Below, one piece after another: positions 1-53,969 of a stretch of 53,969 bases of DNA. The stretch lies in the NCBI GenBank assembly GCA_023259115.1, contig JAHFQW010000001.1, forward strand, positions 17,929-71,897, written 5' to 3'. Each line of letters starts with the position of its first letter. The stretch's first letter is position 1. The position numbers and the translations under genes were made by a program. The notes beneath the pieces are model-generated. The model worked only from the letters and a program-made list of their open reading frames with translations. It did not search any database and was not told the origin of the DNA. The stretch is from an archaeon. GTDB lineage: Archaea > Nanobdellota > Nanobdellia > Woesearchaeales > GW2011-AR9.

Positions 1-238
1 TCGCATAAAAAACACAAAACAAATAATTAGGAAACTCCTCTACTTTAACTCGGGTATTTGAACTAATCAAATCTTCTTGCGTTAACGGATGCAAATCAAA
101 TTCTTTACCCAAAAAATCCGCATCGTCTTTGGTAATATGCGTAATATCAATCCACAGAGGCATCATTTTACAGCTGCTAAGATTTTCAACACTACCCCTC
201 TTAACCTCTCCATCTTCAAAATAAAAAATATCAATCAT
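1..238 (-). CDS. corA: CorA-family Mg2+ transporter, N-terminal part (runs off window)
   Basis: Manual translation from ATG at 238: MIDIFYFEDG...LWIDITHITKDDADFLGKEFDLHPLTQEDLISSNTRVKVEEFPNYLFCVF. The WID...FxLHPLxxED...RxKxE pattern is typical of the CorA N-domain. Confidence 0.85.
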   Translation of the reverse strand, partial: MIDIFYFEDGEVKRGSVENLSSCKMMPLWIDITHITKDDADFLGKEFDLHPLTQEDLISSNTRVKVEEFPNYLFCVFYA

Positions 239-365
239 TGACCTATAACATGCTAATCTCTATTATAAAGTTATGCCAAAAAAAAGTCTGTCCAGAAAGC
301 CACCATTCTAGACAGAACTCCAAAAAAGAAAAAGCATTTATACTCCAAAATAAACATCCCACCAC

Positions 366-1118
366 ATGAAAAAAAAGACCAAACACCTAAAAAAAATAAA
401 ACAACAGAAAGTAAATACAAACATCCCCCTCCCCCCCACACAACGCCCCATCATCACAAAAATCAAATTAATCACAACAACTCTACTCCAAAATATTCCC
501 CTCTTCTGGGAAAAAATAAAATACCACAAACGCCGCAACCTGCTCTCAAAAAAAGATATTTTCAAAATATATCTCAAAATTAGAAAAGGTGACATCATTC
601 TCGCAGGCAACTTAAAAAGTCCAACAAATCTTCTCATCGCCGGAGCAGTAACTCACGCCGCCCTCTATTTAGGCAGAGGAAAAATCATCCATGCCATAGG
701 ATCTGGTGTAGAATATACTAAACTAAGACATTTTGTCAAAACCTATGACACCATCGCCTTACTTCGGCTTCCCAAAAAAATACCTCAACGTCGCCATATT
801 ATCAAAAACGCCATTCATTACGCAAAACAACAACTAGGCCAACCTTATGATAATTTCTTTCAACGTGAATCAAAACACTTCTTCTGCACAGGTCTAGTCA
901 ACACCTCATTCCAAAAAGCAGGATATAAAACAGGACTTGAAAATATCAAGCCATTTCGCTCAACTTTAAGTAAAATTGAAAAAGAATTTCTCATTGTAGA
1001 TCATTGGCTCAAACCAGCCGAATTTGTGTATGGTAACTTCTCGATCATCTTCATCTCACACAACCTCGCTTACAATGGCAAAGAAATACTCATTCGAGCC
1101 GATGCCTTGACAAAATAA
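366..1118 (+). CDS. Permuted papain-like NlpC/P60 amidase (YiiX/YaeF-like)
   Basis: GDIIL...HAALYLG...IIHA...QPYD...FFCTGLV: His precedes the catalytic Cys, as in permuted NlpC/P60 proteins. Confidence 0.75.
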   Translation: MKKKTKHLKKIKQQKVNTNIPLPPTQRPIITKIKLITTTLLQNIPLFWEKIKYHKRRNLLSKKDIFKIYLKIRKGDIILAGNLKSPTNLLIAGAVTHAALYLGRGKIIHAIGSGVEYTKLRHFVKTYDTIALLRLPKKIPQRRHIIKNAIHYAKQQLGQPYDNFFQRESKHFFCTGLVNTSFQKAGYKTGLENIKPFRSTLSKIEKEFLIVDHWLKPAEFVYGNFSIIFISHNLAYNGKEILIRADALTK

Positions 1119-1169
1119 GAGAAAAGAGTGTAAAAATCAAATTTTTAAAACGAAAACCTCTATGATACC

Positions 1170-2255
1170 TCACCCTAACCTATCCAAAATATCATGTGCA
1201 TTCATTGCATTCAAATAATCAACAAACTCTCGATTCTCATCACGTAGCAACAACTTCATCCGAAGCCCATCTCGCTCTACATTTGACACTCTCGCCATCT
1301 TATCCACCAAAATCAACCCATAAGGATACCCTAAGAACAACGCATCGCAGCTATTCTGCGCTAAATACCCTAACACCTCACAACAACCTTCAAATCGAAA
1401 AATATGCCGAGATTTAGCATGCAATCGCACAAAATAAATCTGCTCATCAACATGATAACTCCAACACTCCGGCAGCGGACTCAACGCTCGCAGCAACACC
1501 ACCGGATTATTGCCACATGTAGTAAATAAGGAACAACTCTTCGCAAGCGCACACACCTTCTCACCTAAAGCTCTGCGATACTTCTCCTCAGATGGATACT
1601 TCACATCTAACGTTCCATCCAACACCACATAATCAACTCTCATTGCCATACGAGACGCCAACTTCAACTCCCCCAATCGTCGAGCCATATTCGCAACACT
1701 ACTAATAGCTGCCCTCTCCCCTCCACCATTAATTGATGTATCATGAGAACAAATCACTAAATCTTCTTCATCAACCAAACAACCACCTACCTCATCACCA
1801 CAATTATTGATATCACCATTATTAATATCACCATTAGTAATAACACCCTTATTCGCACCCTCCTCCGTAACATTATCACAAGCATTATCCCCATTATTTC
1901 CTCTCTGCATCGGAAAAATCTTGCTCTCATACCAAATATCGCCTCTCTTATACACCGCCGTTGTCAGCACATAAAACTCATGCATCTCGCTACCTATCTT
2001 CGCTGAACCTCGCATCACCTGCCCAAACACCCGAATAAAACTCAAACAGATATTTCCCCCAGATAGAATCTCCGCCTGCCCTCCATCCACATACGCAATT
2101 GTCTTCAAACCCGTCACAGTTAAACTACTAACTTGCCCAATGGGCTCAAACTTCTCCTGCACAATGGGCATAACTTTATTCTTAAACACCAAATCATCTG
2201 TTAAAAAAAAAACTTTCAACTTCTGCCGTAAATGCGCTGAGATTTGTGATAACAT
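1170..2255 (-). CDS. nurA: NurA-family 5'-3' nuclease
   Basis: AYVDGGQ, RRLGE, VVLDGTL, ALAKS and GYPYGLILVDKMARVS motifs. AGGGG immediately precedes the ATG. Confidence 0.8.
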   Translation of the reverse strand: MLSQISAHLRQKLKVFFLTDDLVFKNKVMPIVQEKFEPIGQVSSLTVTGLKTIAYVDGGQAEILSGGNICLSFIRVFGQVMRGSAKIGSEMHEFYVLTTAVYKRGDIWYESKIFPMQRGNNGDNACDNVTEEGANKGVITNGDINNGDINNCGDEVGGCLVDEEDLVICSHDTSINGGGERAAISSVANMARRLGELKLASRMAMRVDYVVLDGTLDVKYPSEEKYRRALGEKVCALAKSCSLFTTCGNNPVVLLRALSPLPECWSYHVDEQIYFVRLHAKSRHIFRFEGCCEVLGYLAQNSCDALFLGYPYGLILVDKMARVSNVERDGLRMKLLLRDENREFVDYLNAMNAHDILDRLG

Positions 2256-2306
2256 CCCCTAATAAATAAAAATGCTAGTTAAATAACTTTTGTTTGAAAG
2301 TAAACA

Positions 2307-2430
2307 GGCTAATATGAAACCCTCCCGCTCACTTGCTCTAATCAATGTAAATTTGAATGGAGCACCGAGTGTTGTCTAACGAGACACCAGACTAGTTCGC
2401 TGGCCCTTTGGCGAGGGTTTCATATTAGCC
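2307..2430. mobile_element. 124-bp MITE with 18-bp perfect TIRs and 9-bp TSD
   Basis: GGCTAATATGAAACCCTC (2307-2324) and its exact reverse complement (2413-2430), flanked by the direct repeat AAGTAAACA at 2298-2306 and 2431-2439. Confidence 0.85.
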
Positions 2431-2516
2431 AAGTAAACACATACATTTATAACTAAACCTCCATATTACAGAACATAACATTTTCTCAAAGAGATAGATG
2501 TCTAGGAGGCGCCATA

Positions 2517-2639
2517 ATGCCAAAAATGCAATTAAAACATAAATGTAAAATATGTAAACAAGAATGGATTCTAGTCAAAGCACGTGAACCTATTATCTGC
2601 ACAAAATGTAAAGATCGCAGAAAACAATACACGAATTAA
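2517..2639 (+). CDS. 40-aa zinc-ribbon microprotein (not in ORF track)
   Basis: MPKMQLKHKCKICKQEWILVKAREPIICTKCKDRRKQYTN has two CxxC motifs, an AGGAGG RBS upstream and a TTTATAA box at ~2446. Confidence 0.75.
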   Translation: MPKMQLKHKCKICKQEWILVKAREPIICTKCKDRRKQYTN

Positions 2640-2707
2640 AAAACTAATTAATGAGAAATAATTTTTCTACAGATTTCACACACACCCAAAAAATAGAACC
2701 TAAAGGA

Positions 2708-3754
2708 CTACTTTATCGCTCTCAGAGAATACCATTTTCCATTCGTTACTCTTCCATTATTTAATAGAATCTCCGCTGATTTTTGCCACACCAAATCTAG
2801 ATGAAAACGTTCACGCCTAAAATATTGTTCTATATCCAAATCAGACTCAAAAGGGTAAAAATGATCATGATTTGCAAAAGTCTGCATACAACTCATCAAA
2901 TCTCTTCTTGCGTTACTCATTTCCCCTTTATAAGAATTCACAAGACTAAGAAAATAGGGTAAGAGATTAGGTTTCACATTAGAATTAACACATAACTCTT
3001 CATCCACAAAATGTGCTCCATGTTTTAATCCACGCTGAATCTTGCATATCACTTCAGACTTATCATAGGAGCGAATATGCGTAAAAAAAAGATGCGTTGC
3101 CACCATATCCCATATATTTTCATCAATACCTAATCTATGAAGAATATTTCCCTGCCTATATTCAATTTTCACTCCATATAATTCATTTCCACAATACTTC
3201 TGTGCAATCTCCAGAGGGTTCTCATTAAAATCAAATGCACAAATCGTTGGATTTTTTACATCTGCCACATGGAGCATAGCTGCTAGATTTTCCAGTGAAT
3301 AAATCGTTGAAAAACCTAACAACAAAACTCTAGGATTTTCAATCAATTTATCATGTAAATCAGTAATAGCTCTCTTAAAAATCGCTGTACCCCCTGGATA
3401 ACCCAGCGTACTTGCACCTCTCTGTAACGTATAATACACCAACGCCGCCCTATGATACGCATCTTTACCAACTAACGCCCCATCTGCCATTTGCAATGCC
3501 CCCTGCTGTCGCAACAAACTCAAAGAGGATTGAACTTGTTCAGCTTGTGAAGAAGAAAAACGATGAGATAACAATGCCAGTTCTTTTTGTAAATCAACTG
3601 ATTTATAAAAATCTTGGAATCTTCCTCTGTGAAAATCCACCTCCACATCACTAGCCATTCTCCTCAAATCGTCTTGCGAACTCAACTGCTCATACGTTCT
3701 ACCATTAAATACAACAGCATTCTCTAACCGCACCGGAAATGTATCTGTACCCAT
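2708..3754 (-). CDS. Class I SAM-dependent methyltransferase-like protein
   Basis: C-terminal RVLLLG...AFDFNENPLEIAQ...YRQGNIL...WDMVATHLFFTHI...LKHGAHFV pattern; motif I is degenerate. Confidence 0.55.
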   Translation of the reverse strand: MGTDTFPVRLENAVVFNGRTYEQLSSQDDLRRMASDVEVDFHRGRFQDFYKSVDLQKELALLSHRFSSSQAEQVQSSLSLLRQQGALQMADGALVGKDAYHRAALVYYTLQRGASTLGYPGGTAIFKRAITDLHDKLIENPRVLLLGFSTIYSLENLAAMLHVADVKNPTICAFDFNENPLEIAQKYCGNELYGVKIEYRQGNILHRLGIDENIWDMVATHLFFTHIRSYDKSEVICKIQRGLKHGAHFVDEELCVNSNVKPNLLPYFLSLVNSYKGEMSNARRDLMSCMQTFANHDHFYPFESDLDIEQYFRRERFHLDLVWQKSAEILLNNGRVTNGKWYSLRAIK

Positions 3755-3852
3755 AAACCACCCTCAGAAATCACCTCTTTATTAATCTGATTAGACATTA
3801 TTCACTACTTTAATTGAATAAAGCTTATAAACTAATTTTGTAAACCCTAATT

Positions 3853-5175
3853 ATGTTGCCAGAAGACTCCCGTAACTTTGTTGTAAATGAATGGTTTAAT
3901 TCTCATTGGCAAAGGTATAAACAACATATTCTCATCAGCCCTGATTCTTTTGAAAAAAACTATACTACCCAATATACACCACAATATACTCCACAACAAA
4001 GCAATACACAATCCCAAAATCGCCTAGAAGCCAAACGAAATCATATCAGTAAACCATTTCAAAGCGTCGGGCAATTAGGTGATACGCTCAAAGATATATC
4101 CTCTTCAGATTATTATTTCCGTTATGGCAGTAGCATTGAAAGAGAATTACGCCGTACCCTCACTCATCTCGAAGTTGGATATGCCCAAAATAACCAAGAT
4201 CATCTTGACACAACTATCCATAATTCTGGTATGAGCGCCATTTCCAGTTTAGTTTTAGCCTTACGAAAAAAAATTCCCAACGCCCAAGATCTTAAATTTA
4301 TGGTTGGAGCAAATTCCTATCAAGACACCAAAAATTTCTTTGAATACATTGTTCCGACACTTGGATTTGGCCCATCCATTTTTGTTGAGGTAAATAACCT
4401 TGAAAGCATCAGCACCCCTCTGATGTACAACCCAAATAAAATTATCGCTTTTATCTGTGAAAACCTAAGCAGCCCGTACATGGAATATACCAACATAAGA
4501 CAACTAACAACCCTCGTACAATCATATAACGTACCCCTAATTATCGACGCCACCCTTCTTCCTGCATTTCTCCAGCAGCCTTTTCGTCTTGGTGCTGATA
4601 TCGTTATTCGCAGCATGACCAAATACGAAAGCGGACAAGGTGACATCAAAGCTGGCTCTCTTACAGGTCCAAAACAAGTAATACAAGAGATACGTCAAAT
4701 GCAGCGCTACGTTGATACCCTTCCATCAATAACCGAACTAATCTCCTTTCAAGAGCGACTGACAACCCTCCCAGAACGACTACATCAACATCTCGACAAC
4801 CTTCAAGAAATGAAAAAATTTCTAGAAACCCATCCGCTCATCGAACGCACCTACTACCCCATGCCTCTCGAATCTGTTCGCTACGCTCAACCAGGAGGCA
4901 TGCTAAGCTTCCAGTTTAAAGGAACACCCCAAGAAAAAGAAACACGAGAAAAAAACTTAATGCAACAGCTCATTAACCACAACCATTACCCCATCTCTTA
5001 TGAAGTGAGTTTTGGCTCCCAAAAATGGTCCATGCTCGGTTTATCAACATTAGGAATAACATCTATAACCCAACCAAATCATTATCCCCCAGGTTTAGTA
5101 CGAGTAGCTATAGGAAGAGAGCCATCAGCCTCACAAGTAATTTCATTTCTTGAGAAAATACTCAGAGAGATATAA
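3853..5175 (+). CDS. PLP-dependent Cys/Met metabolism enzyme (cystathionine gamma-lyase/synthase-like)
   Basis: YFRYG, SGMSAI, ENLSSP, IDAT, LGADIVIRSMTKY (PLP Lys), GGMLSF, VSFG and LVRVAIGRE motifs. Confidence 0.8.
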   Translation: MLPEDSRNFVVNEWFNSHWQRYKQHILISPDSFEKNYTTQYTPQYTPQQSNTQSQNRLEAKRNHISKPFQSVGQLGDTLKDISSSDYYFRYGSSIERELRRTLTHLEVGYAQNNQDHLDTTIHNSGMSAISSLVLALRKKIPNAQDLKFMVGANSYQDTKNFFEYIVPTLGFGPSIFVEVNNLESISTPLMYNPNKIIAFICENLSSPYMEYTNIRQLTTLVQSYNVPLIIDATLLPAFLQQPFRLGADIVIRSMTKYESGQGDIKAGSLTGPKQVIQEIRQMQRYVDTLPSITELISFQERLTTLPERLHQHLDNLQEMKKFLETHPLIERTYYPMPLESVRYAQPGGMLSFQFKGTPQEKETREKNLMQQLINHNHYPISYEVSFGSQKWSMLGLSTLGITSITQPNHYPPGLVRVAIGREPSASQVISFLEKILREI

Positions 5176-5224
5176 CATTAAATGTAACGAATACCACAAA
5201 AACGTATCAAAGAAAATAAAAATA

Positions 5225-5335
5225 AGCCCCTGGCGAGATTTGAACTCGCGACCTCGTCCTCATTGTCTTTTCATTAAAAACATCTTTCCAACAAAACATA
5301 CCAAGGACGCGCTATAGCCACTAAGCCACAGGGGC
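5225..5335 (-). tRNA. tRNA-Thr(GGT) with 38-nt intron at 37/38 (5261-5298)
   Basis: GCCCCTG/CAGGGGC acceptor, CGTCC-TTGGTA|A-GGACG anticodon arm, GCGAG-TTCAAAT-CTCGC T arm. No encoded CCA. Confidence 0.93.
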
Positions 5336-5422
5336 AATTAGTGAATAAAAATTATACATTGTTTAAAAACTTAACCTTTTCAATTTTTATTGGCAACACT
5401 ATCTAAAAAAAGAAAAAATGAG

Positions 5423-5547
5423 TGCCGGGGAAGGGATTTGAACCCTCGAACCCACTAAGAGACAGGATATCTTCTCTTCTGCACAAACAGAAGTGTCTTT
5501 CTGGGTACTTAAGTCCTGCGCATTTGGCCAAGCTTTGCTACCCCGGC
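5423..5547 (-). tRNA. tRNA-Leu(TAA) with 39-nt intron at 37/38 (5469-5507)
   Basis: GCCGGGG/CCCCGGC acceptor, CAGGA-CTTAAG|A-TCCTG anticodon arm, long variable arm, GAGGG-TTCAAAT-CCCTT T arm. Confidence 0.93.
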
Positions 5548-5625
5548 AAGATATCCTCTCATGAAAGAACCTCGTTTAAAAACCTTTTCTTTCTAATTGA
5601 GAATTTTAACTCATCCCCTTGGAAA

Positions 5626-6438
5626 TTAACACAATTTTCTCAACTTTTCCACCAGCAGCTCATGATACACCCCATTACTCACCAAAATTCCATTATTAAA
5701 ATTAGGATCAGACACATTATACTTCAACATCTTCCCCTCTAAATCAGTTATTCGACCGCCCGCTTCCCGTAAAATAACCTCCACCGCACAACTATCCCAC
5801 GCATTACACTTATTACCCAATTTAACATACACATCTCCTCTTCCTTCCACAACTGCCAACACTTTTGCCGTAAAACTTCCTATCGGTCCATATCGCGCTG
5901 ACAAATCTAAACCAGAATAGAAGCGTTCCATCTCACTAAAAGAATGTGAACCCAAAACACCTACCAAATCAGCACCCGCCCGAGAACTCACTGCAAGAGG
6001 ATACTCCACCCCTGCAGAAATATCTCTTAATTTAGCACCCTTTGTAGATGAACCGTAAAAAAGTTTACTATATGCTGGTTGATAGACAACCCCTAGTTGA
6101 GGAACATTATCGCAAGCCACAAACCCAACCGAAATTCCATACTCTTTTTCCCCTGCAAGATACCCGCGTGTTCCATCTATTGGATCAACCCACCAAAAAC
6201 CTTGCGCAGAACCTCGCGAAATTGGATCATCTACCTCTTCACTAAACACCAAAAATCCCGTTCTCTCTAAAATACGTTTAATCTCTTCCCCCACCACCAC
6301 ATCAGGCTCACGAACTAAACGTGAATCAGACCGATTCAAGAGAACAGACTGATGCAAAAGAGTATTTCTCTGAATAAGACAATTCCCTCCCGCAAAAACC
6401 GCGTCCCACGCCGCATGCATCAACAAATTCTCATCCAT
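5626..6438 (-). CDS. 3'(2'),5'-bisphosphate nucleotidase / inositol monophosphatase family (CysQ-like)
   Basis: SEE, WWVDPIDGTRGY, AWDSCA and EAGGRITD motifs. Confidence 0.88.
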   Translation of the reverse strand: MDENLLMHAAWDAVFAGGNCLIQRNTLLHQSVLLNRSDSRLVREPDVVVGEEIKRILERTGFLVFSEEVDDPISRGSAQGFWWVDPIDGTRGYLAGEKEYGISVGFVACDNVPQLGVVYQPAYSKLFYGSSTKGAKLRDISAGVEYPLAVSSRAGADLVGVLGSHSFSEMERFYSGLDLSARYGPIGSFTAKVLAVVEGRGDVYVKLGNKCNAWDSCAVEVILREAGGRITDLEGKMLKYNVSDPNFNNGILVSNGVYHELLVEKLRKLC

Positions 6439-6469
6439 ATTTCATCAACCAAATATTTTTCAAAACAAA

Positions 6470-7993
6470 TTAGCCCCTCCCTAATACCTCGGCACCTTTA
6501 CCACGATAGCGTTCTAATGGAGGCATAATATAGGTACTATGAATCAAATGACGTACCATTTCCAAAAATTCATTTAACTTCTCTTTTCTCGCTTTGTGCG
6601 CCCCAGAAAGCAAAGCATTACCATCACCAATTGTATAGAAAGGAATTGTTTCCTCTAAACTAATAATTCTATCATACTTAAAACGTACATCCCTCTCTTT
6701 GGTAGAAGAATACCCCTCAAATGCCGGATGTCCCTCTGTAAATCTCTCTACATCAGCGGATTCATAATCCATATTCCGTGACGCAATGCGAATTGACTGC
6801 ATAACCCGAGTCGCAATACACCCTGCCAAAAAATCAGGAAACGAAGGATAAGCTTTTTTCACACCCTCCTGCTTATTCCAAAAATATTCCACTAACCTCG
6901 GCACCCTACTCTCGCGAGGATTACTATACAAATTAAATAACGCCAAAGAAACATCAATATGGGGATACCCCACTCGACACTCATTAAAATCAAGAATTGT
7001 TCCTAACTTTTCTGGATCATACAATACATTATGGGGTCCAAAATCACCATGCACAATACGTAATTTTTTTTGTTCTAACTGCTCAACCAGCGATAACGCT
7101 CGCAATTTCCCGCTCCCATTATCTTCACCAGAAACAATTTCCCCATACAATCCTTTAAATTTCTCAACAAAATCATGAAAATCAATATTCTTAGAGAGTA
7201 AATACTTTTTAATTTCTTTTTTTGCCACATTCCATAACGCTTTACGCTCATCCGGATTTTTGGGAATATTACCCACGCCATAAAACTCGGGGTGGCCCAG
7301 TTTAAATTCCTCACTGCCACCATACACTAACTTTAATAAATAATGGCGCAAACGTGTATCCTCTTCTTCTAAAGAACGTAACCCAATACCAGAAGAAAGA
7401 ACACTATATCTACGTAAAGTATACTCTGTTTTTTTCTCATGAATCAACGCTCTTGTCGCTTTAGCGCTCAAGTCCTCTGTTTGATTATAGAACTCCACCA
7501 AATGCTCTAAGAGACGTTCTCGAAGCGTATTCTTTTTAACCTCTTTATCACGAGGTGACAATCGTTCTGATAATTCTTCCGAAAGCGCTTTCTTATCCAC
7601 ATCCAATAATTTTTTACTAAACGCCTCCCCTTCCACATAATCCATAATAATCACTAAATGCTCCGGCATAATTCCTAATAGGGGAGGAACAATCTTAGAA
7701 TTACACAGAACCTCTAATAATCCTGTCTCTTTAAAAAAATAAGACCGATCCGGCCTCGAATTATAGCTTGAACCAGAAAGAACCGTGAGTAAATTACTCT
7801 GCTTTCCTCTTTTATCTAAAGCCGGCTGAGGTGACCAAGAAGCTGAATATGACTTTAAAACAACCTCTTTATCTAAAACTGTGTCCCACATAGCATAAAC
7901 AACTGAAGTAGAAGAACGTGACAAAAGTCTAGGTTTAATTAATCTATCTTCTAAGAGGCGTGGATTCCAGCGTTCTACCATATTCCTCCTCAA
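6470..7993 (-). CDS. Kinase-fold phosphotransferase (APH/choline-kinase-like) with large insert
   Basis: VVLKSY, IMDYVEG, HGDFGPHNVL and ILDF motifs. Confidence 0.7.
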   Translation of the reverse strand: MRRNMVERWNPRLLEDRLIKPRLLSRSSTSVVYAMWDTVLDKEVVLKSYSASWSPQPALDKRGKQSNLLTVLSGSSYNSRPDRSYFFKETGLLEVLCNSKIVPPLLGIMPEHLVIIMDYVEGEAFSKKLLDVDKKALSEELSERLSPRDKEVKKNTLRERLLEHLVEFYNQTEDLSAKATRALIHEKKTEYTLRRYSVLSSGIGLRSLEEEDTRLRHYLLKLVYGGSEEFKLGHPEFYGVGNIPKNPDERKALWNVAKKEIKKYLLSKNIDFHDFVEKFKGLYGEIVSGEDNGSGKLRALSLVEQLEQKKLRIVHGDFGPHNVLYDPEKLGTILDFNECRVGYPHIDVSLALFNLYSNPRESRVPRLVEYFWNKQEGVKKAYPSFPDFLAGCIATRVMQSIRIASRNMDYESADVERFTEGHPAFEGYSSTKERDVRFKYDRIISLEETIPFYTIGDGNALLSGAHKARKEKLNEFLEMVRHLIHSTYIMPPLERYRGKGAEVLGRG

Positions 7994-8029
7994 AAGCGAG
8001 CATATTTATAAACCTTTTGAGAGTAATTA

Positions 8030-8989
8030 CTATGGAGTGAAATCAGATTGATATACTACTCGCGCCAAATTATGAACTCCGCTGATAATAGATTTTAACC
8101 TCTCCACCAGCATCCCTAAATTCTCAACTTTCTTATTCTCCGAATAAAACAACTCACACGCTCGAATAACCTCATCTTTAGATTCAAGCATCACGTGCGC
8201 TAAATCCTCATCATGTGTATAAAACGCTTTCATCACACCAACATAATTCTCTTTTGCTCCACCCAATAATTTTAAAAACATCTCTTGCTGTTTCTTATCA
8301 AATCTCACCTGTTTCATATAACGCGCAATACGTTTAACCTCATCCGCCGTAGACTCCAAATTAAACGAAAACCACCACAAATGCAACAACTGCTGACAAG
8401 TAAGATTATGTTTTTTCAGCATAAAAGACGCATTACCCATCCCAAATTCCACCACTCGAAAAATCAGAAAAACTAAACGATTAACATCATTATCTCTCAA
8501 AGAAATACTGGCATAATTATCCTCTATAAACATCTTCTCGCAATCCTCAATCATTGCTCGCAAAATAACATCCACTTTACGTAATAGATTGATAATCGAA
8601 ATGTTATTCATATCCAAAAAATCACGCGCCGCAATTTTCTTAGACGTCTGCTCCATAATTTCCAGCGCCATAAGATTTTGGATAATATTTTGAATCTCTT
8701 TTGCTTTATCCTTAACTTCATTACCTATCAGAACAATCGACTTATAATCTTTAATATACGCAGAAATAATCTCTCGCTGAATTCGTCGTATAGATTTCCC
8801 ATCCACCGCAATCGTCTTAACTCTCTCCTCAACTTCTTTATCATTTTTGATAGATAACAACAGATTACTGCTCGTCTCTTCCATCGACACCAAATCGCCT
8901 TTTTGCAGTTTATTTTGCCTCACCCAATTCTTAGGCAACGACACCACAAAACTATTTTTTCCAAATGAGATTAATTTTCGATATTCCAT
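8030..8989 (-). CDS. AbrB/SpoVT-PhoU phosphate uptake regulator
   Basis: N-terminal RKLISFGKNSFVVSLPKNWVRQNKLQKGD (AbrB-type), followed by PhoU repeats (RDNDVNRL, LESTADE). Confidence 0.88.
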   Translation of the reverse strand: MEYRKLISFGKNSFVVSLPKNWVRQNKLQKGDLVSMEETSSNLLLSIKNDKEVEERVKTIAVDGKSIRRIQREIISAYIKDYKSIVLIGNEVKDKAKEIQNIIQNLMALEIMEQTSKKIAARDFLDMNNISIINLLRKVDVILRAMIEDCEKMFIEDNYASISLRDNDVNRLVFLIFRVVEFGMGNASFMLKKHNLTCQQLLHLWWFSFNLESTADEVKRIARYMKQVRFDKKQQEMFLKLLGGAKENYVGVMKAFYTHDEDLAHVMLESKDEVIRACELFYSENKKVENLGMLVERLKSIISGVHNLARVVYQSDFTP

Positions 8990-9192
8990 AAAGCCCTCCT
9001 AAATAATATACCCTCAACAACAATTACCCTTGCCTAATCATTCAAAGTATTGATTGTTTAACAATAAAGATACTTTAGTGATAAACATATACCCCCTATA
9101 TAGTATTAGAGAAAAGTATTTATATTTAAATGTTTTGTAACTATAATACAAGCGTAAAGCGCAAGCTCTAACTAAAACGGGGGGGTGGACAT

Positions 9193-9438
9193 ATGGAACT
9201 AAATGCAAAACTAAGCTTGTATCTCAAAAAAGATACAAAACAGTCAAGCCATAAACCAAGTGGCATGGAACAAGAGAGACAAAGTAGCCTTGAGAGTATT
9301 TACACCAAAAGTTATCGTGAATCACTTCTTGACGCCGATGAGCTAAGCAGTGAAGAAGAAGGTTTTATGCAAGGCTATGAAGAAGAGGATGAAACCAATC
9401 AGTTCATACATAAAAAAAACTACGAAGAGATAATCTAA
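9193..9438 (+). CDS. Small acidic hypothetical protein
   Basis: 81-aa ORF with GGGGTGG RBS; contains LLDADELSSEEEGFMQGYEEE. Confidence 0.6.
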   Translation: MELNAKLSLYLKKDTKQSSHKPSGMEQERQSSLESIYTKSYRESLLDADELSSEEEGFMQGYEEEDETNQFIHKKNYEEII

Positions 9439-9468
9439 CCTCATCACTCAAAGAAATCGGGTGATGAA

Positions 9469-9675
9469 ATGAGCATAAAGATACTCTTAGGACTGGAAAA
9501 TAGTGCTTTTACAGAAGAAGAAATAATGCAACAAATCCAATACTGTGAGCAACACCAAAAAGAGAGTATAGAATTCTCAACAAAAGAGGGCATAATCCAT
9601 ATCAAAATATCACCCATAAACCACAAAGGTATCATGGACGGCTATGACAACTATTACAAAACCGGCGAAATATAG
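9469..9675 (+). CDS. Small hypothetical protein
   Basis: 68-aa ORF with GGTGA RBS. Confidence 0.6.
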   Translation: MSIKILLGLENSAFTEEEIMQQIQYCEQHQKESIEFSTKEGIIHIKISPINHKGIMDGYDNYYKTGEI

Positions 9676-9699
9676 AGGGGTTTGACAAGCCCTTCTATA
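9671..9699. repeat. Short TATAG...CTATA palindromic repeat (family C)
   Basis: TATAGAGGGGTTTGACAAGCCCTTCTATA, related to 20298-20345, 37284-37311 and 42626-42685. Overlaps the TAG stop of the upstream ORF. Confidence 0.7.
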
Positions 9700-9775
9700 A
9701 ATGTAACAACCCAGAATTAGAAAAACAGAGGATAGACAGAAAACTCTTTAAACACCCAACTACTTCTTAACATTA

Positions 9776-10678
9776 ATGACTTCAATACATTTCCTAAAGC
9801 ACACACTCACTCAAACATATCAATCTATTCGCACACACAAGCTAATAACCGCCCTATTAATACTAATACAAATAATTCTCATAACCACGCTCAGCATTGT
9901 ATTCTTTCTCTACTCCATCCACATTATCAACAACCTTAACAACATCATAGGACCAATACAACAAGCATCACAAATCAATCAAACCCAAACTACTCTCACA
10001 AGTGCACTAAGTATCTCTCAAAATTACCAAAACCTCACCCACAATATATTTATGCTAATAACCCTCACCAGCATAACATTCATTCTAGGAAACAGCATAG
10101 TATGGGCATTAACACATCAACTATTCACTAAACAGAAAACATTTCGCCAAAGTATAGTCGCAGTTATCCAGTGCATGACTAAATATATTTCCACAACTCT
10201 CATCATACTGTTACCATTTGCTTTAATTGTATACAGTCTAACCAACTACATTATTGCCAATAATCTCACCCCAGATTCACTCAATACCCTCTTTAAAGTC
10301 AGTGGCTACATTTTCTGCACACTATATCTAGTACTAATTTACTTCTACGCGTTTATCAACCAACCCAGCTGGCGCTTATATCTGCACAAAATCATCAACC
10401 CCTCCTCAGAAAATAAAGATAAAATTCAAAATGAAATTCAAAACAAAAATCAACATAAAATCACTCCCAGAACTTTTTTTGCACATCTCATAATCATTCT
10501 ATTTATCCACGCATTTTTAATTACATTAACCACCTATTTGATTTATCTATCTATCAACGCTAACCAAGAAATACTGCCCATCATTCTCACTTTTCTCTTA
10601 ATTATATTTCTCCCCCTGACTCGCATCCACTGGATATGTACACTAAATCAAAATATAACGAAGAGCGTAAATTATTAA
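9776..10678 (+). CDS. Multi-pass membrane protein, unknown function
   Basis: 300 aa with ~6 hydrophobic segments. Confidence 0.7.
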   Translation: MTSIHFLKHTLTQTYQSIRTHKLITALLILIQIILITTLSIVFFLYSIHIINNLNNIIGPIQQASQINQTQTTLTSALSISQNYQNLTHNIFMLITLTSITFILGNSIVWALTHQLFTKQKTFRQSIVAVIQCMTKYISTTLIILLPFALIVYSLTNYIIANNLTPDSLNTLFKVSGYIFCTLYLVLIYFYAFINQPSWRLYLHKIINPSSENKDKIQNEIQNKNQHKITPRTFFAHLIIILFIHAFLITLTTYLIYLSINANQEILPIILTFLLIIFLPLTRIHWICTLNQNITKSVNY

Positions 10679-10747
10679 TACTTTTTGACTCTTCGTTATA
10701 TTTGAAACGCCTAACAATCATATTAAAAATGTAGGCGTTTCATTATA
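10654..10747. repeat. TATA-bounded double-hairpin element (family A), 94 bp
   Basis: TATAACGAAGAG-23nt-CTCTTCGTTATA, then TGAAACGCCTA-18nt-TAGGCGTTTCA-TTATA. Confidence 0.7.
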
Positions 10748-10857
10748 ATAAAGAGACAAATAACTAACATTAATAATAATAACAACCAATAATAAGTAGA
10801 GCACACAAAATCATAGAGCCATAAAAAATCATCAAAAAGGTATAACAAGCATAAAAA

Positions 10858-11238
10858 ATGAATCAAAAACCAAAAATCATCATCCCCGACACCAACGCGC
10901 TTATAGCAATAGCAGAATACAAAATAGACCTCTTTGAAAATCTCAATCGCATCTGTGACTTTCCCTATCAAATCCAAGTTCTCCAAGCAACACTAGAAGA
11001 ACTCGAAAAGATAAAACAAGCATCATTAAAAAAATCACGCCTTGTTCAATTCATCAACCTATTATTAAAACAAAAGAAAATTGAAATTATCCCCCAAGAA
11101 GGCTATGTTGATGATCTTCTTGTTGAACATTCCTATCTCAACAACCATATTCTCACGCAAGACAACGCCCTCAAAAAACGCTTAAAAAAGCCATATTTCA
11201 CCATTAGACAACAGAAATATATCATCCTAGTTAAGTGA
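10858..11238 (+). CDS. PIN-domain protein (Fcf1/Utp23-like)
   Basis: IIPDTNAL...EELEK...VDDLL...LTQDNALKKRLK...TIRQ. Confidence 0.85.
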   Translation: MNQKPKIIIPDTNALIAIAEYKIDLFENLNRICDFPYQIQVLQATLEELEKIKQASLKKSRLVQFINLLLKQKKIEIIPQEGYVDDLLVEHSYLNNHILTQDNALKKRLKKPYFTIRQQKYIILVK

Positions 11239-11334
11239 GACAGAAGAGACAAAGAATTTTGCGATAACTATTCTAACCTCTCTCTAAAAACACAAAAGTT
11301 AAGTTTAAATAAACAAACAATTTACCTAAACCCT

Positions 11335-12675
11335 GTGAAAAAAGAGCGTGATGAAAAAACGAAAGTAAAAAGTAAAGAAATACAGACTATAGAAAAAAAA
11401 CTAACACCACCGCATTCAACACTACAAAAAATTCTAAAAAAATTTGGTCCAGGTTTTATAACCGGCGCATCTGATGATGATCCCTCCGGCATTGCCACCT
11501 ACTCTCAAACCGGCGCAAAATTCGGCTACACCCAACTCTGGACCTCACTATTCACTTTTCCATTCATGTCTGCCGTGCAAGAAATGTGTGGTCGTATTGG
11601 TCTTGTAACCGGAAAAGGACTTGCCAGCCTCATAAAACATCACTACTCCAAAAAACTATTATACTTTTGCGTATTTCTCCTCGTATTTGCTAATACTATC
11701 AATATTGGTGCAGATCTAGGCGCTATGGCCTCCTCCGCCCAATTAGTCTTTGGCATCCCCTTCATTTTCTGGCTTCTCTTCATCACCGCAACCACGCTCC
11801 TCCTCGAAGTATTCGTCTCCTATCAAGTGTACGCCAAAATACTCAAATACCTCACCATCTCCCTCTTCTCCTACATCGCTGTCGTATTTATCATCCAGCA
11901 AGACTGGAGCAAAATTATCCTCTCCACATTCATTCCCACATTTATCTGGAGTAAAGACTATCTCTTCAACATTGTCGCTATTCTTGGTACAACCATCTCT
12001 CCGTACTTATATTTCTGGCAAACCAGTGAAGAAGTAGAAGAACTAGTAGAACGCAAAGAACTCAAAACAATGGGCAGCGGTACACCTCATTTTCATCGCC
12101 AAGAAATCAAAGATATGCGCACAGACACCCTCATAGGCATGTTCTTCTCGAATCTCATTATGTTCTTTATCATTGCCGCAACCGCCTCAACTCTTGGAAT
12201 TCATGGAATCACAGAGATTCAAACCGCCAATCAAGCCGCTCAAGCCCTCCAACCCATTGCCGGCAATTTTGCCTACATCTTATTCGCCCTCGGTATCATT
12301 GGCACAGGACTATTAGCCGTCCCCATCCTCGCCGGTTCCGCCTCTTATGCACTCGCTGAAACATTAGGCATGCGCGAAGGATTATATCGAAAATTCAAAC
12401 AAGCCCATGGTTTTTATGGCATAATAACTATCGCCACAATCTTAGGGTTGCTCATCAATTTTACATCCATTCCTCCCTTCAAAGTATTATACTACACCGC
12501 CATTCTCAACGGCATCTGTGCTCCTCCTCTGCTATTTGTTCTCCTCAAAATATCCAACGACAAAAAAATCATGGGAAAATATACCAATAGCAAACTCTCA
12601 AATATATTAGGGTGGTCTATCGCCATAATTATGAGTATTGCCGCCATTGCCCTACTCATCGAGATACTACTTTAA
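11335..12675 (+). CDS. NRAMP-family divalent metal transporter
   Basis: GPGFITGASDDDPSGIATYSQTGAKFG and GTTISPYL motifs; ~11 TM segments. Confidence 0.9.
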   Translation: MKKERDEKTKVKSKEIQTIEKKLTPPHSTLQKILKKFGPGFITGASDDDPSGIATYSQTGAKFGYTQLWTSLFTFPFMSAVQEMCGRIGLVTGKGLASLIKHHYSKKLLYFCVFLLVFANTINIGADLGAMASSAQLVFGIPFIFWLLFITATTLLLEVFVSYQVYAKILKYLTISLFSYIAVVFIIQQDWSKIILSTFIPTFIWSKDYLFNIVAILGTTISPYLYFWQTSEEVEELVERKELKTMGSGTPHFHRQEIKDMRTDTLIGMFFSNLIMFFIIAATASTLGIHGITEIQTANQAAQALQPIAGNFAYILFALGIIGTGLLAVPILAGSASYALAETLGMREGLYRKFKQAHGFYGIITIATILGLLINFTSIPPFKVLYYTAILNGICAPPLLFVLLKISNDKKIMGKYTNSKLSNILGWSIAIIMSIAAIALLIEILL

Positions 12676-12746
12676 AAAAAAGAAAAACAAGTAGAGAAAC
12701 CAAAAGAATAAACCCAAACAAAAGAATAAACCAAAAAACCTCAAAC

Positions 12747-13436
12747 TCATCTCAATCCAAACTTCTTCATCTTTCGCTGCAACGTTTCTCCTCGTAAGCC
12801 CATCTTCATCGCCACCTTCTTCAAATCACCCCTCTTCTCCTCAAGATGATGCACAATAAACTGTTTCTCAAACTCTCGCTCCGCCTCTTTCCAACCTAAC
12901 TGCTCAAAAGCGAGCACTTTGGCGATATTTTTTGAAAGAGCCGGAACTTCACGATACAAATCCTCCATTTTCTGCGGATGAAAAATACGTTTATATTGTT
13001 CAAGTGTTCCTCGAATCGTATCCTCCACCACTTTTTCTTTATATTCTAATTCTCCTTTTACATCCCCTCGAACAATATCCACATCAATCTCAAACTCTTT
13101 AATCGCCCGATGTACCGAACGTCGATCAATTCCCAGTATCTTTGCCAACTGCGATACATTCCCTCGCTTCAACATCAACTCACGTCGTAAAAAATCCTCT
13201 TTGAATTTCTTCTTGGCATCTTTAAACGAAGCGGTTAGTGGAACATATATACTCAGCGATGGTTTTGCCAACTGATCCGTAATATCTGACTCAATTTTTG
13301 GAATCGTAATACCAAAACTCTTCTCCAGCGTCTCCTCCAGCAGAGGCACAACCTTATCTTTAATTGTTGCTTCCAAATCTTTCTTATCTGACTCTTCTTT
13401 CTTCCAAAATAATTTTTTTGATTTTTGATCCATCAT
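12747..13436 (-). CDS. Protein with two tandem Fis-type HTH domains
   Basis: FKDAKKKFKEDFL...GNVSQLAKILGIDRRSVHRAIK and WKEAEREFEKQFI...GDLKKVAMKMGLRGETLQRKMK. Start reassigned to MMDQK because the listed start overlaps the upstream gene. Confidence 0.75.
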   Translation of the reverse strand: MMDQKSKKLFWKKEESDKKDLEATIKDKVVPLLEETLEKSFGITIPKIESDITDQLAKPSLSIYVPLTASFKDAKKKFKEDFLRRELMLKRGNVSQLAKILGIDRRSVHRAIKEFEIDVDIVRGDVKGELEYKEKVVEDTIRGTLEQYKRIFHPQKMEDLYREVPALSKNIAKVLAFEQLGWKEAEREFEKQFIVHHLEEKRGDLKKVAMKMGLRGETLQRKMKKFGLR

Positions 13437-13452
13437 AGTAGTAATGCAGTAA

Positions 13453-13902
13453 TTAATTCTTAAATTCATACTTGAAATAGCACTCTTTCCACAACGATCC
13501 CGCGGGCAATCCATACAAAAACAACAACACAATCAACAACAATTGACTATCAACACTTTGTCGCGCAAAATTCACAAGCATCAAAAACCCTCCCGCTCCA
13601 AAACCGTAACGCACTACATCAATTAATATTCTTCGCCATATACCTTGATTTTTTTTCACAATATATTCCATTGAAAAGAACATTCCTCCCCCCAATAAAA
13701 ACAACCAAAACAAAAACCACATCTGCTCTAAAAAAAGAATATAACTCAGAAGCGCAATCATACCCAAAAAAAGAACTTGACACAGCCACACAAAATATCT
13801 TCTCCCAAATTCCAATTCCTCAGACGCAACAAACCCTAACAGAACACCAAAACACCAGCCCAATAATACCACAAGCAACATCCACACCATCATTAAATTC
13901 AA
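13453..13902 (-). CDS. Membrane hypothetical protein
   Basis: 149 aa, hydrophobic; LLFLYGLPAGS C-terminus. Confidence 0.65.
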   Translation of the reverse strand: MNLMMVWMLLVVLLGWCFGVLLGFVASEELEFGRRYFVWLCQVLFLGMIALLSYILFLEQMWFLFWLFLLGGGMFFSMEYIVKKNQGIWRRILIDVVRYGFGAGGFLMLVNFARQSVDSQLLLIVLLFLYGLPAGSLWKECYFKYEFKN

Positions 13903-13943
13903 CCTTTAATAATTCAACAATTAATATAATATACTACTCAACT

Positions 13944-14993
13944 TTACTCACTTAACTCCACTTGACTTTTAAACTGTCCTAAAAACTTCTCCCAATCTTC
14001 TTCTTTGATAACGGCACCGCACGCATTCTGATGCCCTCCCCCATATCCCTGTACCCCTTCCAACGCTTTCTCAACCGCTGAAAGTATGGGAAACTGCGCT
14101 CGCAAGCTCGACTTATACTCCCCCGACTTCTTGCGTGCAATGATAATCACTTTCTGTGGATATAACGCCATGAGTTCATTAGCCAAATTCGCTGTAAACG
14201 ACCACTCCGTCTCCGTATAATAAAACAACACCAGTTTACTCTTAGTCACTTCCTTCTTCGCCAGCTTCAACAACCCTTCATATTTATGATCAAGCATCTC
14301 AAAGCGTTTCCATAAAAAATTTCCCTGCGCTGTTGTCTGTAAAAACACTTCATCAGGAGATTCCAAACGCATCAAAATCTTAATGGACTTATGCACATCT
14401 TGACTTTTGCCTTTCAACAAAAAGAAAAACATCTTAACTAACTTTCCTAACTTCTGATAATACATCGCATCTGTTAAATCCTTCTTCTCAGATAAATAGG
14501 TTGGATATTTCAACACAAACGAATCAATAAAATCAGGCATATACCAATCCGCAATACACCCAGAAGTCGCAATCCATAAATCCAAAGGATTACCTGCAAC
14601 ATCACCCGTCACTTGATACGCCATACGCGACGTTGGCACATACGCATTTGCATCCGCAATACGCGGATTAAAATAATGAATATGTTCTCTCTTGAGCGGC
14701 TGATGATGATCAATCCAAAAAATGGGTCGCATCACCGCATCAATAAACTCTTGTTCCACAATCGGCACATCCAACACAAAAATCTTATCCGGATTGATCT
14801 CCAAGACTTTATTCACAAGCCGATGATCCAGCTTTGGCGCCGTCTTCAAAGCCAACCCCCTCCCTAACTTCTTAAAACGATATAATAACAGAAACGAACA
14901 CAACCCATCCGCATCATCATCATGGATAAAGAGGGGATTCTTCGCCGTTTCCAATTCTTCCCGTAAAAAGCGGATTTGTTCAACAGATAGCAT
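13944..14993 (-). CDS. DHH-family phosphoesterase (DHH + DHHA1)
   Basis: HDDDADG, VLDVP, WIDHH, IAD, SLR and GGGHQNACG motifs; start set at MLSVEQ. Confidence 0.88.
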   Translation of the reverse strand: MLSVEQIRFLREELETAKNPLFIHDDDADGLCSFLLLYRFKKLGRGLALKTAPKLDHRLVNKVLEINPDKIFVLDVPIVEQEFIDAVMRPIFWIDHHQPLKREHIHYFNPRIADANAYVPTSRMAYQVTGDVAGNPLDLWIATSGCIADWYMPDFIDSFVLKYPTYLSEKKDLTDAMYYQKLGKLVKMFFFLLKGKSQDVHKSIKILMRLESPDEVFLQTTAQGNFLWKRFEMLDHKYEGLLKLAKKEVTKSKLVLFYYTETEWSFTANLANELMALYPQKVIIIARKKSGEYKSSLRAQFPILSAVEKALEGVQGYGGGHQNACGAVIKEEDWEKFLGQFKSQVELSE

Positions 14994-15059
14994 AGAGGTG
15001 CATATTCCCATCCGCTTTTTAAAGGTTGGGGTGGATAAAATCGCATGTTCTAAAGAATG

Positions 15060-15203
15060 TATAGATACGGCAGTAATTTATCGAACATATAAAAGCCGTA
15101 TCTATATGCGGGGAAACCGCCGTTTCCTGCATGCCAGAAATCGTAGTTTCTGTGCATAGGGCGGCACTAACTATTTGTTCGATTAATTAGTGCCGCACGT
15201 ATA
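15060..15203. repeat. Family A double-hairpin element with nested family B insert (15107-15158)
   Basis: TATAGATACGGC-23nt-GCCGTATCTATA, then the insert, then GCGGCACTAA-16nt-TTAGTGCCGC...TATA. Length is ~92 bp without the insert. Confidence 0.75.
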
Positions 15204-15251
15204 CCAAAATCTAAAGCAAATTATTTAAAGAACATTTCTTAAGTTAGAAAG

Positions 15252-15338
15252 ATGTACATCCATAATCAAAAAATTAAGAAATGGCATGGTTACATTGGCA
15301 AAGAAGAAACAGATAAAACCATGGATGAATTATACTAA
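15252..15338 (+). CDS. 28-aa ORF or gene remnant between two hairpin elements
   Basis: MYIHNQKIKKWHGYIGKEETDKTMDELY with a TTTAAAG box ~28 bp upstream. The stop codon lies inside the next element. Confidence 0.35.
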   Translation: MYIHNQKIKKWHGYIGKEETDKTMDELY

Positions 15339-15542
15339 AAGCACGAAATATTTGTATACACAAAATGTGAAGAATATCACATTTGTGCACCAATGAAATC
15401 GTCGTTTCATTGTGTGTTTGTTCGTGCTTTTATACACAAAGCAAAGAAACGACTTTGCTTGTGCACAAATGGAATCGTTATTCCATTTTGTGTATACAAA
15501 GGCACTAACTATTTCGTACGATTAATTAGTGCCTTTGGTATA
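15331..15542. repeat. Family A double-hairpin element with two nested family B inserts (15355-15416, 15431-15496)
   Basis: TAAAAGCACGAA/TTCGTGCTTTTA and CAAAGGCACTAA/TTAGTGCCTTTG stems. The inserts start TATACAA-like (TATACACAAA), carry hairpin-GTGCAC-hairpin, and end TGTGTG or TGTGTATA. Confidence 0.72.
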
Positions 15543-15615
15543 CGATAAAAGAAAGATTAACACAATCTTATAACTTCTTATTTTTTCATTACTATTTAAA
15601 AATGATAAAAATACT

Positions 15616-15630
15616 GAAATATTTATAAAG
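15616..15630 (+). promoter_or_regulatory. BRE-TATA promoter of kinase gene (leaderless)
   Basis: GAAATA-TTTATAAAG about 30 bp before ATG 15653. Confidence 0.55.
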
Positions 15631-15652
15631 AACAACGCAAAATCAACTTTTT

Positions 15653-17236
15653 ATGAGCGATTCCCAAAAAAGTACTATCGAACAAACCACCACTCCAGCC
15701 ATAAAAACCGGCACTATTCTCATTCAAGACACGAAACGCACATTTGAAATTGAAGGTACCAAATATCAAGAACTTGCAACATTAGGCTCAACTACCACAA
15801 ATCGTACCTATCTCGTTCAAGGCCCAAACGGCAAAGCCGTCATCAAATCATTAAACGATCGTATAACCACAACACAAAACATCCAAGACCAAACCAAAGC
15901 CATGGAACTCTTTGAACGCGAAGCCGCCCTCTTAGCCCGTCTAGATCATCCTCAAATCCCCAAACTCTATCAATGTTTTCAAGCCCCAGATGCCGATGGA
16001 AGAATTGGACAGTACCTCATGCAAGAACATTTTGAAAGCAAAAATCTCGAAGCTCTCCTCCAACAACGCACTAAAATAACCCCGCAAGAAGCCATCAGTA
16101 TTCTTCTCTCCGTCATAAAACCTCTAGAATATATTCACTCCCACAACCCCCCAATCATTCATCGCGACATAAAACCCGCCAATATATTATGGGATGGCAT
16201 TGAAGCCAAACTCGTTGACCTCGGCTCCGCCCTAGATAAAAAACACGATTCCCTTGGCGGTTCCACCATCGCCGGAACTCGTGGCTACATGGCTCCTGAA
16301 CAATGGATTGGCTCCGCCGCACCTCAATCAGACATCTATAGTCTTGGCGCCACTCTGCTTCGTCTCATCACCGGCATCCCTATCGAAACTCTCTATGACG
16401 AAAAAGCCACAAAATTTGAAAAACGCTTCGCCATCCAATACAAAGAAAAAGTCGGAGAGAACATACCTCCCGATTTGCAAACCATCCTAGATAACTGCCT
16501 CCAATTCGATACCGACAAACGCTATACATCTATAACAGAATTACACACCGCACTAGAAACATATCTGGACACAACAGCAGCCTCACCACAAAAGAGAACA
16601 AAAGAAATCAAAAACAACAAAACATCCTCAATTCAACCAAAATTGATGGTAGGAATAATGGTTCTAGCAACCGTAGCAGTTATGGGAATAGTAGAGATGT
16701 CGGATTATAGAAAAAAACACTTCCACACCCTCTCCCAAAACGAAGTCGCCATCTTAATAGATGACAAAGGCAATTACCGAGAAGATACAGAATGCAAAAA
16801 TCCTCCTTTTTCAGGACTACAAGTCAAACACCCCAGCGACACCGTCATCGAATACACCACACCCAACCATGTCAGCACCATTCAGACCTTCAATAAAATA
16901 CCCCTCTACAGCGTGCTTCACTATAGAATCACCGACCCCGTTAACATTCACACCATCATGAACATGTATGATCGCTCACACCAAAGTATGGGCAATAACT
17001 CTGAACAATATCCTAATCCAACTAAACTCACCCTCTTCCTAGAAGACTTTTTGCAGCAAGAGGTTGCCAACTACTTCAAAGAACACCCCAACACCAACAT
17101 AGAAAAATCAACCAATCCCTCCCAAACCGACCCCCTCGATGACTACATCAAAAAATCCTGCCAACTCAAACTCCCTCGTGGCCTCGAATGTATCTCCTAT
17201 GAATGGACTAAAGGCATATCACTTCCCGCACAATAA
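15653..17236 (+). CDS. Hanks-type Ser/Thr protein kinase with TM helix and SPFH-like C-terminal domain
   Basis: AVIK, FEREA, HRDIKPAN, DLG, GTRGYMAPEQ and SDIYSLG motifs; TM LMVGIMVLATVAVMGIV; C-terminal GLQVKHP...LHYRITDP. Confidence 0.9.
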   Translation: MSDSQKSTIEQTTTPAIKTGTILIQDTKRTFEIEGTKYQELATLGSTTTNRTYLVQGPNGKAVIKSLNDRITTTQNIQDQTKAMELFEREAALLARLDHPQIPKLYQCFQAPDADGRIGQYLMQEHFESKNLEALLQQRTKITPQEAISILLSVIKPLEYIHSHNPPIIHRDIKPANILWDGIEAKLVDLGSALDKKHDSLGGSTIAGTRGYMAPEQWIGSAAPQSDIYSLGATLLRLITGIPIETLYDEKATKFEKRFAIQYKEKVGENIPPDLQTILDNCLQFDTDKRYTSITELHTALETYLDTTAASPQKRTKEIKNNKTSSIQPKLMVGIMVLATVAVMGIVEMSDYRKKHFHTLSQNEVAILIDDKGNYREDTECKNPPFSGLQVKHPSDTVIEYTTPNHVSTIQTFNKIPLYSVLHYRITDPVNIHTIMNMYDRSHQSMGNNSEQYPNPTKLTLFLEDFLQQEVANYFKEHPNTNIEKSTNPSQTDPLDDYIKKSCQLKLPRGLECISYEWTKGISLPAQ

Positions 17237-17259
17237 TAAACCTCAACACTAAAAAACCC

Positions 17260-18219
17260 ATGACCAACTATCCCACTCGCCGTGACTTTCTCTCATTCCT
17301 ACTCCAAGCAAGTGTTGGAACTGCCCTAGAATTCTGCGCACAAGAAGCACAAAGCGTACCCCAAAAGAAACAACGAACTCTCCAACTCAACTATCAAACC
17401 ATTCTAGGAAATGACCCACAAAATGATCAAAGAATAAAACAACAAATCCAAGAGCAGTATAAACAACGAAATTTTGAACAATATCTCACCGAAGAAGGCG
17501 TCGCCATGCATCCCAACGAAGATTATATCATCCCCTATGTTAAACCCGCCACCATAGAATACACCCCTCCTCAAAATAAACCCACCTCACCACAATATTA
17601 CAAACAATCTAACACCACCCTAACAGTATGTGACAAAAATAATGTCTGTAAAACCGGTCATCCCCTAGAATACGCTTTATCAAAGTACACGTTGCAAAAT
17701 GACCAAGCACTAGGAACTCTTGCAGAGAAAATTACCCAAGGATACGATTCACTAGAAGAAAAAGCCCAAGCACTACTTTGTTTTGTTCAAACTGCCATTC
17801 ATTACGATAAACGAAAAGCAAATCGAGCCAGCGTAAAAATAAATGGCCTACCATATACTGACCCTAATAAAGATTTTATCAGAAGTCCACACCACACATT
17901 AGTAGATCGGTTAGGCGACTGCAAAGATACCTCTATTTTATACGCCAGCTTAGTAGCGCAGTTAAATATCAACGCAATCTATATAGAACTCATCACGCAA
18001 AACACCCCTCATGTAAATATCGGCATCGCCCTAGATTTTGAAGAAAACAGAATACCTCTTGTACCAAAATCTCTCAAGCTCGATGGAAAAATAGAATATA
18101 ACAATACCATTTATTATATCGCCGAAACAACTACAGACAAACCCCTCTTCATCGGAAGAAAGCTTGTAACCGAACGTGGTAGCCCAATTATTGGTATTCA
18201 CCCCATTCTGCCCGCATAA
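17260..18219 (+). CDS. Transglutaminase-like Cys protease with twin-arginine-like N-terminus
   Basis: N-terminal TRRDFL; FVQTAIHY, GDCKDTSIL, HVNIGI and AETT motifs. Confidence 0.75.
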   Translation: MTNYPTRRDFLSFLLQASVGTALEFCAQEAQSVPQKKQRTLQLNYQTILGNDPQNDQRIKQQIQEQYKQRNFEQYLTEEGVAMHPNEDYIIPYVKPATIEYTPPQNKPTSPQYYKQSNTTLTVCDKNNVCKTGHPLEYALSKYTLQNDQALGTLAEKITQGYDSLEEKAQALLCFVQTAIHYDKRKANRASVKINGLPYTDPNKDFIRSPHHTLVDRLGDCKDTSILYASLVAQLNINAIYIELITQNTPHVNIGIALDFEENRIPLVPKSLKLDGKIEYNNTIYYIAETTTDKPLFIGRKLVTERGSPIIGIHPILPA

Positions 18220-18282
18220 TGAAGCAATCTCTTACCTCCTCTTCTACCAAAATCCATTATCACAAAAACCCCATAAGTTTTC

Positions 18283-18298
18283 CGAAATCTTTATAAAT
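18283..18298 (+). promoter_or_regulatory. BRE-TATA promoter of tuf
   Basis: CGAAATC-TTTATAAAT; AGGAGG RBS before the tuf ATG. Confidence 0.55.
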
Positions 18299-18419
18299 AA
18301 ACTCAAGAACAACCCTCTACAACCAACAATGATGTTGAGTACAACTAAAAATCAAAAAAAAGATAAAAAAAACAAAAATAAACTAACACTTCAGTCTAGA
18401 AAAGGAGGAATATAATAAA

Positions 18420-19721
18420 ATGGCAAAAACAAAAGAACACATTAACTTAGTATTTATTGGTCACGTTGATCACGGTAAATCAACCACCGTTGGGCGATTG
18501 TTATTCGATACCGGAAATATTGACGAACAAGCCATGCGAAAATTAAGAGAGAAAGCCGAACAACTAGGCAAGAAAGGCTTCGAATTTGCATTTGTCATGG
18601 ACAACTTAAAAGAAGAGCAAGAACGTGGAGTAACCATTGACCTCTCCCACAAGCGCTTCGATACAGACAAATATTACTTCACAATTATTGACGCACCTGG
18701 GCACAAGGATTTCATTAAAAACATGATTACTGGCGCATCCCAAGCAGATGCCGCCGTCATTGTTGTTGCCGCAAACGACGGTGTCAACGCTCAAACTATC
18801 GAGCATCTCCGTCTGAGCAAAATCTTCGGTGTTGGTCAATTATTAGTTGCCGTCAACAAAATGGATATGCCCGGTGTTGACTTCGCAGAAAAACGCTTCA
18901 ATGAAGTTGTCGAAGACGTTAAAAAACACGCAGCCCAAGCCGGCTGGAAAGTGGACAAACTACGATTCCTCCCCATCGCATCATTGCCTGGTGAAAATAT
19001 CACTAAAAAATGTGCAAAAATGCCTTGGTGGAGTGGAGACACATTATTAGAAGGAATTAACAAATTCGAAGTACCTCCAAAACCAACCAACTTACCACTA
19101 CGTATGCCCATTCAAGATGTATACAATATCACCGGAATTGGTGTAGTCCCCGTTGGACGTATTGAAACAGGTATCATGAAAGCAGGAGACAAAATTATGA
19201 TCGTTCCTGGACGTGAAGGAAAAGGTGTTCCTGGCGAGATTAAATCTATTGAAATGCATCACGAAAACGTCGCTCAAGCAGAACCTGGAGACAACGTTGG
19301 TATCAACGTCCGTGGTTTAGGTAAAAAAGACATCGCTCGTGGAGACGTTCTCGGACATGCTGACAACGTACCAACTGTTGCCACTGAATTCACCGCGCAA
19401 ATTGTGGTCATGAACCATCCTAGTGTTGTAACCGTTGGATACACACCAGTATTCCACATCCACACCGCGCAAGTTGCCTGTCAGATCATCGAAATCTTGA
19501 AAAAGATCAACCCTGCAACCGGTCAAGAAATCTCTGAAAACAAAGACATCTTGAAAAACGGTGACGCTGCTATTGTCAAATTAAAACCAATGCAGCCGCT
19601 TGTTATCGAGAAAGGTACTGGTGACAATGCCATTCCCCAACTATCTCGATTCGCTATCCGCGATTCCGGAACAACCGTAGGTGCTGGAATGTGTATGGAT
19701 GTTGTCAAAAAAGTATTATAG
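18420..19721 (+). CDS. tuf: Archaeal elongation factor 1-alpha
   Basis: [35 protein letters not shown] and RFAIRD motifs, with archaeal-type insertions. Confidence 0.98.
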
Positions 19722-19810
19722 TAAATGTGTGAAATAATCGAATATTAACTTACACATTTACTTATTAGTAATGGTGAACAAATATTCGAAAATTATTCAC
19801 CATTACTATA
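19717..19810. repeat. TATA-bounded double-hairpin element (family A), 94 bp
   Basis: AGTAAATGTGT/ACACATTTACT stem, TAT linker, then TAGTAATGGTGAA-17nt-TTCACCATTACTA. The leading TATAG includes the tuf stop codon. Confidence 0.8.
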
Positions 19811-19922
19811 TAATTTTTTTTTATTTGATTTATTTAAAAAAGAAATATTTATAAAGAGGAGCTAATCCCCACAACAATAGAAACATGATGAATGAAACAT
19901 TCACCCTGTACATGAGGAAAAA

Positions 19923-20237
19923 ATGACCCAACGAGCCAGAATAAAAATAGCTAGTATTGAAATTGAAAAAATCAATACCATTTGCAGCGAAATTAAAGAT
20001 ATCGCTCAAAAGACAGGCGTTGACATGAAAGGCCCAATTCCTCTTCCCACTAAAAAATTAAAAGTCGCAACCAGACGTTCTCCTTCCGGTGAAGGGAAAG
20101 CAACCTGGGAACGCTATGAAATGCGCATCCATAAACGCTTAATTGACATCGGTGCGGATGAACGTACACTTCGTTTGGTCATGCGTGTACCCATTCCAGA
20201 AGGACTCAACATCGAAATCGAAATGGTTGATAACTAA
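19923..20237 (+). CDS. rpsJ: 30S ribosomal protein uS10
   Basis: KGPIPLPTKKL...RRSPSGEG...WERYEMRIHKRLIDI; has its own TATA box at ~19848. Confidence 0.97.
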   Translation: MTQRARIKIASIEIEKINTICSEIKDIAQKTGVDMKGPIPLPTKKLKVATRRSPSGEGKATWERYEMRIHKRLIDIGADERTLRLVMRVPIPEGLNIEIEMVDN

Positions 20238-20297
20238 ATTTTTGTAGTTAACTTCTTAAATTAATACTTTTTAACATTAAATATTCCTCAGAAGAGT

Positions 20298-20345
20298 TAT
20301 AGAGGAGTTTGACAAGTTTTATAGGGTTATTCAAACCGCTCTATA
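20298..20345. repeat. Head-to-head pair of family C repeats
   Basis: TATAGAGGAGTTTGACAAG...TATAGGGTTATTCAAACCGCTCTATA, between convergent genes. Confidence 0.7.
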
Positions 20346-20405
20346 GTGCATTTTGTTATAATTCAGAACGTTTTTCACTTCTTTAAATTCAATTAATCTC
20401 TAAAA

Positions 20406-21662
20406 TCATTGATTCTCACGTTCACTCCCAAGTCTTGCTGCAATCGCATTGGCCACATCATCCCCAGCTTCAAACGTCTCACGAATTCGAACAAGTCGAT
20501 TGGCACTATCCGATCTTGCACTAGTTGAAAGCCCACCAACTAATGGCTCCTGGCGCGTTGCCGCAAAATCTATTTTTTTCACAGACTTTTCTTTTGGCCT
20601 ATAACAACTTATTTTTCCATCCAAAATATCCGTAGAGATTGCCAGCAACGAATTCAAATCTCTCTTCTCAATATCCCCCTGTAACAACTGTGCTACTGCT
20701 TCCACAAATTGCATTTGAAATGCCGAATTATCAATCATCTTCTGATACACAAATGCAATATCCGTATCACCAATTTGTTTTCGAACAATTCCCGAGAAAG
20801 GTAGTTCTCCCGTAATTTCTGCATATAACACAGCGCCCAAAGACCACCTATCTGCATAAACACGACTCTGATTTCCCCATATAACTTCCGGCGCCAAATA
20901 ACCTGCCGTTCCAATCGCCAATCCCACATCACGCGTATCATCAACTCGACAAGCCGTACCAAAATCCACCAAAGAAAAAATCGATTTGCCCGCCTCTTTT
21001 GCTTTACGTAAAATATTTCCTCTCTTCACATCACGATGTAAAATTCCCCATTTTTCTAACAACTGTAAATTCTCACACATATCTTTAGCTAACTTCACTG
21101 TATCCAACGGATGAATCAAACCCATATCAGATTCATGAGGTGTGACATACCTCTTATTTTTATCATCTAAACAAACTCCCTTTTTCTCTTTCATAAGCGT
21201 TCGCAAATATAACGTGTCATCTAGATAAAATAACTCCGCATTCTTACCCGTATCTCGACAAAATACCCGTCGTACAAAACGCTCTGGTGTATCTTGCTGC
21301 GCCAAATAATCCAAAATCTCAACCTGCCGCAACTTAAATCGAATATCATGTTGCTCTTTTGAAGATAATTGATATTTCTGCCCATCACATTCTAATACCT
21401 CTCCCGAAAAACCATACTCCTGCACAGGCCGTAACCCTTGGGAAAAATGTTCAGAGAAACTGTGAGAATTACGAGCGCCCGAAAGAACAGGCTCAATTTT
21501 AGTCAAAATGCTCGCACCCTCAAAAGTATACTGTTCACGTAAAACAACTGCTCCCAAATCATGCACCAACTCTTTCTTATCAAAACAAAATCGTTCTGCT
21601 AAATGAGGTATATTCTTAGCATAGCGAGATAACTTTTTGTATAATGACATTTCTTCAGACAT
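20406..21662 (-). CDS. Ser/Thr protein kinase
   Basis: HRDVKRGN, DFG, GTAGYLAPE and ADRWSLG motifs; divergent N-lobe. Confidence 0.85.
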   Translation of the reverse strand: MSEEMSLYKKLSRYAKNIPHLAERFCFDKKELVHDLGAVVLREQYTFEGASILTKIEPVLSGARNSHSFSEHFSQGLRPVQEYGFSGEVLECDGQKYQLSSKEQHDIRFKLRQVEILDYLAQQDTPERFVRRVFCRDTGKNAELFYLDDTLYLRTLMKEKKGVCLDDKNKRYVTPHESDMGLIHPLDTVKLAKDMCENLQLLEKWGILHRDVKRGNILRKAKEAGKSIFSLVDFGTACRVDDTRDVGLAIGTAGYLAPEVIWGNQSRVYADRWSLGAVLYAEITGELPFSGIVRKQIGDTDIAFVYQKMIDNSAFQMQFVEAVAQLLQGDIEKRDLNSLLAISTDILDGKISCYRPKEKSVKKIDFAATRQEPLVGGLSTSARSDSANRLVRIRETFEAGDDVANAIAARLGSERENQ

Positions 21663-21824
21663 AACAAAACCATAACGTAAACCATTTATAAATCTTTCTT
21701 ATTATTCCACTACAAAGTAACAACAACGAGATAATGAGTGAAACTCCCACAAAAATCAGAAAGTAAAAATTACAACAGTTGAGCAAACATAGAATTTATA
21801 TAGTAAAATGCCCATTCAAAAACC

Positions 21825-22070
21825 ATGCCCTCCTCCGAATTCTATCCTAAATCCTGGCAATGGATATTCTACCTGCTTGGCTGGATCTTTGGCACCCTCA
21901 CTCTCGTCTTCTGGCTCATGCTCTATATATCCTATCTCACTTACGACAAACCACAAAATCTCAAATTCATCAACAACAACTTCCATCGAAGAATCTATCT
22001 ATTTGGACTATGGACATCATGTATTGTAGCAATACTCGCAATTATATGGACCATTCTATTATTTATATAA
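21825..22070 (+). CDS. Small 2-TM membrane protein
   Basis: 81 aa with two hydrophobic helices; TTTATATA box ~30 bp upstream. Confidence 0.6.
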   Translation: MPSSEFYPKSWQWIFYLLGWIFGTLTLVFWLMLYISYLTYDKPQNLKFINNNFHRRIYLFGLWTSCIVAILAIIWTILLFI

Positions 22071-22088
22071 CAACTATTCAGAATTGAC

Positions 22089-23408
22089 CTAATAACACCC
22101 CAGCTCCTCATTCACCATATCCACAAATAACTTTGTCAAATACAATTCCAGCACATCCTGCGTCTGTGTTTTAATCACCATACTGCTTGCCAAAGGCGTG
22201 AACCGAACCACACCACCAATATTATTATTATTATTATTATCTGTAAAATGAGTAGTATCATTAAAACCACCATCATTAAACTTAACATCATTAAAAGTAG
22301 TATTATTCAACAGCATAAAATGATGTGCCACCACCTTCTTCTGCCTCAGAGCATATTTAAGTAAAAAACGCATAGATTGCAAAAAAGAAAAAAATGTATC
22401 TCCTGGAAGCCCATACATCAAATCAATCTTATATTTAATTCGTGAAGTATTCAAAAGCCCCAGTGCAACTCTTACTTTTTCCATATTCGTCGGTCGATTT
22501 GCCAAACGCAGCACCTCAGAACTCGAAGACTGAAATCCCAGCTCACAACGCAGCGCAAAAGAATACTTCTCTATCCTCTCAACCATCTCTGCATCAATTA
22601 ATTCCGGCCGTAACTCACAATGCACCTCAATCTTCTTGCCATACTTCAACGTATACTCCTCCACCATATCCAATAGGGTAAACATCCTCTCTTTGTGCGT
22701 ATTAAAATTCGCATCAATAAACGTCAGATTATGAAAAGAAAACTCAGAAAACAAATACTCTAAATTCTCCCGAAGATATGGTAATGAAAAAGTACGAAAC
22801 GCCGGTTTGGCATAATGACAAAAATTACAATTAAACACACAACCCCGCGCCGTCTCCACTCGCAGCGCTTGAAAGTGTTTCACCTCACTACATCGATAGG
22901 GAAAAGGAATCTCATCCAAATTCTCCACCTCTTTTTTCACCGTTTCAACTACACGTCCCTCTCGAACACACAAAATATTATGAACCTCCTCAATCACACG
23001 CTCTCCCTTCAAGAAATCAACCAACTCTTTTAATGCAATCTCCCCCTCCCCCACCACAATAAAATCAATTTCCGAACGCAAATGCTTCCGATCAACCTCA
23101 ACCCCCCCCAACACCACCGTAATAGTAGGATCAAGCACTTTAATTGCTCGTGCAAAATCTTGCGCCATCTCCCCGCTCCAGATATAATTACTAAACGCCA
23201 CAACCTCAGGCTTACTCAACAAAATATAAGATAACACCTGTAATTCCAAATTTTTATTCGTTTCATAACTCTGTCGATTGCCAAATGAAAACTCTTTCAG
23301 ATCAATCTCCACATCAGGGTGATATTTCAACAAATAGCCCTTCAAATACATAAGACCCAGCGGAAACACCGATTCTTGTACATTAAAACCGAGCAGTAAA
23401 ATCTTCAT
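22089..23408 (-). CDS. Cobalamin-binding radical SAM protein
   Basis: N-terminal PLGLMYL...AFSNYIW...VLGG...GEGE B12-binding domain; ETARGCVFNCNFC (CxxxCxxC); DANFN; GLPG. Confidence 0.9.
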   Translation of the reverse strand: MKILLLGFNVQESVFPLGLMYLKGYLLKYHPDVEIDLKEFSFGNRQSYETNKNLELQVLSYILLSKPEVVAFSNYIWSGEMAQDFARAIKVLDPTITVVLGGVEVDRKHLRSEIDFIVVGEGEIALKELVDFLKGERVIEEVHNILCVREGRVVETVKKEVENLDEIPFPYRCSEVKHFQALRVETARGCVFNCNFCHYAKPAFRTFSLPYLRENLEYLFSEFSFHNLTFIDANFNTHKERMFTLLDMVEEYTLKYGKKIEVHCELRPELIDAEMVERIEKYSFALRCELGFQSSSSEVLRLANRPTNMEKVRVALGLLNTSRIKYKIDLMYGLPGDTFFSFLQSMRFLLKYALRQKKVVAHHFMLLNNTTFNDVKFNDGGFNDTTHFTDNNNNNNIGGVVRFTPLASSMVIKTQTQDVLELYLTKLFVDMVNEELGCY

Positions 23409-24132
23409 GATTCACAAAATTCAAAACCCCCTCATATTTTCTTGTAACTACTGTGGTTGTATCTAAAATAGGTGCAGGAATAAATCTCTCCCATTTATAC
23501 TCTTTATAAAAACAATACTTCATCAAAACACATCCCGCACATTCTTTTGGTTTATCTCTGCTCAAATCTACTCTCAAATCCCCTCTCAACCCATCTCGAA
23601 TATAAATCTCAAATGCGTGCTTCACATCAATCTTACAGAGAGGAACATTCTTAACTATAGGAAATCTCTTCCACAACACCATCTCTTTAAATATATCCGG
23701 TATTCGTAACAATTCCTCCTCAGAATCAACAGAAATAATCACTCGATTGACACGTTCACATTGTTTTAAAATATCTGCTGTAAATAACTTAACTGGCACA
23801 ATTAACTCCAAATATAGTTTTAAATTGAGTTTTTTATCTAACTCAATTTTACCCAACTTAAGAATCAGCCCAATATCTTCTCCCTGTTCCAACACAATAG
23901 ATAGATAATTCACAACCCCGCCCGTTCTCTTAAAATCTACAACCTCCGCAATAACAGAATCTAATAAAGAACTAGATAACTGTAACCCTCTCAACCCATG
24001 CTTCCTTGTTTTCAAAATCTCAAACGCCCTAGTCAATTCCAAGCCCGATTCAACCACCAACACCACAGGTTTATCTTCAAATAACAATGTATAATCAGAC
24101 ACACCAATATACCATTTTTGCAACATAAACAT
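23383..24132 (-). CDS. Hypothetical protein with SPASM-like Cys cluster at C-terminus
   Basis: KNVPLC...KECAGCVLMKYC. Start moved to MFMLQ (AGGTG RBS) because the listed 5' extension lies in the repeat. Confidence 0.55.
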   Translation of the reverse strand: MFMLQKWYIGVSDYTLLFEDKPVVLVVESGLELTRAFEILKTRKHGLRGLQLSSSLLDSVIAEVVDFKRTGGVVNYLSIVLEQGEDIGLILKLGKIELDKKLNLKLYLELIVPVKLFTADILKQCERVNRVIISVDSEEELLRIPDIFKEMVLWKRFPIVKNVPLCKIDVKHAFEIYIRDGLRGDLRVDLSRDKPKECAGCVLMKYCFYKEYKWERFIPAPILDTTTVVTRKYEGVLNFVNHEDFTARF

Positions 24133-24156
24133 CCAAAATACACCTATTTTATAAGA

Positions 24157-24252
24157 ATATAGTAAACTACGTAGGATTTCGCACATGAATCATCGCAGTT
24201 TACTTATTAGATAACTGCGCCAAATGTGTTATAAACCGCGCAGTTATCTATA
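24157..24252. repeat. Family A double-hairpin element, direct-repeat copy 1 (96 bp)
   Basis: 93/96 identical to 25796-25891. Confidence 0.9.
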
Positions 24253-24261
24253 TCTTACATT

Positions 24262-25017
24262 TTATCGCTTCAAAAACTTCTCCACCCCTTCACGAAACGA
24301 CGGTGCCGCAACTGCCACTGCTTGCAATTCTTCCTCCAAACGCAACTGCTCATCAAAACGTTCAATAGTTCTACTCCTCATCGCTTTTTTAACCAAATTC
24401 AGAACCAGTGGCGAACGTCCTGCTAACTCTTGTGCTATCTGATAGGTCTCTCTTGCCAACTCATCAACCGTAGCATAGACTCCTGTAAGTAACCCCTCTG
24501 CTAACGCATCAGATGCTTTATATGTTTTTGCACGTAGTACAATCTCTAAAGCTTTCTTCTCACCCACCAATGCTGGAATCAAATACGTCCCCCCACACGC
24601 CGGAATTAACCCTCTCTCCACAAATGTAAACGCCAAACGACTCTGCTCAACCGCATACGTCAAATCACAAGCTAACGCAAACATCAACCCCGCACCAGAT
24701 GCCGAGCCATTCATTGCGCACACCACTGGTTTGGCACAAGAATAAATCTCTTTTGCAATCGGATCAAACAATGAACGATGCAATCGCACAATAGTATCTG
24801 TATCACTGAGATCCACACTTTTCAGATCCAATCCCCCGCAGAAAACCCCACCAGAACCCGTCAAATAAATAACCCGAACCTCATCAGACATACGTGCATC
24901 TTGAACAGCCTCATACAACAATCTCGCCGCAGGTTCATCCAACGTATTCGCCGCAGGTCTATTGAGCACAATTTTTGCAATGTGTTCATCCACACTATAT
25001 TGAATCATATCAGCCAT
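24262..25017 (-). CDS. Enoyl-CoA hydratase/isomerase (PaaG-like crotonase)
   Basis: LNRP...FCGGLDL...KPVVCAMNGSASGAG...ACD...GLIP motifs. Start set at MADM after a GGAGAGG RBS. Confidence 0.9.
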   Translation of the reverse strand: MADMIQYSVDEHIAKIVLNRPAANTLDEPAARLLYEAVQDARMSDEVRVIYLTGSGGVFCGGLDLKSVDLSDTDTIVRLHRSLFDPIAKEIYSCAKPVVCAMNGSASGAGLMFALACDLTYAVEQSRLAFTFVERGLIPACGGTYLIPALVGEKKALEIVLRAKTYKASDALAEGLLTGVYATVDELARETYQIAQELAGRSPLVLNLVKKAMRSRTIERFDEQLRLEEELQAVAVAAPSFREGVEKFLKR

Positions 25018-25034
25018 TTCAATTTCCTCTCCAT

Positions 25035-25757
25035 TCAATTTCTTCCAAATACTTTTCTTGCCCCTCTCATAAGTTCCGCCGCAAGTGTCGTAATTTCACG
25101 TTCAACTAATTCTTGCTTTGTTGGCGGCACACCAGAATAAGATATACATCGTGCACTAGATGTCAACAGACTCACAAACCCATTCAAAATATATTTTGCT
25201 CCTTCTTGCACTTTTTCTCCTTCATGCATAAAAATCGGATGCACCGGAAACACCGCAAGTGTTCCTTGTTCTGGTCTAATCCGTAGCACTTCACAACGAG
25301 CACTGCGAAACACCGTATCCCCTCCTCTAAAATTATCATTCAGATACAAAATATACGCAAAACGCCTAGACAGTGCCAGAACCGAAGAATCATCCGAATG
25401 AATAGGAAAGCCATCACCCACATTATATTTTTTCATTCGAGGATCTAGTGTATAAATCCCTGCTTTCACTTTTTCCAAAAAAGGTTCATACGCAATATGC
25501 TCATCCAAATACTCATCAATCTGCGCACGTAATTTTCGATAGACAATTCCTAATAATTTCTCCCCCTGCATCTTCTCATCAGTCATAATAATCTGTTCAA
25601 ATGTAATAGCAGAACCATTCAACTGCTCTTGCGAATTTCGCTTAGGAGTCGCCTCAAAATAATCAATCACTCGTGAACACAAATCAGGAGTTAAAACACT
25701 CTGATAGAGTGCCATCCCATAGGGCAATCCCGAACCAATACGTGTAATATCTCCCAT
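25035..25757 (-). CDS. 2OG-Fe(II) oxygenase (prolyl-4-hydroxylase-like)
   Basis: HSD...YILYLND-FRGGDTVF...FMHEG...KY (HxD...H triad). Start set at MGDIT. Confidence 0.85.
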   Translation of the reverse strand: MGDITRIGSGLPYGMALYQSVLTPDLCSRVIDYFEATPKRNSQEQLNGSAITFEQIIMTDEKMQGEKLLGIVYRKLRAQIDEYLDEHIAYEPFLEKVKAGIYTLDPRMKKYNVGDGFPIHSDDSSVLALSRRFAYILYLNDNFRGGDTVFRSARCEVLRIRPEQGTLAVFPVHPIFMHEGEKVQEGAKYILNGFVSLLTSSARCISYSGVPPTKQELVEREITTLAAELMRGARKVFGRN

Positions 25758-25795
25758 AATAAAAAACAACCCAAGAAACCTCCTCAATAATAATG

Positions 25796-25891
25796 ATATA
25801 GTAAACTGCGTAGGATGTCGCACATGAATCATCGCAGTTTACTTATTAGATAACTGCGCCAAATATGTTATAAACCGCGCAGTTATCTATA
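25796..25891. repeat. Family A double-hairpin element, direct-repeat copy 2 (96 bp)
   Basis: AGTAAACTGCG-22nt-CGCAGTTTACT, TAT, then TAGATAACTGCGC-17nt-GCGCAGTTATCTA. Confidence 0.9.
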
Positions 25892-26006
25892 ACAATGAAT
25901 TTACCTCAATTTTATTTAAACCTTTCCCACTAAATTATGTCAAAAACGTACACATACCACTTATTTCACAACCTTTTTAAACAACCACCCACCCTCATAA
26001 ATTAAC

Positions 26007-26774
26007 ATGATGCTGCGCAAACTCTATTTAGGCGAACCAACCACAACCGCCCCCTCATTCTTCAAAGATAGATTAGTTCTCTGGTTTGACGCCGTGACAC
26101 CACAAACCATGAATACTCTAGATACATTTCTAGGTGGAAAATATCAATTAAAACAAGAAGCACCCGCCGAAGAACTAACAGGAGTGGACATTGTAGAGTA
26201 TGCGAACCAATCTTTATTTTTTCTGGGAAATGAAACCACAAACCTTTGGAAACATTTGAAGGAAAAAAAAGATGAATATTTGGATTTACTATCTGATGAA
26301 CTTAAAGATAATACTCCCGGAAATGATATACCCTTTACTTCAAATGCATTAGAATACAGCAATGCCATTAAAAATGCATTCACACAAATCACAAAAAAAA
26401 TGACAAAATTACAATACCACCAAAACCTAGAACATCACCTCCAAACCGGCAGTTCCGCCATGCTCTTCTATGCCAATCAATTACAATCATTTAAAGCAGA
26501 CACATGGACAATGGACCATCCCTCAGACGATTGGAACAGCGAACCATTGCAACCTCAAATCATAAAACTATCATTCCAACCATTCAGAAAAGATGTTCTA
26601 ACAGACCTTATAGGAATCCTCTTCGGAGAAGACCTCAACTACGAATCTCCTCGTCATAAAGAAGTATTACAACAAATCGTCTCCGGAAAACTCACCGAAT
26701 ATAGAGGACATGCTCTCTGCGAACATCGTGAAGCAGAACATAAAAATAAACAAGCTGCTCAACCAGCTCTATAA
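26007..26774 (+). CDS. Hypothetical protein
   Basis: 255-aa ORF with no recognised motif. Confidence 0.65.
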   Translation: MMLRKLYLGEPTTTAPSFFKDRLVLWFDAVTPQTMNTLDTFLGGKYQLKQEAPAEELTGVDIVEYANQSLFFLGNETTNLWKHLKEKKDEYLDLLSDELKDNTPGNDIPFTSNALEYSNAIKNAFTQITKKMTKLQYHQNLEHHLQTGSSAMLFYANQLQSFKADTWTMDHPSDDWNSEPLQPQIIKLSFQPFRKDVLTDLIGILFGEDLNYESPRHKEVLQQIVSGKLTEYRGHALCEHREAEHKNKQAAQPAL

Positions 26775-26807
26775 AACTAAAGAGAAAATCATCTCATTTC
26801 TTCACAC

Positions 26808-28727
26808 TCAAACCTCCTTCTTCAACTCCATCAAATAATCTCGCAGCTCCATCGCCGCTTCAAAATCAAGCTTCTCCGCCGCTGCGCGCATCTGCGCCTC
26901 AACTTCAATCATCTTTTTGTGCAAATCAGATTTAGCTAGATGTTTTACTCCTTTTACCGAACGTTTTTGAGTTGTAATATGTTTAATAATGGTTTGTGGA
27001 ACAATGTTATGCATTTTATTAAACACGATTTGCTCTTCTCTTCTCTGTTGCGTAATTGAAATAGCACGACGCATAGAATCAGTAATTTTATTCGCATACA
27101 TAATCACGTGACCCGATTCATTACGTGCCGCTCGTCCAATCGTTTGAATTAAACTACGCTCATCTCGTAAAAATCCTTCTTTATCCGCATCTAAAATAGC
27201 AACTAATTGCACTTCTGGCACATCTAACCCCTCACGCAATAAATTGATCCCCACCAACACATCATACTCCCCCGCTCGTAACGCCCGCAACAATTCAATC
27301 CTATCTAAACTCTCAACCTCCGCATGCATATATCTAACACGTACATCTTTTCCCGCTAAATACTCCGTCAAATCCTCTGCCATCTTCTTGGTAAGTGTTG
27401 TCACAAATACGCGTCCACCCAAAGAAACCGTTGCAGCAATCTCAACGAGCAAATCTGTAATCTGCCCCGTAATTGGCCGCACAACAATTTGAGGATCAAG
27501 TAAGCCTGTCGGACGAATAACTAAATTAACCACCTGCCCACTTCGCTCCAGTTCATACAACGCCGGTGTTGCCGACACAAATATCACATGCTTCAAATAC
27601 TTCTCAAACTCTGAAAACATCAAAGGCCGATTGTCATACGCACAAGGCAGCCTAAACCCATACTCCACCAAATTCTTCTTACGTGAATAATCCCCTTTGT
27701 ACATCCCCTGCGCCTGCGGAATCGTTCGATGACTCTCATCAATAATCATCAAAAAATCTTTTGGAAAATAATCTAACAAACAAAACGGCGCACTCCCCGG
27801 CTCTCGACCATCCAAATGCCGAGAATAATTCTCAATCCCCGTACAATATCCCACTTCTTTAATCATCTCCAAATCATACGTCACCCGTTTACGTAACCGT
27901 TCTTGTTCCAGCAGTCCCAGTGTTGGTGCATAATCCTCCAACTCCGCAAGTATTGCCTCTGTTGCCTCTTTCATCTTCTTCTCTGGTGCAACAAACTGCT
28001 TGGCAGGAAAAATCTTAATCCCATCAAGAACCGTAATCACCTCAAGCGTCACGGCATGCAGTTCTGAAATCATCTCAACCTCATCACCACATAATTCGAT
28101 ACGAATAATCGTTTTATCATATGCCAAAAACACATCAATAACATCTCCTCGAACCCGAAACCTTCCCTGCTCAAGCACCTCATCATTGCGCACATACTGC
28201 ATCGCAATCAAATGCTCAATGATACGCTGCCGTGAAAAATTTTCCCTCAGCGCAATCCGCAGCGACATCTCTGTAAAATCAAACGGATTCCCCGCACCAT
28301 AAATGCACGAAATAGATGCCACCACAATCACATCATCACGTGACAACAATGCCGCCATCGTCTTGAGACGCATCTTCTCAATCTCCTCATTCACCGTAGA
28401 CTCTTTTTCAATATACGTATCAGACGTAGGGATATAACTCTCTGGTTGATAATAATCAAAATAAGAAATAAAATACTCCACCCGATTCTCTGGAAAAAAC
28501 TCCCTAAATTCCGTATACAACTGCGCCGCCAGCGTCTTATTATGTGCAAGTACCAGTGTTGGCATCTGTACTGCCGCAATCACATTCGCCATCACAAACG
28601 TCTTCCCACTTCCCGTTATACCCAGCAACGTCTGGCTCGCATACTTCTTATATCCCACAACCAGTTTTCTAATAGCTTCAGGCTGTCCACCTGCTGGTTT
28701 CATGGTAGTTGATAATGTAAATGCCAT
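26808..28727 (-). CDS. uvrB: Excinuclease ABC subunit B
   Basis: GITGSGKT, HNKTLAAQLY, YQPESY, DESH and QTIGRAARN motifs; C-terminal UVR domain. Confidence 0.98.
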   Translation of the reverse strand: MAFTLSTTMKPAGGQPEAIRKLVVGYKKYASQTLLGITGSGKTFVMANVIAAVQMPTLVLAHNKTLAAQLYTEFREFFPENRVEYFISYFDYYQPESYIPTSDTYIEKESTVNEEIEKMRLKTMAALLSRDDVIVVASISCIYGAGNPFDFTEMSLRIALRENFSRQRIIEHLIAMQYVRNDEVLEQGRFRVRGDVIDVFLAYDKTIIRIELCGDEVEMISELHAVTLEVITVLDGIKIFPAKQFVAPEKKMKEATEAILAELEDYAPTLGLLEQERLRKRVTYDLEMIKEVGYCTGIENYSRHLDGREPGSAPFCLLDYFPKDFLMIIDESHRTIPQAQGMYKGDYSRKKNLVEYGFRLPCAYDNRPLMFSEFEKYLKHVIFVSATPALYELERSGQVVNLVIRPTGLLDPQIVVRPITGQITDLLVEIAATVSLGGRVFVTTLTKKMAEDLTEYLAGKDVRVRYMHAEVESLDRIELLRALRAGEYDVLVGINLLREGLDVPEVQLVAILDADKEGFLRDERSLIQTIGRAARNESGHVIMYANKITDSMRRAISITQQRREEQIVFNKMHNIVPQTIIKHITTQKRSVKGVKHLAKSDLHKKMIEVEAQMRAAAEKLDFEAAMELRDYLMELKKEV

Positions 28728-28828
28728 AATGAATAGGAATAGTTAGTAAAAATAAATTATTAAATGAATTTTTTATTAAAGTATCGGTAAAAAAATAAGT
28801 GGAATGTTTTTCCAATGAGAAATCATAT

Positions 28829-29221
28829 TTATTTTACTTGGGGCAATAGTTTATTTTTCGTTAGTTTGTGATAACAAATATAAGACGCAACTAAGATGCC
28901 CAGGAAGAATAACGGGAATAGAGCCATAGCCCCGAATCCATCAACTGCTATTATACTTACAAAAGCAAAGATAAAATCAAACCCAAATCCGGCATATGCC
29001 CACTCTTTTATACGAGAGGGTACCTTCGGAATTATTAACGTAAGCGTACCTAGGACTTTAAATACAACAAGTATTACCCCAAAATAATCAGGATAACCTA
29101 AATGTCTAATACCCTCTTTTGCAAATTCAGTTTGAAAAGTCAGAGCAGGTAATATTCCCTCAAATAAAAAAATGATGATAGTTGATATCCAGAACATAAT
29201 TTTTATTTTTTTTATATCCAT
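28829..29221 (-). CDS. DoxX-like membrane protein
   Basis: HLGYPDYF...KVLG...KEWAYAGF. Confidence 0.85.
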   Translation of the reverse strand: MDIKKIKIMFWISTIIIFLFEGILPALTFQTEFAKEGIRHLGYPDYFGVILVVFKVLGTLTLIIPKVPSRIKEWAYAGFGFDFIFAFVSIIAVDGFGAMALFPLFFLGILVASYICYHKLTKNKLLPQVK

Positions 29222-29256
29222 TGTATTTACTCTTAAAAATGTTTATTTTCCAACTA

Positions 29257-29670
29257 TTATTTAATTGTTTCGATATATCTTTTAAAATTGTCAAGTATAG
29301 CCTGCCAACCTTTTCTCTGAAGATATTCTGAATTTTCATTCTCCATCTCAAAAGTCTCAGAGATATGAATACCTCTTTGTGTTTGTGTGAAATGTACTTC
29401 TACATTTCTTCCATCTTCAATTCTATATGAAATTTTTTTAGAAGGTATAATTTCAGTATATATTCCCTTAAAATCAAATCCAAAACTACCATCTTTAGCT
29501 TCCATACGTGAAAAAAATTTCCCACCAACACGTAAATCATTTTCTGCTTTTAGTGTATGCCAGTCATCCGAGGCATTATTCCATTTTATAATATGTTTAG
29601 GCTCAGTCCAATATGTCCAGACTGTTTCTATCGGAGTATGTACCATTGTTTTAACAGTGATTGTATTCAT
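29257..29670 (-). CDS. SRPBCC/AHSA1-family protein
   Basis: VWTYWTEPKHIIKWNNASDDW...DLRVGG...MEAKDGSFGFDF...GWQAILDNF. Confidence 0.88.
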   Translation of the reverse strand: MNTITVKTMVHTPIETVWTYWTEPKHIIKWNNASDDWHTLKAENDLRVGGKFFSRMEAKDGSFGFDFKGIYTEIIPSKKISYRIEDGRNVEVHFTQTQRGIHISETFEMENENSEYLQRKGWQAILDNFKRYIETIK

Positions 29671-39964: not shown

Positions 39965-40120
39965 ACTTCTTTATTACTCTGGCAATCATCATTATTTCTA
40001 ATGTCAATAATCCTCTTTATGAATGGGGGAGATTTTAAGTTTTGGTTTTCTCCCATTTAAGTTGAATACTACTGTTTCTTCGACGAAAGGTTTAAAAAGT
40101 AAATGCTTGAGATTGTAGAT

Positions 40121-41683
40121 ATGACAGAGAAGACCACCCCTAGTGAAATTCCTACTAATATCTCTCATAATGCTCCTACTTCTTCTTCAGATGAGTTTGT
40201 GCAACGACCACAACGAGTAGGGCCGCCTGATGAGATTAAGCGTATTTCAGAGTGTGTGTGGGAGTTGCCCACTTCTTATAAATCAAGTATGAGGGTGCCC
40301 GCGAGAATTTATGCGACAGAGGGTATTATTAATGCGATGGATGCGGGTGTGTTTGATCAAGTGACAAATGTGGCGTCTTTGCCAGGCATTGTGAAGTATG
40401 CGTATTGTATGCCTGATGGGCACTGGGGATATGGTTTTCCTATTGGGGGAGTGGCGGCGTTTGATCCGGCAGTAGGAGGAGTTATTTCGCCAGGTGGTAT
40501 TGGGTTTGATGTGAATTGCGGCATGCGTCTTATTACAACGAATTTAATGATTGATGAAGTGAAGCCAAAGATTAAGCAATTGGTTGATGAGTTGTATAAA
40601 GCGGTGCCTGCGGGTGTTGGCTGCAAGGGATTTGTGAAGATTTCAAAAGAAGAATTTACCAATGTGATGGTTGAGGGGGCGCAGTGGTGTGTGAAGAACG
40701 GGTATGCCTGGCCGGAAGATATTGATCATATTGAGGATCGAGGGCGAATTACGTTTGCCAATCCGTTGAAGGTATCTGATAGGGCGGTTAAGCGAGGGTT
40801 TGATCAGTTGGGAACACTTGGTTCAGGAAATCATTATTTAGAGATTCAGGAAGTCAAAGAGGGGATGATTTTTGATCCTGATGTTGCTCGGGCGATGGGG
40901 ATTACCAAAGTTGGGCAGGTTGTGGTGATGGTGCATTGTGGTTCGCGGGGATTTGGTCACCAGATTGCGACAGATCATTTGAAGGTGTTTTTGGATGTGA
41001 TGCCTAAGTATGGTATTGCAGTGTTGGATAAAGAGTTGGCGTGTGCGCCTTTTAATTCTCCGGAAGGGCAGGATTATTATGGTGCAATGGCCTGTGCGGC
41101 AAATATGGCGTTTGCAAATAGGCAAGTGATTACACAGCGGATTCGAGATGTGTTTGCGCATGTGTTTGGTCGGAGTGCGAGAGAGATGGAGATGAATTTG
41201 GTGTATGATGTGGCGCATAATATTGCGAAAGTTGAGAAGTATAAGATTGATGGGGTTGAGAAAGAGTTAGTGGTGCATCGCAAGGGTTCGACACGGGCGT
41301 TTGGTCCGTCACGTACAGCGGATTTGCCTGCGGTGTTTGCGGCAAAAGGCATTGGGCAACCAGTCATCTTAGGGGGCTCGATGGAAACAGGTTCGTATCT
41401 TTTAGTTGGGGTGGATGGGAGTGAGGAGACGTTTTGTTCCACAGCGCATGGGGCCGGGAGAACGATGAGTCGGGCACAAGCGAAGCGAGAAGTGCATGGG
41501 CGTGAGTTGCAGAAAGATATGGAAAAGCGAGGGATTTATGTTCATGCGGTTACGATGGATGGATTGGCTGAGGAAGCGGGAAGAGCGTATAAAGATGTGG
41601 ATGATGTGGTTATGGCGCTGGAGAGAGCAGGGATTACGAAGCGAGTTGTGGCGTTGAAACCAATTGGGAATGTGAAAGGGTAG
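40121..41683 (+). CDS. rtcB: RNA-splicing ligase RtcB
   Basis: MPDGHWGYGFPIGG, GFDVNCG, GSGNHYLE, HCGSRG, HN, HRKG and HGAGR motifs. Start set at MTEKT, 30 bp after TTTAAAAA. Confidence 0.97.
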   Translation: MTEKTTPSEIPTNISHNAPTSSSDEFVQRPQRVGPPDEIKRISECVWELPTSYKSSMRVPARIYATEGIINAMDAGVFDQVTNVASLPGIVKYAYCMPDGHWGYGFPIGGVAAFDPAVGGVISPGGIGFDVNCGMRLITTNLMIDEVKPKIKQLVDELYKAVPAGVGCKGFVKISKEEFTNVMVEGAQWCVKNGYAWPEDIDHIEDRGRITFANPLKVSDRAVKRGFDQLGTLGSGNHYLEIQEVKEGMIFDPDVARAMGITKVGQVVVMVHCGSRGFGHQIATDHLKVFLDVMPKYGIAVLDKELACAPFNSPEGQDYYGAMACAANMAFANRQVITQRIRDVFAHVFGRSAREMEMNLVYDVAHNIAKVEKYKIDGVEKELVVHRKGSTRAFGPSRTADLPAVFAAKGIGQPVILGGSMETGSYLLVGVDGSEETFCSTAHGAGRTMSRAQAKREVHGRELQKDMEKRGIYVHAVTMDGLAEEAGRAYKDVDDVVMALERAGITKRVVALKPIGNVKG

Positions 41684-41845
41684 ATAAGATAGGTGTTTTT
41701 AATTTCTGTACTTGAGTTGGAGAATCTGTTTGGTGCAGTCGTTAGATTTAAATAGGTGATGGTTCTACTTTGGGGTTAGTTATGTTATTAGGGGATATTG
41801 TTTTAAGATTGTTATTTAATAATTGATTATAAAAAAGGTGGGATA

Positions 41846-42553
41846 ATGAAATATAAATTTATGATGTTGAGTGTGTTGATATTGTTCTTGTTAGTTGGTT
41901 GTGCAGAGCAGAAAGCGGTAAGTTCAAGTGATGCTGGGGTGGCGGCAGAGAAGAGTTCGGTGGTAGTTGCAAAAGATGTTTCTACTAATCAGAATGTGCA
42001 AGGAGCTGGTGTGAGTAATACGGCGAGTACAAAGCCTCAAGAAGCTTCTGCTGCGGTTGGTGTAAAAACAGAGGAGGTGAATTCCAAGAGTAGTACGGCG
42101 AGTGGTGTTTGCAAAGTGGGTTGGAAGTGTATTAGTTCAACTTCTCGGGCATATCAGCATGAGGATTGCAGCTGGTCAGATAAAGCGAAGTGTACGTTGA
42201 GTTGTGTTCCTGATACGGGGCAGTGTAAGGCGGCGCAAAAATGTACGTCAGGATTTAAATGTCGCACAGAGGAGATTCGAGGCTACCAAGATGAAGGATG
42301 CGGCTGGACAAAGGAGACGACGTGTGATTTAGGATGTGCTAATGGGGATTGCAAAGTGCAGGTTGTGCAAACTGCTTTTGGGAGTTCTACGGTTTCTGCA
42401 GATGATCCTTATGCGGTTCAAAATAAGACGTCTGGTTGTGGGGCAGGGTATAAATGTGTCAGCAGTGAATATAAAGCATATCAGATGTCTGATTGTTTTG
42501 TGCAGGCGAAAACGTTTTGCGCAAATGGCTGTGTGGCAGGGCAATGCTCATAG
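41846..42553 (+). CDS. Lipoprotein with three Cys-rich repeats
   Basis: LLVGC lipobox; 3 x C..G.KC....YQ...C......C...C...C. Confidence 0.75.
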   Translation: MKYKFMMLSVLILFLLVGCAEQKAVSSSDAGVAAEKSSVVVAKDVSTNQNVQGAGVSNTASTKPQEASAAVGVKTEEVNSKSSTASGVCKVGWKCISSTSRAYQHEDCSWSDKAKCTLSCVPDTGQCKAAQKCTSGFKCRTEEIRGYQDEGCGWTKETTCDLGCANGDCKVQVVQTAFGSSTVSADDPYAVQNKTSGCGAGYKCVSSEYKAYQMSDCFVQAKTFCANGCVAGQCS

Positions 42554-42625
42554 AAAGGTTTTAATAGTTGTTTTTATTATACCTTTTAGATATGTATTAA
42601 TATATTATTGGGTCTATAATATTGG

Positions 42626-42685
42626 TATTGTGGGGTTTGAATAATAGAATAATAGATTGAATATAGGGTTATTCAAAGTCTTTTA
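42626..42685. repeat. Degenerate head-to-head family C repeat pair
   Basis: GGGGTTTGAATAA...TATAGGGTTATTCAAAGTC. The stretch TATAGGGTTATTCAAA is identical to 20320-20335. Confidence 0.55.
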
Positions 42686-42722
42686 TTAATATTCATTTGA
42701 TACAGTTGGTTATGGGGATAAA

Positions 42723-43736
42723 ATGAGTGATGAGGTATATACAATGAAAAAAATAATTTCGATGGTGTTGATGTTTAGTCTGCTTTTGCTGAGTGCTTTT
42801 GCGCTGCAGGAAAATGCGGTTTCTCTGAGTACGCACGTGAGTGATATTAAAGCGCAAGTGGTAGGTAAAGAATTAGCAGGTGCACCTGGGAGTTTATTTG
42901 GTAATGAACGAATTAATGTGCATGTGGCGCTGGATAGTGGCAAAGAGCATGTTGTAGGTGTTGTGACAAAAAATAAGAAAGTGGAGTTGATTGATGAGAA
43001 AGAGTTAGATAATCCTACGTTGAATGTGTATACCTCTGAGAGTGTAATTCGAACGATAGTTGTATCGCATGATCAGTTGGGAGCGTTACAGCAAGCATTA
43101 CAAGATAAAACAATTACCTATACTGCGGTTGGTTTCTTTAATAAGATTAAGTTTTCGTTTGTGTCATTGTTTGCAAAGTTTGGTAAAAAAGGAATTGCGA
43201 ATGAAAAGACGGTTGTGCCTGATGCGAAACCGGCAATAAAAGTGGATGAGAAAATGGATGTGGCAGAAAAAGCAAAAGTTGAGACTGTGGTTAAAGTTCA
43301 ACAGAAAGGATCAGGAGCAGCAGACACAACGGGGCAAATAAGTCCTACTGGTGCAGTTGTTACTAATTCAGCCGGTGCTCGTGTTGATACCGAAAAGCCA
43401 ACAATGACAAAGTTGAGAGAAGCAACAGAAGTAAGTGTGCCGCTACAAGAGAAGGAGAATGAGGTGGTGCATGAGATTTTGATTACCAAATCAGCATTTG
43501 ATCCTAATTCGGTAACGGTGCATGTTGGAGATATTGTGGAGTGGAAGAATGTGCGTGATGCAAAAGATCGTTTGAATAAGGCGATGGTGGTTGGTGGGCA
43601 GCAGTGTTATCATATTAAGAGTAAGATTTTGGCATCGGGTGAGATGTATCGATGGAAGGCAGATAGGCCTGAGACATGTACGATTGTGGAAGGTATCTCT
43701 GCTGTACAAATTAGTACATTAGTGGTTGAAAAATAA
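42723..43736 (+). CDS. Exported protein with C-terminal cupredoxin-like domain
   Basis: Signal peptide MKKIIS...AFA; FDPNSVTVHVGDIVEWKN...LASGEMYRW. Confidence 0.6.
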   Translation: MSDEVYTMKKIISMVLMFSLLLLSAFALQENAVSLSTHVSDIKAQVVGKELAGAPGSLFGNERINVHVALDSGKEHVVGVVTKNKKVELIDEKELDNPTLNVYTSESVIRTIVVSHDQLGALQQALQDKTITYTAVGFFNKIKFSFVSLFAKFGKKGIANEKTVVPDAKPAIKVDEKMDVAEKAKVETVVKVQQKGSGAADTTGQISPTGAVVTNSAGARVDTEKPTMTKLREATEVSVPLQEKENEVVHEILITKSAFDPNSVTVHVGDIVEWKNVRDAKDRLNKAMVVGGQQCYHIKSKILASGEMYRWKADRPETCTIVEGISAVQISTLVVEK

Positions 43737-43829
43737 ACAACTTTAAAGTTATTTTTTTTATTTTAATTTAGTTTGTGAATGAGTGTTTGATTAGTTTAAA
43801 CGTGTGGTTGGTATAAGAGGTGTGGATGT

Positions 43830-44843
43830 TTGAATATTGCGTTTTTTGATATTGAGGCGTGGGAGAAGAAAGTACTGGTGACAGAGTTTTCTAGAGATAA
43901 GTTACTTTTTTTTTCTAGTGGCGTTACAAGTGCGGTTGCGGCAAAACAATGTTCGCAGGTTGAGGTGTTATCTGCGTTTGTGCATACGCCGCTTTCTGCT
44001 AAAATATTAGCACATTTTCCTAAACTGAAAATGATTGCAAGCCGAGGAACGGGATTTGATCATATTGATTTGGCCTATTGCCAGAAAAGAGAGATTATGG
44101 TTTGTAATGTGCCTACGTATGGTGAGAATACGGTGGCGGAGCATGCGTTTGCGTTGATATTGTCGTTGAGTCATAGGATAGTTGAGTCGGTGGAGCGAAC
44201 ACGAGCAGGGAGTTTTGTGTATTCGGGTTTACGTGGGTTTGATTTGAAAGGAAAGACAATAGGGGTTGTTGGCGGGGGGAATATTGGGCAGCATGTTGTG
44301 CAAATTGCTCGAGGATTTGGGATGGATGTGCTGGTGTTTGATTTGAAACAAGATAAACTGTTGGCTCGTAAGTTGGGATTTAGATATGCCGGAATGGAGG
44401 AGTTGCTGCGGGATGCGGATATTGTAACATTACATGTGCCGTATAATAAATACACTCATCATTTGATGGATCGCAAGAAGTTTGGATTGATGAAACGAGG
44501 AGCGTATTTGATTAATACGTCACGAGGAGCGATTGTTGAGACAGATGCGTTAGTTCATGCGTTGAAATCTCATCGCTTGGCGGGAGCTGGATTGGATGTG
44601 CTTGAAGAAGAGGATGAATTGAATCGGGATTTAAGTTTAGCGGGTAAGAGGGGAGTGAGGGTTGAGGAGTTAAAAGTGTTACTTGAGGATCATGCGTTAC
44701 TTGAGATGCCAAATGTGTTGATTACGCCGCATAATGCGTTTAATACGCAGGAAGCGCTTATGCGGATTTTGAATGTGACAATTGAGAATATTCATGCGTT
44801 TGAGAGGGGGAAGAGAGTGAATGTGGTTGAGGTAAAAAAATGA
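43830..44843 (+). CDS. D-2-hydroxyacid dehydrogenase (D-lactate dehydrogenase-like)
   Basis: RGTGFDHID, VAEHA, GGGNIG, LHVP, NTSRG, LDV and TPHNAFNT motifs. Confidence 0.92.
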   Translation: MNIAFFDIEAWEKKVLVTEFSRDKLLFFSSGVTSAVAAKQCSQVEVLSAFVHTPLSAKILAHFPKLKMIASRGTGFDHIDLAYCQKREIMVCNVPTYGENTVAEHAFALILSLSHRIVESVERTRAGSFVYSGLRGFDLKGKTIGVVGGGNIGQHVVQIARGFGMDVLVFDLKQDKLLARKLGFRYAGMEELLRDADIVTLHVPYNKYTHHLMDRKKFGLMKRGAYLINTSRGAIVETDALVHALKSHRLAGAGLDVLEEEDELNRDLSLAGKRGVRVEELKVLLEDHALLEMPNVLITPHNAFNTQEALMRILNVTIENIHAFERGKRVNVVEVKK

Positions 44844-45403
44844 GAAGAATGGTAGGTGTATTTTTTTTGGTGTTGTTGTGTGTTTTGATATTTTTGTTTG
44901 GTTGTGTTAGGTCTGAAAAAGTAAGTGAGGGTGCCGATGTAGTGAGACATGTGCAACTTCCCATCCAACCGGTTATTCAGCAACCTACAAAAGTTGAGAG
45001 TGAACTACCTCCTGTGTTTGAACCGGCTCAAGAGGTTGTAGTAATTAAGAATGAAACGGCTGCTGAGAACAAGATAGTTGTTGAACGTAAAAATGTGACT
45101 GTGCTCTCTGTAAATGTTACGAGTAGTATAGTTCCATTATCGCAAGTTCCAAAAGTGAGTACAAATCATGTGCCGGTGGAAGTTGGTTGTACTGGACCTG
45201 CGGGAAATGATGTGTATGTTCGTGAAACGGTTGTTCGAACATATGATGATGGAGGTGTTGTGAATTTTACGGATCAATGCAAGGGAGCTGATTACTTGTA
45301 TTATTATCAATGTTCGATTGCAGAGAAAGCTCGTTCTGTTTCTTGCAAGTATGTGGCAGGCAAAGGGGCGGTGTGTAGAGAGGGGGCATGTGTGAAGAGT
45401 TAA
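44840..45403 (+). CDS. Lipoprotein with Cys-rich C-terminal domain
   Basis: FLFGC lipobox; FTDQC...YYQC...C...CREGAC. Confidence 0.65.
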   Translation: MRRMVGVFFLVLLCVLIFLFGCVRSEKVSEGADVVRHVQLPIQPVIQQPTKVESELPPVFEPAQEVVVIKNETAAENKIVVERKNVTVLSVNVTSSIVPLSQVPKVSTNHVPVEVGCTGPAGNDVYVRETVVRTYDDGGVVNFTDQCKGADYLYYYQCSIAEKARSVSCKYVAGKGAVCREGACVKS

Positions 45404-45457
45404 TTCTTTTTCTTTTTTTCCTCACATTTTATATACTAGTATTCTTTCTCTTTTTGT

Positions 45458-46665
45458 ATGAATGGGGGTACTAAGATTGGCAGAATTGCGGGTATTGATA
45501 TTCGTTTGCATCTGTCGTGGTGGTTTATACTGGTTCTTCTGAGCTGGAGCTTGGCGACAAGTTATTTCCCGCTGCAATTTAAAGGGTATTCTGTGGGATG
45601 GTATTGGGTGATGGGGGTTATTGCGGCGGTGTTATTGTTTGTGTCGGTGTTGTTGCATGAGCTGAGTCATTCTTTTGTGGCAAGGTGGAAGAATATTGAG
45701 GTTACGAGTATTACGTTGTTCTTTTTTGGCGGGGTTGCAGGGATTACCAAAGAGGATATGAAACCGCAAGATGAGTTTATGATGGCGATTGCGGGGCCGT
45801 TGTTTTCACTTTTCTTAGGGGGATTGTGTTATGTGATGTTTAAGTTTGTTGTCGTGGGTATTTGGCTGCCGATTTTTTCATATTTGTACCAGTTAAATAT
45901 TACGCTTGCGGTGTTTAATTTACTTCCCGCGTTTCCACTTGATGGGGGAAGAGCGTTTCGGGCAGTATTGTATGGGTATATGAAAGATTTGAGTAAAGCG
46001 ACAAAATGGGCAGCGATAGTGAGCAGAGGCTTTGCAATGCTGATGATGGTGCTGGGAGTTGTGAGTTTATTTATTGATTCGGGCAGTGGGGTGTGGTTTA
46101 TTTTACTGGGTGGGTTTTTGTATTTTTTGGCAGGTGTGAGTTATGAGCAGGTTCTAATGCGCCAGACAATGATGAAGTATTGGGTGCGAGAGGTGATGAG
46201 TGAGTTACGTGTGGTTGATCCAACTATGACTTTTTTTGATTTTTTTTCCCAGTATGGGTATATGGGGAGGAGATATTTTATGTTTGTGATGAGAAGTTTC
46301 GCGGGGTTTTGGATATGCGTTTTGTGCAACCAATGTCAATATCAATGCAGCAGGTGGTTTTGTTAAGTCAGGTGGCGATGTCACTAGATGAGTTGAGAAG
46401 TATTGGTTTAAATGATACGGCGTATGAGGCGTTGCAGATGTTATTAAGCCAGAGAGGCGATGTTCTGGTTGTGAAAGAGAGAGGTGAGGTTTTGGGGTTT
46501 GTGATTCGGCGCAGATTAATGGAGAGTGTGGAGCTAGAACTAAAGTTTGGGGTGAGTGGAATTAATGGAACTGAGGATGGTTTGAATGAGAGAGAGATAG
46601 GAAAAATGAATGGGTTGAAACAAAAGAAGAAGAATGCAAAGAAGAAAAAAGTGGTTGGTCGTTAA
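45458..46665 (+). CDS. Site-2 protease (M50) with CBS domains, frameshifted at ~46240-46267
   Basis: HELSH, AGP and FNLLPAFPLDGGR motifs. The CBS-like sequence continues in the -1 frame (EEIFYVCDEKFRGVLDMRF...VLGFV). Confidence 0.8.
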
Positions 46666-46808
46666 TTTTTCCAGTGTTTCTGTTTTTGGTGTTTTGTTTT
46701 GATATATTGCAGATAGTTGAACTCATCGTTGTCTAGGGTGTTTAGGTGGTGTTGATATTCTGGTTGGTTTTGGATGGGTTTTATTTCGCTTGGTTTTAGG
46801 GTTGTCAT
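46662..46808 (-). CDS. 48-aa microprotein (not in ORF track)
   Basis: MTTLKPSEIKPIQNQPEYQHHLNTLDNDEFNYLQYIKTKHQKQKHWKN, with a GAGGTGA RBS and a TTTATAA box upstream. Confidence 0.55.
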   Translation of the reverse strand: MTTLKPSEIKPIQNQPEYQHHLNTLDNDEFNYLQYIKTKHQKQKHWKN

Positions 46809-46943
46809 ATTGTTTCACCTCAGGTTTTTGATGGTTTTATGGTAGAAGATGAGTTATAAATACCCTGTGAAGAGTGTTTCGATAGTTGACTTCTTGAGAG
46901 GCAATCCACAAGTTTTTTAAATAGTGTTTTTATTATATCTATT

Positions 46944-47648
46944 ATGGAGCTTGCAACTATTTGGCATTTATTGTATGGGAAAGATGTGTTTATGGATATT
47001 GTGGGAGTGATTGTTTTGACGCTTATTGGGGTTTTTGCGTTTAAATGTTATCGATTGGATGCAAAAAATAAGAAGTATATGTATTTTGCGTTAGCGTTTT
47101 TTGTTCTGGCAACAGGATTTTTCTTTAAGATTTTAACGAATTTTACGCTCTATTATACGGCGGTTAAAACACAACAGGTGGGGGTGTATATGCTAACATA
47201 TCAGGAAGTGAAGCAGTCGGATGTATTATTTGATGTAGGGCTTTTGGTGTATCGGTTGTTAACGTTACTTGGCTTGTATTGGCTGTATGTGTTGTATTAT
47301 CCCAAACAGGAGAAGTTTGCGATGTTTTTGCAGGTGTGTTTTATTTTAGCGGTGAGTTATTTTTTACGCCAGTCGTATCATATCATTTTTCACTTTATTT
47401 CGTTGTTGTTTTTGGGATTGATTACATGGCATTATTATAAAATATATTGTAAAACAAAAGATTGTTTAGGGAAATATTTGCTGATGAGTTTTGTTGTACT
47501 TGCGTTGAGTCAGTTGTTGCTGATGTTATTTGTAATTCATCCGTTCTTTTATCAAGCGGGGGAAATTGTGCAGTTGATTGGGTATGTAGGGCTTGCGGCG
47601 ACATTTTTTATGGTGCGACGATATGGGAAGAAAGCGTTCAAGAACTGA
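46944..47648 (+). CDS. 7-TM membrane protein (possible sensor)
   Basis: Seven hydrophobic helices; overlaps the downstream wHTH gene. Confidence 0.7.
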   Translation: MELATIWHLLYGKDVFMDIVGVIVLTLIGVFAFKCYRLDAKNKKYMYFALAFFVLATGFFFKILTNFTLYYTAVKTQQVGVYMLTYQEVKQSDVLFDVGLLVYRLLTLLGLYWLYVLYYPKQEKFAMFLQVCFILAVSYFLRQSYHIIFHFISLLFLGLITWHYYKIYCKTKDCLGKYLLMSFVVLALSQLLLMLFVIHPFFYQAGEIVQLIGYVGLAATFFMVRRYGKKAFKN

Positions 47649-47895
47649 TATTATTGGAGATATGCTGGATGTAATTCAGACAAAGCATGGCTCTATTAAA
47701 CAGACGCATCTGATGTATAAGTCTAATTTGTCGTATGGGCAATTGACTTCTTATCTTGAGGAGCTGGTGGATAAGCATTTTGTGGAGAAGATGGATAGAG
47801 GAAGTAATGTGTATGTAATTATTACGGATAAAGGTTCAGAGTTCTTAGAGAAGTTTCGGGAAATGAAGCAGTTCGAGAAGACGTTTGGGTTGTGA
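47623..47895 (+). CDS. Winged-HTH transcriptional regulator
   Basis: KRSRTDIIGDML...THLMYKSNLSY...YLEEL...ITDKG. Confidence 0.85.
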   Translation: MGRKRSRTDIIGDMLDVIQTKHGSIKQTHLMYKSNLSYGQLTSYLEELVDKHFVEKMDRGSNVYVIITDKGSEFLEKFREMKQFEKTFGL

Positions 47896-48023
47896 TGGTG
47901 GGTTTATTTTGTTATAAATTTTACACTCTTTTTATGTTTGAATTCTTTATCTCCTGTGACAAATTTTATGCCGTGAGTGAGTAGATATAACCAATGCAAT
48001 CAAAGAATGAGAGATTTTGTGAT

Positions 48024-48435
48024 TTATTTTGGAACGAGTATTTCTGCGAGATCGGCTAAACGGTTTGCTTCCGTATTGATAATGCTATACATGCGTTGAT
48101 GGTAGAGTTGTAGATTTTGAAGAGTGGTGGTAATTTCATCAAGATTGGCGCATTGTTTCTGATATTTTTTCCAATTTTCTTCTGCGCCTTTAGCTGTTGC
48201 TTCGAGATGTAGTCGTTTTGCTATTTCTTGCGATGTGGCGTAGAAGGGGCTCTCTTTCTCATTTGTTTCTGAGATAACTTTGTTGGTCAATTTTATATAA
48301 ATCAGCTTGAAGTTGGGGAATTCTATCGATTCCTTCGGACCATCCTTTAAATCCTAATTCTTTTAAACGAGGTGCCCACGTATTGTAAGGGATAGTAGCT
48401 GGGGTGTATTGTGTATCTTGGTTCTGTTTTGGCAT
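48024..48435 (-). pseudogene. Probable frameshifted hypothetical gene
   Basis: ATG 48435 (MPKQNQ...ADLYK) joins the 48024-48290 frame if one A is removed from TATAAAATTG. Confidence 0.45.
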
Positions 48436-48508
48436 ATTGTGTTTTTTTGTGTTGGATGTTTTAAATGTTTTGGTTTATTTTTGAGGAGTGTTACTTTTTA
48501 AAATCATG

Positions 48509-49273
48509 TTATGCCATTTTTAGAATAAAGTTTTCATAGGATTTAGTTTGATTGGGATATGTAATCTGTTGATATTCTTGGGCTAATTTGGCCATGATGT
48601 AGGCGCGTTGTTGTGGTTCTTGCAGACCATGTTTGATTCTGATTTCGCCTTGTGGTTTGAGGAAGGAGATGGCTTGTTTGAGGATGTTGTAGATTATGGT
48701 GACGCGTGGGACATCTTTTTCAACCACTTCAAGAAAAAAGGTGAGATCAGGGGGGTTTAGGTTACCTCCAAGAATTTCTTTTTGAGTTTGTTCAAGGTAA
48801 TTAAAGAAACGAAAAGTTATGTCCTGCTGTTTTCTAGAGGGATCATGCTTGAGTAAAGCTACGCCTAATGATTCAGGGAAGAGGATGTAATCAAATTTTT
48901 TTTTGAGATTGGGCCAAGGAGAGGTGAGGTCAAAGAGATGATGTCGGAATCCGGCTTGGAATATTTTTTGGTCAAGATAGAGATCTGAGGTGTGGATGTT
49001 TTTTTTTGGTATGTCGAAGCCTTTGTTGAGAAGACGTTCAAGATGGCCTTCTCCGCAGCCTACACTGAGCAGGGCTGCATTTTGGGTGAGATTTTGGATG
49101 AGATCGGGGGTGATGATTTCAGCTTTGAAATACCACATGGCGGAGAAGTATGAATAGTTCTTTTTTTCGATGTAGTAGATATCTGTATGCTGTTCTTCTT
49201 TGGGGAATACTTCTATTATCTTTTGTTGTGCGATTGATATTAATTCTGTTTGGTTTAAAGAGAGGTAGTTCAT
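48509..49273 (-). CDS. SAM-dependent methyltransferase-like protein
   Basis: LLSVGCGEG, FDYILFPES and LKPQGEI motifs. Confidence 0.65.
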   Translation of the reverse strand: MNYLSLNQTELISIAQQKIIEVFPKEEQHTDIYYIEKKNYSYFSAMWYFKAEIITPDLIQNLTQNAALLSVGCGEGHLERLLNKGFDIPKKNIHTSDLYLDQKIFQAGFRHHLFDLTSPWPNLKKKFDYILFPESLGVALLKHDPSRKQQDITFRFFNYLEQTQKEILGGNLNPPDLTFFLEVVEKDVPRVTIIYNILKQAISFLKPQGEIRIKHGLQEPQQRAYIMAKLAQEYQQITYPNQTKSYENFILKMA

Positions 49274-49374
49274 TTTTTAATTTTTAATTGTAATTCTTGA
49301 ATGAAATTTTTATCATTAAATGTTGTCATAATCTTATTGTTGTGGTGAGGGTTTTCATTTCTTTTGGAATTGTG

Positions 49375-49749
49375 TCATTTCTGTTCCCCTAATTCTTTTA
49401 ATCTATCAAATAATTTCTCTGCTCCTCTTTGGTTTTGTCTTTCAAAGATATGGTAGACTTCGATGTTTTTTTCAGTTAATGTGGGGGTATAGGTTTCTTT
49501 AGTTAAGTCTGTGGTAAAGTAGATGATGGGGATGGCTGTATGTTTACGAATGGCTCTTGCTAATCCTGCATCGGTTTCACTTTGTCCATGGATGAGCAAT
49601 GCGTCTAGGGTGTGTTGGGGAATATACGATGGTTCAAAATTATCTGCGTTGAAGTATTCTTTTTCTAGAGATGATTTTGCTTCTGTAATTATACCTAATA
49701 CTTTTGCTATTGGACTTTCTAGATTTTGGGTGATGATGCCGATTTTCAT
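49375..49749 (-). CDS. Degenerate receiver-like / flavodoxin-fold protein
   Basis: MKIGII...DALLIHG...GLARAIRKHTAIPIIYFT. Confidence 0.45.
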   Translation of the reverse strand: MKIGIITQNLESPIAKVLGIITEAKSSLEKEYFNADNFEPSYIPQHTLDALLIHGQSETDAGLARAIRKHTAIPIIYFTTDLTKETYTPTLTEKNIEVYHIFERQNQRGAEKLFDRLKELGEQK

Positions 49750-49764
49750 GGTTTATTTTCTCTC

Positions 49765-50166
49765 CTAGTCATAATTTAAGAGGTATATTTTAGCATTATG
49801 TTCTGGTATGATCTCAGGAATTATTGTTCTTGGTATGATACGTGTGTGCATATCTCCTAGATCATATGAAATGGATGTTCGAAGTAGTGCGATATTTTTA
49901 TTTTCCTCCCAATCATCTATGCCCATTTCTGTTAAAGACGGTTTTTCGGTTGTTAAGAGATATATTTTATCATGTATTTCAAACTCACAAAAATCACATG
50001 GACGTGATGTAAGATAGAGTGTATCTGTTAATGAGAGAAGTTCTTGTGCTGCGGCAATAAAATGATCTTCCATAACATATTCTGGATCGAATAAATCAAG
50101 ATGGGGATTTTGTTGTTGTACTCTTTGTACTAAATCATATGGTTTTGGTGGTTGTATGATGGTCAT
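49765..50166 (-). CDS. Hypothetical protein
   Basis: 133 aa with GGAG RBS. Confidence 0.6.
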   Translation of the reverse strand: MTIIQPPKPYDLVQRVQQQNPHLDLFDPEYVMEDHFIAAAQELLSLTDTLYLTSRPCDFCEFEIHDKIYLLTTEKPSLTEMGIDDWEENKNIALLRTSISYDLGDMHTRIIPRTIIPEIIPEHNAKIYLLNYD

Positions 50167-50205
50167 TTTATTTTCTCCGTTATTTTTCTTTGTTTTAATT
50201 TTTAT

Positions 50206-50808
50206 TTATGGATTTATTTCTAATGCTTCACTGAGATATTCTGTTATTAAAATTGGTTCAGCTAGTTTTTGATTGAGTTTACTAATAGACCATCTTATTT
50301 TTTGTTCATCTCTTTCTAGTATTGCTTCTAGAAATTCATCGCAGGTGAGTAAATATTTAGCATGGGATACTTTTTTGGGGATGTCAAGCGCATATCCTGT
50401 TTCTTGGGGAGTTGTGTTAGTATATCCACTGGCGTTACCATAAAACATACTATATCGAGCGATAATTGATCCGGAACCTTTGAAGGATTTTATCAGCTTT
50501 TCATAATCTGTTGTACTGCCGGCGATGGTGAATTGGCAATGATGTGGTCCACGTTCTCTGATTCGTTGGCTATTTTTTGGTGTTTCGATAGTGATGTGGT
50601 ATTTTTCACTCTCAACATAATCGTTTCCGTGCAAGTTATTTGGTTCATAGCCACATCTCTCTATCTCTTCTTGAAGTCTTGCTTCTGTAACCTGTTTCAT
50701 TAGGGGGCTATCTTGATTTATAAGATTAAATGTGTCTGCGAAGTCATCATATAGATAGGGTGTCAAAATTGCTACTTTGATTATTGGTTTTTGTGGTTGT
50801 GGGGTCAT
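50206..50808 (-). CDS. Hypothetical protein
   Basis: 200-aa ORF in a co-oriented run. Confidence 0.6.
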   Translation of the reverse strand: MTPQPQKPIIKVAILTPYLYDDFADTFNLINQDSPLMKQVTEARLQEEIERCGYEPNNLHGNDYVESEKYHITIETPKNSQRIRERGPHHCQFTIAGSTTDYEKLIKSFKGSGSIIARYSMFYGNASGYTNTTPQETGYALDIPKKVSHAKYLLTCDEFLEAILERDEQKIRWSISKLNQKLAEPILITEYLSEALEINP

Positions 50809-50873
50809 GGTATCACTCTTTAATTTATTTTTTTATTTTTATTTTTTCTTATTTATTCTCTTTTTTTTTTATT

Positions 50874-51383
50874 TTACTTTTGTCTTATTGTTTCTAGTAC
50901 TTTCATCCAATCTTTTGCTCCGTCTTTTAAGAAGGGAGCATGGAAGATGCCTAGGAGGGAGTTGTTTATGTGGTATAATGATGCGTTAGAGGTGTTATCA
51001 TTCCAATATGCGTCGCTTAAATTGTCAATACAGGCGGACATGGGGTGGTCATGATGGTTGATATCGGTGACAATGGAGATGTAGGGAATGTTTTGTTTTG
51101 CTGCTAGGAATGCGAGGGGGAAGCCGTAGGGTAGAAGATCAAACATATATTCTATGCCTTTGTGACTCATGGTATCTCTGCCACCTTTGGGCATCATGAG
51201 ATCGGTTAGGAGGATGTCATAGGGTGATTTTTCAGATTGGATGAGATATTGTTTTGCGTGTTCGTAATTGTGGGTAAGAGTGAGTTGATAGAGTTCTTTG
51301 TTCTCAAATTGCAGTTGGGCGCTGTTTTGATGCAGCGGGGTGTCTTCAATGAGGAGAATATGGAGAGGTTTTGTGGATGTCAT
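50874..51383 (-). CDS. Response-regulator receiver-domain protein
   Basis: HILLIEDT...YDILLTDLMMP (phospho-acceptor Asp). Confidence 0.75.
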   Translation of the reverse strand: MTSTKPLHILLIEDTPLHQNSAQLQFENKELYQLTLTHNYEHAKQYLIQSEKSPYDILLTDLMMPKGGRDTMSHKGIEYMFDLLPYGFPLAFLAAKQNIPYISIVTDINHHDHPMSACIDNLSDAYWNDNTSNASLYHINNSLLGIFHAPFLKDGAKDWMKVLETIRQK

Positions 51384-52144
51384 TATAAGAACCTCCCAAG
51401 TCCACCGTATTGGTTGGTTATGATCATTATTTTTTTTCCTTTTGCTTTTAATTCTTGGGCAGTTTTGAGCTCTTCATCTTCCCTACAATGTTGTACTAAA
51501 GGGGTGGAATCCAGAAAAAAGAGGGTAAAGCCGTCATGTTCTTTGGCATGTCTTAATAGTTTCCAGGTGTGTGGTGCTTGGTCTCTATTGCAAATTTCTA
51601 CTCCGCTATAGATTCTATCATCAAAATGTTCATCTGTTCCTATATCCTCATAATTCCATACTTTTACAATGCCGCCATCGGCTCGCAGAATATTGGCTAC
51701 ATTTTTAAATGTGTTTGGTACGTTTTCTCCGTAGTATAGGATTATTTTTCGATCTTTTGGATTATATTCAGTGATATATGATTTTCTCACGTGTGAGCCA
51801 TTGGAGCAAGGTCCATCTATTTTATCTTTTAGGGTAAAGAATGCAGCGACTTTTTCGTCTAAACTGAGGGATTTTAGTGTTGTATCTCTTTCTTGTTGTG
51901 TTATATAATCATCAGGAGTTGCAGAACCTCTTGTTACTTTTAATGTAAACTGAAAAATCTCACTCTTTAATTCATTTAATTTCTTCTTGGTACTTTCATA
52001 TAGATTAATCTCTTGTGGTGTTATTGTGGATTTGAGTTCTTGATAGGTTTCATACTCTTTTCCTAATAAAATTTTCGCATAGGATGCCAAGAATTGTTCT
52101 GGTGTTTGAAATGCTGGCGTATGGGGTTGTGCTAGAACTTTCAT
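51383..52144 (-). CDS. Hypothetical protein
   Basis: 253 aa; translationally coupled to both neighbours. Confidence 0.65.
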   Translation of the reverse strand: MKVLAQPHTPAFQTPEQFLASYAKILLGKEYETYQELKSTITPQEINLYESTKKKLNELKSEIFQFTLKVTRGSATPDDYITQQERDTTLKSLSLDEKVAAFFTLKDKIDGPCSNGSHVRKSYITEYNPKDRKIILYYGENVPNTFKNVANILRADGGIVKVWNYEDIGTDEHFDDRIYSGVEICNRDQAPHTWKLLRHAKEHDGFTLFFLDSTPLVQHCREDEELKTAQELKAKGKKIMIITNQYGGLGRFL

Positions 52145-53025
52145 GGGTAGACCTCATGTAGATTTCGTGTAATAAATGAACTTTGAGAAGCGGCGAGACG
52201 TATTTTGGCAAGGGTTTCTTCGATATCTTCTAAGGCGTATGTATGAGGACTTTTTTGATCTTGTTTTTGTTCTGTTTCAAGTTGTTCTGTTTCAAGTAAG
52301 TCTCTATGTTCATAATATTCTTGAGATATTTTGAATGCTTCTTCGATGTTGAGACCTCCTGCCATGAGGGTATTATTTTCTACGATTACGCCAGGACCGT
52401 ATAGAAAACATTGATCAGATGGTTTATGTTTTGCAATGCGTTGGTTTTTATCCAGATTACTATTTAATTTGTGTAGATCATAGATAAATTCTTGTTTGTT
52501 ATACGAGGGGTTGGTTGTGAAGTATTGTATGCCTGCGCCATGGCAGCCGGAGCCTGAGGCGAATACATGGCCGAGAATAGAATTATGTTCTGGGTCGGGG
52601 AAGGTTAACTCTCCCACGATGGCATATGTGTTGAATGGCACACGAGTGGCAAATTTGACATCAAATGAATCGTCGTCTAAAGAGTATGTACCACCGAGTA
52701 TTGCGCCGTCACAGCACCAAGACATAGCGCCAATTAGCATGTTGAATTGATTTGGCTGCTTAGGGTTTTGATGAATTTGCATACAGTGGATATAATTTGC
52801 AGAGGTGGGCTGTAGATGAAATTCGTGATAAATGGGCAAATCTTCCAGGGCAATGGCATTTATGGTTTGATCTTTTTGTACGTAGAAGCCTCTTTTTGGT
52901 CTATATTTTTCTGTTTCTCCCACAAAATCTGTTATACCAAATTTAATGGGGAGGTTGTTCGCAATAAAATTTGGATTGGTGCATAGTTTTTCTAGTGTGA
53001 TTACTGGCGTTGGTTCTGTTGTCAT
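52141..53025 (-). CDS. Hypothetical protein
   Basis: 294 aa; TTTAAATA box ~30 bp upstream. Confidence 0.65.
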   Translation of the reverse strand: MTTEPTPVITLEKLCTNPNFIANNLPIKFGITDFVGETEKYRPKRGFYVQKDQTINAIALEDLPIYHEFHLQPTSANYIHCMQIHQNPKQPNQFNMLIGAMSWCCDGAILGGTYSLDDDSFDVKFATRVPFNTYAIVGELTFPDPEHNSILGHVFASGSGCHGAGIQYFTTNPSYNKQEFIYDLHKLNSNLDKNQRIAKHKPSDQCFLYGPGVIVENNTLMAGGLNIEEAFKISQEYYEHRDLLETEQLETEQKQDQKSPHTYALEDIEETLAKIRLAASQSSFITRNLHEVYP

Positions 53026-53122
53026 GTAGTTGTAGATACGGGTGCTGATATTTAAAGAGCTAGGGGTCTATTTTACGAAAAAACAAGAAAAGTTTATAAA
53101 TAAATTTAGTTTTAATGGGAGA

Positions 53123-53969
53123 ATGGATAAGAATGATTATAAAATACTGCAAAAATTAGATGAAAATGCACGTATTTCTGTGGTTAAATTGGCGCGTGAG
53201 GTGCGATTATCAAAAGATGTGGTGAATTATCGTTTGCGTAAATTGCAGGAGGAGAAGGTTTTAGTGGGTTCGCGAGCAAATATTGCAATTGCGAAGCTGG
53301 GGTATACGTATCATAAGATTTTGGTTAAATTTGTGCCGTTAAATACGGTGCAAGAAGAGCAGTGGTTGGCGTGGGGAAGGCTACATCACGAAGTGATTTG
53401 GATGGGGACGTGTGATGGGGAGTGGAATGGGAATATGACAGTGAGAACAAAGAGTTTTCAAGAGCTGGCGTTGTTTTTAGATGATTTTTTTGGTACGTTT
53501 GGGGGATTGGTGTTGAAAAAAGAAATACTTCGAGTGATGAGTTCATATCGATTTAATCGGAAATTTTTGTTTTTGGATGGCAAATATACGCATGAATTTT
53601 ATCATAGCTTTTTTGCAGAGCGTGTTGAGATTGATGCAAAAGATAGTGTGATTATTCATCTGTTAACAAAAGATGCTCGTACAAAGCTTGTGGATATTGC
53701 GCAGAGCGTAGATTTGAGCCCGGAGGCGGTGGCAGTGCGTTTAGCGCAATTAGAAAAGAACAAAGTAATTATTGGGTATCGTCAAAAAATTGATTATACC
53801 AAATTTGGATTGCAAAATTATGAAGTGCTCTTGGTTGTGAAAAATCCACAGCAGAAAGCTAAAATTATTTCGTATTGTCGTTATCATCGTGCGTGTGATA
53901 CGGTGATGGAGTTTATGGGGTATTATGATTTACAACTGACATTTTTATTGAAGAGCCAGGCAGAGTTTC
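53123..53969 (+). CDS. Lrp/AsnC-family regulator with duplicated HTH (runs off window)
   Basis: MDKNDYKILQKLDENARISVVKLAREVRLSKDVVNYRLRKL, and a second DAKD...DARTKLVDIAQSVDLSPEAVAVRL. Confidence 0.85.
   Translation, partial: MDKNDYKILQKLDENARISVVKLAREVRLSKDVVNYRLRKLQEEKVLVGSRANIAIAKLGYTYHKILVKFVPLNTVQEEQWLAWGRLHHEVIWMGTCDGEWNGNMTVRTKSFQELALFLDDFFGTFGGLVLKKEILRVMSSYRFNRKFLFLDGKYTHEFYHSFFAERVEIDAKDSVIIHLLTKDARTKLVDIAQSVDLSPEAVAVRLAQLEKNKVIIGYRQKIDYTKFGLQNYEVLLVVKNPQQKAKIISYCRYHRACDTVMEFMGYYDLQLTFLLKSQAEF

Follow-up and report, generated by a model that had tools for sequence, protein, structure and literature searches.

Two direct copies of an IS630-type hairpin repeat around a 2OG-Fe(II) oxygenase gene and a crotonase gene in a woesearchaeal genome

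The locus and its genes

The window, i.e. the whole stretch of 53,969 nucleotides that was analysed, belongs to the genome assembly of an archaeon (1.57 Mb, 96% complete). Within it, two genes encoding a 2OG-Fe(II) oxygenase and a crotonase lie between two near-identical hairpin repeats (Table 1). The initial annotation had described direct copies, identical at 93 of 96 positions, that enclose two co-oriented genes, and this description was borne out, with both genes on the minus strand. The product of the first gene matches the 2OG-FeII_Oxy_3 domain (E 2.6e-12), has homologues at 46-53% in the alignment and gives weak matches in the PDB to prolyl 4-hydroxylases (E 9e-4). The product of the second matches ECH_1 (E 7.5e-47), and its best NCBIfam match is PaaG-like, below the cut-off. 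Translation of the crotonase may start at a TTG at 25038, which overlaps the stop codon of the oxygenase gene, or at an ATG at 25017, and the two genes are likely to form a coupled operon in which the crotonase gene is the second.

Table 1. Features of the locus, with positions numbered from the first letter of the window
Feature	Position	Strand	Remarks
Variable five-gene block	22071..26807	.	4.7 kb; absent here in two same-genus genomes
B12-binding radical SAM gene	22089..23408	-	Part of the variable block
Unknown gene, left neighbour	23383..24126	-	Beside the radical SAM gene in all relatives having it
MITE copy 1	24158..24252	+	TA-flanked, hairpins A and B, IS630-type
Copy 1 hairpin A	24161-24204		11-bp stem
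Copy 1 hairpin B	24208-24250		12-bp stem
Crotonase / enoyl-CoA hydratase-isomerase gene	24262..25038	-	Pfam PF00378
2OG-Fe(II) oxygenase gene	25035..25757	-	240 aa; prolyl-4-hydroxylase-like fold family; Pfam PF13640
MITE copy 2	25797..25891	+	IS630-type
Predicted BRE-TATA promoter	25911..25930	-	TATA first base 25920, 29 bp outside copy 2
Unknown gene, right neighbour	26007..26774	+	Belongs to the variable block; 4 of 113 family genomes have homologues

The two 96-nt repeats (24157-24252 and 25796-25891) have the same orientation, are 1639 bp apart from start to start, and resemble each other far beyond chance (BLAST E 8e-41). Since the first of the 96 bases belongs to the flank, the element proper has 95 bp and reads TATAG...CTATA. 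Both copies fold into hairpins with z scores between -5.4 and -7.0. Their three mismatches are located at 24169, 24178 and 24226/25865. Two of them are changes private to copy 1, both in its left half, and the third is private to copy 2, in its right half, so that all three fall in the outer halves, an arrangement expected by chance in one case out of eight. Copy 1 lies 9 bp past the stop codon of the crotonase gene, and 2 bp separate it from the downstream TATA box that serves the next gene. This TATA box (first base 24155, at -29) is the left neighbour's own, and it is present in the related genome G002 too.

Other features of the window were recorded in passing. Two matches to tRNAs (5225-5335 and 5423-5547) exceed the model length and probably correspond to intron-containing tRNAs. 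The Bro-N gene at 31836-32684 has a third-position GC skew of 0.09, unlike its neighbours, suggesting a recent foreign origin.

The repeat family across the genome

The host genome is rich in repeats. Non-coding sequence accounts for 221 of its 261 repeated regions, many of which are nested in one another, and 157 of the 970 intergenic gaps, about one in six, carry a repeat; consecutive gaps are both occupied in 29 cases, against 24 expected. Of 113 other genomes of the archaeal family, 21 contain matches to the repeat family under study, while Rfam returned no family at the repeats and the repeat pattern had no match in viral contigs. Across 14 full-length copies, 98.1% of the stem cells pair, and at 4 of the 23 stem pairs both sides have changed, which supports the hairpins but, the sequences being related, falls short of proof. 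Hairpin repeats of related families also occur in the window after the EF-1 alpha gene (19717-19815), before the kinase gene at 15653 (15057-15543), after the uS10 gene (20300-20347) and at the left edge of the variable five-gene block (22045-22094). The EF-1 alpha and uS10 genes are of archaeal type.

The closest relatives of the pair are found elsewhere in the same assembly. After removal of a 92-nt insert nested in it, a third copy (G000 C38:29959-30146) matches copy 1 at 92 of 95 positions and copy 2 at 93 of 95, the pair itself agreeing at 92 of 95. Half-copies on contigs C12, C17 and C26 show 91-98% identity. Full-length copies of this young subfamily number about three in the assembly, and two of them are adjacent. 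The claim that the other family members are highly diverged thus holds inside the window, but not across the genome. Copies with identical hairpin halves are also known from G495 and G475, where they sit on separate contigs.

IS630 parentage

Among 20 IS630 loci of the archaeal family, 4 have ends that match repeats of this genome. An intact element of 1097 bp (L045, on G499:C95), bounded on either side by the same 14-bp terminal repeat, agrees with copy 2 at 27 of 34 positions at the left end and at 24 of 34 at the right end, the tips being identical at 12 of 14 and 14 of 14 positions, respectively. It codes for an IS630 transposase of 337 aa (NF033545, 219 bits against a cut-off of 100). Duplication of the target can be read in a sister subfamily that shares the right end of the element; nested in the loop of another repeat, it has TA on both sides, where the empty repeat has a single one. 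On the basis of the end matches and of this TA duplication, and as far as its sequence features tell, the repeat is an IS630-type MITE, i.e. a short, non-coding, multicopy and mostly intergenic element with ends that match those of an autonomous IS630. Elements of the IS630/Tc1/mariner group use TA as their target, which they duplicate, and for ISY100 30 bp per end are enough, according to the part of PMC2170065 considered here.

An empty TA site was not found for either copy. In an empty-site comparison for two copies located in another genus, the flanks are too diverged to be read. At the orthologous site of G002 there is no element, but the sequence opens with a TATAG-like stretch and is followed by different genes, so that it qualifies neither as a clean empty site nor as a clear remnant. 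Movement in trans is something that we can only infer, because an IS630 transposase was not found in this 96%-complete assembly.

A derivation from REP/REPIN or IS200/IS605 elements was considered and rejected: there is no Y1_Tnp in this genome, and among 30 Y1 loci of the archaeal family a single one was accompanied by such an element, and that on just one side. The ends of the IS630 loci L046, L058, L060 and L152 match a second hairpin family of this genome.

Orientation and fold-back ends

All 15 left ends of this repeat family point one way along the replichore, and the motifs of other repeat families are oriented likewise in 38 of 39, 24 of 24 and 71 of 76 cases. Since the elements point one way along each replichore, the direct orientation of the pair is uninformative. 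At about 39965-40102, the GC skew changes abruptly from negative to positive, and the orientation of the MITEs changes with it. This region is a candidate replication origin; the ORFs scanned near it gave no cdc6-like Pfam hit. In other genomes, where the skew is weak, 9 of 21 copies were usable and 6 of these follow it. The strict polarity with GC skew in this genome is unusual. In bacteria, IS630 elements show an orientation bias in few or no chromosomes, as stated in the part of PMC3971601 considered here.

A further unusual trait is that each end of the MITE has its own internal fold-back copy. The parent IS differs in this respect, as the internal fold-back copy is absent near the left end in all four parent-type IS elements for which both ends were found. 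For the polarity, contact with the sliding clamp is a possible cause and would be simpler than folded single strands. This idea derives from the C-termini of the IS630 transposases, which end in [IV]xSFF, similar to the PCNA consensus given in PMC3971601 but lacking its Q. Such a terminal motif, resembling a PCNA-binding box, was seen in the transposases of L045, L046, L058, L060, L151 and L152. A more far-reaching proposal, which we regard as unlikely, is that the fold-back ends evolved to let a single strand exposed at the replication fork fold up into two adjacent duplex transposon ends, that a DDE transposase would move the 95-bp element in a fork-coupled and strand-polarised manner, and that pairs of elements would shuttle small operons between sites.

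Promoter and residence of the operon

Promoters were scored with a matrix trained on this genome, for which the median training site scores 10.1 and the 95th percentile of shuffled sequences is 9.0. The operon promoter predicted outside copy 2 scores 10.6, and the best candidate inside the bracket, itself located within the element, scores 5.1. TATA boxes in this genome peak at -30 from the ATG. Copy 2 would therefore be placed, going by this prediction, at about the transcription start of the operon, between the TATA box and the leader, and it is likely to have split the promoter from the leader. The gain of the genes as a cassette would make the outside promoter a fortunate neighbour. Promoter scores at the site of copy 1 do not distinguish between separate insertions and a cassette, and no general preference for a distance to TATA boxes was seen at 202 element ends. 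A likely consequence of the arrangement is that the operon mRNA has a predicted double hairpin at its 5' end and another one right after the stop codon.

The third-position GC skew of the two genes (0.80 and 0.88) corresponds to the 72nd and 94th percentiles of 632 genes of the G-rich strand. The genes thus carry the strand skew of this chromosome, which fits a long residence and suggests that they are older residents than elements that differ by about 3%; a relocation within the genus would be compatible with it.

Distribution of the genes and of the variable block

Both genes are sparsely distributed, and in the genomes searched they were never found together elsewhere. The oxygenase gene occurs in none of 40 relatives, in none of 400 genomes of the order and in 1 of 400 genomes of the phylum, and a scan of metagenomes returned one distant locus. 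Homologues of it are present in a member of the archaeal family (G447, 39%) and in a record titled as a Deltaproteobacteria MAG (50%), in both cases without the crotonase gene or these repeats. The crotonase gene occurs in 3 of the 40 relatives, at loci without the oxygenase gene and without repeats. The bracketed unit was not found at a second site in the genomes and collections searched, which include no second strain of the species.

The comparison with two same-genus genomes defines a larger unit. There, the kinase gene, a small ORF (21825-22070) and uvrB are consecutive, or separated by one extra ORF. Since these genomes lack the whole block at this position, the variable unit comprises five genes and is larger than the bracket. 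The left flanking gene was found in 14 of the 113 family genomes, and in none of the 18 loci examined are the two flanking genes adjacent. A single-repeat empty allele was not seen in the 113 family genomes. A two-gene cassette as the unit gained, and relatives that carry one element and lack both genes, as had been suggested initially, are thus not what the comparison reveals: the same-genus species lack the five-gene block, and the homologues occur separately and without repeats.

Strain-level variation was also noted around the operon. A contig of run X4 departs from the window at 25950, 58 bp to the right of copy 2, and its loose end is an exact match to one terminus of an IS481-like element (L120, G000 C15:12049-12945), whose ORF of 284 aa is intact and which is located elsewhere in this genome. 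The departure is likely to reflect an insertion of this IS in a strain. Several such ends precede a TATA box by about 24-26 bp. In single contigs of X1 and X4, substitutions are clustered at 24808-24825, 25254-25263, 25404-25461 and 26163-26204, in and beside the operon, which suggests recombined strain alleles.

Origin of the bracket

The explanation that we favour, and consider probable, consists of two separate IS630-driven insertions, around the two-gene operon, of MITEs that belong to a single young subfamily. The operon was probably already in place before either MITE landed. An IS630 transposase acting in trans would have moved the elements by cut and paste into TA, both copies would stem from one burst of the subfamily, and the second may have arrived by a short local hop. 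Copy 2 would have fallen at about the transcription start of the operon, and copy 1 just past its stop codon. In this case the bracketing itself would be incidental, a by-product that could still permit later deletion or composite movement of the 1.6 kb. Two direct MITE copies could in principle support composite movement, or recombine out a circle of 1639 bp.

The high identity of the pair had been read as a sign of a recent duplication. The copies are young indeed, as copies of a mobile element, but a local duplication is not needed to account for their identity, given that an equally close copy is located on another contig (C38). The frequency of such neighbours was assessed by a permutation over 220 repeat regions, in which the counts include this pair, itself selected for the property. 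Pairs with at least 95% identity over at least 80 nt number 2 within 3 kb (0.59 expected, p=0.12) and 4 within 10 kb (1.73 expected, p=0.094), and at a looser threshold of at least 90% over at least 40 nt there is no excess (3 against 3.68). Of 135 regions, 6 have their best relative no more than 10 kb away (1.77 expected), again with the selected pair included. The excess of near-identical neighbours is not significant and hints weakly at copying over short distances, as Tc1/mariner elements in eukaryotes are described to do by local hopping (PMC2874221, in the part considered). A second bracket, of 3.3 kb, was found in G495 (L121, C96), where same-family MITE copies at 253-474 and 3691-3784 enclose two co-oriented genes for a radical SAM protein and a polysaccharide flippase; about 0.35 such brackets were expected, and a copy with identical halves is present on another contig as well. 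This second bracket and the nearby best relatives speak against separate insertions, as do the confinement of all three differences to the outer halves, the adjacency of two of the about three full-length copies, and the fact that neither an empty TA site for either copy nor an IS630 transposase in the assembly was found.

Alternatively, a 1.64-kb circle comprising the operon and one MITE might have been integrated into a resident MITE, in line with the initial annotation but by host recombination in place of a site-specific enzyme, leaving two hybrid copies, which we hold to be unlikely. A crossover between an older resident copy and a younger incoming one predicts that the differences fall in the outer halves, and the inner halves of both copies, when joined into a hybrid, match the C38 copy at 94 of 95 positions. 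The direct orientation, the accessory nature of the genes and the weak excess of near-identical neighbours also agree with such an event. However, the direct orientation is automatic where all copies point one way per replichore, the highest-scoring promoter is external to the repeat and keeps the distance from TATA box to start that is usual in this genome, the genes show the strand skew of the host, the variable block contains five genes instead of two, and the single-repeat allele is absent from the 113 family genomes. Sequencing depth inside the bracket (7.3-8.9) is likewise similar to that of the flanks (7.3-9.8) in two runs. No joint that skips the 1639 bp was seen in the contig layout, in which such contigs break at the 47-bp identical core and would hide a rare circle or empty allele.

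Composite transposition appears rather improbable as well. Here, the MITE copies would have flanked the operon at a different location, and the resulting unit of 1734 bp would have moved by its outer ends into a TA at this site, with an IS630 transposase supplied in trans. The outer ends are intact IS630-type ends with passenger genes between them, a similar bracket exists in G495, and MITE pairs known as IMU (PMC3184786) and TIMEs (PMC4133298) are described, in the parts of these sources considered, as mobilising the DNA between them. Against this stand the TA duplication, which fits two single insertions equally well, the lack of a second location of the unit among the sequences searched, the position of the promoter outside the 1734 bp, the long-resident appearance of the genes and the fact that the two genes were never found together elsewhere.

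That the pair was produced by an assembly artefact or by local gene conversion is very improbable. All four sides at which a flank joins its copy are covered by contigs of run X1 with the copy-specific letters, and three are shown for run X2, where the left-flank contig stops at 24095. What speaks for an artefact is that none of the listed contigs crosses a whole repeat and that both runs, which belong to one study, may include the source sample. With copy-specific letters joined to their own flanks and an even depth, an artefact is unlikely as the origin of the pair, and the possibility raised at the outset, that the duplication could be refuted on this ground, is made unlikely by the contigs of the two runs, whose support for the phase, with no listed contig across a whole repeat, falls short of proof. 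As regards gene conversion, three private differences have been kept, and the copies are no closer to each other than to the C38 copy.

The integron or dif mechanism proposed in the initial annotation, i.e. insertion by a tyrosine recombinase, can be dismissed as extremely improbable: stable hairpins, a central palindrome (8 of 11 in the 11-6-11 layout, 9 of 11 at 4-bp spacing) and an inner segment without a good promoter of its own are in its favour, but cores of the form RYYYAAC or GTTRRRY are absent from both strands of both copies, the IS630 terminal repeat accounts for the arms, the copies are scattered singly and not arrayed, and the sole tyrosine recombinase found in the 96%-complete assembly (one PF00589 match) is below every cut-off, with 80.7 bits against 265 for the integron integrase TIGR02249 and 116.9 against 220 for XerA. 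An attC or dif site was rejected on these grounds, attC sites being delimited by the cores RYYYAAC ... GTTRRRY, and dif being a 28-bp site of 11-6-11 layout with Xer-type arms. The recombinase (L001:1474-2184, G000 C15) is a XerA-like protein of 236 aa, from which the catalytic C-terminus is presumably missing, to judge by its motifs.

Comparison with known systems

The bracket is probably an ordinary by-product of a repeat-rich genome and not a new cassette system. What is of lasting value is the element, an abundant hairpin repeat, from an archaeal family with small genomes, for which a specific IS630 parent can be named. This parent, the fold-back copies at the ends and the strict strand polarity may be of interest to specialists, and they raise the questions of whether single-stranded ends, once folded, serve as substrates of a DDE transposase and whether genes are moved by MITE pairs in these archaea. 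The literature searched, which covers few subscription journals, yielded no description of the element; a 2026 survey of archaeal IS (PMC13343696) treats IS630 and MITEs just generally in the part considered.

Several known systems share part of these features. Integron attC sites and dif/Xer modules also present hairpin repeats that flank promoter-poor genes, but their core motifs and recombinase were not found here. IMU and NFM2-MITE integrons (PMC3184786) and TIMEs (PMC4133298) consist, as at this locus, of two near-identical direct MITEs around a few genes. In the parts of these sources considered, they are characterised by a 5-6 bp duplication solely at the outer ends or by demonstrated movement, whereas here TA is found at both ends of every copy, the sequences searched gave no other location of the unit, and the promoter is situated outside. 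The CIR repeats of Caulobacter (PMC2229807) similarly have TA termini and form separate stem-loops from their 5' and 3' halves; they are listed, in the part of that source considered, without terminal repeats and with an unknown mechanism of mobility, while for the present element an IS630 parent has been identified. The TA target and the short terminal repeats are shared with ISY100, for which about 30 bp are sufficient (PMC2170065, in the part considered), compared with 30-34 bp kept here. Unlike IS630/Tc1/mariner elements, the MITE contains no transposase, and none was found in the assembly. Finally, RUP of Streptococcus pneumoniae, a 107-bp element for which IS630-Spn1 is the proposed mover, is an IS630-family MITE (PMC2229807). 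According to the part of that source considered here, RUP and the archaeal element have in common a size of about 100 bp, a non-coding and AT-rich sequence, an intergenic location, TA ends, terminal repeats that match IS630 and insertion into mobile elements. The element described here differs from RUP in its archaeal host, in the fold-back copy at each end, which gives rise to two hairpins, and in its near-absolute orientation with the GC skew.
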